Below, one piece after another: positions 1 through 64,000 of a DNA stretch of 64,000 nt (positions are counted from its first letter, which is position 1; each line of letters begins with the position of its first letter). The DNA is taken from assembly GCA_013239625.1 (NCBI GenBank), contig MU053365.1, positions 2,142,115 through 2,206,114 on the forward strand, read 5' to 3'. Made by a program: the position numbers and the translations under genes. Source of the DNA: Lama guanicoe. Its lineage: Eukaryota. The notes under the pieces were generated by a model. It searched no databases, was not told the DNA's origin, and was given only the letters and a program-made list of their open reading frames with translations.

Positions 1-510
1 CACCAGGAACACACCATTGGATAAACGAGTTGCGTGTATTATTATATCACAAGGAGGAAGAAGGCACACCATGGGCACCTTGAGACATTTCTAGAAGAGG
101 GTGTTAAGAAGGACTTCTTTTAGGAAATACGTATAGACAGAAAGGTTTAGGGCTTGTGGCAGGTGGTTTGGGGAAAGCTTTAAGGAAGCACGGCTTTGTT
201 CTGGGTTGGATGCTTTCAGGAAGTGGGATAATTCCATAATTGGCTATTTTAATAAATATTATGCATGGAGAGGGCAGACCAGAGTTGAGCTAAAGCTGTG
301 ACTGGTTAAAAAAAAAATCAGTCACTCACATTAAGTAAGATTGGGGAATGTTTGGTATTCTTTGGCTTGGACAATGTTCATGTTTTGGCTGTGTTCAGAC
401 TTGACCTTGGAGTGGTCTTTTTCTCTTGATCTGTCATGGTCACAGAGTGGCCTTAATGGATGTTGATGTTCTGTGATATTGTTTAGCTTCTGGATTATCA
501 GTGGCTGTTT
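1..510 (-). mobile_element. Old LTR relic (ERVL/ERV1 class, family uncertain), truncated by window edge
   Basis: Resembles recalled eutherian LTR consensus blocks (ggctttgttctgggttggatgct..caggaag; ggtcacagagtggcctt..gatgttgatgttctgtga). Family and orientation not certain. Confidence 0.45.
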
Positions 511-3500
511 TCCTTGGGCCAACAGACGTTTTGTCAGAAGACAATGGTAGTTAATAGCATAAGCAACAGAGAAAAATTCTTCCGTTAGAGAAAGTAAGTG
601 CGTTAGGCCTGACAAGCAAAGCTCATGTCAGAATATGCTGTTAAATTAACAAGAAATGCTCCTGGATAGAAGAATGGAAGTGGAGAGAGATAAAGATACA
701 TTAAGATGTTCTTAAGTCTGTCTGTTTCATAAATAGTTCAAAGAGGCTTATTTAAGAGCCTATTTTGAGCTGGATTCCTAGTGAAAAGTAAAAGTGTCTA
801 AATGAGAACAATATACCCATTTTGCTCAGCACCAGAAAGCTCTATAATTTGCTGGAGAGATAATAGAACTGTTACACAGACAAAACCGAAGCTTGTAAGA
901 GTCTGTTTACCACTGGCCTAATAGTAAGTCATCCTTTCTTAGCCTTTTCATTTGCAATTGATTTCTGGAGGTTGGAAACAAGTTCGTGACTCTGGATTTT
1001 AAAGTCAGTAGGATGAATCTGCTGCCTCGTGTCATGCTGGGTTGGAGGCAGCACTGGATTTGAAGGAAATAGAAAGAAACTTGGACTCGTAAAATGAGTT
1101 TGGGCAGGAGGTCCGATAAGCAAAATGAGTGACGAGGACATAAATACTAGAGGGTCACATCCAGTTGACCTCCGAAATCTATGTCAATTGTCAGGCCGCA
1201 GGGGGCTGGTGGGGAACTAGAAAGTCGCACCAGATACACTGCGGCAGCCACAGAGGAAGAGTGGGGTCACTAAGGCAACTCCGGGTATTCTGCTCCGATT
1301 GCTGAGCTGAGCCTAAAGGCTTAACTTTGAAGGAGACAGTTCACCAGAAGAAAGCATAAAGATCTAAACAATGAACTGCTGAATGGATTAATATAGAGAG
1401 CCAAAGTAGGGAATAGAACCCTCTTAGATACAGATTTTTTGTCGTCTATCAGTGGTGATACTATTCTAGCTGGCATTTCTTCTGTTTTGTTTTTCATACC
1501 ATAGCCCACCTGCCTCACCTCCAGGAATGGGCTGTTCATGCTTCCCATGTGGTTCCCATTGCTTCTTGTAGCATCTCCGCATGCACCAAATTCACAACTA
1601 TCCTTTCATGAGAAAGTGCCAAGGCTGAGAAGAAGCAGAGGCACCCTGAGAAATCTAGGTCAGCTTCATACAGGAACAAGAGAACCCAGGATCCAGGACA
1701 GCAATTTGCTTCGAAGCTTCAAACTCTCTTACCAGGATGAGTATGCTTGCATCAAATGCCTCCCTATTTCCATTTGGAATGATTTCCCGTCTATCTTGTT
1801 TGGAAATCATCTCATGTCTTTTCACATGATTTAATCTAGAGTCGGTGCTTAACCTGTATTTGCCAGTTGACTCTTTGGCAATTTAATCTCAGCACTTCTC
1901 GGTTTCCCCAAAGGCCAGGCTTTCTAATTTGATTTCATTTTATGCCCACTCCCCACCCCCTGACCCTCACCAAATTATCCAACAATTTTCAGTGACAGCT
2001 GCACAGTCTACCAAACATCCTAGTAACTATTGGTAAAATTAACCAAAGCAAATAAACAAGTATCAAAGCACTGAACACAGCATCTATTTTTTTTTCTAGA
2101 AATCAAGAATTCTTTTCAGATGCAATGAAAAAAACCAAGTATCCATTCTGTTTATAAGGAGGTACAATTACAGTTGCAATTTATCAAATTAATGTTTGAC
2201 ACGAGAAAAGAGATGCCAGGTTCATGTGTCCTTTATTGTTCTATAAAAGCCTTGTGTCTGCCTGATTGCTCTATGAACACAAAATTTTTAAACTGTTGAT
2301 GAGTAAAAGATGAGCTATCAAGACATCTTGACCTACTTCAGAATGTGCCAAATCTCAGTATGTATAAATTCAATTATATAATATTTCAAAGAAACTCTTT
2401 CTGTGAATGTCAAAGGAAAATTGCAAAGTTATATTTAACATAATTCCAAAAATTCAGAAATTATATTTACATTGATTTTAAAATTATATCTCTTAAAGAA
2501 TCCACATGGTCAAAATACTTATCACCTAAATGTAGAATGTGTAAAATGTAAGTCAAAAACTACCAGCAGATAATAAATAGAGTAACTGCCCTGCTATTTC
2601 ATCACTTTGTTCCAGATTCTCAAAAGCCCCTGCAGAGATCCATTTCTGTCAGTCTATGCTACTTCTGAATAAAGAAATTGTGCACACAGTGGCCTCATGG
2701 TGGACTGAGTCTTACATCATATGTCATTACCATCTTCAAGTCATAAAATGTTATTAGGAGCTTTTCCAATTTTCACTGGGAAAGGCTGAGCAAGAATAAA
2801 AGAATTTGAGGATATAGCCAAAGAGCAAGTCTATCTTCAAATCTAGATTAGAAACAAAAGTTTCTGGAACGAAACCAAAAGCTCCACATTTAGCTTGGAA
2901 GGAACCTATTCCGATAAGGATGTGTGGCTGCCCTGGCCAACTTTATTTCCTTCCTATATTAGTTTCCCTTTCCCTTGGATCTCTTGCTGCTGTTTCACAC
3001 AACGGTCTTAGGTGAGGGGCGCAGGGTAGCTAAAAGAAATGTATGGAGGCACAATAGGTAACTAGCCACTGTTAATTTTGGGTGCAAGATGCATCTCTCT
3101 AGAATGATAAACTGATTACATTCCAGGCAACCTATATTATGGGGAAATTCATTATGTAACCTCCCTCATTCACAAAGGGATTAAGTTATGGAGGTACCCT
3201 CCCGGCCAAAACTCAGCTCCTCTGGTCCTGGGCGGGACCATGTGTTAGAACATGGAAAGGGGCTAGGACTTAGTAAAGCAGATAACTCTGGACACACCCT
3301 GCAGGTCAGCAGATCCCTCCCTTCTTGCATATGCATGTGCTTACACATGTGTGCGTGCACACAAGCGTGCATGCTCACCCGCTAGAAGCTAGGCAGAGCA
3401 AGGCCAGAGTAGAAGCAGAGGACGTAGGAGGGAAGGTGCCTAGTCAGCACCTCAGTGAGCGAGATGAGAAGAGAGCTTAATATTTTTCAAAAGATTATTA

Positions 3501-5109
3501 GAATAATTACTTTTTCAGATGTATTTCTCCATTATTAAGTCACACTTAAGGCCACGAATATCATGCATCACAAAATATTAACATTTATTCGGACTCACAT
3601 ACTGACAGAGACTGGAGCGTTTCACCTGCCTCTTTATCACTGAAACGTAAAATCAGTCCTTTTCCTTTTGTTGTTTGTGACTCCTGTTACAGTGATCCGG
3701 TAGCCAAGATTCTTCTGGTTGCAACTGACAGATGGACTCAAACTCTATCCAGCCATTAAAGGGGTTTTACTGGTTTATGAAACCAGGTCGGAAGGACAGG
3801 GTTTGGCAAGAGTTGGTGGCTGAGCACGTGAGGAGGTTTGGCAGTGTTGCTCTTTGAGTCCCCCTCACTTGTAGGCATCAAGGAGAGTACAAGTACCAGG
3901 GTAAACTGACACCCTGGTGAATAACATGGCTGCCGGGACTGATCGGGGCTGCTGACCACTGCGTATGACTTTTATTTTATGCATTCTATATTCAGCATCG
4001 CAGAGGCCCCTCTCCCCCCGCAAAATGAAAATTCAATGGAATTATAAGGAATAATGAATATGTAAAATAGTCACATATGAACATTTCCTTTGGGGTTTGT
4101 GGTGGCCACAGTACACACAGAGCAGCTGCTGTCATATGCTTTGTGGAATTATTGTAATCTCTCTCTGGAATTTCAGCTGTGTTGGGCCAATTTGTTCCGC
4201 TCCGATTTAATATAATGCTCTGTCTGACTAGGTGTAGATATTTTAAACCACAGATTGCAGTCCCTCCCCCCCACACACACATACCTTTTGAAACACTTAT
4301 ACTTTTCGGGTTGATTACCCCAATTAACCGAGAGTAGGCTGAAGCTGAAGTGAAAAGGAACACCGTAACCATTATTTACTTCTAGGAAGCAAGAAAATAA
4401 AGTGGCTTTTATCAAAACACAGATTTCAGAAGAGACAGATGAAAGAAAAGTAGATGACTATAAGAGTGCTCTAAACCCGTGAGGGAAACTGCTGCCCAGT
4501 TTCAGGGAAGGCTGGGTGCCATGGGAGAGAGAGGGCCCGTCCAGGCGCCTTCTGGGAGATAACAGTGTCTGCCTCTGGAAGAGTATTCCGCAGTGGTATA
4601 CAGGTGGAGGGAGGGTGTCAGCATGTGAGATAGAAAGGCAGAGAGCAGAAGGCGAGTCAGAGGATGCTGAAGTCTGGATGGTGACCCATTGCCTGTTTCC
4701 ATAGAGATAATGCTGTGTAGGTCATGGGCATCAGCCCAAAGTCACAGGCCATGGGCCACGTGACCAGGAACCTCTTCAGTACCCAGGGGGAAAACAAAGT
4801 TTTTTGCTCTAATAGAAGTGTCTTTTCTTTTTCCTTTAAAATATTGATTAGTCATTCTGGAATGTTCCAAGGATATAGAAAAAAAGAAAAAAGAAAAACA
4901 AACATGTATCCACCTCCAGTGAACAAATGATAATTGATCCTTTGGTTGTTTACCTCAAATCCTTGTTGGGGTGCAAAAGTAAAGGCCTGGAGACTGCTAG
5001 TTGGCCCAGAAGATCTCTTTGTGCCTTTTTCTTCAGTAGCAGAACCCCTGGCAGAGCTGTGCACAGGGCTTCTGAGAAGCAAAAGCCATACACCCTAGCC
5101 CCCTTCCAG

Positions 5110-5280
5110 GCTCTCTGGGACAGCGTGACTCAGTTACAGCCAATGAGATGTGAGTGGAAGGGGCGCCCCCTCCCCCGTCCCCTTTGCTGAACATTTCATA
5201 GCAACTGTGAGCAATAAACTTCTGCTGTTTAGAAGCCACTCAGTCTATGGCATTCTATTTTAACAGCTCAAACAAAGACA
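5110..5280 (+). mobile_element. MLT1 (MaLR) LTR 3' fragment
   Basis: Typical MaLR 3' end: aactgtgagcaataaacttctgctgtttagaagccactcagtctatggcattct. Confidence 0.7.
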
Positions 5281-5284
5281 GTTT

Positions 5285-5730
5285 AGGACACACTGATTTT
5301 GAGATGTCTAATGGACATTCAGTTGGAGATGCTCAGTAAGCAGCTGGATGTGTGTATTGGGAGTTCAACGCAGGGATCTAGCGGGAGATAAAAATCTGGG
5401 CATCGTTAAGAGTATAGGTGGCGTGGAAAGCCATAATCCTGGATGAGATGACATAGGGAATTATTGCAAATTGAAAAGACACGCAAAGAGCAAGTTTTAG
5501 GCACTTCACTGGACGTTGCAGAGCTGTGGGGGATCTGGCAAGGGAGACTGAGAAGGACAAAGCAGATGTGTAAGAGGAAACCGGAAGTGAATGTCTCAGC
5601 CAGGTGAAGACAGGATTTCAGGAAGCTGACAGTAATCACTGTGTCCACTGCTATTTAAAGATCAGGAAGTGAGAGGAATGAGAATGTACTGTGAGACGGA
5701 GAAATGTGGGTGTAATTTGCTAACCGTTAC
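5285..5730 (-). mobile_element. L2 LINE fragment
   Basis: L2-like purine-rich blocks (ggagatgctcagtaagcagctggatgtgtgt, ctggatgagatgac). Confidence 0.65.
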
Positions 5731-6970
5731 ATGGGCTGCTTTAGTGAATCCTTGTTTTACTATTTTCACCAGGTAAGGATTATATTATCTCCAAGTTAGA
5801 AGGATATAAAAGACCTCCATCTAACCATTCAGCCCAGATTACAGGTTCCTTGACAACTGTTCGTACAGCCTTTGCTTACGCCCTTCCAGTAGCAGTTAGC
5901 TCTCAACTGTGTAAAAGAATCATTTCCATTTTTGGCCCTAATGGCTCCTCGTGTTCAATATGTGTGCATTTTAATTTCTACCCATTGTTCAAAGTTCTGC
6001 TTCTGTGGTCACTCAGTACACAGCACTGCTATCAAGTATACAGATGGCACTTCAGATATTTTGAAAAATCTCTGATTCTTTAACTTCCACCAGATCTGAG
6101 CCAGGTCTGCCTAGCTACCACCCAGGTTCAGGGGGACCATGCTTTGGTCGCATCTCGCCACCCTACTCTCCAGTGAAATGCAGTAGAAGAAGGTCCTTTC
6201 AAGAGCACTGTTCTCCACTCCCACCTCCAATCATGGCGCCTCTCCTCCAGGCCCTGGTGCGCTGACTGATTGTCATTCATCCTTCTGTGCCTTGTCCATT
6301 ATCCAGCCATTGCAAGGGGGAAATGGCTGATCAGAAGCCTGATGTTGACAACCTTGTCATTGCTTTACCTGTTCAGCAGCCCTTACCCCAAGCGCACAAT
6401 GAGGACAACGCAGGCACTTTCCAGGTACTCTGAGCAGTGGCCCCTAGATCCAGTACCACCTAAAACCCATTCCAGACCCCAATGTCAACTCACCCTAACA
6501 TGGCGTCGGGGTGTGAAGTCAGAAAACATGGTGGCCCCACTATAATGCTGCTACAGGCTCACTCTGGGGAGCAAGGAGATGACCTCATCCCATTTACTAA
6601 GCCTACCTGTCACCCTTGTGTGAAAGAATGTTCCAGAAGAAAGTAGGTACAGAGGGAGGGTTGTCACACGAGTGGGTAAAAGTCAGTGGCTCTCTGACAA
6701 AACAAACATCCAGAGAAACTTCTGAGAGGAGCTATCAAGGCCAGCCCTCCGCCAGTCAGCCTCGAGTGGGGGCCGGTCCCACTTCGAGCCCGCTGCCCTG
6801 TCGGCCACGGCCCCTCCCATCACCTCAGCTCCGGCGCGAGTACAACGCCAGGAGCCGGCGCAGCGCGCGCTTACCTAGGCCCAGGCCCGGGCGGCCGCCA
6901 GCGCCGTCGCCGCGGCTCCGTGAGGACTTCAGCGAGGCCCACACGGAATGGGCCCTCTGCCCCCCCTTAC

Positions 6971-7092
6971 CAGTCATCGACAGTAACAACAGCCCGAAGG
7001 CTTTTTTCAACGACACATTTTCTAATGAGCGCCGCCTCGGCGCCCCTGGGCTCCGGGGTACCCAGCAGAGGCACAGCGGCCTCGCCAGCGCC
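6971..7092 (-). other. Probable first exon of an unidentified leftward-transcribed gene (5' end hidden in N gap)
   Basis: Inside CpG island; ends at minus-strand donor CTG|GTAAGG (6971/6970); second strong donor TAG|GTAAGC at 6875/6874. Translations match no protein I recognise, so it may be 5' UTR. Confidence 0.55.
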
Positions 7093-7175
7093 NNNNNNNN
7101 NNNNNNNNNNNNNNNNNNNNNNNNNNNNNNNNNNNNNNNNNNNNNNNNNNNNNNNNNNNNNNNNNNNNNNNNNNN
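7093..7175. other. Assembly gap (83 N)
   Basis: Run of N within the GC-rich island. Confidence 1.
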
Positions 7176-7369
7176 GCCCCCTCCGCGGGGCCGCCCCACG
7201 GCCCGGAGCGCTCCCCCGCCTCACGGCCCTGCGCCCCCGGCGCGCGGCGCCCAGCGCGCTGTCAGGTGACTCCACAAAGCTCGCAGTGCTCACCTTGTGT
7301 GCCGCTGGTTGTTTTCTTTAACTATAGTGAAAATTAGGGTTACTTCTACTGAGTCACACAGTCACAGAC

Positions 7370-8180
7370 ATAGTTGTGGTTAGTTATAGTTACTACCTTT
7401 TTATGGCTACTAGTTATAGTCATGATTGATTATGACTAATATTGTTCCTTATAGTCATTAACTAGTTGTGCTTACAGGTTGTGGCTACTAACTAGTTGTG
7501 GCTCCTGGTTAATGCCTGATAACTCGTTTTGGTTACTAGCTATTATTACTCATTAGCCCTGGTTACTAATTTTTGTGTGATAACTAGTTGTGACTACCAG
7601 GTATAGCTGCAAACTAGTTCTGATTACAAAGTTTACAGTCTAGTCTCAGTCAACAAATTATAGCTGCTAGCTAGTTATGGTTACCAGGTTACGCTATTAA
7701 CTAGTTTCAGTTACAAGTTTTGTGGATCTAGCTACTTTCCTTTCTGGATTGGGCTACTAACTAGTCCAGTTACCATTGTGTGATAGCCAACTAGTCATGA
7801 TCATCAGGTTGGGCTTGTTAAGTAGTTACTTGTTTATAGCTGCTAACTAGTTGTAGTTACTAGGTATCACTGTTGACTAGTTTCAGTTACCAGTTTGTGA
7901 CTGCCAACTAGGTCTGGTTTCTGGTTGTTGCAACTAACTAGTTAGGTTACTAAGTTGTACTACTAATAACTTGAAATTACCAGTCTGTGACCATTAATTA
8001 GTTTTGGTTGCTGCTTTGTGGGTGTTAACCAGTTACGGCTCCAACGTGCAGTTTCTGGTTTGTGGCTTCTAACTAGTTGTGGTTGCTAGGTGCTGCTACT
8101 AATTGTGTTCACTAGGTGTTACTTTGGTTAATCGTGATTATTGACGTGACTACTAACTGTGGCTGATAGCTGTGGTTAAT
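7370..8180. repeat. Degenerate ~30-bp tandem array, approx. consensus AACTAGTTGTGGTTACYAGGTTRTRGCTRCT
   Basis: Perfect ACTAGT at 7409, 7461, 7491, 7583, 7613, 7700, 7760, 7790, 7846, 7876, 7937, 8072; spacings mostly multiples of ~30, with degenerate copies in the intervening phase positions. Confidence 0.85.
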
Positions 8181-8497
8181 TGGAGCTGTGATTCGTAATG
8201 CTTATGGCTGTTGTACCTATGGTTAGGTCGGTTATGTGTATATTTAAACAGAGTCTTGCTCACTTACCAAGTCCAAGTTAAACTCTTTCCTCCTCTAAGA
8301 TCTTCCCAGATGCTTACGATCAGGATCCGTCCCTCCTTCTCCCCCAAGGCTGTGCACACAAGCTTAGTGCAGCACTGTGCGCGTTCTAGTCATATGTCTC
8401 TGTTTGCTTCGTTCAGTGGATTATGAGCTCCTGGGTGACAGAGCCGCATGCCTACCATTTCTACACGCACTAGAGCAAGGAAGTGGGTCTTAAAGCG

Positions 8498-8505
8498 TGA
8501 CGTCA
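8498..8505. promoter_or_regulatory. Full palindromic CRE (TGACGTCA)
   Basis: Exact consensus with CpG retained, ~1.2 kb from the CpG island; function not shown. Confidence 0.4.
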
Positions 8506-8654
8506 GTCACAGTTAACATCACTCAGAATAGAATATCAGAGTGTGAAATGGTTTACTTTACTCTGGTATGCGCATGCACATGGGTATAGACCTATACATA
8601 TATACTGATTCTAGATTGTACCAAAACTATAGCCCTGGTTCTACTCTGATAGAC

Positions 8655-9095
8655 GTTCATTCGCTCATTCAGCAAGTATTTATCAAGCACTAATCCCGAC
8701 CTGTGGAACAGAGCTGTGAACAAAACAGACAAAGATTCTTGCCCTTGTCTGGCTTACCTTCTAGTGGCATGGGATGGACAATCAACTCTAGAGACAATAA
8801 GTATACAGTAAGTGAGAAAGTGTAGTGCTACGGAATAAAGAAGATGTGGAGTAGGTAAAGGGGACTGGAGGTACCTTGGAGTGAGGGGAAGGCTGCTATT
8901 TGTAAAAAGAATGGGGTTACTGTAGGCCTCAGTGAACAGGTGGGATTTGATTTGAAAGGCGTAAAGGCGACAGTGATGTGGATGCCTAAGGGGAAGGCAT
9001 TCCAGGAACAGCCAGTGCCCAGACCCTAGTCAGGGAATGAAGCTGCTATGATTAGGGGACAGCAGGGAGGCCAGGGTGGCCGAAGCAGAGTGAAG
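8655..9095 (-). mobile_element. L2 3' fragment
   Basis: cattcgctcattcagcaagtatttatcaagcac..gtgaacaaaacagacaaa is the reverse complement of the L2 3' end. Confidence 0.75.
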
Positions 9096-9814
9096 TAACC
9101 ACATCCTGCTCCCCCTCACCATGCACCCGACGTGCCTTGCACCCGACACACTGCTCCCTCCCCATCTCCGCCTCACTCTGAGCTACCATCTGGCATCCTC
9201 TGTCCCCACTCACAGGACTTAGACAACCAGCTTTCCTCTCTCTGGACGGTTTCTACATCAGCTCACTAGGGTGACCGACCTCCCCAGCCACATGCATGTC
9301 CCAGGACCATGGCTCGTTCCAGCCTGCTCTTCCAGTGTATGGGCAAAGTTATCCTCCAGTACAGAAATGTCACTCAGCACTGCTCCTTGCTCACCTGCCT
9401 GTTACGGTCCAGGCAGGAGGCCCTCCCCCTGGCTCGGGGAAGGAGGCTAGGGAGGTGTTCTTGGTTCCTGGAGGTTCCAGGGACAGGAAGGAATGGGGCA
9501 TCAGGAACTCTGGACTGCAGTCCTTGGCTGAGTCACAAAGGCTGACAGGAGAACTGCAGATCCATCGCCTGTGCCTGGTGGGCAGCGTATCAGGCACATT
9601 AGCCCGTGTGACCTGCCCGAGGGTCCAGGTCAGGTTCAGGGAACTCAAAGGACTTTCCCAAGTTCACACAGCCTGAGTCTTGGAGTTGGCGTTTGCATAG
9701 GACTCCTATCTTTCTCTTTCTATTTTTTGAAAAATATACTTTAAACATTTTTTATGAATTCCATGTTTGATTTTTATTTTAACACAATGTTTAAGAAGTT
9801 AAATCCTACACAGC

Positions 9815-9921
9815 TTTTTTTTTTTTTTAAAGAGAAGTAAGCCTTTATTTCTGTGTTTCACAAATCAAGCTGGCTGAGTCGGTTGCTTTGCAGTGATTAC
9901 TCAGAGACCAAATCCCACATC
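9815..9921 (-). pseudogene. RPLP0: 5'-truncated processed pseudogene fragment of ribosomal protein P0 (last codons, 3' UTR, polyA)
   Basis: Minus strand reads GATGTGGGATTTGGTCTCTGAGTAATCACTGCAAAGCAACCGACTCAGCCAGC..GAAATAAAGGCTTACTTCTCTTT then A14. This matches the recalled RPLP0 mRNA end (DMGFGLFD* ..AAGCAACCAACTTAGCCAG..AATAAAGGCTTACTTC). Confidence 0.8.
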
Positions 9922-11409
9922 TGGGCTCTCAACCTTGTACTGCGCTCACTCAAGCCCCAAGTCATCTGTGGGCACATGAGACTAGACACATCATAGGATC
10001 CCATCCAATCTCTAAAGTGTGGTGATTCTGGTCAAAAGACAAAGCCTACGAGAATAGCTACTCTGCCATCCTTTTCTAGCTTGCTTCTTAATGGCTCAGA
10101 TGGCTCGCAGTTGGTGTCTCTGTATTAGGTGGGAAAGGTGCTTTCGTGGCATGTGAGATTTTAAGCCTGCCAGCAGACAGGCAGACAGACCCCAGGCTCA
10201 TTCTTCCATCCAGGGGGGGTTCTTATCCCCATTCAGATTAAGTAGCTTTGCAGTCCCTTCATGTCTACAGCCTGGACCTCAGACCACTGGCCACAGGAGT
10301 AGGCAGACAAGCAAGGGAGGCTGGGTTGGTGGGTGTATGTTTAGCCTCATGACTGGAAAAAGCTCACTGTGCTTGGCCTTCTTGCACTGGAGCAAGCGCA
10401 GAATAGCATGTAAGGTGAGCATATGGGAATAGCAAATGGGCACTGCACCTGTTTTTTAGGGTTCCCTGCTTTGGGGGAAGACTCAATGTGCAATCTCAAT
10501 CTCAATTTTTGGAAAAAAAAATGAAACAAATTGTCTCTGTAACAGGTAAGAAAGTTTTTGGTCGAGGATATGAAGTGTGACTGGATAATAATGAGACTGG
10601 AATCTTACTGATTCAATTCAGCAAATGTTTATCTGGATGAAGGACATCGAGCCAGTCACAAAAGTGGCTGCAGAGATTAGTCAGCCAGATTCTCTGACTT
10701 GAAGGGACATGGAACAAAAACATATGCAACGTGGGGGTCAAAGTTTCTCTGACACTGTTGACAGAGGGAAAAAATGAGAAAAAAACCCTTTATCACACTG
10801 GGGACTCAACCCAAAGGAAGAGAGAGTTGGGGTACATGGGGTCCATTTTGGAATAGTGGTTCATGGTGGACCTAAACCAGGCAGCTCACCAAGGTGGTTT
10901 CCAAGAGAACTTCTTTACATTCATTCACAGAAGGGATTAAAAAGTTGAATGAGCCAGGGAATCTTTCAGGGATGGGGAGACCTATGGTTATTTAAAGGTT
11001 CAAGGTCAGATGAAATAGCTAAAATATTCTGGCAAGAGACCATCTTTCTCTTTGGGACTCAAGGGCACAGCTGCAAGAATTATGTGAAAAGGCCCTGATT
11101 TAGAAGGACCCCAAAACTCTGCTGACCACCTAGGAGCATCATATGCCACCGAGGCCATGGGAAGGGCAGGGCGGTCACAACACTGCCTGGCTGCCTAGAG
11201 TCAAGTGCCACTGCGATTGTCTTCAAGGTTGGTGCAGCCTTCAAACACTCACATCACTGTCACCATAAATCAATATGGAGAATGCTACAAGATGAGACCC
11301 ACAAGTATTTTGAGCAATGGTGAGGCATCATTTAGCCTCCCCAAGTCAAAAGCCTCATTGAAAAAATAAAACCCACATTTTTATTAAAACCATCATTTTG
11401 TAATAATAA

Positions 11410-11615
11410 CTCATGGTTTAATAACACTTGCTATGAAACAAAGCATGCATTCATCTTTAACCTCGTGTATTCTGCATAACAATCCCACAATACAATGCGG
11501 GCAGGACAGAAAACATCTCTGCATTCTAGATTAAGGAATTGGCACGCTGAGAGGTTAATTGATTTGTGCAAACACACTTAGCCTAACAAAGAGTGGAGCC
11601 GGAATTCAGTTCACT
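11410..11615 (-). mobile_element. MIR SINE
   Basis: MIR core reverse complement (gagaggttaattgatttg..aaagagtggagccggaattca). Confidence 0.6.
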
Positions 11616-11629
11616 TCAACAGACACAGC

Positions 11630-11950
11630 GTGTCCTATGTGCTTTTTATGTGATAGGCACAGTGTTAAGAGTTGGGGAACTAGAAAAAAGAATAAAATGA
11701 AACACAGCCCTGAGGACCCCACCACTGATGGAGAAGCAGACATGTAAAGGACCTGTGCTAAGGCAATGTCCTAAATGCTCAGATGTATGAAAACCCTCTG
11801 GAAGCACAAAGAGGGGGCACAGAATCCAGAGGGTGAGGGGTATCGGGGAAAGCTTCCTGGAGGAGATGATACCTGAATCAAGTGTTAGAAAGGTAGTAGA
11901 AGCTAGCCAGGTGAAAACAGGAAGCTATAGGACTACACGAGGGACCAGCT
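11630..11950 (-). mobile_element. L2 fragment
   Basis: aaagcttcctggaggagatgatacctgaa..gctagccaggtgaa, L2-like. Confidence 0.6.
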
Positions 11951-12224
11951 AGTGATGTAAAGAAGGGCGGCGTGGATGAGGAATTACAAACAGTTAACTA
12001 TTGCTATGCCAGTACGGAGAGGGGTACACTGGTAAGAAGCAACCAAAACAAATGTCCCAGAATGATCCTGGGCATAAGAATATGTTTAACTTCTCCAAGT
12101 GATTCTAACCCATAGCCAGGGCTGAGGATTCTCAATACAGACCTTCCCTAGGCTGTGGTTTTCATGTTTAGAGTGCAAAGAAGTCACCTGGGTACTCTCC
12201 GATATCTTCCCACTGTATGCAAAT

Positions 12225-12705
12225 TCAGCTCTAAAACCTTTAAGACGGCCCAGCAGGCCCAGCAGGATCTGGCCCCTCAGCTCGTGGCCACTGTCACCTA
12301 GGCCATTCCCTCCCTTTCATGTCTTCTGCTCTCAGCCTAAGGGACTTTTTCCCTTTCCTTCCAAGTACCCTGATCTCCCACCTCCTGGCCTTTAGTGTGC
12401 TTTTGCTTCTGGCACCATGTTTTTCTGCTTCATTCCCAGCCATTTTGTAATTTCAGTAAATGTCACTTCCTCTGGGAGGTCTTCCTAGGTTCTATCCCAT
12501 TACCATGTATTCCTCTGCATCAAGGTGATAATGGTTGTTGTCATTTGCCTAGTGACTGTGTGGTACTCCTGGCTAGACTGTGATCTCCATTAGGGTGGAG
12601 TCCATATTTGTCTGTTTCAGTACAACATCCTCAGTACCTAACACAATGTCTGACCCATAGAAAGCAATTGCTAAGTATTCTGAGCCATGAACGGATGAAA
12701 GAAAT
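12225..12705 (+). mobile_element. L2 3' end
   Basis: aatgtcacttcctctgggaggtcttcct..ctagactgtgatctcca..cagtacctaacacaatgtctgacccatag..gaacggatgaa. Confidence 0.75.
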
Positions 12706-12759
12706 GACCTAGGACAGGAATTTGTGTTAAGGAAAAATATTAAATTCAGATAGAGATTG

Positions 12760-12905
12760 ACATACACGGATGTTCATCACAGTGGTGTATAGCACAGTTT
12801 AAAAATAGGAATAAAAAAATCCAAATGTTCACCAATAGGAATATGAGTAGATAAATTATGGTGTACCCATGTAAAATGATCTCATGTATGCACTGAAAAT
12901 AGTGT
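12760..12905 (+). mobile_element. Old L1M 3' fragment
   Basis: gatgttcatcacag..ccaaatgttcaccaatagga..ataaattatggtgtacccat. Confidence 0.6.
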
Positions 12906-13594
12906 TGATTTTCGAAATATTCTGCAATTCAATATCAGTTTCACATGTACCAAAATTACTTATGAAAAAAAAATCCCTGGAATGTTTTTGTTTTAGAAAC
13001 TACAGGGGGAGGATGAGAGAATGCCCTTTCACCTAGAATCCTATATTAGTCGAGGTTTAATCAGGGAAATAGAAGCCCCATGAGCGTGAAGCCCACCCGT
13101 ACAGACACCCCTACCCAAGGCACAGGAACCAATACATGAATGAAAGGTGCTGAGCTAGAAAGATCAAGGAAGCCACCACAATCTAACTGGTAACACCAAG
13201 CAGGTGTTCTGAAGTGCGTTCCTGGAAGCCCCTCGAGATGCAAGTGATTCTCAAGAAATCCCTACAACTTGGCTTCAGACCCCAGATCTACCATGTCTGC
13301 CTGCAACTGCCTCCTGAAAATAATACAATTTCTCGTCTGCATTCCAAATTGTGCGCAAATGACCCTCTTGTTGAAGGACTTTAACCCTGAACCAAATGGG
13401 GAAGGGAATTCTGGAGAGGGGGGAGTGGTTATTGGCTTCTTGTTAGAAATGCAAATGAGTGGCAGCAAAGTTGAATGACGACAAACAATTCACCCCAACA
13501 CCCAGTAGGATACAACCTTAACGGAAGCATCCCAAACTTTTGAAGGCATTGTGGGTTAGCGGAAAGAAAATCAAATTGAGAATATGAGGACGCA

Positions 13595-13745
13595 GATTGG
13601 GGTCCTAACTCCACAGTTTACTTGCTATGTGACCTTGGGCAATTTTCTTATGTGCATTGAGAGGAAAATGATAATGTCTTCCCAATGTCAATTAAGGTTT
13701 GGTATTTGAAATGTTTTATTAATTATAAAGCATTATGTGCTAGCT
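13595..13745 (+). mobile_element. MIR SINE
   Basis: MIR core cttgctatgtgaccttgggcaa. Confidence 0.6.
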
Positions 13746-14679
13746 ATGCTTATTAATTATAATTCAACAGTGTGTCTCTCATCCTGATAGGAGCCATCAA
13801 AAGAACAATCTGATATAATAACAATAATGTGAAAAGTATTTAACAAGCAAAATTTCAAAGACACTGTTACAAGAAGCTATATTTAGAGTAAATAACCTTC
13901 TCTCCATTAAATGTAGGTTGATCATTGTGGCAAATGCCGGTACCAGAAGGCTACGTGTGGACTAGTGAGGTCACTGCAAACCTGAAAATCGCTAAAAAGC
14001 AATTTGTAGATTAATAAATGCTTAAGACCTACTGAGAAGATGGTAAAACCTACAGCTGTGTGAAATTGGAATTGTTAAGTCCCAAACTGTTTGTGAATAA
14101 AGATTTTAGAAAAATGTATTTTGGTGGTTTGTAGTTCACTGAATTCATAAAGAAAAGTATGGTTTTCAAACATACCACTTGACCACTTTTCATACCATCA
14201 CAGCCGAAGGGAGCATCCCACTTGCATATTTTCAAAGGATTGAAAAGATTATGACAAAACATCATCCTACCAATCTTCCCAGTGAAATGCCTGAAGGGAA
14301 CGTGACCTTACCTCCTCCACCAGGATGGAGTTTCTTACGGACTCGCTGGGTACCTTCCACTCTCTCCTCTTCAGAGATAGAATAGCCAGTCCTCCTTCCA
14401 AGGAAGTGGGAAGCTAAATCCTGCCTGTGCAACAAAGTCTTCTTTACTCTATTGGATGCACTGTTTAGAATTTCATGTTGAGCTTTTACCTTTCCTTCCT
14501 GGCCTCAATGATAGTGGGTAGGTTTAAAAGATAAGGCCAAAAAAACGTAACGTTATCAGCATCTAGCAAAGCAATGCGCTTCCTCTCCCTGGCCTCGCCA
14601 AGAGGAGACGACTGAATATAATTGCTCACTGGCTTTCCAGAGCAGGTCAGATGATTACTCGGCAGTGACTAGAGGGTTA

Positions 14680-14905
14680 GAACGGGGCATAGAAATCACC
14701 TGGACCTTATGAAAATGCAGATTCAAGCTCAGTATCTGGGCTGGGGCTGACGGTCTACGTTTCCAACAAGCTCCAAGGTGATGGAGATACTGACAGCCAC
14801 GATTACAGTTCAAGGAACAAGAGACCACACCTGCGTTTCCCAAAGGGGCCTTTTGATAAAAATTACCTGGAGTAGTTGTTAAAATGCATAATTCCAGCCT
14901 CTGGG
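14680..14905. mobile_element. MER5-type hAT-Charlie relic(s)
   Basis: aatcacctgga..aaaatgcagattc..tttccaacaagctccaaggtgat. Confidence 0.65.
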
Positions 14906-15368
14906 CACAAATGACTCCCAGTCCCAGGGATAGGCAGAGGCACTAAATTACACGCGGTGTCAGATTTGAATCCAGGTCCATTTATTCCTGAGCGACTCTT
15001 CCCACAACATCCAGCTCTAAGAGGAGGCAACTTCGTAGCTGAAATAATTGCAGGACCCTGGGTACATCGGCCACGCCCCAGAGCCTCAGCTACTACCCTG
15101 AATCCCAAATACCAAAATGACATGCCCAGTTGGACCCTGTTTCCTCATGACCTCTCAGCCTTGCTCCACAGGACAGCCGGCCTGGCATTCAGCCTGGGTC
15201 TGCCCTGAAATCCCCCCTCACAAGGGCCTCATTTCCATAATCCTCATCAGGCCCCCAGAGCCCAGCAGGACCAGCCCCCCAGGCTCTGCATTTGCTCCGG
15301 ACTTCAGCGTTCTCCTGTGTTCGCAAACAGGATTCTAAGGGGCCCTTCTAGGCATTTTAGAAAATGCA

Positions 15369-15484
15369 AAAAAAGTGACAATGAATGTATATATGTTCAT
15401 GTACAACTGAAAAATTGTGCTCTACACTGGAATTTGACACATTGTAAAATGATTATAAATCAATAAAATGTTAAAAAAGAAAAA
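15369..15484 (+). mobile_element. Young L1 extreme 3' tail with TSD
   Basis: L1-like tail (tatatgttcatgtacaactgaaaaattgtgctctacac..ttgtaaaatgattat) plus A-rich end; TSD agaaaatgca at 15359-15368 and 15485-15494. Confidence 0.8.
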
Positions 15485-15505
15485 AGAAAATGCACTGTTT
15501 CCATG

Positions 15506-16008
15506 TGAGACAGGAGGGAAGGGGGCAGGGCACAGCCATTAAAGGAATGACACAGCCATCAGCACCAAGGTGGTGGAAGATTCAATTCTCAATAGACCTT
15601 GAGCTTCAGTACAGGCTCATTGAAATACAATAGCTGCTAAATGGCACTCCCACGGGTGCCAGGGCAGTTTCAAGGCTGCCCATTAAAGGTCAGAGGGTAG
15701 GTGATGGTCCAGTTCCTGGGAATCCCAGCCCCTTCCCCAAAGCAGCTGGAATCATCCTCCCACTTGTTAGTATATGAAGTTACCGTAAAAGCTAACAACC
15801 CCACACCTCGTGGGTGGCCGCTCTCCCTTCTGAGTGAGATGCCTGCACTCCGTCTATGGAGGATGTATCTCTCTGAATAAATCTACCCTTTACTCACCTG
15901 TGGCTTGCTCTTGAATTCTTTCCTGCGCCAAGCCCTCGACCCGCACTTGGCGGCCTCAGGCGAGACCTGGGGCACGGCCGTTCTCTCACACCACATTTTC
16001 CTGTATCA
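15506..16008 (+). mobile_element. ERV1 solo LTR, MER41-like
   Basis: TG..CA termini (tgagacaggagggaagg .. cctgtatca), AATAAA at ~15876; flanks catg/cgcg fit a CpG-decayed 4-bp TSD. Confidence 0.85.
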
Positions 16009-16926
16009 CGCGCATCTGCTTCTCAGATGGCTAAGCCACCTGCCTCTTTCTAGTTGATTAACAGGACCGCCTTCCTCATCTTTTCATCTGTGTCCTTCTA
16101 GTAGGTCAGCAGGAAAGAAAAAAACAAATAAAACAAATAAAATTCATGCAAAACAACCTAAGGGCTAAAAGTTACTACTTCAAAGAGACACCAAACAGGG
16201 CACTTTTACTCTGCCCCAACACCAACTTAGAATTTCAGTTCTATTTTATTGTGATGATGATTCTCCAAATGCCAGAAAGATGAGCAGGACAAGAGTGTCC
16301 TTGCTGTAAACAGGGGTGCCGCTGGAAGCCGGAAGCTGACCCTCCTGCTGGGCCACTGCTAACGACAGTTTCCATGTGGACTATCCTTTTCCTAGACAAC
16401 CTGAATTCCTTTCCATCCCTGCCCCCCACCCCAGAAGAATGTACTGGAAAGTAACACGTATTCTTCCTGCTGCCTTAGGGTCTACTGACTCTCCCAATAC
16501 AGATTTCTGTCAGCTGGAGGTTTTGATTGATTGTGATTTTCTACAGCAGCCTTAGGCAAATCACTTAACCACTAATGGGTAAGCCATCATAGCCTTGAAA
16601 TGATGCCTATTTAAAGGCTCAGTGAACTGTGAGTGGAACTATTTCAGAAGCAAGTGTGAAATTTCAAATGAAGTTACCACATTCATTAGGTGTGCATTCA
16701 AATATATTTTGTGTTCAGCCTTCAAACTCGAAGTGGGTAGGTGGGTGGAAGTGAAGAGATCTCAGCATTGGTAGGTCAGTGAGGTCACCTCTCAACGAGT
16801 AAACCAACACCCATGGAACTGAGACCAAGGAGTATATGTTCATGGGGAGGGGGAAGCGCCTTGGAGTACATCGATGGCCCAGGAACACACTTCTTCTCCG
16901 ATCGCCTACTAGCCCTGTGGCTTGGC

Positions 16927-17090
16927 AGTGATGTGCCAGAGCTGGCTTGCATCAGTTTATGAGAGCCTATCAGATTTTTAGATTTGTTGAGCTGGTTAAA
17001 GGAACACTGTAGCTTGAAGTCGACCATGATGAGAATACTTGCATTACAGCAACCATCAAATACTACAACTTACGGTTTTTCAAAACCATT
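16927..17090. mobile_element. MER63-like hAT relic
   Basis: Starts cagtgatgtgccagagctggcttgcatcagtttatgagagcc, as recalled for MER63. Confidence 0.5.
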
Positions 17091-17224
17091 TGTTTGTTCA
17101 CTCCTTCATTTTGGAAACCCTGCTTATCAGCGAACCACTGACTAGGTGAAATGCTTTTCTGCCTTTGTAAGCTCCATTTCTTTATCTGTAAAATAGGATT
17201 AATAATAGGTAGGCCTGCTACTTG

Positions 17225-18845
17225 CAGGACCTTGGACCTTGGTGCAAGGATACAAATGGAGGCCAGTTTAAAATATGTAAATATTTTAAAAATATAAATC
17301 AATCTATTAAATAGTTAAATAAAGTATATTTTATCATCTAATCTTGACAAGTATAGCTCCATGATAACTATCAAAAGAATGTATAAAGCTATGTTTTATA
17401 CATCACAGAAATTTGTCAAAATATCAAAGGCACCTAAAATATTATTACACAGGCCTGATGTTCTGTGGATTGGCTTCACAATGTTTGGATGAAAAACAAA
17501 ATAAAGATCTACCTAATTCATAAATTATTATATATTTATTTAACGAGATAGCTCATTTTCACCATTATTTAAATATAATCTTTTTTTTTAAATTGAAGTA
17601 TGGTTGAATACAACATTGTGTTAGTTTCAGGTGTACAGCATAGTGAGTCAGCATTTTTGCAGATTGCATTCCATTATAGATCATTACGAGATAATGGGTA
17701 TGATTCCCTGTGCTATGCAGTATATCCTTGTTGCTTATCTATTTGATATATAGTAGTTTATATCTCTTAATTCCATTCCCCTAATTTGGCCTTCCCCTTC
17801 CCTCTTCTGTTTGGTATAACCTTTAATTATGCTGGTATACTCAAGATTTTTGTATAATTTGTATTGAAAGTAAAGATGTAAAGGATTAAAAATACAAGAG
17901 TACTCCAAGTGTGCAAAATTTTGGTATATTTTTATAACAATGTAAACTATTTTTTTAAAAAAATGTGTTAGCATACTTACAAAAGTTATTATTTTAAATA
18001 TTCAAAATAACCTATTAAATCTAAAAATATAAATTATGATTGACAAAGATAAAATTTTGAAATCAAAGTTAGGTAAATAAAGCTCATACCTTTGGGGAAA
18101 AATTTAACTTATTAATTTTTAAATTGAAATAACTATTAAATAGTTTTATAAAACGATTCACAACTCTAGTTCAATATCCTTATCCTTGCTCATGTAAAAA
18201 ATTGATATCACACTTTTTATTTATTAGCATGTAAAGAATTGATATTATACAGTGTATATATTAGCTCAGTACCTCTGGAGAAATAAAATTATGAAAACAC
18301 AAAGCATTTAATATTGAATAATGTTCTTCAGCTGCTATGTGCAACTATTAATTTGTGAGTATTTCTAGAACCATGAACATAAGAAAGCAGAAGAAAGAAA
18401 ATAATTAGAACACTCAGGAACAATGTTATGGAAGAATCTATTACATTCACACTATCAAAGAAGATGTAAGAATTAACTTGTCTTTTCTGCTACCTAAGCG
18501 CTTCTACCACCAAAATGCTCCCTGTACTCTGAAGCTCCCTGTCCTTTGTCCCTCTCTGATGTCAGCAGTGGCACAACCGCATTTGTACAGTTTCCTTTTG
18601 TTTGGGGGTCACAGGACAAGAGATACAGGGCTTGAACAGCCATTAGTCATAAGAATGGAATGCTATGGGTGACACTGTGCCAGCACTGAGCACAAGATTC
18701 TGAATGACACAGGCACTCAGTTTTATTTTTTTAATAAATTAATTCCTAAGTATATGTGATTCTACCACCCAGGACCCTCTAAATCACAGGGTTCAGTACA
18801 GGAGGCTTTCTTCTCCAGGTCTAAGGGCACAACCATGTTAAGCCA
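17225..18845. mobile_element. Probable old AT-rich hAT-type DNA transposon relic interrupted by an L1 tail
   Basis: Very AT-rich interior with GC-richer ends (gtgcaaggatacaaatggaggcc; cccaggaccctctaaatcacaggg); family unresolved. Confidence 0.35.
17584..17814 (-). mobile_element. Young cetartiodactyl-type L1 3' tail
   Basis: T-run then aattgaagtatggttgaatacaacattgtgttagtttcaggtgtacagcatagtga; TSD tataa(t/c)cttt at 17574 and 17815. Confidence 0.85.
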
Positions 18846-19085
18846 CTATGTGTTAAGTGCTCTGTGTACAATATCACATCTAATCTTTACAAAAACCCTA
18901 CCATATATTAACCAATGCTCTATAATTGTTAGCTATTCTTATTATTTTATTCTTATTATAACTTTAATTATTATTCCTTACAGAAGAATCTAGCTCCTTA
19001 TACAAACTGTCACCGCAGGATGCACTGGAGTCCCTGCATGAAGGAGTCCCTGTAACATATAGAAAAGGAAAGCGTTAATGTGGCC

Positions 19086-19572
19086 TGTACCAGTTTCCTA
19101 TTGCTATTGTAACAAATCATTGCAAACTTAGCAGCTGGAATGAAGCAAATGTATTATTTTACATTTCTGTAGATAAAAGTCTGACAAAAGTCTCCCTGGA
19201 CTAAAATCAATGTGTCAGCAGGACTGTGTTCCCTCTGGTGGCTCTAGGGGGCAATCAATTTCCTTGCCTTTTTCAGCTGCTCAAAGCTGCCGACATTCCT
19301 TGGCTCATGGCCACTTCCTCCATCATCAAAGACAACAATAGAGTCAAGTGCTTCTTATCTTGCATCACCCTGACTTCTTCCCCTCTTCTACTTTAAGGAC
19401 CCTTGTCATTACATTGGGGGGCCCACCTGGACAATCCAGCATAACCTCCCCGTCACAAGATCCTTAACTTAATCACACCTAAAAATTTCCTTTTGCCATA
19501 TGAAGGTAACATAGTCATGCATTCCAGAGATTAAGACATGGACAATTTGGAGCATCACTGTTCTGTTGGCCA
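19086..19572 (-). mobile_element. MLT1 (MaLR) solo LTR, MLT1C/D-like
   Basis: tgtaccagtttcctattgctattgtaacaaat..aatcaatgtgtcagcagg..gacccttgtcattacattggg..aggtaacatagtca. Confidence 0.85.
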
Positions 19573-21718
19573 TTGAGCCTCCTACATTTGAACTTCAGCA
19601 CAACTACTGTTCCAGTAACTGACATCTGACCACATTCCTCCCCTGATTTTCTACTTCATAGAAGTCTGTCCTTCCTTCCTCCTTTCCTTCCTTCCTTTCC
19701 TTCTTGCCATTAATGGAAAACTTACATGTGAGCCAGATGTTATTCTAGGCACAGGGGATAGAGCCATGAACAAATAAATATAACCCCTTCTGATATGAAA
19801 TTTACTGTATAGTTGGTAAGACAGATATTAATCAAGAATCATACAAATTAATGTAAAATGCCAAAATTGCCCTTAAAGTTGTACCCAAACAGCGGTTAAG
19901 AGACAGGAGGAAGGGACATGCTTTGGAGACCATCCACTAGGGGATAAGAATAACAGCAGGTGCCCTGGACACTTAGCTAAGACATCTTTTCCATGTGATT
20001 TTCAGTCATAACCATGTTCATTTCATTTAGCTAACAATTGCCTTTTCCATTTCAACTTTATAGTTTTTTTTTATAAATGCTTTCAGCATATACAGGAAAT
20101 AAAAGTAGGTTTCACATGATTAGACAGTCACAAAAATGCTTTGGCTTGAATACCCTGGGAGTGTCATCTCCACTGATGGATACTTGTGTAGCACTCTGAG
20201 ATAGAACTGTGCGGACATTGGCCAAAGGTGACGGCACTTGTAAAGTACTTAAAAACAGGATTCTTGTTTCCATGTTCAATAGCATAAGCTTTTGGCTGAG
20301 GGAAGCATCGGTGAGAGCAAGAGAGGCAGGATCAAAGGGAAGGTCAAGACACCTGATTTGGTATCTGTGTTTGTTTTTCTACCGCTGGGTTTTGCCATTA
20401 CTCTAAACTTTGGGAGAGAGGAGAGTGCTGAACAAGGGGGCTCAAATAGTTAATGCCCTCCGGGGCCCCAGGAGGACTAGGACATAGCTTATTTTAACTA
20501 CAGAAGAGATCTCTGCTTTCATAAGTTTCAAGAATGAGTAGGAGAGTTAAATCCTTGAGGTGCAATACAATTGAGAACTTTCTAATAGAAGACAAAGCAA
20601 AACAGTCAACAAACCAAAAACAAATATCGGTCCAAAATAGCCTGGCATTCATTTGATATGTTTGCCAAAGAGCTCTAAGATTATTTTGGCTGCAAGCAAT
20701 CTATTTCTTTTCCTCTTTTATTGTTACGATTTTTAAAAATATTGTCACACTTATTTGGAAAAGAAGTAGTGGTTTTCACCATTGTCTTATTAAATGCAGA
20801 AACTTACGGCTAGGGGAGGACTAGTCTGCAAAGGCTGCGTACTCTCCTGACTTAAGAATTCGCGGGGCAGTTCAGCACCTATGCTTCCCTCTCATCTTCA
20901 TTATTTATTTAAAACCACACATCTAGGAGATCAGTTTTGTGTTGACTCTCATTTATTTTCCCCAGTACAGAGATGATTAGTTAAGGCAACAAAATTCAGA
21001 TCTGGAAATTTGTGCTGTAAACACTTTGCTAAGCAGCATCTGTCAAATTAAGATGGCTGACTTGGCCTTGAGCGTCCTTTAAAATGAGGTTTCTCTGTCT
21101 ACGGAGCATTATTCCTGGAGGCTAGGTTTGGTAAGAAATAATTTATGGTGTCCAAAACACCCTTGATGATTTTAACTGTTTCATCTTTATGAAGAGACGA
21201 TTTTCAGGTCTAGGGACTTATTAATTATATTACTGCAGAAAAGATGTGTCAAAATGGCAAAGTGTCATCTGTAAGGACTGCATGTACCAAGCAACTTATT
21301 ATTGGTATGGACCCAAGTACTGCCTGATCTATATTCTGTAAAACAAAGGCAAACAAATTCAGGATATATGCGGGAACCAGTTTCCTCAAGAAATGGCATG
21401 GCCTCCTGAATTAAAGCAAAGCACAAAGCCCTCGAGGTCTGCAAGAAACCTCTGGTGTGGAGGAAGTTTCAGAGGGTCAAGCAATATTAAGTTGCTCCAG
21501 TGAGGATTCTTATTCTTAAGGTCTGTTTACATGGATATCCATGGCTACCAATACGCCTGCCCCCGCCCCAGGTATTGGTTGCCCTTTGAAGGTGCTAACC
21601 TTGGTATGGATAAAAGCAAGAGGCTTCAGAACTGCTACAGGCTGGGGTATTCCAAAGAAACTTTACTAAACATAAGTAAAAACCTAGAGGGAAATAAATA
21701 AAGGAAAACACAGAGCAC

Positions 21719-22196
21719 TGAAGGGAAGAAAAATTAATGTTCGCTCTACCCCTCTAAGTTCTTGGCTGAGACCACCCCCCAGTAATAATAAAAAGACAGA
21801 TTAACAGGAGAAAAACACATTTAATAACATACGTATGGGAGTCCCACAAAGATTTGAGACTCAAAGGCAGCTAGACACTTACAGCCTATGTGCCCTCCTG
21901 AGCTAAGGAAAGGGAGAGGGGTCTAGGGCTTCAAAGGGAAAGAAGACACTTCACAGGGAGACAGAGAAGAGAAAATGTTTGGTAAAGAAATGTTTGCCCT
22001 GCCATGCGGGTAAAGCTCTCAGGTGAAAACCTGATCTCTGGTGGTAGCTGGGCTCCTGGCACAGGCCCGCTTTCCGAATTCTTCTAGACACTTAAGGGGA
22101 GGGTGAAAAGCTGCTTCTGAGTCTGCTGGGTCCCGTTGCCTTCAGCCCCACATGACAAGAGGCATATATTGGGGTGGCGTACTCTGCTCTCCTTCA
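21719..22196 (-). mobile_element. ERV1 solo LTR, MER34/MER39-like
   Basis: Terminal inverted TGAAGG..CCTTCA; flanks gcac/gcat (4-bp TSD, 1 mismatch); minus strand starts tgaagg..gccaccccaatatatgcc. Confidence 0.8.
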
Positions 22197-23090
22197 GCAT
22201 AAAACAGTGAAGCTTACAAAGTACAGGCCTGCAATTCAAAAGTAACCTGAACCTGGAGTCTGATGTGGAGCAGACACTCAAAATATTCGTTTGAAAAAAT
22301 ACATATACTCGCATATATACATGTGCTGTTATTTATTGTGTATTAAGATTGAAGGAATCAAATGCTACAAAGAATTCAAATTAACCCAAAGAAAGGTAGG
22401 TTGGGATTGGAATGAATAGAAAGGCACAAGGGCTGGGGGAATTTCTTGGCCCTCCCTTTGAAGCAGAACCTGGAAGGTGGCTTTATCTCCTTCACATAGA
22501 TAGAATTGCTTTGAATGGCCTGATATTTGCATGATGAGTTGGCTTTGTTCCTTTTGTGGGCTGTAAAATTGCTTCAGAATACCTTTGCCTAAATTTATCT
22601 GTTTCCTACTTCTGGGCTTTTATGGTTCTCTGAGAAAGGCTCAGCTGCTCTGATAGGTACAATTTAGGCACTTTAGGATCTTTAAATATTCTAACCAGAA
22701 CTTGACACCTCAAAGTAGGTGAGAGTCCAAAATGGGGATAATGTACTTTGGCTAGAGGGGAGGGTGGTGATGGGCTGTGAACCACAGGGTGTGAGAAAGA
22801 AGATACTTCCCTGGACCAGGCAAAGACCAGAACTCTCTCTCGGCTTCCACTATGCATTCTGAGAAAGAGTCACATACTCAAGATGAGCTGGCTGCTTCAC
22901 AGAGCTCTGTCTCCAGTAGGATTTCTGGCTTCAAAGGGGTAATAAAATCTCCCAAACAAGATGAGTTTTTGTCTTGTTTCAGTTACTCCAGGACCCTAAG
23001 GGTTCATGATTTATATATGTGTGTGTATGTGTGTGTATGTGTACGTCTCTGCGATGAAGGCCAAGGGGGAGAAGACGGGGGAAGAACTAG

Positions 23091-23682
23091 TGTTAACAGG
23101 ACTATTGCCCCAGGATCATACCCCTGCCCCTCACTTGAATAGAAACCAAATATTCTTATCTACGTTTCAGGACGAAGCTGCAAAGAGGAAAAACAAGAAC
23201 TGGTTAGATCGAACTAGGCCCAAGATGGCAGAGGATTTGACTTCCAATGGACCTTGAACCTCACTATACGCTCATTGTAATGCATAATCGCTAAATGGCA
23301 CACCTACCAGCGCCATGACAGTTGATGATTACCATGACAACAACCTGAAAAGGCCATACGAGGACTGAAAACAAGAGTTGCATCAGTTCTGGGTTCAAAC
23401 CACACCCCTATTCTCATGAATATTCCTCCCACTCTTTCCACTTCCTTCTCTTTGCCCTTGACCCTCCTATATATTTGGTATCTCCACTTGAATTGGGTTG
23501 AGAAGTTGATTTGTGAACTAGATTCCCACTTCCCCATTCTTTGACCATTGAATAAAGCCTGCGCTGTTCCAGTCTCAGTATTGGTTTTGTCATTGGCTGC
23601 AAAAATCCGATCAGAAAAAGAACCTCCCTGGCTGTGACAGGGGGTTCTCGGCCTGGGCTAGGACCTGACTAATTCAGTGATG
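23091..23682 (+). mobile_element. ERV1 solo LTR, MER41-related
   Basis: TSD ctag at 23087 and 23683; AATAAA at 23551; shares the block ccaagatgg..gaccttga..gctcattg..gctaaatggcac with the 15506 LTR. Confidence 0.8.
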
Positions 23683-24439
23683 CTAGGACCAGCAGAAGGG
23701 CCCACTACTAGTCCAGCAACATGAGCTTAAGTGCAGCCGAGCTATAGACAGATCAACAGCCAGATCAATAGATAGATTTCATATATAATTTCACCATGCA
23801 ATATTCATATAACAGATTTCAGAAATTCAATGCCTCAATCCTTAACAATTAATGAAGGGTCTGATCTTCTAAGATCCTAAACACATAATCATATTCATAC
23901 CAATGGAAAAAATATTCATACCAGTGAGTACGAAATACTGAATGTTCAACTGCCATTTCGTGTGTAAAGCAAGTTTTTTATAAAAGGGTGAGATATGTCA
24001 AAAATCTGCAGTGAGGTTTTTCTTTTTTTAATTTCTTTTTTGGGGGTATTACAGTTTGCAGATAAAGCTATTTTCAAATAATAAGGATTTTAGAACACAA
24101 AGGCTCAACTGTACTATTCCATGAGGAATCCTGAGCAAGGATTCTATTTTCGGAACTGAGAACGCAGGAAGGATCAAGGGCATCGGTGATTACAATTGCT
24201 TCGTATTGCTTAGAGGGGCTCAAGTGATTAAAATATCTGTTTGAAGAAAAGAAAATGCCATGACGTCTGTCTAAACAAAGACAAAAGTGACAAATAACGA
24301 TTTGTTGCTTTCTGAGAGTACAAATCCCTCAAGCTGAAATGCTTTCTGTGGAGGGTTTTGTGCTCTAAAGGGGACAGAAACCAAGGAGCAAAGGTCCCTG
24401 AAAGAAGTGACCTGGGCATCCACCCAAGGATGAGGTCCT

Positions 24440-24610
24440 TGTCCCTAGGTCCACCACTACCGAGCTGTGTAATCTTAGGCAAATTACCTAGCCTTTCTGA
24501 GTATCAGTTTTTCCATTTGTAAAGTAGGAATATTATATTCTCACCTCCAAGAGTTGTTATGAGGGTCATCTGTCAGAATGTATGCAAAATGCTTCATAAA
24601 TCCTACAGTT
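24440..24610 (+). mobile_element. MIR SINE
   Basis: gctgtgtaatcttaggcaaattaccta..tcagtttttccatttgtaaagtagg. Confidence 0.7.
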
Positions 24611-24749
24611 CCACGCCAACAAAACTTACTAACAACTTCATTCACTGAATGAAAACTGAATAAAGGAAAGCTGTGAATATAATAATAATTATCTATTATC
24701 AGTTGCTAATTCCTTACTCCTTGTTGGACCCTGAATTATCTAAGCATTT

Positions 24750-26110
24750 TCTCCAGAACAAGGACAAAGAGATGGAAATAATGAGAGAATTTGAGGGATA
24801 GAAGAAGAGAAAGCAAAAATTCAGTTTGTAGGTAATTGTCTATCCTGAGAAAGAAATTGAAATAAATGGAGCTGAAACAATAATCAAATGTATAATAGAA
24901 GAAAATTTTCCTGAGCTGTAAAGAGTCTGCTGATCAAAAATGTCCATTGTATTTCAGTTAAAGTTAATGAAAAGAGAACAACACCTAGACTTATCCTGGT
25001 GACATTTCTGAATTACAAGGACAAAGAAAAAATTATCCTACATACAGCTCAGCAGAAAAATCAGGTAACTTACAAAGGAAAAAAACCCAGTCTGGTCTCA
25101 GACTTCCGTTCTGCAATCTTGAGCACCGGAAGAAAGTGAAGCAATGTCTATAGAGTTCTGAGGGAAAAAGGTTGTGACCAAAGTTTTCTTTACCCAGTCA
25201 AGGTATCATTCATGGATAAAAGTTACATTCCACCATGAAGAAGTAGCAGCCGTGAACCTACATGCTCTGAACAACAGAACTGTCAAAAATAATGTTAAAA
25301 ATATAAAATGATCAAATAATCGACCTGGAATACATACCAGAAAAAAAATCTAAGGATAGTAAAATGAAATCAAATAAGAATTTTAGAGTTTCCTTAGGTT
25401 AGTCAGGGCATAAGGCAACAATCATTTAGAAAATAAAATGGGAAGATGACCCGTTAAATAGAGAATAACATTCATAATAGAAACAAAAGATTTACTGGAC
25501 CTAAATGAAGAAAATGTAAAAATTATGAAAAATTTTTATAAGATATTATTGCAGATCAATTGACACTTTTAATTATCTCTTGGATAAGGATATTAAATGT
25601 TATAAGTAAATTTACCTTCTAAAATTAGTTCATAGTTTTAAAGTATTTCAAATCAAAATAGAGTAAAAACTGAATTAAAATTATATTCTAATGTATCTGG
25701 AAAAGTGAAAATTGGTATCTTGCAATAGTTAAGATCATTTTTTACAAAAGGTATTGCAGGAAGATTTGTTTAACCAGATATTAAAATAAACCATAAGTCA
25801 CAGGCATTAAAAGAGTTTGATACTGACACAAGAATCAACAAATAGATCACTTGAACACACTCGATTGCCCTGAAACACACTTTTTTATAAAAACAAACTC
25901 AACACATTCAAAATCAATGACCACAAACCAATGGAGAAATTTTTTCCTTTAAAATGTTAAGAAAAGAAGGTAATATTTGGAAACCACTTATGTAAATCCT
26001 CACCTCAAATCAAATGCCAAGGTAAATTTCAGATGGATTAAAGAGCTAAATGTAAAATACAGAAGCCCTGAAAACTCTGAAGAAAACGTAGATGAATACT
26101 TAACTTATCA
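24750..26110 (+). mobile_element. Old L1M (ORF1/ORF2 relics)
   Basis: A-rich degenerate L1 blocks (gaaaattttcctgagctg; aacacctagac; aaatttcagatggattaaagagctaaatgtaaaa); ORF 25977 reads KVNFRWIKELNVK, like L1 ORF2. Confidence 0.75.
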
Positions 26111-26669
26111 TAATGTTCAAGAATATGACTGTATTAAGATTGCAGAGGCTGAATACTAATCAAAGTGACCTAAAAGGGAGGACATTTTCTCATTGGTCCT
26201 CTACACTAATTATTTCCTCAAGGCAAAATAATTGATACCAGCCACGAATTTGCCAAGTGACTTCTCTGCTCATTTTATTCTCAGCGAATCACGTTTGATT
26301 AAATTTGTCATTTCTAAAGTATATTTGATAGGTGTTATCTCCTTTGATGTGTACATTTAGGTAATCTGTTATTTTCAAGATGTAAAGACAATTTAGGGGT
26401 GGTAGTGCAAACCTTGGTATTTCAAAGGATTGAACAACATTGGTGTGGTAAGCTAGAAAGAGAACTCTCTTATTCTGCCATTTTTGCCGTTGTAATGGGA
26501 GTGGAGAGCTGCCGGAGAAGGCTGAATAAGAAGGTGTCATAGTCCAGCTTTAAGCAAGTATACAAACAACTCTGCAAAAGTGTCCTTCTCTTTGCAACTT
26601 TCAAGTATACAATACAGTGTTGTCAACTATGGTCACCAAGCTGTCCATTGCCCCAGAACTGCCAACTGG

Positions 26670-26805
26670 ATAGGAATCGCCTAGAGATTTGGGTAAAATG
26701 TACATTGTGATACAGTAGATGCGAAGCAGGGGCTCGAGGTTCTGACTTTTTAGCTCTCAGGCGGTCCAGATCCTTCTGGTCTACTGACCATACCTAGAGT
26801 AGAAG
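26670..26805. mobile_element. MER5A-like relic
   Basis: ggaatcgcctagag..aaaatgtacattgtgatacagtagat..gaccatacctagagtagaagg. Confidence 0.5.
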
Positions 26806-26823
26806 GCGCCAGTGCACTGCAAA

Positions 26824-26848
26824 CGCACACACACACACACACACACCC
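26824..26848. repeat. (CA)n microsatellite
   Basis: Direct observation. Confidence 0.9.
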
Positions 26849-29800
26849 CTTCAGTTACTATAATGTGCTAAGTTGTATGAACAGAAAACAGGACAGTAGA
26901 GTTCAGTTAAGCAAAAAGTCAACACCAATAATATAGAAATGTATGGAAAGATATATTTACTTATTTAAAATATACTATCTAAGTAGGTAGATATGTAAAA
27001 TGAACTCCCATACCATGAATTCTCAAAAGTGCTATATTTTGGAAACCGTGTCAAGGGTCCACTTTACCCCCGAGAGTATGAGTGATTGACAGGAAAAACA
27101 CTTCTTTTCCATGTTACATGATGCCCAACGGGACCTCCATGTGCACAGTTTGGATATTTGTCACTGTTATTGGCTACAGTTTAGTAAGATTCCTGAAGGG
27201 ACAAGAGGGCATATTACTGAAAATTAATCACATTTGCAATAGATTAATAAAACTGGCTTAACTGAATCCGTAAAGAGACTCTCCCAACCAAAGTTGGAGA
27301 GAAAGCACAGGTTTTTAAAGGGACTGTGCATGTATATTTGATGATTCTATGAGCTCTTAAAGCCATGAAATTGTGACTGTTGTTATTCATTGAATGTACA
27401 TTCTGAGAGCGATGCCACGTTTCAGTGTAATTTTTGTGGCCTTTCTGCTAAACTTACCATTCCAGTCAGGTCAATTTTACATTTACTACAATCAAGATTC
27501 TATTCTCTTCCTTCCTGCACGTGAGCGCCTTCTAAGCTTGCTTGGCTCCCCACTCTTGCTGTGATAAAGACATAGGACTCCAGTCTACATTTTGAGATCT
27601 GATCCCAAATTCTCCCTTTAATTTGCAAAATCACTTTTGAATTTTTTCCCTCAATTAGAGAATCTTTCATTGGGCTCATTTTTCAAATGTCCTTCCTTTA
27701 TCCTTTTAGACGGTTTAGATATTGGAAAAAAGAGATTTCTCCTCCTTTTTAACTATTTTTTAAGACGAGCATACTTTATCATATTGATTACCAGGCCTAG
27801 GGATTTTTATTCTGAATAAACTATTACACTACCCAACTCGTGGACTACTTCAGGCTGGGTTTTAGTGTTAGATTAGTTATAAATTCTTGACACTTGGGAA
27901 GGGCAAGCCAGATCCTCTCTCCATAAAAGATCATAGGTAAGATGGTCCTCATCTTTCCTGATGCATCATTTCGTGGTAGTGCCCTACCGCTCATACTCTC
28001 AGTAGGTAAAATGGACCCTTGATAGAACTTGCAAGACAGAGCATTTTTGAGAATTAACTTTACCTAACTGCCTGCTTAGATAGTATATTTTAAATAGATC
28101 TTGAAATTCTTCATTTTCAGTAATGTGCTCTTTCGTCCCTTCAGGGTTTATAGTGGATGCCTGCTAAACTGAAGCCAATAGCAGCCGGAAAAAGTATCCA
28201 AACTGTGAACACGGGGGTCTCACTGGGCTTCACAATAGAACACCATGCAGTCATGTAAATCATGTTATAGAAAAATAGTTTGTGACACAGGAAAATGAAC
28301 ACGCTTTATTATGTGCAAAAGGCAGGTTATCAAATATAGTATATGTTTCAATTTTGATTCCAAGCATCATATCAATTTTGTTTGAATTGTAATGTGAGTG
28401 CTGGAGCAGCTCCATAATTACAGGGCCGAGTACAAAATGAAACACAGAGCCCTGCAACCCCCGTGTGTGTGTGTGTTTGTGTGTGTGCACACATTTGCAC
28501 GCTACTTAGACTAGGATGATATGCACCGAAATGCCCAGATGTTAATGGCTATATCAGAATGAGGGCATTATGGGTGATTTTAATTTTCTTCTTTGTTCTC
28601 TTCTGAGTTTATACTTCTTCAACAATAAAATCATATTAGTAAAGTGGTTAGGAAAAATACCAATAAATGCTATCATTAAAAGATGATACTTTTAGTTAAA
28701 GGCAGAGCGATGTTCTGGAAATAAAAATAGCTACTTCTTTTGTCTGCTTAAAAGGGGCTGGACAAGGTGCAAGCACTTTCTATGTCTTCTCCTCCATCCC
28801 CCAGCAGTGAGGTCATATTCTCCTCTCTTTTGTAGATTCTAAGATTCCCAAAGTAACTTGTTTAAGCACGAAGCGAGGATTCAGCCTTAACGGTAAAAGC
28901 ATCCCCAACACAATATGAACGAGAAGCCGGGAAGCCTACATAAGACTGAAGTGAGTCATACTGTCTCTCGGCTTTTTTTAATCAATAAAATCAGCAGTAT
29001 GGATAAAAACAATTGTCCTGCTTAATCAACAGTGTTGTCATGAGGATCAGAAAGCAATAAATAAGATGTGCTTTAATAACCATGAAGCTGCTGTGTTCCT
29101 GTGTTTGTGTAGCCAAAACTGAGGGGCATGTGCTCCAGCACAGGTGACAGGTAGGCTTGTGGCTTGGAAACATACACCCAGGAAAATGTTATGAATCCAT
29201 GATGACTAACGTGTACAAACATCTGAAGTATGTTCCTCCCCTTTCCACCTTGTGACATCACTCTTACCCAGTAAATCAACAAAGAGTGAAGCTGGAATTC
29301 CAAGCCAGGCAGTTTGACTCTGGGACGTGGCATCCAGTCATGAAAGTACGTTTTGGTTCAAAAAAACAATGCTCTTCATAGCAGCTAACCCAATTATTTC
29401 AATCCAGGAATGCTTTACCAGGCAAAGAGCTACCTCACTAAGTCCTTAAGATTATGATAATTTTAATAAAGCTTTGATTAGTAGCAGCTGGAAGTGAAAA
29501 CATCAAACATTAATAAAAGAGTGTGCATGAATTTAAAATCTTTACACAAAATGGCCTCCTTAAATATGTCATGTCATTTTTGGACTTGAGGTTTGACAGG
29601 GCTGTAAGGAACAATATTTCCCATCACAACTGATGGCCACTAAACCTTCCTCACAAATATAATGGCATCAAACAGACTTGGGTGTTATAAGGCCGTCCGA
29701 ATAGCTGGTGCAGAAACTTTCTCTGATTGAAACGTCAGTCAACTTCCAACTTGGCTAATTAAATACTAATGAGGAGCTTGTTCAACGAATTATAAACATT

Positions 29801-30662
29801 GGCTGACATCCTACCCTGACTGGTTGGTAACCACACAGCTGGCAGAGTGCAGCCAAGACTTGATTGGACCACAGGTAGGTTTCCAAAACCTCTCCGTGTC
29901 TCCCCACCTCTACCAAAGCCACAGTCTCGGCCCACAGTCTCGGACTGCAGCTCTTCTCCATGGGAGCCCCACATGTCTCTTTTACCTAAGCTTCACCTTT
30001 TCCTCTTAATTTTGTTATTTAGAATATTTCTTTTTTGTCCCCACTTAATTGCATGCTATATGTCTTTTTCCTTCTCCCTCTCCGAAGAAACATACCCATC
30101 TGCTTGGTTCTTTTGGTTTCAGAATTTCTCGGCCTTTTCTGACTGTCTCCTGTTCCTTCTGATTTGTTATTAGCTAACAAAGATGTTTTCCATCATTGCA
30201 GACTCTTAGAAATAAAGCTACAATAAAATAAAAAGACTTTCCTAAAATGTTGTTTTCTTCATAGCCTTTCTAATTTAGAAGGCATGTTAAATGTGATAAT
30301 TAGGCATAATAAAGTTATCAGAACTAAAAATAAAAGCCAGAAGTTTAAACAGTAATGAAATATTTCACGCATACTCCACAGCTCTGCTCCATTATTGTTT
30401 GACAGCTTAAGGAAAGACTCTAAGAAACTGAAAACTAAAAGTGGAACCCAAGAAGGAGGGTATGGTTCTCCTCAAGGGATAAGGAGAAAGAGGGATGTTT
30501 GGATTTAGTGGACAACGTTCTGGGGGAATTCGGAGATTTTTTTATGTCCTAAAAGAAGAGAAAAAAATAATAAAAAGAATTGGTGCACAGTCTTCTCTGA
30601 AGGCAAGGATAACTTCAGGTGAGGAAAAAGAGAAAGAGGTAAAACAAGAAAAGCTTATTCTG

Positions 30663-31545
30663 TATACAAATAGCTCAGACAACTCAATAACAAGAAAGCA
30701 AACACCCAATAAAAAAATGAGTAAAAGACCTAAATAGACATTTCTCCAAAGAAGACATACAGATGGCCAAGAAGCACAGGAAGAGATGCTCAATGTCGCT
30801 AATTATCAGAGAAATACAAATCAAAACTACAATGAGGTATCACCTCACACCAGGCAGAATAGCATCCAAAAGTCCACAAACAATAAATGCTGGAGAGGGT
30901 GTGGAGAAAAGGGAACCCTCCTACACTGCTGGTGGGAATGTACTTTGGTGCAGCCATGATGGAAAACAGTACAGAGATTACTCAAAAGACTAAAAATAGA
31001 CCTACCATACGATCCAGCAATCCCACTCCTGGGCATATATCCAGAGGGAACCTTAATTCAAAAAGATACATGCACCCCATTGTTCATAGCAGCACTATAT
31101 ACAATAGCTAAGACATGGAAATAACCTAAACGTCCATTGACAGATGACTGGATAGAGAAGATGTGGTTTAATTATACAATGGAATACTATTCAGTCATAA
31201 AAAAGAATAAAATGCCATTTGCAGCAACATGGATGGACCTGGGATTGCACATACATAGAAAACAAACTTATGGTTACCAGGGGGTAGGGGGTGGGAAGGG
31301 ATAATTTGGGAGCTTGGGATTTGCAGATAGATACTAACTACTATATATAAAATAGACAAAAAAACAAGGTCCTACAGTACAGCACAGGGGACTATATTCA
31401 ATACCTCATAACAGCCTATAATGAAAAATAATATGAAAAGGGATATATATGTATATGTATAACTGAATCACCATGTTGTACACCAGAAACTAACACAACA
31501 TTATAAATCAACTCTACTTCAAATCAAAAAGGAAAAAGGGGAAAA
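30663..31545 (+). mobile_element. 5'-truncated young L1 (ORF2 C-terminus + 3' UTR) with 17-bp TSD
   Basis: ORF2 peptides [15 protein letters not shown] and [14 protein letters not shown]; cetartiodactyl-type tail; perfect TSD aagaaaagcttattctg at 30646-30662 and 31546-31562. Confidence 0.95.
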
Positions 31546-33768
31546 AAGAAAAGCTTATTCTGATCACAGAAAACAATAAGCAGCTACTGAATAGATGATC
31601 TCCAGTAACAACTGAACAGACCTAATTCAAGCATAACTTTTGAGCCCTAAGCAGAAGCAGCAACATGAACTGAAAAAAAGAAAACCAGCAGGAGACAATT
31701 GATTCTGAGGTTTAACCTAACCTACCCTGAAGATCTAATTACTTTGAAGCCAGAGAACACATACACCAAAAAGCACCTAACAATGGACGGATACTAAGTG
31801 TAAGATTTCTACAGATACTCGGAGTGACAACTGCTCCGCCACTTACATAGGGAAGTAGAAGATCACATTGGAAAGGCAAGTAACGAAGGGCCAGATAAAC
31901 GAGAATGAGTATCCAGTGCCCAGCCAGGACCGGATGGGGCGTCATTACTGATGTTTGAGAATGAGAAAGGAAGGATTTAAATTGTGCTTTATTTTCCATT
32001 TTTTCCCCTTCCTGTTTTACATATCTTTTCATTTATCCCAGCAGTAGAAGCGACAGATGTCTAAGATGTTTCCAGTGTACCCTTATTTTTATGGACAATT
32101 GTACTTGCACAGCATTGTGAACAGCAACATCTGAGCAAGGCGGATCCCATGTGGTAGTCCTCTGTGGCTGCATGAAGACACTGACGTGTTCACTCATCCC
32201 GATGCGGTTTGTTAAGGGCTCCGTGGCTTAGAGAAAACCCGATCGCCCTATGCCTGGCATACTTCATGAGATTCCTCCATTTCATTAGTGAGAATGGGGT
32301 GCAGCTTTGTAGAAAGCTCCTTAAGAAAGACACTGCTCTTTCCAGTCATAGTTGGTCACTGGGCAGGAACGTGTGTCCACTGTGTGCCCAGCACAGTGTA
32401 TAATGACCATAGATTATACTCTTCCAATTCGGATGAGAGAATTAAAATGAGAGAGAATACTTTAGCAGAAATATACATGTGGTAGTTCAGTGCAAGGGTA
32501 AAACTGCAAACTCACAGAGGGAGTCCACTCAAAATGTGATCATTTGTTTATGCAATTGTGTCTACATGCCATGCATTTGTTTCAAGGGTCTGATACTAAC
32601 ATGTTACAGGTTTAGGGTATTTCGATATCCAATCATTCGACAGAAAAGCTACCTCCCTTATTATTTTCATATTCCCAGGTGGAGAAGTCGGCATTTACAT
32701 GCACCTATTTCAGTTTCTCAGGCTGCTAACGGTAGATTTTATGAGAACACTTCTTGTATTCAATAAGAAAACAGTCAACAAACATTATTGAGAGCTTTCA
32801 CCATGCCAAGAGGGGTAACAAAAACATTTGGGAATTTATGGTGTAATTGTTTCAAAGCAAAGACCTAAGGTATTTACCATCTTGTATAAGATTATGTTCA
32901 GGACACAATTAGAGAAAGAGAAGAGGAGGTTGGCTCTATTTTCTGACACCGGATGAAGAAAACTGACAGGGACTCTCCAGAGAGATGACAGGTAAAGGAA
33001 ATGCCAGAATGATTACCAAGGGAATGGAAATCTCTAGACTTGAGGTTGATTGGAGACGAAAGGATATTATACATAACCTAATTAACTTAATGCATCCTTA
33101 ATTAGGTTAAGGGAGTGTCTACATTCTAAAGGTTCAAAGACATTTAGGCTTCTGCCAGAATTTCCTTGGAGAAAGAAATGCGGTTTTTCATTTTTACACA
33201 AAATCGTGACGAGTAACAGTCTTACCCACAATTCTGAAGGAAACAAAAAAAAAATGACAGGATATTAAAGAATTTACTATTATTGTATATCTTTGATTAT
33301 CTCATGTTGAAACAGGTCTACAAGGTACTTCTTACTCATAAGGTTTCTTTCATTAACTCACATATTATTGAAGCCATTCTTTGGTTTAAATACATTTTAG
33401 AGTTTATAAATAGTTCGATTTCTGCTATAAATTGACAGTCTCCTGTCACTTATGTGAATTCCTTCAGAAAATAGGTTTTCTGTGAATCCCCCAAGTGCCC
33501 AGACTACTCTGTCGGAGCTTCTAAGCTCTGGATACTCACAGACTCCTGGTGGCAGCATCACCAGAAACCCCGGGGTCAGCCCTCAGAGTTAACCATTATC
33601 AATCCCATGTTCAACTGATGTACAACCCTCCTAAAAGAGAAAGTGGGTTTTTGCTGTGATCTCCATGTCAGGGATTTCAGCCTATATGCACCATGACAAT
33701 TTTGAGTTCTGCCCTTTTTTAGTTGTCTAACCAGCGATGTGAACAGTCATTATGCAGCCGTGCAAATT

Positions 33769-36017
33769 CAGGCAGACCTCGGAGATGCGGCAGGTTTGGT
33801 TCCAGCCTACCACAGTAAAGCAAATATTGCAATAAAGCGAGTCACGCAGTCTTTTTTTGTTGTTTGTTCATTTCCCAGCACATATAAAAGTTATGTTTAT
33901 TTTATATTGTAGTCTATTAAGTGTGGAAGAGCATTGTGTCTCAAAAACAATGTACAGACCTTAATTAAAAACACTTTATGCTAAAAAATGCTAACCAACA
34001 CGAGAGCCTTCAGCAAATTGTGATCTTTTTGCTGGTCAACAGCCTTGCCTCCGTGTTGACGGCTGCTGACTGATCAGGGTGGTGGTTGCTGAAGGTGGGG
34101 GTGGCTGTGGCAACTTCTTAAAATAAGACAACAAGAACGTTAGCCACGTTGATTGATTCTTCCTTTTATGAGCCATTTCTTTATAGCATGCAGTGCTGTT
34201 TGATAGCATTTTATGCACAGTAGAACTTTGAAAGTTGGAGTCAATTCCCTTAAACCCTGCTGCTGCTTTATCAGCTAAGTTGTTGTAGCATTCTAAATCC
34301 TTTGTTATTTCAATAATTTTCTCAGCACCTTCACCAGGAGCAGATTCTCTCTCAAGAAACCCCTTTCTTCGCCCATCCATAAGAAGCAACTCCTCATCCC
34401 TTAAAGTTCTATCACGAGACTGCAGCAATTCAGTCACATCTTCAGGCTCCACTTCTAATTCTAGTTCTCGTGAAATTTCCACCACACCTGCAGTTACTTC
34501 CCCACTGAAGTCTTGATCCCCTCAAAGTCATCCATGAGAGTTGGAATCAACTTCTTCCTAACTCCGGTGACTGTTGATATTTTGACCTCTTCCCATGAAT
34601 CATGAATGTTCTTAATGGCACCTAGAGTGGTGAATACTTTCTAGAAGGTTTTCAAATTATTTTGCCCAGATCCATCAGAGGAATCACTATGCATAGCAGC
34701 TATAGCCTTAGGAAATGTATTTCTTAAATAATAAGAGCCAAGAGTCAAAATGACTCCTTGATCCACTAGCTTCAGGGAGGATGCTGCACTCCCAGACATG
34801 AAAACAACATTCATCTTGTGCAGCTCCATCACAGCTCTTGGGTGACCAGGTGCATTGTCAATGAGCAGTAATACTTTGAGAGGAATCTTTTTCTCTGGGC
34901 AGGAGGTCTCAACAGTGGGCTTAAAATATTGAGTAAACCATGTTGTGAACAGATGTGCTGTCATCCAGGCTTTGTTGTTCCATCTATAGAGCACAGACAG
35001 AGTAGATTTAGCATCACTCTTAAGGGCCCTAGGATTTTCAGAATGGTAAGTGAGCAGTGGCTTCAACTGAAAGTCACCAGCTGCATTAGCTCCAAACAGG
35101 AGAGTCAGCCTGTCCTTTGAAGCTCTGAAGCCAGGCTTTGACTTCTCCTCTCTAGCTATGAACGTCCTAGATGGCATCTTCTTCCAATAGAAGGCTGCTT
35201 TGTCTACACTGAAAATCTGTTGTTTAGTTTAACCACCTTCATGAATTCTCTGAGCTGGATCTTCTGGAGAACTTGCCTCAGCTTCTGCATCAGCACTGGT
35301 ACTTTCACGTTATGGAGACAGCTTCTTTCCTTAAACCTCATCAACCAACCTCTCTACTGGCTTCAAACTTTCTTTCTGCAGCTTCCTCACCCCTCTCAGC
35401 CTTCACAGAATTGAAGAGAGTTAGGGTCTTGCTCTGGACTAGGCTGTGACTTAAGGAAAGGTTGTGGCTGGTTTGATCTTCTATCCAGACCACTCCAACC
35501 TTCTCCACGTCAGCAATAAGGCTGCTTCACTTTCTTATCATTCATGTGCTCACTGGAGTAGCACTTGCAATTTCCTTTTCCCAGCATTCACAACTTGGCT
35601 AATTGTTTGGTGCCAGAGACCTAGCTTTCAGCTATCTTGGCTTTTGACATGCCTTCCTCACTAAGCTTGATCATTTCTAGCTTTTGATTTAAAGCGAGAG
35701 ACATGTGGCTTTTTTCTTACTTGAACACTTAGAGGCCACTGTAGGATTATTTATTGGCCTCATTTCAATATGGTCGCATCTCAGGTACTCAGGAGGCCGA
35801 AAGAGAGGGAGAGAGATGGAGGAAGGACCATTATGCGGAGCAGTCAGAGTACACACAGCATTTATCAGTGAGGTTTACTGTGTTGTATGGGCCCACTATT
35901 GGGACAATGACACCAATAGACGTGCTCAATGCAAGGTTGCCACAGACTTTCAATATGTGAAAATCACAATATTTGCAAAGCAGAATAAAGCGAGTGCAAT
36001 AAAACAAGGTGTGCCTG
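33769..36017 (-). mobile_element. Tigger1 (pogo/Tc1-mariner) DNA transposon, near full length, disrupted transposase
   Basis: TIRs caggcagacctc / aggtgtgcctg. Transposase pieces at 34641-35177 ([34 protein letters not shown]) and 34036-34485 ([15 protein letters not shown]), separated by stops/frameshifts. Confidence 0.95.
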
Positions 36018-37119
36018 CAGAACTTCTGTTAGTGGAAAAAGAGTTTGAAAACCAGATTCATCTTTACATGTTGTTTCCCTCCCTCTAACTTCCCGGCAGC
36101 CTCCCATCCTAGACTACTGCTCATTTTCCAATCACTCTTCAATCAGTATTCCCAGGATTTGTTTTATATTTTCAGGTGATTGTTTACTAAGATTTTCCAC
36201 CTTCCTAATATTTCTTCAACCAGCAATCTTAAAGCCATTCTTAAAAAAAAATAACTTTTTATCTTTTCTTTGTACATTTTCAGTTTTACCCCTTCTTTAG
36301 CTCTTCTCTTTTTAAAGTTTAATTCTCATATTACTTCTTCCCATATTATCTTATTCTTGCCATTTAAATTGTAAACCTATGACTCAAAAGTCAAGAGTCC
36401 ACATGCTTGTAAATGCTCATGTTTGAATCGCCTATATTATCAAACCAAACATTTTTGTCTAAAGTTGATTCTGAGTTTTGTGTTTCCAATTCAAGGTATT
36501 GATTTCCACCAAAAATAAACTTAAAACAGGGATTTCATGGAGAGAATGATTGCAAAATACTTTGTTTACATGTCCAAGCCTCCCGTAAGAACTGTACACT
36601 TCTGGGGGCAATTTTCCCATCACACCAGAACTCAGATCTCCCATCCATTCAACAGCATTTGTATTGCTTACCTCATGTGCATTGACCACATCTCATGATT
36701 TTAGCACTGAAAGTACTGCATGCCCTCAGTCCCAGGAAGACAAGGACTGCGTACAGTTGGTGTAAGGTTGAAAGGAGATGAAATGACAAGCAGCCAGCAC
36801 GGCATCTGGCTCACAGTGTAAGTTCCAAACTGGTAGCTCCTCCTCTTCCTCTTCCACTCGGGCCTCTGGTCCTAGAAAGAATGCATTATTTTAAAATCAG
36901 GGAAAACATAAAACTGAAAAAAAAATCTGAATGCCTTTGAGGAAGTCAGCAAATCCTAGTGTAAAAGTAAACATTTCCTCTTACTGATGGGCATTCAGTA
37001 GAATTAGTTCCCTCTGTTTGTCACATACCTCACCTTATGCTATTATAAAAAGTATCTGTGTCTCTTAGTCTGATTTGGTCACTGGCTGATAGTATTTTAA
37101 TGTACATAATAAGACAAGA

Positions 37120-37122
<3 letters not shown>

Positions 37123-37156
<34 letters not shown>
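37123..37156. repeat. (CA)n microsatellite
   Basis: Direct observation. Confidence 0.95.
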
Positions 37157-37159
<3 letters not shown>

Positions 37160-37199
37160 CAATGCTTTATTTAAGAGAAAGTCAGCAGTATGATATTGT

Positions 37200-37405
37200 G
37201 AAATGACAGCTCTGGGTTTTTATCTGTGTTCCACTAATGACAAGCTGAGTGACTCCGGGCAAGTCATCTCCACTCTGTGCCTCAGTTACTTCTTGGGGAC
37301 AATAGTGATAATTATTATTGTCCTGACATCGCAGTTGTTACTAGGGTCAAACTAGATGGTGCTTATAAAAGCCCCCTCTAGGCTAAAAAGCATAGTCAAC
37401 ATGAG
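37200..37405 (+). mobile_element. MIR SINE
   Basis: gctgagtgactccgggcaagtcat..tgtgcctcagtt. Confidence 0.7.
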
Positions 37406-38409
37406 TGCCAGAATTATAGGCTTTCCAAATACTGTGCCATTTGATGTGACAGAATTCTGATTCCTGGGCCTGATTTCTGGAAGCTAGTGTAGTATCAGCC
37501 ACGCTTAACTCTTCACCTTGAGTTAGGAAGTCTTCCAAAAGAAATCATACCCTACTCAATGATTCTTAAGGGGTACAAACGTTCTCAAACATTCAGAGAG
37601 CATCAATACTCAATACCCAATGCTCAGTTCACCAGATTCTCCCAGATTATGAAACTCCCACAATCGGCCATCTTGTATGTCTTCCATTTGTTTTCTAGCC
37701 TGGACAGCTTTTCACTATTTCAGGAAATATGCAAACATATAATCAGCAGAGTGGCAGAAAATTGGAACTCTCTGCTACAGCTGGGGTTTTATCCCTTCCC
37801 CTCCCTGAGGCCATGCAAGGTCATTGGGGTCTTTTCCTTGCCTGGAAAGTATAGTAAAATTACGGATGTATTTTCAGTGGTCCTTGAAAGGGATGTATGT
37901 AACTACCAATACAAAGTTCAAAATTATGTCTCAGTCTTGGTTAATTACCTAATAAGTTAAGACATGGTTCTAGAAAAATACAAGAGGAGCAGGCCCAGCC
38001 TTAGAACTCCACTTCCTAACGCCATCCAGAGACATCAGAAAGCTTTAGTTATAACTCAAGTCAAGCAGACATCAGGTTTTTTCAGGGGCTTTCATAACAG
38101 ATGCCCATTCCAAGATAATTCCATCATTAATGCCTGACACAGTATCTGGCACTTAAACTGCAACATGGGGCCGTGAGAAGAACAGAGAACTGAAAAGGCA
38201 AAGAAAAATAAGGTTTCTACTCCTGGATCTGTTCTAGAACTGTGTGACCTGGGGCATGGAGGCACTTGATAACTATTTGTTTTCTAATGAATGCATTATA
38301 TAAAATACCAGAAATAGATGTCCCTGTGAATCATAAGGAAAAGCAAAGCCTAGCGCTTCTCAGTGCTCTCAAGTATGATGATACAAACATACACATAAAA
38401 AAAAAAAGG

Positions 38410-38828
38410 CAGAATGATCTTTCAGGCCGAGGGAACAACATGTGCAGATTCACTGAGACCTGGAATAGGACGGTATGTCCTCACTAGTTAGTACTCTGAA
38501 TGCATAGCAGGGGCGGGGGGCAGTGTGATTGGAGAATTGGAGAAGGCAGAATGCATATGGGGGAGGTAGATTGTGGCTTCACTTTACACACTGTTTTAAG
38601 GGCTTCAGCTTTTATCCTATAGTTAGTGGGAAGCCAGGGCTTGGGGGTAGCAGAGACAGATTCCAACAGTGAGAGCTAGTGTGCAGAAAAAAATTCTCTA
38701 GTAGCAACACGAAAGGTGGATTGGTCATGGCGGCCAGAGAGGGGATGGGGACGCAAAGTGGGGGTTGGCGGGACGGCAAAGAGAGACTGCAGGAGGGGAG
38801 ATGGAAATCAGGTTAAGAAGTAATTGCA
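38410..38828 (-). mobile_element. L2 fragment (continues after 39190)
   Basis: caggccgagggaacaacatgtgcaga..cttttatcctatagttagtgggaagcca. Confidence 0.6.
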
Positions 38829-38963
38829 GGGGAAGGGTATAGCTCAAGTGGTAGAGTGCATGCTTAGCATGCACAAAGTCCTGGGTTCAATTCCCCAGTA
38901 CACCCTCTAAAAATAAATAAACCTAATTACCTCCTCCCTACAAAATAAAAATAAAATAAAATA
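38829..38963 (+). mobile_element. tRNA-Ala-derived SINE (camelid vic-1 type)
   Basis: ggggaagggtatagctcaagtggtagagtgcatgcttagcatgcac..ctgggttcaattcccc: A/B boxes, AGC anticodon arm, unique tail and (TAAAA)n end. Confidence 0.85.
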
Positions 38964-38980
38964 AAGAAGTAGCTTCAATA

Positions 38981-39174
38981 AAATTTAACCACTATATAAA
39001 TACATAAACAACAAATTTCTTCTGTTCAGCACAGGGAACTATATTTAATATCTTGTAATAACTTTTAATGAAAACGAATATGAAAAGGAATATACGTATA
39101 TATATGCATGACTGGGACATTATGCTGTACACCAGACATTGACACACTGTAACTGACTATATGTCAATTAAGAA
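38981..39174 (+). mobile_element. Young L1 3' tail
   Basis: agcacagggaactatatttaatatcttgtaataac..tatgctgtacaccagacattgacaca. Confidence 0.85.
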
Positions 39175-39759
39175 AATAAGTACTTGCAATAGACAAGGCG
39201 AAAGATGTTTGTCTTGAATGATAACTCTTGTGACAAGATAAAGCTTGTTGACTTGTGAAATTTTATAGGCACCACCCTCTCCAAATAAAAAGAGAATCCT
39301 ATATGTGCCCTCTTGGTTTCTTCTCACTCTCCCCTCCCCTACAGCCACTTGCTCTCCTCCTTTACCCTGCTGGAGCCTAAGGAGTCTTGCTTTCTTGAGG
39401 GGAGGACAAGTAGACCTGTATTATAGGTAGACAGGTGACAAGTGGAATAAAGAGCAACTATTATTTTTTTTTTTTTTTGGTTGGTTGGTTGGTTGGTTTT
39501 TAATCATGTTGAGTCAGGTTTGGAGTTGGACAGAGAAGTTGACAGTGGGAAAGACTACAGGGCAGATAGAGTTGCAAGGGGATGAAGGAAGGTAAGAAGG
39601 AGATTGTAAGGCATAGTCTCATGGCTTTTGAGTTAGACCTCACATTACCACTCTGCAAGAGAGACCAGTAAAGAATAAAATTATTTTAAAATCTCCTTTG
39701 GGCTGCTGAACGATGCTACTTGCAAGATGATGATGTGCATCAGTGGAATCGAAAAGAGG

Positions 39760-39930
39760 CTCCCATTCATTGAATGCCTTGTATCTCTATTATATGACAC
39801 ACAGAATAGGTATTAGGCTCACATTTCACAGGTGAATCAACTGAGGAGCAAAAGTTCAGTAACTTTGCCAAGGCAACACAAGTCAGTGGTAGAGCTGGAC
39901 TCTGGTCCCAGGGCTACACTCTTCTCACTG
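39760..39930 (-). mobile_element. MIR SINE
   Basis: cacaggtgaatcaactgagg..gtaactttgccaaggcaacaca..tggtagagctgga. Confidence 0.65.
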
Positions 39931-40039
39931 TGTTTCCCAGGCTGCGAAAGGTAGTTTTTATAAGATGATTTTACAAGTGATGAGTTAAGTAACTTACCAC
40001 TCTCCTCTCCGCCCTGTTGCCTTGCAAGCCTTGGGTAAG

Positions 40040-40410
40040 GCAGGCACAATAAGAATAGTGAGGAGGAAATAGATTTGGAAGACATTTGGAAGCAAAATAG
40101 AACTAGGTAATCCATGGCTTGTTGAAGGTGTCGGTGAAGAGTGGAAGATTTTTTTTGAGATAGACAGTACAGCTGTAATCAAGTGTTGAGAAGGAAATGG
40201 GAGGAACAGACTGGGATGTGACAGAGAAAATGCTAGTTTAAGCATGATGAATTGGAGGACTTTTTGGATATCCAGATGGAAATTACCCGAAGGGACTTAT
40301 AAGTGTGGAAACTGAATTTAAGGGAGGGTCAGGGTTGGAGATACTGATGGAGCATCTACATACAGGTGAGAATTATTTTCCTTGGAGTGAATGAGACCAC
40401 CTAGGAACAG
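40040..40410 (-). mobile_element. L2 fragment
   Basis: ggatatccagatggaaat..gtcagggttggagata..ggagtgaatgagaccacctagg. Confidence 0.6.
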
Positions 40411-40583
40411 TATTATAGTTGTCCTTGACCCAGGGCACTCAGAGCTCTAGTAAAGATAAACCTCTGCATCATCCTACAGAACCTTTCAGCTACAGCTTTC
40501 ACCTAACTCAGAATAATTACAAAAATATTTAATAGAGAAAACATTTATTATTTCTGTGGTAGATATGAATGTTAGCACTGTTT

Positions 40584-40932
40584 CTTTAACTATTTTTTTT
40601 TTTACTGAAGTATGTAGTCAGTTTACAACATTGTGTCAGTTTCTGGTGTATAGCATAATAGTTCAGTCATACATACATATATTTGTTTTCATATTCTTTT
40701 TCATTATAGGTTACTACAAGATGTTGAATATAGTTCCCTGTGCTACACAGTACAAACTTGTTGTTCATCTATTTTATATATAGTAGTTAGTATCTGCAAA
40801 TCTTGAACCTCCCAATTTATCCCTTCTCACCCCCGACCCCCCTGGTAACTATAAGTTTGTTTTCTATGTTTGTGACTCTGTTTCTGTTTTGAAAACAAGT
40901 TCATTTGTCCTTTTTTAGATTCCACATATAAG
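40584..40932 (-). mobile_element. Young L1 3' tail with TSD
   Basis: T-run then actgaagtatgtagtcagtttacaacattgtg..ttagattccacatataag; TSD tgttagcactgttt at 40570 and 40933. Confidence 0.9.
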
Positions 40933-41411
40933 TGTTAGCACTGTTTTTAACATAAGTAAACTAGGGAACAGAGAGGGTAGGTAATGTATGGCAATCCACA
41001 GAGCTACTCAGTAGCTGAACTGAGAACTGAAATCAGGCAGTTTGCCTACAGAGGCTGTAGTCTTAACCACTACAAGGCAGCACCTTCCAACCACCAACAT
41101 ACGTTGAAAATGAAATGAAATGGACTCATGGGAATATCATTGTTATTTTCTCAGCAATTTGGAGAGCAAGTTAGGAAACTCCTGAGTTCCTCACTTTTTA
41201 TTTTAGTCTCTGGCCATTCTTATCACATAAGCTGCAACACAACTTATTGGGAAGCCCAAATAAAGGATATGATAAATTGGGGTTAGAGACATTCTCCAAG
41301 GAGACTTAGTAACTAGAAATTTCATGGTGCGACAAAGACTAGGACCAGGCTATATATCAAGTTATGCCTATATAGAGATACAGTTTTGCTATGTGGCTCT
41401 TAGATGCTCCA

Positions 41412-41590
41412 GAGCAGTAGTTCTCAACCCTGGTAGAATCCCCCAGGGAAATTTTCAAAACTACTGATGCCCAGACCCCAGCACACTAATTATATCAAAA
41501 TCTCTAAGTGCTGGGTATAGGCATAAGTATTTCCTAAAAGTCTCCAGGTGATTTTAAGGTGAAATCATAGGTGAGCATCGGTCACTGGGA
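41412..41590. mobile_element. MER5B-like relic
   Basis: cagtagttctcaaccctgg..actgatgcccagacccc..aaagtctccaggtgatt. Confidence 0.65.
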
Positions 41591-42549
41591 TAACCCATGG
41601 CTTTGTTTGACCTGCTTTATGGATATTTACTGCAGAAACCCAAGCGATGTTACAGAAATCACATTCATAAAACTTCACTTGGCAGCCTTGATAGACCCCA
41701 GGAAAGAAGAGTAGCAACTTTATTTGCCCTAGAAGAAAGAGAAACAAATAAATACAATATTTGATTCTAAAACATTAAATATTGCTACATGGTTTCATAA
41801 AAGAACCGTGTGCAGCTACAAAATTACCAACTATAAAATTAGACTCCTCAATCCTCAGAGCAAATGGAATCTTAGTCCCTAAGTGCAGCAGTGCTGGTCC
41901 ATAATGACTGTTATTAGTTTCATCTTTATACTACGAAATATTTCACTTGCACTAGTTATTAGGTTTAAGCAATGCATTCTGTCTCCACAGCTCTTTTTAA
42001 CTCCATGTGGTATTTATTTTATAGCCATCATCTGTGATATGAGCGTGACAGGTGGTACTTATGGAAACATGATAAGCGTTTGCCATCTCTGGGTCTAGTG
42101 ACTGATTTCTTAAGAGGTATTTTTTGGAACTTAAATTCCTTTGGAATCACTGTAGAATTAGATTTGTTTCGTTGCAAATAGAATAAGGATGCCTGTCTCA
42201 GTTTAAATCACTCCTCAAACCAGCAAAATCCTTTTCTTAAATATGTAAATGTCCCAGGCTGTCAGGGGCACTTGGTCAGCCTAGCATCTTCCTCTGATAA
42301 TCTCTCTCCCTCTTCATGCCTTTCTCCTAAGATCTGTAAAGCTCACCGGTGCCCTGAACTCTGTGTTCCTCTTCTGATCAATCTTGGGTAAGTCACATAA
42401 CCTCCCTGAACCTCAGCTACTTGCTTCATAAAATGGGGTTAGTGGTGCCTAAATGGCATGGTTGTCGGGCAAATTAAGAATAATGATTAAAAAGCACAGT
42501 GTCTAACTTAAAGTATGCAGTAATATAGACTATTTGTATTATTCATCAA

Positions 42550-43460
42550 CTCCTTTATTCATTTATTCAACATTTATGGAGCACATTCTATGTGCCGGGC
42601 CAACCATTAACAAAAGACAAAAATTTCTCATCATGGCACAAAAAATAAACAAAACATGTAAGTAAATATAGAGACGATGTTAGATGGTGATTAAATGTGA
42701 TGGAGCAAAACAAATCAAGAAAAGGCAATGGAGAGTACCAAGGAGCAGGTGGGAAAGCAGTTTCAAGTTTAGGTAGGCTATCCAGGAAGGCTTGGTGATA
42801 ATGTGACACTTGAACAGAGACCTGAAAGGATTGAGGAGGGTGTGAGCCATGCCATTAGTTAGAAGAAGAGCAATCCAGGCAGAGGAGCAGCAAGTACAGA
42901 AGCATGCCTTGCATTTTCAAGGAATCAGGGTGCCAGGCTAGCTGTCACACAAAAGCAGCCACAGACAATGCATAAACAAATGGGTGTGGCCATGTTCCAA
43001 TTAAGCTTGACTAGAGATGCTGAAATTTCAGTTTCATGCAACTTTCCTATCATGAAGTTTTCTTTTTCTTTGTATTGTATTATTTTATTTTTTAGATATT
43101 AAAATATGTAAAATAATATGTAAAATATGTTTTAAAAATCTTAGCTCATGGGCCATACAAAAACAGGCTGGAATTGGCCCATGGGCCCCAGTTTGCTGAC
43201 CCTGATCTAGAGGGTCTCAAAGACCATTGTGAAGCTTTCACTGACCGAGGCAGGGAATCTTTGAAGTGTAGAGCAGCCAAGGGACATGGCCTGATTTGCA
43301 TATTAAAAGGCTCCCTTTGGCTGCTGTGTTGAATGGAGGCAAAGGTGGCAGGGATATTATTATACTAATTCAGGCAAAAGGTGACGGTGCTTTGTCTCAG
43401 GATGGTAGTGGGGGAAGTAGTGAGAAGTGGCCAGTTAGTGGATCTATTTGAAGTTCTACC
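42550..43460 (-). mobile_element. L2 split by a MER58 insertion (~42930-43205)
   Basis: L2 3' reverse complement (ttcatttattcaacatttatggagcac). MER58 blocks aaagcagccacagacaat..gtgtggccatgttccaat and agtttgctgaccctg. Confidence 0.7.
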
Positions 43461-43469
43461 CTTAATATG

Positions 43470-44410
43470 TTAAGATTTTTGCATCTATGTGGATTGGCCT
43501 CTATTTTTCATATTATTCTTGGCTTAATTTGTTGTTATAATGCTACTAATCTTGTGAAATGAATGTGTACGTGGGGTGTTCGTTATCTTTGTTTACATTT
43601 ACTGAAGAATTTTGCAAATATTAGGCTTCTCTCTTCCTTGAATGACTGATAACCAATTGTAAAACCATCTGGGAGTGACGCAGGTTTTTTGTTTCTTTAT
43701 ATTGTTTTGCTTTTTGTGGAAAGGCTTTTACTTACAGATTCTATTTCCTTAATGTTTATAAGACAAATCAGATTTTCCATTTCTTCTTGAGTAAATTTGA
43801 TTTCCTTTTTTAGGAATTTGTTCATATGCCACAAATTTTCAAATATTTTGTCATAAAATTATTCATTATATCTTCTCATCATTTTAATCTCTCTAGACTG
43901 TATCCATCACTACATCCCCTTTTTGATTCCCACCATGCTTTACTTACGCTTTCTTTTTTCTTGTTCAATTTCACCAGAGGTTTATTGATTTTTGTCATCT
44001 TTTCGTGAATTAAACATTTGCCTTTGTGGATCTGTTTTCCTATGCAGAAGTTTCTACTTAGGCATTCCTGTTTTAATCTTATTTCCTCCTTCTCCTTTTT
44101 GGGGTTTATTCTATTTTTCTTTTTCTAGCTTCTCGTTGAGGACTCTTGGCTTATTAATTTCAAGTGTGTACTTCTTATAGAAGTTTTCAGACCATACGTG
44201 TCCCTCTATGTAATGCTTGAACTGTGTCCAGTGTTTTGATATGTAAAATTTTCCTCATTGTCCATAGGCATTTTCTAATTAATATTATGATTTATTCTCT
44301 GACCCATGAACAACATGTTTTAAAATGTCTAAGCCTATAAGACTTAATTAGTCACCTACATTTTCAGTGCCTGGATGTGTAATCTATATGATCTCACTTC
44401 TTGAAAAATT
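43470..44410 (-). mobile_element. Old L1M ORF2 relic
   Basis: T-rich antisense L1 blocks (ttttgcatctatgt; gtaaaaccatctggg; caccagaggtttattgattt). Confidence 0.7.
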
Positions 44411-44429
44411 TGTCTAACTTTTTAGACTT

Positions 44430-45240
44430 TGTCATCATCAATAACTGAACTGCCTCTAAAATCTCATTTTCAGTCACCCCATTCACTAACCATCTCCTAC
44501 CTTTCCAACTTACTTGTATTACTGCACCCATTCCAGTGATTCCGTTACTACATAAAGACCTCTAATCCAATCACTCTACCACTTTTTAAACTGTCACCTC
44601 TTGATATTATCCATTCCCTTCTTACCCATAATGGCTTCCACAGCCTAGCACTGTGGCTTGTAACAGACTTACCTTTAACTCCCTTGTCCCTCTTCTGACA
44701 AAGCCAAACACTCCTCAACCCCAAAACTCTGGAACTTTCACATATGCTGCTAAATGTGACTGGAGAAAAATACCAATGACATTGACTCTTCTTACATGAA
44801 ATTAGGGTCACAAATCTCAAATGTGTACTCAGTACGTCCCAAGAATAGAATTCCTCCCTATAAACTCTACTCTCCCCACTTCAATGGGTGATCAATCCTG
44901 GTACCTATGTAAAGTGACACTTAACAGTTACTTCCTGTGCCCTCTTCTCTACTCAAGGACTTTTCTCTTGCAATTAACCCCAGTGTTCTGCACAATCAAT
45001 ATTACATCATATGCTAGATAATACCCTCAGCATGCAGATACAATATAATCATTCCCATCTTTAAAAAGCAAAAGCTCTCTTGGCCCCCCACATCCCTTTC
45101 CATCTCCTGTTTGCTCCCTTTTTGTCTGCTCCCTTTTAAACTATAACTTCTTAAAACTGTCGTCTTTTTCACCAGTCTTAATTGCTGACTTATCCTCTCT
45201 TAACCCTGCTCTTCCAAAAAAATCAGGCTTTTGTCCTCAT
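44430..45240 (+). mobile_element. L2 internal relic
   Basis: Pyrimidine-rich L2-like blocks (accatctcctacctttccaac; ccctcagcatgcagatac). Confidence 0.5.
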
Positions 45241-45844
45241 CTAATATATCTCTCACTTTGGTCATTGACTACAGTGGAGATACATGGATGTGGATTGTTA
45301 GTTGAAAAAAAATTTATAATAAGAATTTATTAACATCTTCACTGTAAAACATGCAATTTTGGTATAGAAGAACAATCTATTTCACTGCCTTTAATTGATT
45401 TAATTTAACATTTATTTCAAATACACTGGATCAAAATATGCCAGGAGGAAAATATGAGTGTACAGTAAAAACCCCTAATGACCTTTCTGATTGTCCTGAT
45501 GCATAGATGCATATTCACAAATGATGTCAGTTTTAAAAATAATTGTGGTTTATTGCTTATCTTCACTAATGCTGCAGCATAAGATTTCTTCAAGGCTGTC
45601 CTCAGGAATTTATGATAATATGTTTTACATGATCTTCTCTTTTAATGATTCCTACTCTTATCCCCAAGTATTTATTCAGCTTGGAAGCATACCAGAGGTT
45701 GAAACTTTATTATTAGTAAAACGCCAGAAAATACTATGAAGCAGGCTCAAAGCCAAGCCTACTCCCAAAGTGGTCTGCGAAGTCTGTGGAAATCCTCCAT
45801 TAAAATGATGCCTCTTAAATAAATACACTTCTAGTTCTCAAAAA

Positions 45845-47050
45845 TGACTACAAACTTACAGTAATCAGGACCATGTGATACTGACCTAACGATAAACAAC
45901 ACATAGATCAATAGAACAGAATTGAGATTCCAGAAATAAACAAATATAGCCAGGGTCAATTGATTTTCAATAAGCATGCCAAGGCCATTCAGTGTGGGAA
46001 GGAATCATCTCTTCAACAAATGGTGCTGGGAGAATTGAATGTTCATGTGCACAAGAATAAATTTGGACCTCCATCTCACACCATATACAAATATTAACCC
46101 CAAATCCATTAAAGATTCACATGTAGGCGCTAAAATTATAAAACTCTTAGAAGAAAACATAGGAAGGAACCTTCATGACTTTGGGTTAGGCAAAAGTTCT
46201 TGTATACAACACCAAAAGCCCAATCCATACAATAAAAAAATGGATAAATTAAACATTTCTACACTTAGACATTTTTAAGAGAATAAAGAAACTTCATTAA
46301 AATTTTAAAGTTTTGTGCTTCAAAGGCATCATTAAGAAAACCAAAAGACAAACCATGCACTGGGATAAAATATTTGCAGATCATATATCTGATAAGGATC
46401 TGGTACCCAGAATATATAAATAACTCTTTCAATTAAACAATAAGTTGACAACCCAATTTAAAAATGGGCAAAGGATCTGAATAGAACTTTCTCTAACAAG
46501 ATATACAAATGATCATAAAGACATGAAAAGATGCTCAACACAACATAGTCATTAGCAGAAAGTAAATCAAAACCATATGGAAATACTACTTCATACCTAC
46601 TGGGATGGCCTTTTATTGCCAAATAGACTTCCAGCACTATATTGAATAGAAGGGTTGAGGGTGAGCATCTTTGCTTAGTTCAATGGAATATTATTCAGCC
46701 CTAAAAAGGGAGGAATCTTGCAATATGTGACAACATGGATGAAATGGAGGACATTATGCTAAGTGAAATAAGTCAGTCACAGAAGGGTAAATATTGCACA
46801 ATTCCACTTATATGAGTTCTCTAAAAAAATCAAATGCAAAAGCATAAAATGGTGGTTTCCAGGGGCTGGGGGAGAGGGAAATGAGGAGTTACCAATCAAC
46901 AGGCATACATTTTTAGTTAAGAAAGATGAATAAATTCTAGAGATCTGCTTATACATGTATCTGCCTATACATAAAAAGATTGTAATTTATACTTGAAAAT
47001 CTGTTAAGAGGGTAGATCTCATGTTAAGTATTCATAACACAAGAAAAAAA
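45845..47050 (+). mobile_element. L1M composite: ORF2 3' region, short inverted piece, L1MA-type 3' UTR
   Basis: ORF 46039 (HLTPYTNINPKSIKD..KLLEENIG); antisense L1 segment at ~46625-46680; tail gagggtagatctcatgttaag. Confidence 0.85.
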
Positions 47051-49129
47051 ATCTGAAACACACACACACTCCAGAGGTCACCATTAGACTGCTCTTTTTG
47101 CCCTACATCCGAACCTGAATCTCAAATCTTGTCTTAGTTGAAGGGAAAAGCCTGGTGTAAGAAACACCTGTGAGTATCATGAAAAAAGTATCCAAAGAGA
47201 ACAAGAAAGCATTCTGCCATCAATGCCTACAGAAGAGCTAATCCAATCGCCAGACATGGGAAAATAGAAAAAGAAGGTAGAGAAGACAGAGATGCCAGGG
47301 CCTCTGGAATTTGGGGGAGCTGGTCCTAGTCCCTCTCTGTTTCAACAGCTTTATGAATATAAAAGGAAGAAAGCAAAGAAGGGAGATGATCTCATCCTTT
47401 TTACCTTACCCTTATCATGGAATCATAGGAAAAGATGTCAAATCCAAGTTCTCTAGGTCTTTGAACAAGGCATATTGACTCCACCCACCATCACCGGAAC
47501 CACTTAGTAACTTTAAATTTGATGAATTTAGATCAACATGCCCCTTCCATGAGGGTGGAAGTAGAGAATCTCTATATCCCTGGAACAATGGTCCCTAACC
47601 AGGGACACTTGTTAACTATGTAGACCCTAGATCAAGAACCTGACAGGGGTGGGGTCTAAGTATCTGCATTTTTTAATATACATTAATGATTCTGATAAAG
47701 CCATAGTCCAGGAAACCAAACTTAGAAAAAAAATTAGATAGTATAACTGGGCAGGGAATGACCTGTTTGCAAATGAATTAAATCATTCCAAAATTGCACA
47801 AGTGAGGGCTTTTCGACTGCATAGAAAATGTTTTCTTTAGAAATGATGGACATGTAATTCATGTTAGACACAGAGGTGATAATGCACTAGGTTCAAAGCA
47901 ATGAAATATAAAGACATTTATAGAGTTACAAAACAATCATTTTAATCTTTAAAGCTTGAGTTTAAAAATTCTGATACTTGTTCATTGAATTACGTATAAT
48001 TCACTGTGTAGGATAGTATAGAAACGTACAGATCTCCCACTCCCTCAGTAAACTCAGAAAATTCAGCATCAGTTCTACAGATCAGCTCTAAAGGTAGGAA
48101 AAGGTAGGAAAAGCGAAGAGATGTTCTGACCCTGAAATGTCTTGCTGTTCTTGTTCAGTCCTTCCCTCAGTGACTCCCTTTATTGAATTAAAACCGTAGT
48201 TGCCATTAGTGTTTCATGATATTTTCTAGTACGTTGAGATCTTATTATCCTGCCAGTTTGAAGGCTACTCCTGCTTCTATTATAATACTAGAATCATTTT
48301 CTCATGCTCACCATAGTCCATTAGTTGGTTTTTAGCTTTTGCTCTTAGTGCTTTTATATTTCTAATTACTTCTTAATGGTTTAAGACCTTATTAATTTAG
48401 TTTTACAAACATATTACTTTAAGTTGTGCTATTTCTGAATAGTCTTAGTTCATAAAAAGAGCCCATACGCATCAGACTAATTATCATCCTCAAAGCACAA
48501 ATGACCCGCATTTAAGCAATGTTTTCTTCAGGGTGCGAAGAAACTGTTGTATCAACGGCAAAGTGATGTCTTGACCATGTGGAGGACAGGTGTTATCTCA
48601 GACCATGTCTCTATAGATTATTGGTGTTCTGTGACCTGAAACCGCAGCTTATTCATTTCAATGAAATAATGGTGACCATGCTAATTTGCAGAAATTTTAT
48701 TAGCTGTAATTTTCTCATTTATATGGTTTTAGCAAAATCACAGTTATTCTTTCCATTATGAAAGTTATATACACTTATTATGAAGAATTTGGAAAACTCA
48801 AAAAGTTGCAATGGCAAAATTCAAAACTGAAAATCACTCTTCCTTTTACAAGCCATGCTGCTGTTGTGACAACCACTGTTAATATATTTGTGCTCATCTT
48901 TACAGTTATTTTTCTACCCATATGTATAAGCTTTAAAACATGGGATTACATTCAATAGGTTGGTATATATCTTACTCTCCATTTAATATTGCAAGAGAAT
49001 TTTAATTTTTCATTATCTTATTTTAAACTCAGGGTGAAAGGCTTGAGTTAATCATATTCCTCAGTTCACTGAATATTTTCATCATTTTGGTCAGTTCAAG
49101 GCTCATGTGTTATTTTATTTTATTTTTAT

Positions 49130-49740
49130 TTTTTCTATTGTATTTATTAACAGATACTGTCTTTTCCATTGGATATATATCTGTTCTCAGAAAATATATA
49201 GTATGGTTGTATGTGTATATGTGGCTTTGATTCACATAACTTGCCTTATAATATAGAACTCATTTAGTCTCTTTTTATTTCACTCAGTGATAAATTTTAA
49301 AGATGTATCTGTGTTGCCATATATAAACCTAAATCATTGCTTCTAATATCTGCAGAGCATTTTTTTTGGCATGAATCCACTGCATTATATTCACTCATTC
49401 CCCTAGTGATGGATATCTAGCCTACAGCTTCTTGCTACCATCCAGAAGCTTGTAATTGGACTCGTAAGAGAGGTTCTCTGAGGCAAACACCTGGAAGATG
49501 TGTGGGCAAACAGGCCCAAACATTTGTTAATTTCACTGACTGTCTTTCTAGAATGGCTGTACCGGGTGATATTCTCACCAGCAGTTTATGTCACTTCCTT
49601 TTTCCCCACATCCTTATCAACATTTGATACTCCCTGGATCTCTAAATTTTGCAAATCTGATAGATATAAAGCAGTATCTCCTTGTTATTTTAATTTCCAC
49701 ATGTCTGATTGCTAGTGAGGTTGAGCATCAGTTTGCTAAT
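49130..49740 (-). mobile_element. Old L1M 3' relic
   Basis: Antisense L1 3' UTR/ORF2 blocks (ccccacatccttatcaacattt; tagtgaggttgagcatc). Confidence 0.65.
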
Positions 49741-49849
49741 TGAGACCTAATCCCCAGCAGGAGGGGCTTCATAGCTAAGTCCCTATATGATTCAGTGGGG
49801 CCAAATTAACCAACACCACTAGAAAACGAATCAAAAATATCCTCCAGAA

Positions 49850-51720
49850 ATTTTTCAGCATTATAGTAGATGTCCTATGCAGTGAAATAAGGAAAGAAAA
49901 ATAAATGCAAGACATACAGATTGGAAAGGAAGAGGTAACACTGGACTGATTCATGATGACATCAGTGTAGAATATTATAAGGAATCTACAAAAAAGCTAC
50001 CAGAAATAGTAAGGAAATATAAAAGGTTTCAGGATACAAGACCAATGCAAAAAGTAAATTGTATTTCTGTGTTAAAAAAAATAGATGGCTAGAAAATTGA
50101 AATTTATGAAGTAATATTTATAATGGCAACAAAAAGCAAGATATATTAATAAAATACATATAATACTGGTGCCTTAAGAACTACAAAACATTGATAAGAG
50201 AAATGTTAAAGACAAAAAATTTTGGAGATATGCCATATTCATGGGTCAGAAGGCTCAACTGTTAACATTTAAATTAACCCCAAATTGGTCCCTCAATTCA
50301 CCACAACCTCAATCAAATGCATGGAATAGTTTGTATAAATTGATAAGCCAATTCTGAAATTTGTACTCAGACACAAAGGACCAAAAATAGCCAAAATAAT
50401 TTTGAAAAAGAACCAATTTGGAACCATAAAGCTATGGTAATCAAGACAGTATAGTATTGGTGAAAGGGACTGAGATTTAAACCAATGGAACAGACTAGAG
50501 ATTCCAGAAATAAACCCAGACATATTGATTTTTGACAAAAGTGCCAAGTTAACTCAATGAGGAAAAACAGTCTTTCTGACAAATGGTGCTGAAACAATAG
50601 GAAAAAAAAATTAACTTTGACCCTTATCTCACAATATACACAATTTTTTGAAACAGATGACAGGCCTAAAAGTAAAAGCCAAAGCAAAAATTTCTTGAAG
50701 AATTCTTAGAAGAAAATCTTCATAACCTTGGCTAGGTATATTCCTTAGATAGAACACAACAAACACAGAGCAAAGGAAAAGGAAAAAATGGACAGATTGG
50801 ACTTTATCAATATAAAATCTTCTGGTATTGAAAAGACACTGTTAAGAAAGTGAAAAGGCAAGTTGCACACTGGGAGAAAATATTCACAGTATATATTTCT
50901 GACAAAGAATTAGCATCCACAATTCATAAAGAAGCTCTATAAATCAGTAATAAGAAGACAAGCAACCTAGTTAAAAAATGGGCAAACTATTTGAATGTGT
51001 ACCTCAGAGAAGAAGCTGTATGAGTGACCAACAAGCACAGGAAAAGATGTTCAACAGCATGAGGGAAATTCAAATTAAACCCACAATGAGATACTTCTAC
51101 ACTCATACTAGAATAGCTAAAATTTGAAAAGGCTGACAACTCCAAATGTTGGTGAGAATGTGGCTTAACTGGAACTCACTGTGGGAAAAGAAAACAGTTT
51201 GGCAGTTTCATATAAAGTTAACCATACACTTATTATACAGCCTAACAATTTAATGCCCGGATATTGACCTAAGAAAAAGGGAAATACATGTCCAAAGACT
51301 TGTTCATGAATATTCACAGCAGTTTTATTCACGATAGCTAAAAAATGGAAACAAACCAAATGCCCGCCAACAGATAAGTAAATCAATTGTGGCGCATACA
51401 CACAATGGAAAATACTCAAAAACAGAAAGAAATGAACCAGTGATACTTGCAACAACCTGGCTGAATCTCAGAAGAACTTGGATAAATCAAATAAGCTAGA
51501 AAAAATTGTCTACCATATGATTCCATTTTTATGAAATCCATAAAGAGTTTAAACTATCATGAGGGAAAGCAAATAAGTGGTTGCCTGGGGCAGGAGGTGA
51601 GGGAAGTGCATTGTCTTGCAAAAGAGCACCAAGGAATTTTTCATTTAATGATATGGTATTCTTTGTCTAAATGATGGTGGTGGTTACCCAAGTATATAAA
51701 TTATACCTCAATAAAACTGA
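49850..51720 (+). mobile_element. L1MB/MC-type element, ~1.9 kb degenerate ORF2 + 3' UTR
   Basis: cagattggaaaggaagaggta..aatagccaaaataattttgaaaaag..aaatggtgctgaaacaa..tacctcaataaa. Confidence 0.9.
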
Positions 51721-52539
51721 CAAAAATAGACTGTGGATTGACTTGACAATAAAGAACACAATAAAAGATAAAACATCACCACAACAAGACTGAGTTGGGA
51801 AAAAGATATCTTATGAACAGCCCAAAAGTCTGGGATTATTTAAACTATTTTACTGGACTGAAGAATGAAGCAAACTAGACATTTTATAAACATTCAGTTT
51901 TGAGGAAAAAATCATAATTACAAAGCAAGTTGAAAATTGTGTATGTGTGTGCACACACATATGTGCATACTTGTGCGTGTTTCCCGGAGTAGAGTGAGTT
52001 GTAAATTAGCAATGTGGTTATTCAATTAGCAAAAGGGGGTTTCAGTGATTATACTGTAATCTAGGGGAAAGAAAGATGAAGACAGCTACATAGATGAATA
52101 ATACTTGAGTCTTCTTGATAAGAAATGGTGAAATATATGCATATTAGAAATAACACAGAGAGAAAAACACATTCTAATGTCCTCGAAAGCAAAATAACTA
52201 GGCTTGATCCTTGCAACAGTGCAATTTTTCTATATAATTCAAGAGAGCAAAAATATGATTCATGCCTGAGACTGAAAAGTTCAAACATGGCATCTGTCAT
52301 CGGTGATGCCAAATAGTGTATAAATATGCTACTGAGGGGGTAACCCACAAATGTCTCTATGTTTAACAATTCTATTTTTTTGTTAAGGGATTTTAGATAA
52401 GATCCTCAAATAACCTTTTTGTGGAAAAAAACATGATCATTTAGTAAAGGGAGGGAAAGAGTCCTGCCACCTGTGACCAGAAAAATACATTATGAAAATT
52501 CTCTCCTCAAAGATAGAACATCTTTTGAGTATCAAAATA

Positions 52540-52569
52540 CACACACACTTATGCACACACACGCATGCG

Positions 52570-52607
<38 letters not shown>
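52540..52607. repeat. Compound (CA)n/(CG) microsatellite
   Basis: Direct observation. Confidence 0.9.
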
Positions 52608-52609
<2 letters not shown>

Positions 52610-53239
52610 CTGTTAATGTATATAACACACTTTATACCCAGGATGCCTTTGTAAATGGCATACCATGAAACCTATGGTGATGGCTATATCTCTCATTTCA
52701 ATGAAACTTCCTTATTTTAATGCACTCTTTGTTGGCTTGCTGTTTTATGCTTCTCATTTTGGTATCATTTTTCTTTTACTATTTTGCTTGGCTCCCTCTT
52801 CTCTTGTCCAATCTCTACTACCCCTAGGAACTCAGATTGAAAACCTAGCACATATTCTCCTACATTTTTCTCCAAGTCCACATGATCATATACAAAACTA
52901 CCTTTGCTAATCATACAGAGAGGTAGTTTTTATCACCATCTTATAAAAATTGATTATACATAACTTGGGGATATTTTTCACTTAAAGGGACATGGAATCT
53001 TCCCAGTTCACCACCCAATAAAGCTCTAATTTGTTCATTTTGATGGTTTTATAATAAGCCACAGGGTAGATGACCCATAATTTAGTTAACCATTTTTGTA
53101 TTGTTTATTGTGTTTCCTAAACACACACACACACATACATCCTTAAAAACGGGGGCTTTTCTATCTGTGGGGTAGAATCACCATGAGTGGAATTGATAAT
53201 TGGAGGGGAATATAAAAACAAACAGAAACACACACACAT

Positions 53240-53507
53240 ATACAGAAAGAAAATAAATGAACAAACCAAACCAAACAAAACAAACACGTAGATACAGAGA
53301 ACATAGAAGTGGTTCCCAGAGGGGAAGAGGCAGAGGGGAGAGTGAAATGGGTAAAGGGGATCAACCGTAGGGTGATGGATGGGAACTCAGTTTTTGGTGG
53401 TGAGCATGCTGTAGTATAGACAGAAGTAGAGATATAATGCTGTACACATGAAACTTATATAACGTTAAAAACCAGTGTTACCTCAATAAAATAAAAATTT
53501 AAAAAAT
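53240..53507 (+). mobile_element. L1 3' tail (laurasiatherian type, different from the other young tails)
   Basis: gtagatacagagaac..aaatgggtaaaggggatcaac..tgtacacatgaaacttatata..ttacctcaataaaataaaa. Confidence 0.8.
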
Positions 53508-53568
53508 TTTAATAGACATGAAATTTCTTTCCCCAAAGACTGTAATAATCCACAGTTTAACAGCAATG

Positions 53569-53756
53569 CCCCACCTATTTTTTGACTTTTTATGGTCAGC
53601 CTAGGAACTGTCATGGAGCCTGTGGATGTGCCATGAGGCTCAAGGTCTACTGGAAGTCGAAACTTCCACCATCTTGGTCCTAACCACTTTGTCCTGTCCT
53701 CAATTGCTGTGTCATTCCTTTAATGGTTGTGCCCCGACCCCTTCCCTCCTGCCTCA
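53569..53756 (-). mobile_element. Partial MER41-like ERV1 LTR (5' ~190 bp)
   Basis: Minus strand tgaggcaggagggaaggggtcggggcacaaccattaaaggaatgacacagc is near-identical to the start of the 15506 LTR. Confidence 0.85.
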
Positions 53757-56700
53757 GATGAAGCACACTAATGGGGTGGCAAGTGACATCAACCTTCTCC
53801 AGGCATTTCATAGAGCTCTGTGGTACATACCCCCAAATCCCTCTACATTATGAGCTTAATCTCAAACCTTTCGTACTTGTCCTCAGGATCTTTCCCAGTC
53901 CCAGGAGAAGAAAGCTCTGCATTAGTTATCTCTTCCCATAATGCTCAAAACCTTCATTTGGCCCCGGAGGCCAATATTGACTTAGGAGAGGCAGATACAA
54001 TCACCTGCCCCTTTCCTCTCCAGCATTTTCTAGTTCTGCTTTCCATATGACTAGACAATATTTTTAAAAATAATAACCAATGTAATATCTTGGTTTTCCC
54101 AAGAAATTGAGCCTTAGTCTCATGGATTTTCTTCTCTCAAGAGTGATACACAGACATCTCAGTGCTTTCTATACACCCCAACAAGGGAAGAATGAAGAGG
54201 ACAGAGGGACTCAAGGATAAGGTAATGGTGGTAAGAACAGTGGGTATGACCCTGGTGACCTGCATGCCCACTTTAACTCCTTTAGGATGGACTGATGAAT
54301 CAAATATCAGGGTGAGCGAATGAAATAGAACATAAAATGAATCTCTCCAACACCTTGACACATGTAACCTCCTTTACAATTCAGGCACAGCCCCAAGGAA
54401 AGGAAGGAACCCTGAATTGATTCACAGTAATTTTTGTTACTGTGGAGACTGGAATTTTAAAACAAAAATTAGGGTTTTTTAGAAAATGAAGTTAAATTTA
54501 TATGCCTTGTTTGTAGACTAAAATAAATTTGCATCTAGAATGTCATACTTTGACTTCCTATAACTACATCTACACCTTGCAGGTTGTCAGCTATTACTTA
54601 GATTTGTATGGTGACATGTTTGGCTCCTCAACTTCCTAATCCTTATTCATGTATGTGGTCATTTTTCATAGCATCTACACACTATATGCAGCTTTCTTGT
54701 ATTTTCTCTTTCCAGTGCATTCGCTCCATGTTTCATTAAATTATTCAGGAAAATTTCCTCCAGGATACAACTCTTATCTGAACCCAATCAACCATTCTAG
54801 GTATGTGTAACCTTGAAAGAGGTAATATAAAAATCATGAAAAATAGTGCAAATCTGCTAGATAGAGAAAACCTGATAATCAGTAGCAGGCGTGTTTAAAG
54901 GGCATTCAGGGAATCTGGTTATATATCACTAACTGCATGGAAAAATCAGTGGAAAGAAAGGAAGCTTCTAACTATTATCTAGTATTTCCTTTTGTTAAGG
55001 ATAGGACTCGGAAAAAAATATCAAGTCTGTCAAATCTAGGGAAAGTCATTAGTCACTTGTAACGGTACTGATTTTCCTGTCCCCCAAACTCCCAAGTTTC
55101 ATCTCTAAAACCTCTACTGTGTATTTTTTCACATCCTTTAAACTCATTAAATTGGTGGATTCCCCCATCTCAGGCCACAAGTATTTCCGATGGACACAGT
55201 TATTATAAGATAGTATCTGCTACATCAATGCCCTCAGAGAGAGATTTCAATACAGCATAAACTGAGATGAAAACACAACTAAAGTACAAATTAAATAATA
55301 TGTGACATGTTAAGGTTAATTGAAAACAATAGGGAGGGGACAGAATCACTTTATCATGTGTAATGATGAAAAGTCACTCAAGATAACATAGAAGCAAATA
55401 ATTTTCATCAAATGATCCCTGTGTTTTTTAAACAAAGGATTTGAAAGTTTATATTTCTCTATTACCAAAATTAAGCTTAATCAAATTTCTTGGGGGGAAA
55501 AAGAAATAAGAAATAACTGGATTATTCATTCTCAGAAATGTTTGATTCACCCATACATACCCATGTATAGTATTTTCTTCATTTTTACAAATGAAATATC
55601 ACAAGTAGAATTCTGTATTTCTACTTGTAGCAAAAAGTAGCAAAACTTTCACATAAATCCTGATTCACACTCCCACTGGTCTCCTATCACAACCATAATT
55701 AACAGATATTATGCATCTGGCACGTGTAACCTGCAGATGTTAATGCTTTACACTAACGATGTCAGCAATTTTCCCGTTAATTTGTATTTTACTACCGCAG
55801 TTAAATGCCCTAAATATCTGCAGCACTTCTGCACGAGTTTTGTTCTGCATATTAACATGTAGCAGGCAGGAAGAGAAGGCTGCCTGCTTGCAATGGACTC
55901 GGTAAATAACTAGGTAAGTTCACAACAGAGGGACACCGGCCTGGAGCATCACCCAGAAGAATAGATCAGCCCCGAGCACTGCAACCTTCACAGGAGGGTG
56001 TAGACGTTGTATTGTGCAAGTCCATCTCAAACAGAAGGGATATTGTATGTTTCTGTTTTTTACCAAACATATCTGTGTGTCTTTGAAAAGCCTCAGAACA
56101 TAAAAATAACGCTTAGCATTCATGCACAGCCATTTCCCCCACGAGCTCTGATTGTATTTTCTCAAGAACTTGGACAAATGCTTTTGTTATGACACCTTTG
56201 CTAAGCAGCAATGAATTCCAGCATTTTAATGGGAGGAAACTGCCACATAACATTACAGTACAGGGACTCCAATACCATTTTGCTTGCCACCTTGGGAATG
56301 AGCAATGCTTTGGCTGTGCGGATGCATATGCAGAATCTTTTTTTTTTTTTCTTAAGAAAAGGCTTTGAAATTGGTTAGACAACTGGTTATTCTGAAAACA
56401 AGTAAAATCCCAGCAGCACCCTTCTAGCTAGATTTTGTGGCATCACGGGGCACTTTATAACTTTGCATTAGGGTTCTTGGCAGACTGTAGTCCAGAAGTG
56501 AGCCACACTCAAGTCCTTCCAAGGAAATACCGTCAGATACAAAGGTTGGACATCCATAATAATAATGAACTGGCCAGGGGCCATAACGCAGGGTCACCTT
56601 ACACTGAGTAGCCAAATGATGTTTGTAGATCTCAGCCGTATGCCTTTATTGTGCCAAACAATCAGAGCATATGTAATGTCCCTGTCTAATTAATAGTTAT

Positions 56701-57289
56701 CCTAAATTCCCTGCATCTAGTAAAAATGTGTCAAGGACATTTGAGAAAATTTCCCAGTATAGATTCAGATTTGTGGATGGTGCTTTTCCCCCTGTATTTT
56801 CAGTGTTCCTCCGTACCTTTCCACAACAAATTGATTTATGGCTCAATTCAGACAAGCATTATGCTCAGAAAACAGCCATTATTTCTCTGCACAAAAGTGA
56901 GAACCACCTTACAGGCACCACCTCCAGTTACAGAAGCCCACTATCTCCAGCCTTGGTTTGCTTTGGTGGAATTTGATTACTGGGTGGCTGAAAATAGCAA
57001 ATGGTCAGAGGCAGAGATTACCGAGGCAGCATGGAAGGCAATGTAGCTATCAAAAAGAGGGAAGTTAAGACCAAAGGGAAGCCGACTACACACAGAGGAC
57101 TCAATTATAGTGCCTGGCGTAAGGTAGGCAACTGAGAAGTAGTGATTAAATAAGGAAGAAAAGCAGGGAGAAAATGAGTGATGTTCCTTGCTCCCAACGA
57201 GTAATGCCCTCAACTTAGATTAGTGTGCAGTGTAAAGCAGGAAACACTGGCAGACTCTGCCACAGATATTTGCATGTTAAATTGTATGA

Positions 57290-57480
57290 CATTGACAAGG
57301 GACTCTTAAACTTTGAGCCTGTTTCTTCACCTGTAAAATGGGGTGGGATGATCACCTAGCTCCCCTGCTCCCCTGTGTTCGTGTGTGTGCAGACGGGTCT
57401 GCACAGGTGTGCATGCAGACAGGTAAGGACACGATGCCATCACGTTTGTACCTGCCCTGTAAACTATATGATATGCAACA
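57290..57480 (+). mobile_element. MIR SINE
   Basis: gagcctgtttcttcacctgtaaaatgggg. Confidence 0.6.
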
Positions 57481-58171
57481 TTTCTTTTGTATTTTGAACA
57501 TTTTTTTTCTTTTAGGGTTGATTTAGATCAAGTCTGACTCACGCCAGTTCTTTCTGGTTCATAGACTTCACGGCAATACCTGGCGCTAAGAAATCCTGCC
57601 TTCTTATAGCAAGAAGTTAAGATGAGTAAGAAATATGTCAAACTGAAATACTTTTCCACAGTTAGAGTGGGGTGATAAGGTTAAAAATATAATTCATAGA
57701 TTAATTGGATCAGGTGAGTCAATAAAATGCCTTGCATTATACAGTAAGCTTTAGCAAGACAAAGGAAAAGCCTAAATCTGTGCCAGCCTGGAGTATTATC
57801 AGGTGCATTAGGATCATGCCCTAAGAAATCAATTCTTTTCTAACAGCCTTGAAATATGGGTCTTTGCCCTTTTAAGCTCTTGTTAAGGATGTGATGTGGG
57901 GAGCTGGTGAGTAGAACAGAATTCTTAGTACACTTGCAAAAAAAAAAAAAAAGAGGAGAGAGAACACTCAGTAACACCTGCAAGCTCAAAGGCATGTGCT
58001 AAGAATCACTACAAATGGATTTTAACCTTTTTTTTTCTGAATTTGAAGAAAAAATTTAAATGAGCATGTTTACTTTGAAATACTATGATGATTTTATAAA
58101 AATGAAACAATGGGTAATTGTCCAAACTGAGACAGTAGTCCATTTTTAAAAATTAAGACTTCACTGTTAGA

Positions 58172-58454
58172 CTCACAGACGCAGAAAACAAACTTGTGGT
58201 TACCAGGAGAGAAGAAGAGGGGGTGAGGAGGGATAAATTGGGAGCTGGGGATTTGCAGACACTGCTATATATAAACTAGATAAACATCAAGGTCCTACTG
58301 TCCAGCACAGGGAACTATATTCAATACCTTGTAATAGCCTATAATGAAAAAGAATTTGAAAAGGAACATACACATGTATATATGTATAGCTGAATCACTA
58401 GGCTGTATACCAGAAACACCCAGCATTGTAAATCAACTCTACTTCAACTTAAAA
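58172..58454 (+). mobile_element. Young L1 3' tail with TSD
   Basis: ctcacagacgcagaaaacaaacttgtggttacc..aaatcaactctacttcaac; TSD aaga(ct/ac)tcactgttaga at 58155 and 58455. Confidence 0.9.
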
Positions 58455-58699
58455 AAGAACTCACTGTTAGATATCACTTGCGAAAGAGAAGCACTAAGTA
58501 TAAACAACTGGTCATTTATATGTATATGTTGTTTCAATGTAAAAATATTTTTCTAGTAAAATTCTACTGTATCTAACTTTTCAAATCTATTGACAGGTTG
58601 CTATTTTGAATATTCTCTTATATTTTAATTCTCTACACTATTTATTGATATAGCCCCTTCTAAATTCTAAATACTTTAAAAAAATCTTTGTGAACTCTG

Positions 58700-60395
58700 T
58701 TATTTGCTCCCTTGAGCAATCATTTCGGACGTTTGCCTGTTTTCAGAAGAATAACCTTTGGGTTTGCTTATTTACTAATCTAATCAGGAAAAATTTGTAT
58801 TTAATTAATTTTCTGTTTGAAATCTTCCCTTCCTTCTGTTTTCTTTACTTTTACTTTATTCTTCTATATTTGGGAGTTGAACACAGTACATTAATTTTCA
58901 GCCTTATTTTATGTATAACAATTTATGGCTAAAAATTTCCATCAATGTACAAATTTAGCTGCATTGTTCATTTTTGAAACGATGTGTGCTTGTCACTTCA
59001 TCATCACTAATTCATAATTTCCATTAGGTTTTTACATTGACTCATGAGTTATTGAAAAGTACAAATTTTATTATCAAATATATGAGAAAGTAGTGATGTT
59101 AGCTCACTTACTGCTATTTATTTTGTCTTATTTAATTTTATTGAAATCACAAAATTTGATCTACATGATACAAATTCTTGAGTAAGTGTTTGGACTTCTT
59201 TTACAGTCTAGTCCAAGGTAAATTTGGGGGTAAATATTCCATGTGTGCTTGAAAAAGATGCATTCTCTGTTTGTTGGATGAAATGCTCTATCTTGTCCAC
59301 TGATCAAAGTTGTTATCGAGATGATTAAATTTTCTGTATTCATATTATTTGTCCATTGTATTTATTGATGTTCTGTTTGTTCTTTTTCAAAAAATTACTC
59401 CCCAGTTCATTCACTGTGACTTTCAGATTTTAGAGTTTACCTTCTCATCATTTTAAACATAGTTACTCCATGGTCTTTTCCAGGTCATTCTGTTATATGC
59501 ATTTTCTTGGTCTGCTAAATCTGTAGTTTTTTAATATCAGCTGGCACTTGCTCATGGTGACAGGTTTCATCATGTGCTTTGTATTTCTTTTCTATGTGTC
59601 TAGTCCCCAGTTTAAAGTTGCTTTATTTGTTTTTGTTTTCCTCATTGAGTCTTAAATGCCTTAGGCTGGAAAAATGCCCTTGCAAAGTGGTTTTGTATTT
59701 CCTTTTAGGGAGGTCCCATAGAGATTTTAGTGGCCCTTGTCCCATTTTTACTTTATTCCGAGAACTTGTCGGATTTAACATACGAGCAGGCATTATAAAA
59801 TTGGAACCCACGCCTATGCATGGCACAAGTCTGAGATTTCTCATGGGTGTCTTTTCTATTTCTTTCCACACAATATGAGCAAGCAGACAGAAGTTGAATT
59901 TACTTGCTGTTTTCAAGGCCAGTTGGTGAAATTTTTCCAGTTCCCTTTTTAAAGCTTTTTATTAAAGCATAATATTCATATAGAAAAGAACTCTTATAAC
60001 TATGCAGTTTGTAGAAGTTTTATAAATTTTCATTTGTGTAATCAGTATCCAAATAATGATGATAACAGAATGGAATATTACATAATCCCAAAGACCCCCT
60101 CCATGTCCCTTTCCATTCACTATTTCCCACCAAGGTTAACCATTATCCTGACTGCTAATGTCAGAAATTAATTTGTCTGCTTTTGAACTTCATATCAATG
60201 GAGTCACATAGCATATACTCCTTTGTGCCTGACTTGTTTTCTCTTGACGTTACGTTTGTGAGATTCCTCTGTGTTGTCACACGTAGTTAGATTTCATCAG
60301 CTCTCATTGCTTCAGTGTATTCCGCTGTGTGACTGTAGGACAGTTTATCCATTCTACTGTTGAAGGTCATTAGGGCACTTTCTAGTTTGGAGCCT
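58700..60395 (-). mobile_element. Old L1M relics (several fragments)
   Basis: Antisense L1 blocks (aaatattccatgtgtgcttgaaaa; ttttgaacttcatatcaatggagtcac; ttatccattctactgttga). Confidence 0.65.
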
Positions 60396-60590
60396 GTCCT
60401 TTCCTAAACATGCTAGCTCCATATTAAGGGATAGGTTAGTTCTCCTGGGGTCTCACTTCCAGCCACCTTGCCCCCTCTACCCTGATGCAGGAAGCCCTGT
60501 CCCTGTGGGGGCACTGTGACACAGCAGATCACAGTCACTGCTGAGGCCTTAATTTTTCTCATTTCTGGAAATCTAGTTTCAGGTCAGTTT

Positions 60591-60853
<263 letters not shown>

Positions 60854-62113
60854 AGGTAACTTCTGAACTGTATTTTATCCAAAATATGTACCTGCTTGCC
60901 AAGGGCTATGGGCCTGTCCACATTTGCTTAGTCCCCCTCGGGCCCCATTTATTTCCAGGACACCACGCTGCCTGAGGCCCTCCCTGACTCTTCCCTGACC
61001 AGGTAAGCATGCTTTCTCTCACCCCACCCCCACCCCCTGTGCTGTCATAGTGGCGCAAAACTTCTGTTACAGTCATCATCCCACCCCTGAACTTATCCCT
61101 GTATGTGCTTTTTTCTCACTGGATTGTGGATTTCTTAAAGACACAAGCTGTCAATTCTTCCCCCCAGCATTTACAAGGGGTGGGGTCTGAGAATTGGAGC
61201 CAGACTGATGTACAAACTGAAAAGACAGTTATCTTCCAAATTTTGCCTTTATCCTGCTTTTTTTTCCAACTTTCTTGGGGAAATTTTTGGAGAGTATTCT
61301 AACAAAACAAAGAAAAGAAAGTCGGAACACCCATGGGTGCACATCTAGATACACCTGTTATAAACGTATATGCAAATATGCCTTCACTTGACATGTATCT
61401 CAAAAGACAAAATCTGACAATTTGCCTAAGACTCTCATATCAATATGCTATTGTTGAGCCTGAACACTGCCTTAAGTATAGCCAGGCAGTGAAGTAGAAA
61501 CTCTAGCAATTAATTGTTGAATTTGATAAATAAGTTCATCCAAGTGGCTCATATATGTCAACATTTCTGCTTTCACTTTGAAAGCAATGGTCACTTCAGT
61601 TCTCCACTTGTGTAGACAAGCCTTAGAAGGAAAACAAGGAATCCTGTTGGCATAACAGGAAGAGTTCTCTAAATGAGATGCTTCCTACAGCAGCATTCTT
61701 TTATATTCCCTGCAATAAAATCTTAGGGCCAGTGGAGCCATGTGGTTACTTAGCAACTACTGTGTTGATTCTTGACAACCAGGTATTATGTAAAAGAAAT
61801 AAAATCAGGAATTCTGTGTACATCAGTACAAATCAAACCCCACATCCACCAGTGCTAGAAAGCTACCGCAAATAAACTACACCTCCCCTCCAAAAATACC
61901 ACAAACCCCCATGCAAATAGTAGCTCTGCACCTTTTTGCATTAACCCTTAAAACTACACTTTTACCACCATAAGAAATGATCAAAATGCAGGTATCAGCA
62001 TGCAATAATGAGGATGAATTTAACATAATAATACCTTTAAGAGAAAACAGACTTCTCTCTAAGGAATGTTGATGATCAAATAAATATGGGAGCCTCAAGG
62101 CACTATTATAAAT

Positions 62114-62607
62114 TACCCACTGAAATAAAATCACACAATGTGAGCATTGTGAGTTAAGTTTCATTTGGGGCAAAATGAGGACTGTAGCCCAGGAGACAGC
62201 ATCGCAGACAGCTCTGAGGCACTGCTCCCAGGAGGCAGGGGGAGCTCAGTACCATATGCGATTTCAGTGCAGGGGGGACGTGCAGTCAAGCCCGCATTTA
62301 AGGCACAGGCTTGCTGCTGGGCACAAGGAGCAGGTGTCACTGTTAATGATTTTAGTGCTTTTCTAGAGATGAGGAGATGCAAAAATCAGGCTCCTAATAT
62401 CTTCTCCTGAAAATATCTAACTATCTGAAGGCCTGTTCCACCAGTTTGCCCAGAGCACAGAGCGCCTCATTCCTGACCCCCACCCTGAACTCCTTTCAGT
62501 CAGGGTGTGTTGACGGTCGTGATTAACCCTTGCAGAGGGAGACGGCAAGTGCCAACGTGATTCAGTCCTTGTAGAGGCAGGTGGCAAGTGCCAATTTTTA
62601 GTTGGCA
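62114..62607 (-). mobile_element. ERV1-type solo LTR (cetartiodactyl/laurasiatherian family)
   Basis: Recalled LTR blocks (tttggggcaaaatgaggactgtagcccaggagacagc; gttaatgattttagtgcttttctag); ends agttggca. Confidence 0.75.
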
Positions 62608-62959
62608 AAGGTTACCAGCACTGGTACTGTTAGAGGTCGGGCCATTCAGAAGGGTAAATGGAAACTTTGCAGTGGGATCCAGGTATATATCTGGGGTGGG
62701 AGGTGCTCACACGAGCTCAGGGTACGGGTCATATTTGTCAGTCACCACTGCATGCCCAGCACCGCCTAGTGCATGGTAGCCACTCACTATGTGGTGAATG
62801 AATTTGAGAGGAAATTCTTTCCAGGATAATTAGAGACTGAACAAGGAAAAGCTGAACACAGTTCAGAGCTGCCTTCAAAGCTGAGGGCGTTAAATAGCTG
62901 GGGGATGAAAGAACACTTGATGATCAAATAACTGCTCCTATTTACCTGCTGTTTTACAG

Positions 62960-63065
62960 TTTTAAAGCACTTTATTTTCTGTTATCTCAAGGGTACCTTG
63001 CGTAGCTCTGAGAGGGTCAGGGCAGGTGTTATTCTCATCTGCAGTTTACAGATGCACAGGCAGTA
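62960..63065 (-). mobile_element. MIR fragment
   Basis: ggcaggtgttattctcatctgcagtttacagatg. Confidence 0.5.
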
Positions 63066-64000
63066 GTAACACCATGGCCATTTTATTAGGAATGCTAAAA
63101 CCGAAAGAATTTCTTTTTCATTAGTGAGTGTAACCCCATGTATGACACACGGACTCCCGGGAGGATGCATCCCTTGTGCAGGGTTTCTTCAGGGTGTCTC
63201 CTCCACCCTGCAACACTCATGGCTTAGAAAGTGAATTGTATAAAGTCACGCCTAGCATTGCCTTTTTCCTAAGTACCCTTACAGTACAGAGTTTAAAGAA
63301 GGATGCTCAGTCACATTCATCACAGAGGATTCTTGGAGGCAGGCATGTTAATGGTGGCTGGCTTTCCAAAAGCACTAGTGGAGAGGTGTGTGGAGAAAAG
63401 GGCAGAGATCATGCCTCTTGGCACTTAGGGCGAGAGAGGAAAGCCCCTGTGAAATAGGAGATGAGGCCAACACGTGCCAACTACTGTATTTGAATCCACC
63501 ATTCCTTCATTTTTAGAATTTTCTGATTTAAAATTGCAAGAAGCCTTTTCTGCCTCTGCAATTTATTTCTGCTTTCTTATATTTGCCAAGAAAGTTTTCC
63601 TAAACTTGCAATCCAGGAATATCCAGGTTAAGTTCATCACTTTCTCCCAGCTCCGAAAAGGGATGGAATAAAAGGATGCTAGGCCCTTGTACAGTCATCT
63701 CTACTAGGTTGAATGAATGCAAACATGGCAACAATTTTATTCTTCTTATACTTCAGATGCTGCTACAGCAGAAGGCGTTAGCCCTTAATATCTGTGAGTC
63801 TCTCTAACTGGCCCACAGTAAACATATTTTAGGCTCAAGCTGGGACCCTTGTTGAAAAATGTTCGTTGGTATAACACTGGACACTGTATAAGTTGGTCCC
63901 GCTGTACATTTATAACCATCAGCTGCAAATGGGCCCTGAACACAGCCTCACCAGCCTAGCACATCCCTGTAATCAACATGCCCACTCTTCACAAACATCA

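Follow-up and report, generated by a model that had tools for sequence, protein, structure and literature searches.

An old, heavily decayed minisatellite, non-coding and with units of both 30 and 31 nt, lies beside a CpG island in DNA of Lama guanicoe, and one eight-base core within its units, TAACTAGT, is better kept than the remainder, a modest yet reproducible sign. The whole stretch analysed, referred to here as the window, comprises 64,000 nucleotides of contig MU053365.1 and is mammalian and gene-poor, and its L1 tails have a camelid appearance. With slightly less than even confidence, the array is read as a repeat in decay that retains its core as a putative homotypic DNA-protein binding cluster.

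7338..8171, no strand: degenerate minisatellite of about 28 head-to-tail units of 30/31 nt, each made of two related 13-14 nt halves and a short linker
7460..8026, no strand: the best-preserved units, used for statistics (n=19; mean column conservation 0.74, mean pairwise identity ~0.60)

Wrap-around profile alignment over 7338-8171 gave 28 full rows and 2 partial ones, with 19 clear units and heavy decay of the units at the edges, and the units are about 74% like their own consensus. An earlier note on this DNA had claimed some 25 degenerate units; the array is real, the four units quoted are letter-correct at 7460, 7490, 7582 and 7845, and the count rises to about 28 full units. The 12 perfect ACTAGT hexamers claimed were confirmed by count at 7409-8077 (7 more occur in the remainder of the window), against a mean of 1.48 and a maximum of 7 in 2000 dinucleotide shuffles of 7370-8180; in shuffles of the same kind and number AACTAGTT, present in 8 copies, was expected 0.1 times and reached 2 at most. 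The spacing given for the hexamers, mostly 30, 60 or 90 bp, did not hold, only 5 of the 11 intervals (in order 52, 30, 92, 30, 87, 60, 30, 56, 30, 61 and 135) being exactly 30 or 60 and none 90. Self-matching of the array exceeded all 1000 shuffles at lags 13, 17, 30, 31 and 61 (z 4.4, 5.8, 6.2, 5.0 and 7.1), the first two of which bear out the proposed internal duplication of about 13+17. There was no enrichment at lag 60 (z 0.7), and lag 61 is strongest with lag 60 flat because the array mixes units of 30 and 31 nt.

Head-to-tail units of 10-60 bp above chance, which define a minisatellite, are found in the array, and the earlier description of it as an old one is supported by the ~60% pairwise identity of units and by periodicity above that of shuffles. 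The unit likeness sufficient for Tandem Repeats Finder, the mark of a young, unstable minisatellite, is absent (pairwise identity ~0.60); when that program was run as the note had advised, at score 30, the array itself was missed, the sole report there being a 22-base row at 7371-7392. Base composition over 7370-8180 is T 316, A 188, G 174 and C 133. No stop-to-stop ORF of at least 45 aa lies between 7337 and 8199, stops occurring in all six frames, as the claim of no long ORF had it. A mucin-type coding repeat exon was ruled out by the six closed frames and by pieces of 13, 31, 25 and 29 nt, a 61-mer higher-order repeat by a unit identity of 0.598 at both lag 1 and lag 2, and an interstitial telomeric sequence or telomere relic by the presence of a single telomeric hexamer.

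7334..7339, plus strand: the sole TTAGGG of the array, at its left end

Scored with the unit profile, the array reaches 502 bits and nothing elsewhere in the window exceeds 19 bits on either strand, so the array is single copy in the window. A metagenome scan with the unit pattern returned 7 loci, none of which held an array (profile at most 34 bits against 502). Four array words looked for in print matched only a synthetic standard, judged to be chance, and the word ACTAGTT is absent from the supplements (8 files) of PMC12307798. Other repeats in the window include a two-copy 37-bp tandem duplication with 81% matches (18191-18265) and, at 60606-60841, 72 units of (AT) with 34 units of (TG) after them.

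The expansion was old and nearly star-like, since unit identity is flat with distance (0.58-0.62 across lags 1-9) and linkage between columns is absent (mutual information 0.1347 against 0.1354 when permuted). One later event is visible within it.

7658..7896, plus strand: younger internal duplication, copies 7658-7720 and 7834-7896, 53/63 identical

Two pairs of columns carry the signature of methyl-CpG decay, being mixtures of TG, CA and TA without CG: columns 10-11 hold TG 10, CA 4, TA 1 and CG 0 (17 units), and columns 17-18 hold TG 4, CA 7, TA 4 and CG 0 (18 units). From this a long germ-line methylation of the array is inferred. Columns of G or C erode fastest, with substitution rates per site of 0.23 for G>A and 0.16 for C>T against 0.055 for A>G and 0.085 for T>C. 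The fitted divergence between units and their ancestor is about 0.2 per site, which at mammalian rates would predict an orthologous array in other mammals. Only 2 CpGs remain in 7310-8030 (o/e 0.08), between the island (0.94) and a CpG-retaining zone (0.56). The array had been called CpG-poor, which is correct for 7310-8030 and does not apply over 7370-8180, where the value of 0.21 is that of the background (0.22, measured over 9500-64000).

6760..7305, no strand: CpG island, GC 0.73, CpG o/e 0.94, with an assembly gap inside
8030..8600, no strand: zone beyond the array, as seen from the island, that has kept CpGs, o/e 0.56

The island is likely to be the promoter or first exon of a gene, and the assembly gap in its middle (7093-7175, 83 bases) probably hides the transcription start. 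Searches with three island reading frames found no relatives, and a full HMMER search with one island frame gave 1 match (E 4.7e-4) to a repetitive protein, judged to be chance. Dense CpG in the island stops at 7257, with a last CpG at 7303; the distance of about 60 bp between array and island edge given previously is right for the last CpG only and not for the dense part. The zone at 8030-8600 includes a palindrome at 8498-8505, which we take to be a perfect CRE, and a TGCGCA word at 8569, and is a possible weak or testis-type second promoter. About 1 kb to the left of the island is a double MYB-like site (5721-5729). A pachytene piRNA promoter was ruled out, the island being without a strong MYB word.

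Conservation within the units is uneven, and this is partly ordinary decay, in the form of the two CpG-decay column pairs and the erosion of G and C.

7459..8077, no strand: the spared core, TAACTAGT; 8 copies are perfect and another 8 have a single mismatch

Perfect copies start at 7459, 7489, 7581, 7698, 7758, 7844, 7935 and 8070, and no further one in the same orientation exists in the rest of the window. In the 19 units the palindrome columns average 0.88 against 0.68 elsewhere, and the best-kept window of 8 columns is TAACTAGT at 0.89. Unanchored searches found the same word best from 9 of 10 seeds in the 19 core units and again from 9 of 10 when the search took in the entire array, the remaining seed leading to the palindrome, one base further on. 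The better preservation claimed for the palindrome is therefore upheld as sparing, with the best window shifted by one base and the contrast owed in part to CpG decay and G/C erosion; the GTTRCY block, said to be likewise favoured, is kept only slightly better than average (0.78 against 0.74).

Several neutral models were set against this clustering of well-kept columns, all of them without sequence-context mutation rates and gene conversion. Substitution-only simulations, which took in CpG hypermutability, growth driven by duplication and a correction for choosing the best window, gave P of 0.003 or less in 12 of 12 settings, and with stronger G/C erosion the observation was matched in 0 of 600 runs in each of 8 settings. 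An end-to-end null with deletions and re-alignment (701 runs) had a mean of 0.105 and an sd of 0.026, reaching at least 0.19 in 1 run, at least 0.17 in 10 and at least 0.15 in 41; the observed values were 0.18-0.22 for the core units and 0.15-0.21 when all of the array was used. The most assumption-free approach, column permutation either free or within base and CpG classes, gave P of 0.003-0.022 in 7 tests. All of these significances are inflated, because the array was chosen for its conspicuous palindromes.

The chief rival to a binding cluster is a neutrally decaying fossil minisatellite, functionless beyond flanking the island, in which the unevenness would come from CpG decay, fast G/C-to-A/T erosion, positions already variant among units during expansion and chance conspicuousness. 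It is a serious possibility, held with confidence clearly below even. It is favoured by the CpG-decay column pairs, by the excess of G>A and C>T over the reverse changes, by the strong decay of the edge units and by what is seen for each base taken separately: G alone is kept differently in the core and outside it (17/19 against 44/75, P 0.015, from one core column), A, C and T show no difference, and T columns are equally kept inside the core (64/74) and outside it (81/92). The younger duplication has no core sparing either, its copies differing at 2 of 16 core positions against 8 of 47 others, which is not significant, and both core differences disrupt TAACTA. In a second short duplicate pair the figures were 0 of 7 core differences against 4 of 21 others, also not significant. 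Against neutral decay, the clustering of well-kept columns was improbable in every neutral model tried (P ~0.001-0.02), and the spared window opens with a published factor consensus. It is because of the younger duplication without core sparing that neutral decay is nearly as likely as a site cluster.

Arrangements of this type are known beside promoters without imprinting. According to the available part of PMC12307798, imperfect tandem repeats occur in, or no more than 200 bp from, 342 non-imprinted human CpG-island promoters, which also favours the neutral reading. The array resembles these TR-CGIs, as there described, in being imperfect and of unique sequence, in exceeding 400 bp and in lying no more than 200 bp from a CpG island. 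It differs in unit length, theirs being 50-150 nt against 30/31 nt here, and in character, the TR-CGIs being mostly primate additions whereas the present array is AT-rich, CpG-depleted, very old and beside a putative promoter. It is a TR-CGI by position and not by unit length.

The site-cluster reading turns on the identity of the word that opens the core.

7319..8075, no strand: TAACTA words on either strand, n=16; published HMBOX1 consensus

TAACTA is the known consensus of HMBOX1 in the portion of PMC7862700 available. TAACTAGT opens with it, and it occurs 16 times against 2.8 expected (2000 shuffles, none above 9); no other 871-base stretch of the window has more than 5. This count is not independent evidence, because repeats multiply any word that they contain, so the weight rests on the match between TAACTA and the spared columns. 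No longer HMBOX1 motif was found in print, only the six-base consensus; we presume that a longer HMBOX1 logo spans all eight bases of the spared core. Two other candidates were tried and rejected: a MYB array (5 sites against 2.1 expected, matched in 112 of 2000 shuffles) and an RFX palindrome array (3 half-sites only). The homeodomain protein HMBOX1/HOT1 is the best-fitting candidate binder, with about one chance in three within the site-cluster reading.

The same protein is described in the available text of PMC3680732 as binding AGGGT of telomeric DNA, with no enrichment on the four variant repeats there. This does not favour the array as a target. With its one TTAGGG, the array is not a telomeric repeat. 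The likeness to HMBOX1/HOT1 sites (PMC7862700 and PMC3680732, as far as available) is that the best-kept columns open with TAACTA in 16 copies, as predicted sites. That the whole is an ancient, mammal-wide minisatellite kept as a putative non-telomeric, high-occupancy HMBOX1/HOT1 array beside a CpG-island promoter is unlikely.

Under the preferred reading, a decaying repeat with its core held as a binding cluster, a motif of 13-14 nt would have doubled to give the 30/31-nt unit, which would then have expanded in essentially one burst to about 28 copies beside the CpG island, as periodicity and the star-like units indicate. The array would afterwards have been methylated in the germ line and have decayed, so that its CpGs disappeared along with many of its G/C positions, as the TG/CA mixtures suggest. 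One word per unit, TAACTAGT, did decay more slowly when set against the neutral models tried, and the most likely cause would be weak selection for keeping double-stranded DNA sites in a homotypic cluster next to the island promoter. Site number rather than helical phase would probably matter, and by placing several copies of a factor beside the promoter the cluster would adjust its activity. Of what a site cluster should show, the array has one factor word in 16 copies, and this word is better preserved than the remainder of the unit; the younger duplication shows no such sparing. The complete loss of CpG in the decay columns also counts against a site cluster, because it argues for long germ-line methylation and not for open chromatin.

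The closest functional parallel is the MORC3-repressed element near IFNB1, a tandem repeat which, in the available part of PMC13373173, acts as a homotypic cluster of SPI motifs. It shares with the array an imperfect-dimer unit and many copies of one factor word, and motif number, not repeat sequence, would likewise be what is conserved. The differences are that its core units are 192 bp, more than 95% identical and of demonstrated function (same source), whereas the units here are ~74% like their consensus, carry TAACTA and are known from sequence alone. If the sparing is selective, the array would, by analogy, work like that element. A helically phased version of the binding array was rejected: the earlier claim of phasing at about three helical turns fails for 17 palindrome positions, which are not on one helix face (Rayleigh R=0.07 at 10.5 bp); nominal significance was reached at a single period of the six tried (10.4, P 0.009, uncorrected). 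Register is broken because units of 30 and 31 nt are mixed with shorter ones.

A role in RNA has also to be considered, and splice-donor-like sites near the island bear on it.

7293, 6970 and 6874, minus strand: strong splice-donor-like sites, from a consensus scan only

In 6300-9500 there are 11 strong donor-like sites on the minus strand against 2 on the plus strand (P 0.02, in a region chosen after looking), and over the whole window 65 and 71. The bias points to a gene that runs out of the island on the minus strand; the array would then lie either upstream of that gene or within an exon made by read-through. An exon-like segment at 1521-1624 (minus strand) was noted by eye from its pyrimidine-rich acceptor and strong donor; it has no Pfam match and may be a non-coding exon of a gene leaving the island. 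That the array is the repeat domain of a non-coding RNA is improbable in either of two forms. One is a minus-strand transcript with the array in an exon ending at donor 7293, displaying UAG-rich words that are presumably Musashi/DAZAP1-like; the other is a divergent plus-strand transcript that leaves the island and extends as far as the AATAAA at 8834, displaying ACUAAY words that we take to be QKI-like. The minus-strand bias of donors speaks for an RNA domain, as do 8 copies of ACTAAY against 1.1 in shuffles and folding of both strands somewhat better than 20 shuffles (z -2.8 each). However, an equal score on both strands is expected of repeated palindromes, ACTAAY begins with two bases whose columns are poorly conserved (0.58 and 0.61), the minus strand lacks an acceptor-like site between 8267 and the array, and the array matches no Rfam family at gathering score. 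Among the 16 sequencing runs listed, 5 whose kind is not stated held ~0.8 of the words and 5 RNA or possible-RNA runs held 0.05-0.11, neither figure being evidence of expression.

It is very unlikely that an ancient transposon or LTR element inserted beside the island and that the array is a tandem repeat from its interior. Transposon domains are the only Pfam matches among 258 ORFs of the window: 109 ORFs or ORF parts of at least 45 aa in 1-12000 gave none, and 149 of the 186 ORFs of at least 62 aa beyond 12000 gave 2, both of this class, the 37 outside that scan being mostly L1, Tigger-like and simple repeats. Old remnants are abundant in the window, among them a DDE domain at 34644-35228 and an L1 ORF1 piece at 24915-25136, and such transposons can carry internal repeats. 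Against this stand the confinement of the unit profile to the array and the 8 inverted pairs listed in 7200-8400, which are short (12-24 nt) and none of which is convincing as a terminal inverted repeat. The DDE domain ORF (minus strand, E 8.5e-34) belongs to a DNA transposon at 33700-36000, which is presumably Tigger-like. At 38835-39170 a tRNA-derived SINE-like element, with a tRNA-like part at 38835-38906 (Rfam tRNA, 30 bits), runs directly into what we take to be an L1 3' end.

An imprinting or methylation-control repeat of Rasgrf1 type acting on the island is the least credible reading and nothing supports such a role, for although a tandem array adjoins a CpG-rich segment as at mouse Rasgrf1, where the repeat is 40 copies of 41 bp in the available text of PMC3314240, and one YY1-like word lies at 6497, there is no CTCF core match in the window (simple pattern; 83 island bases are N), a single TGCCGC in 6000-9500 and so no cluster, an island still at CpG o/e 0.94, no imprinted gene found at the locus, and an arrangement common at non-imprinted promoters in the available part of PMC12307798. 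The methylation boundary or imprinting element that the earlier note proposed is likewise unsupported, given the same lack of CTCF core matches and the lone TGCCGC.

If decay has been neutral, the array is no more than a common kind of fossil repeat. Should its core be under selection, it would be a regulatory repeat too decayed for standard annotation, a dead minisatellite reduced to a site cluster. Were HMBOX1 the binder, the array would be a genomic target open to testing, for a factor that is known chiefly at telomeres, and if it is truly an HMBOX1/HOT1 array then a telomere-binding homeodomain protein would have a natural regulatory target.
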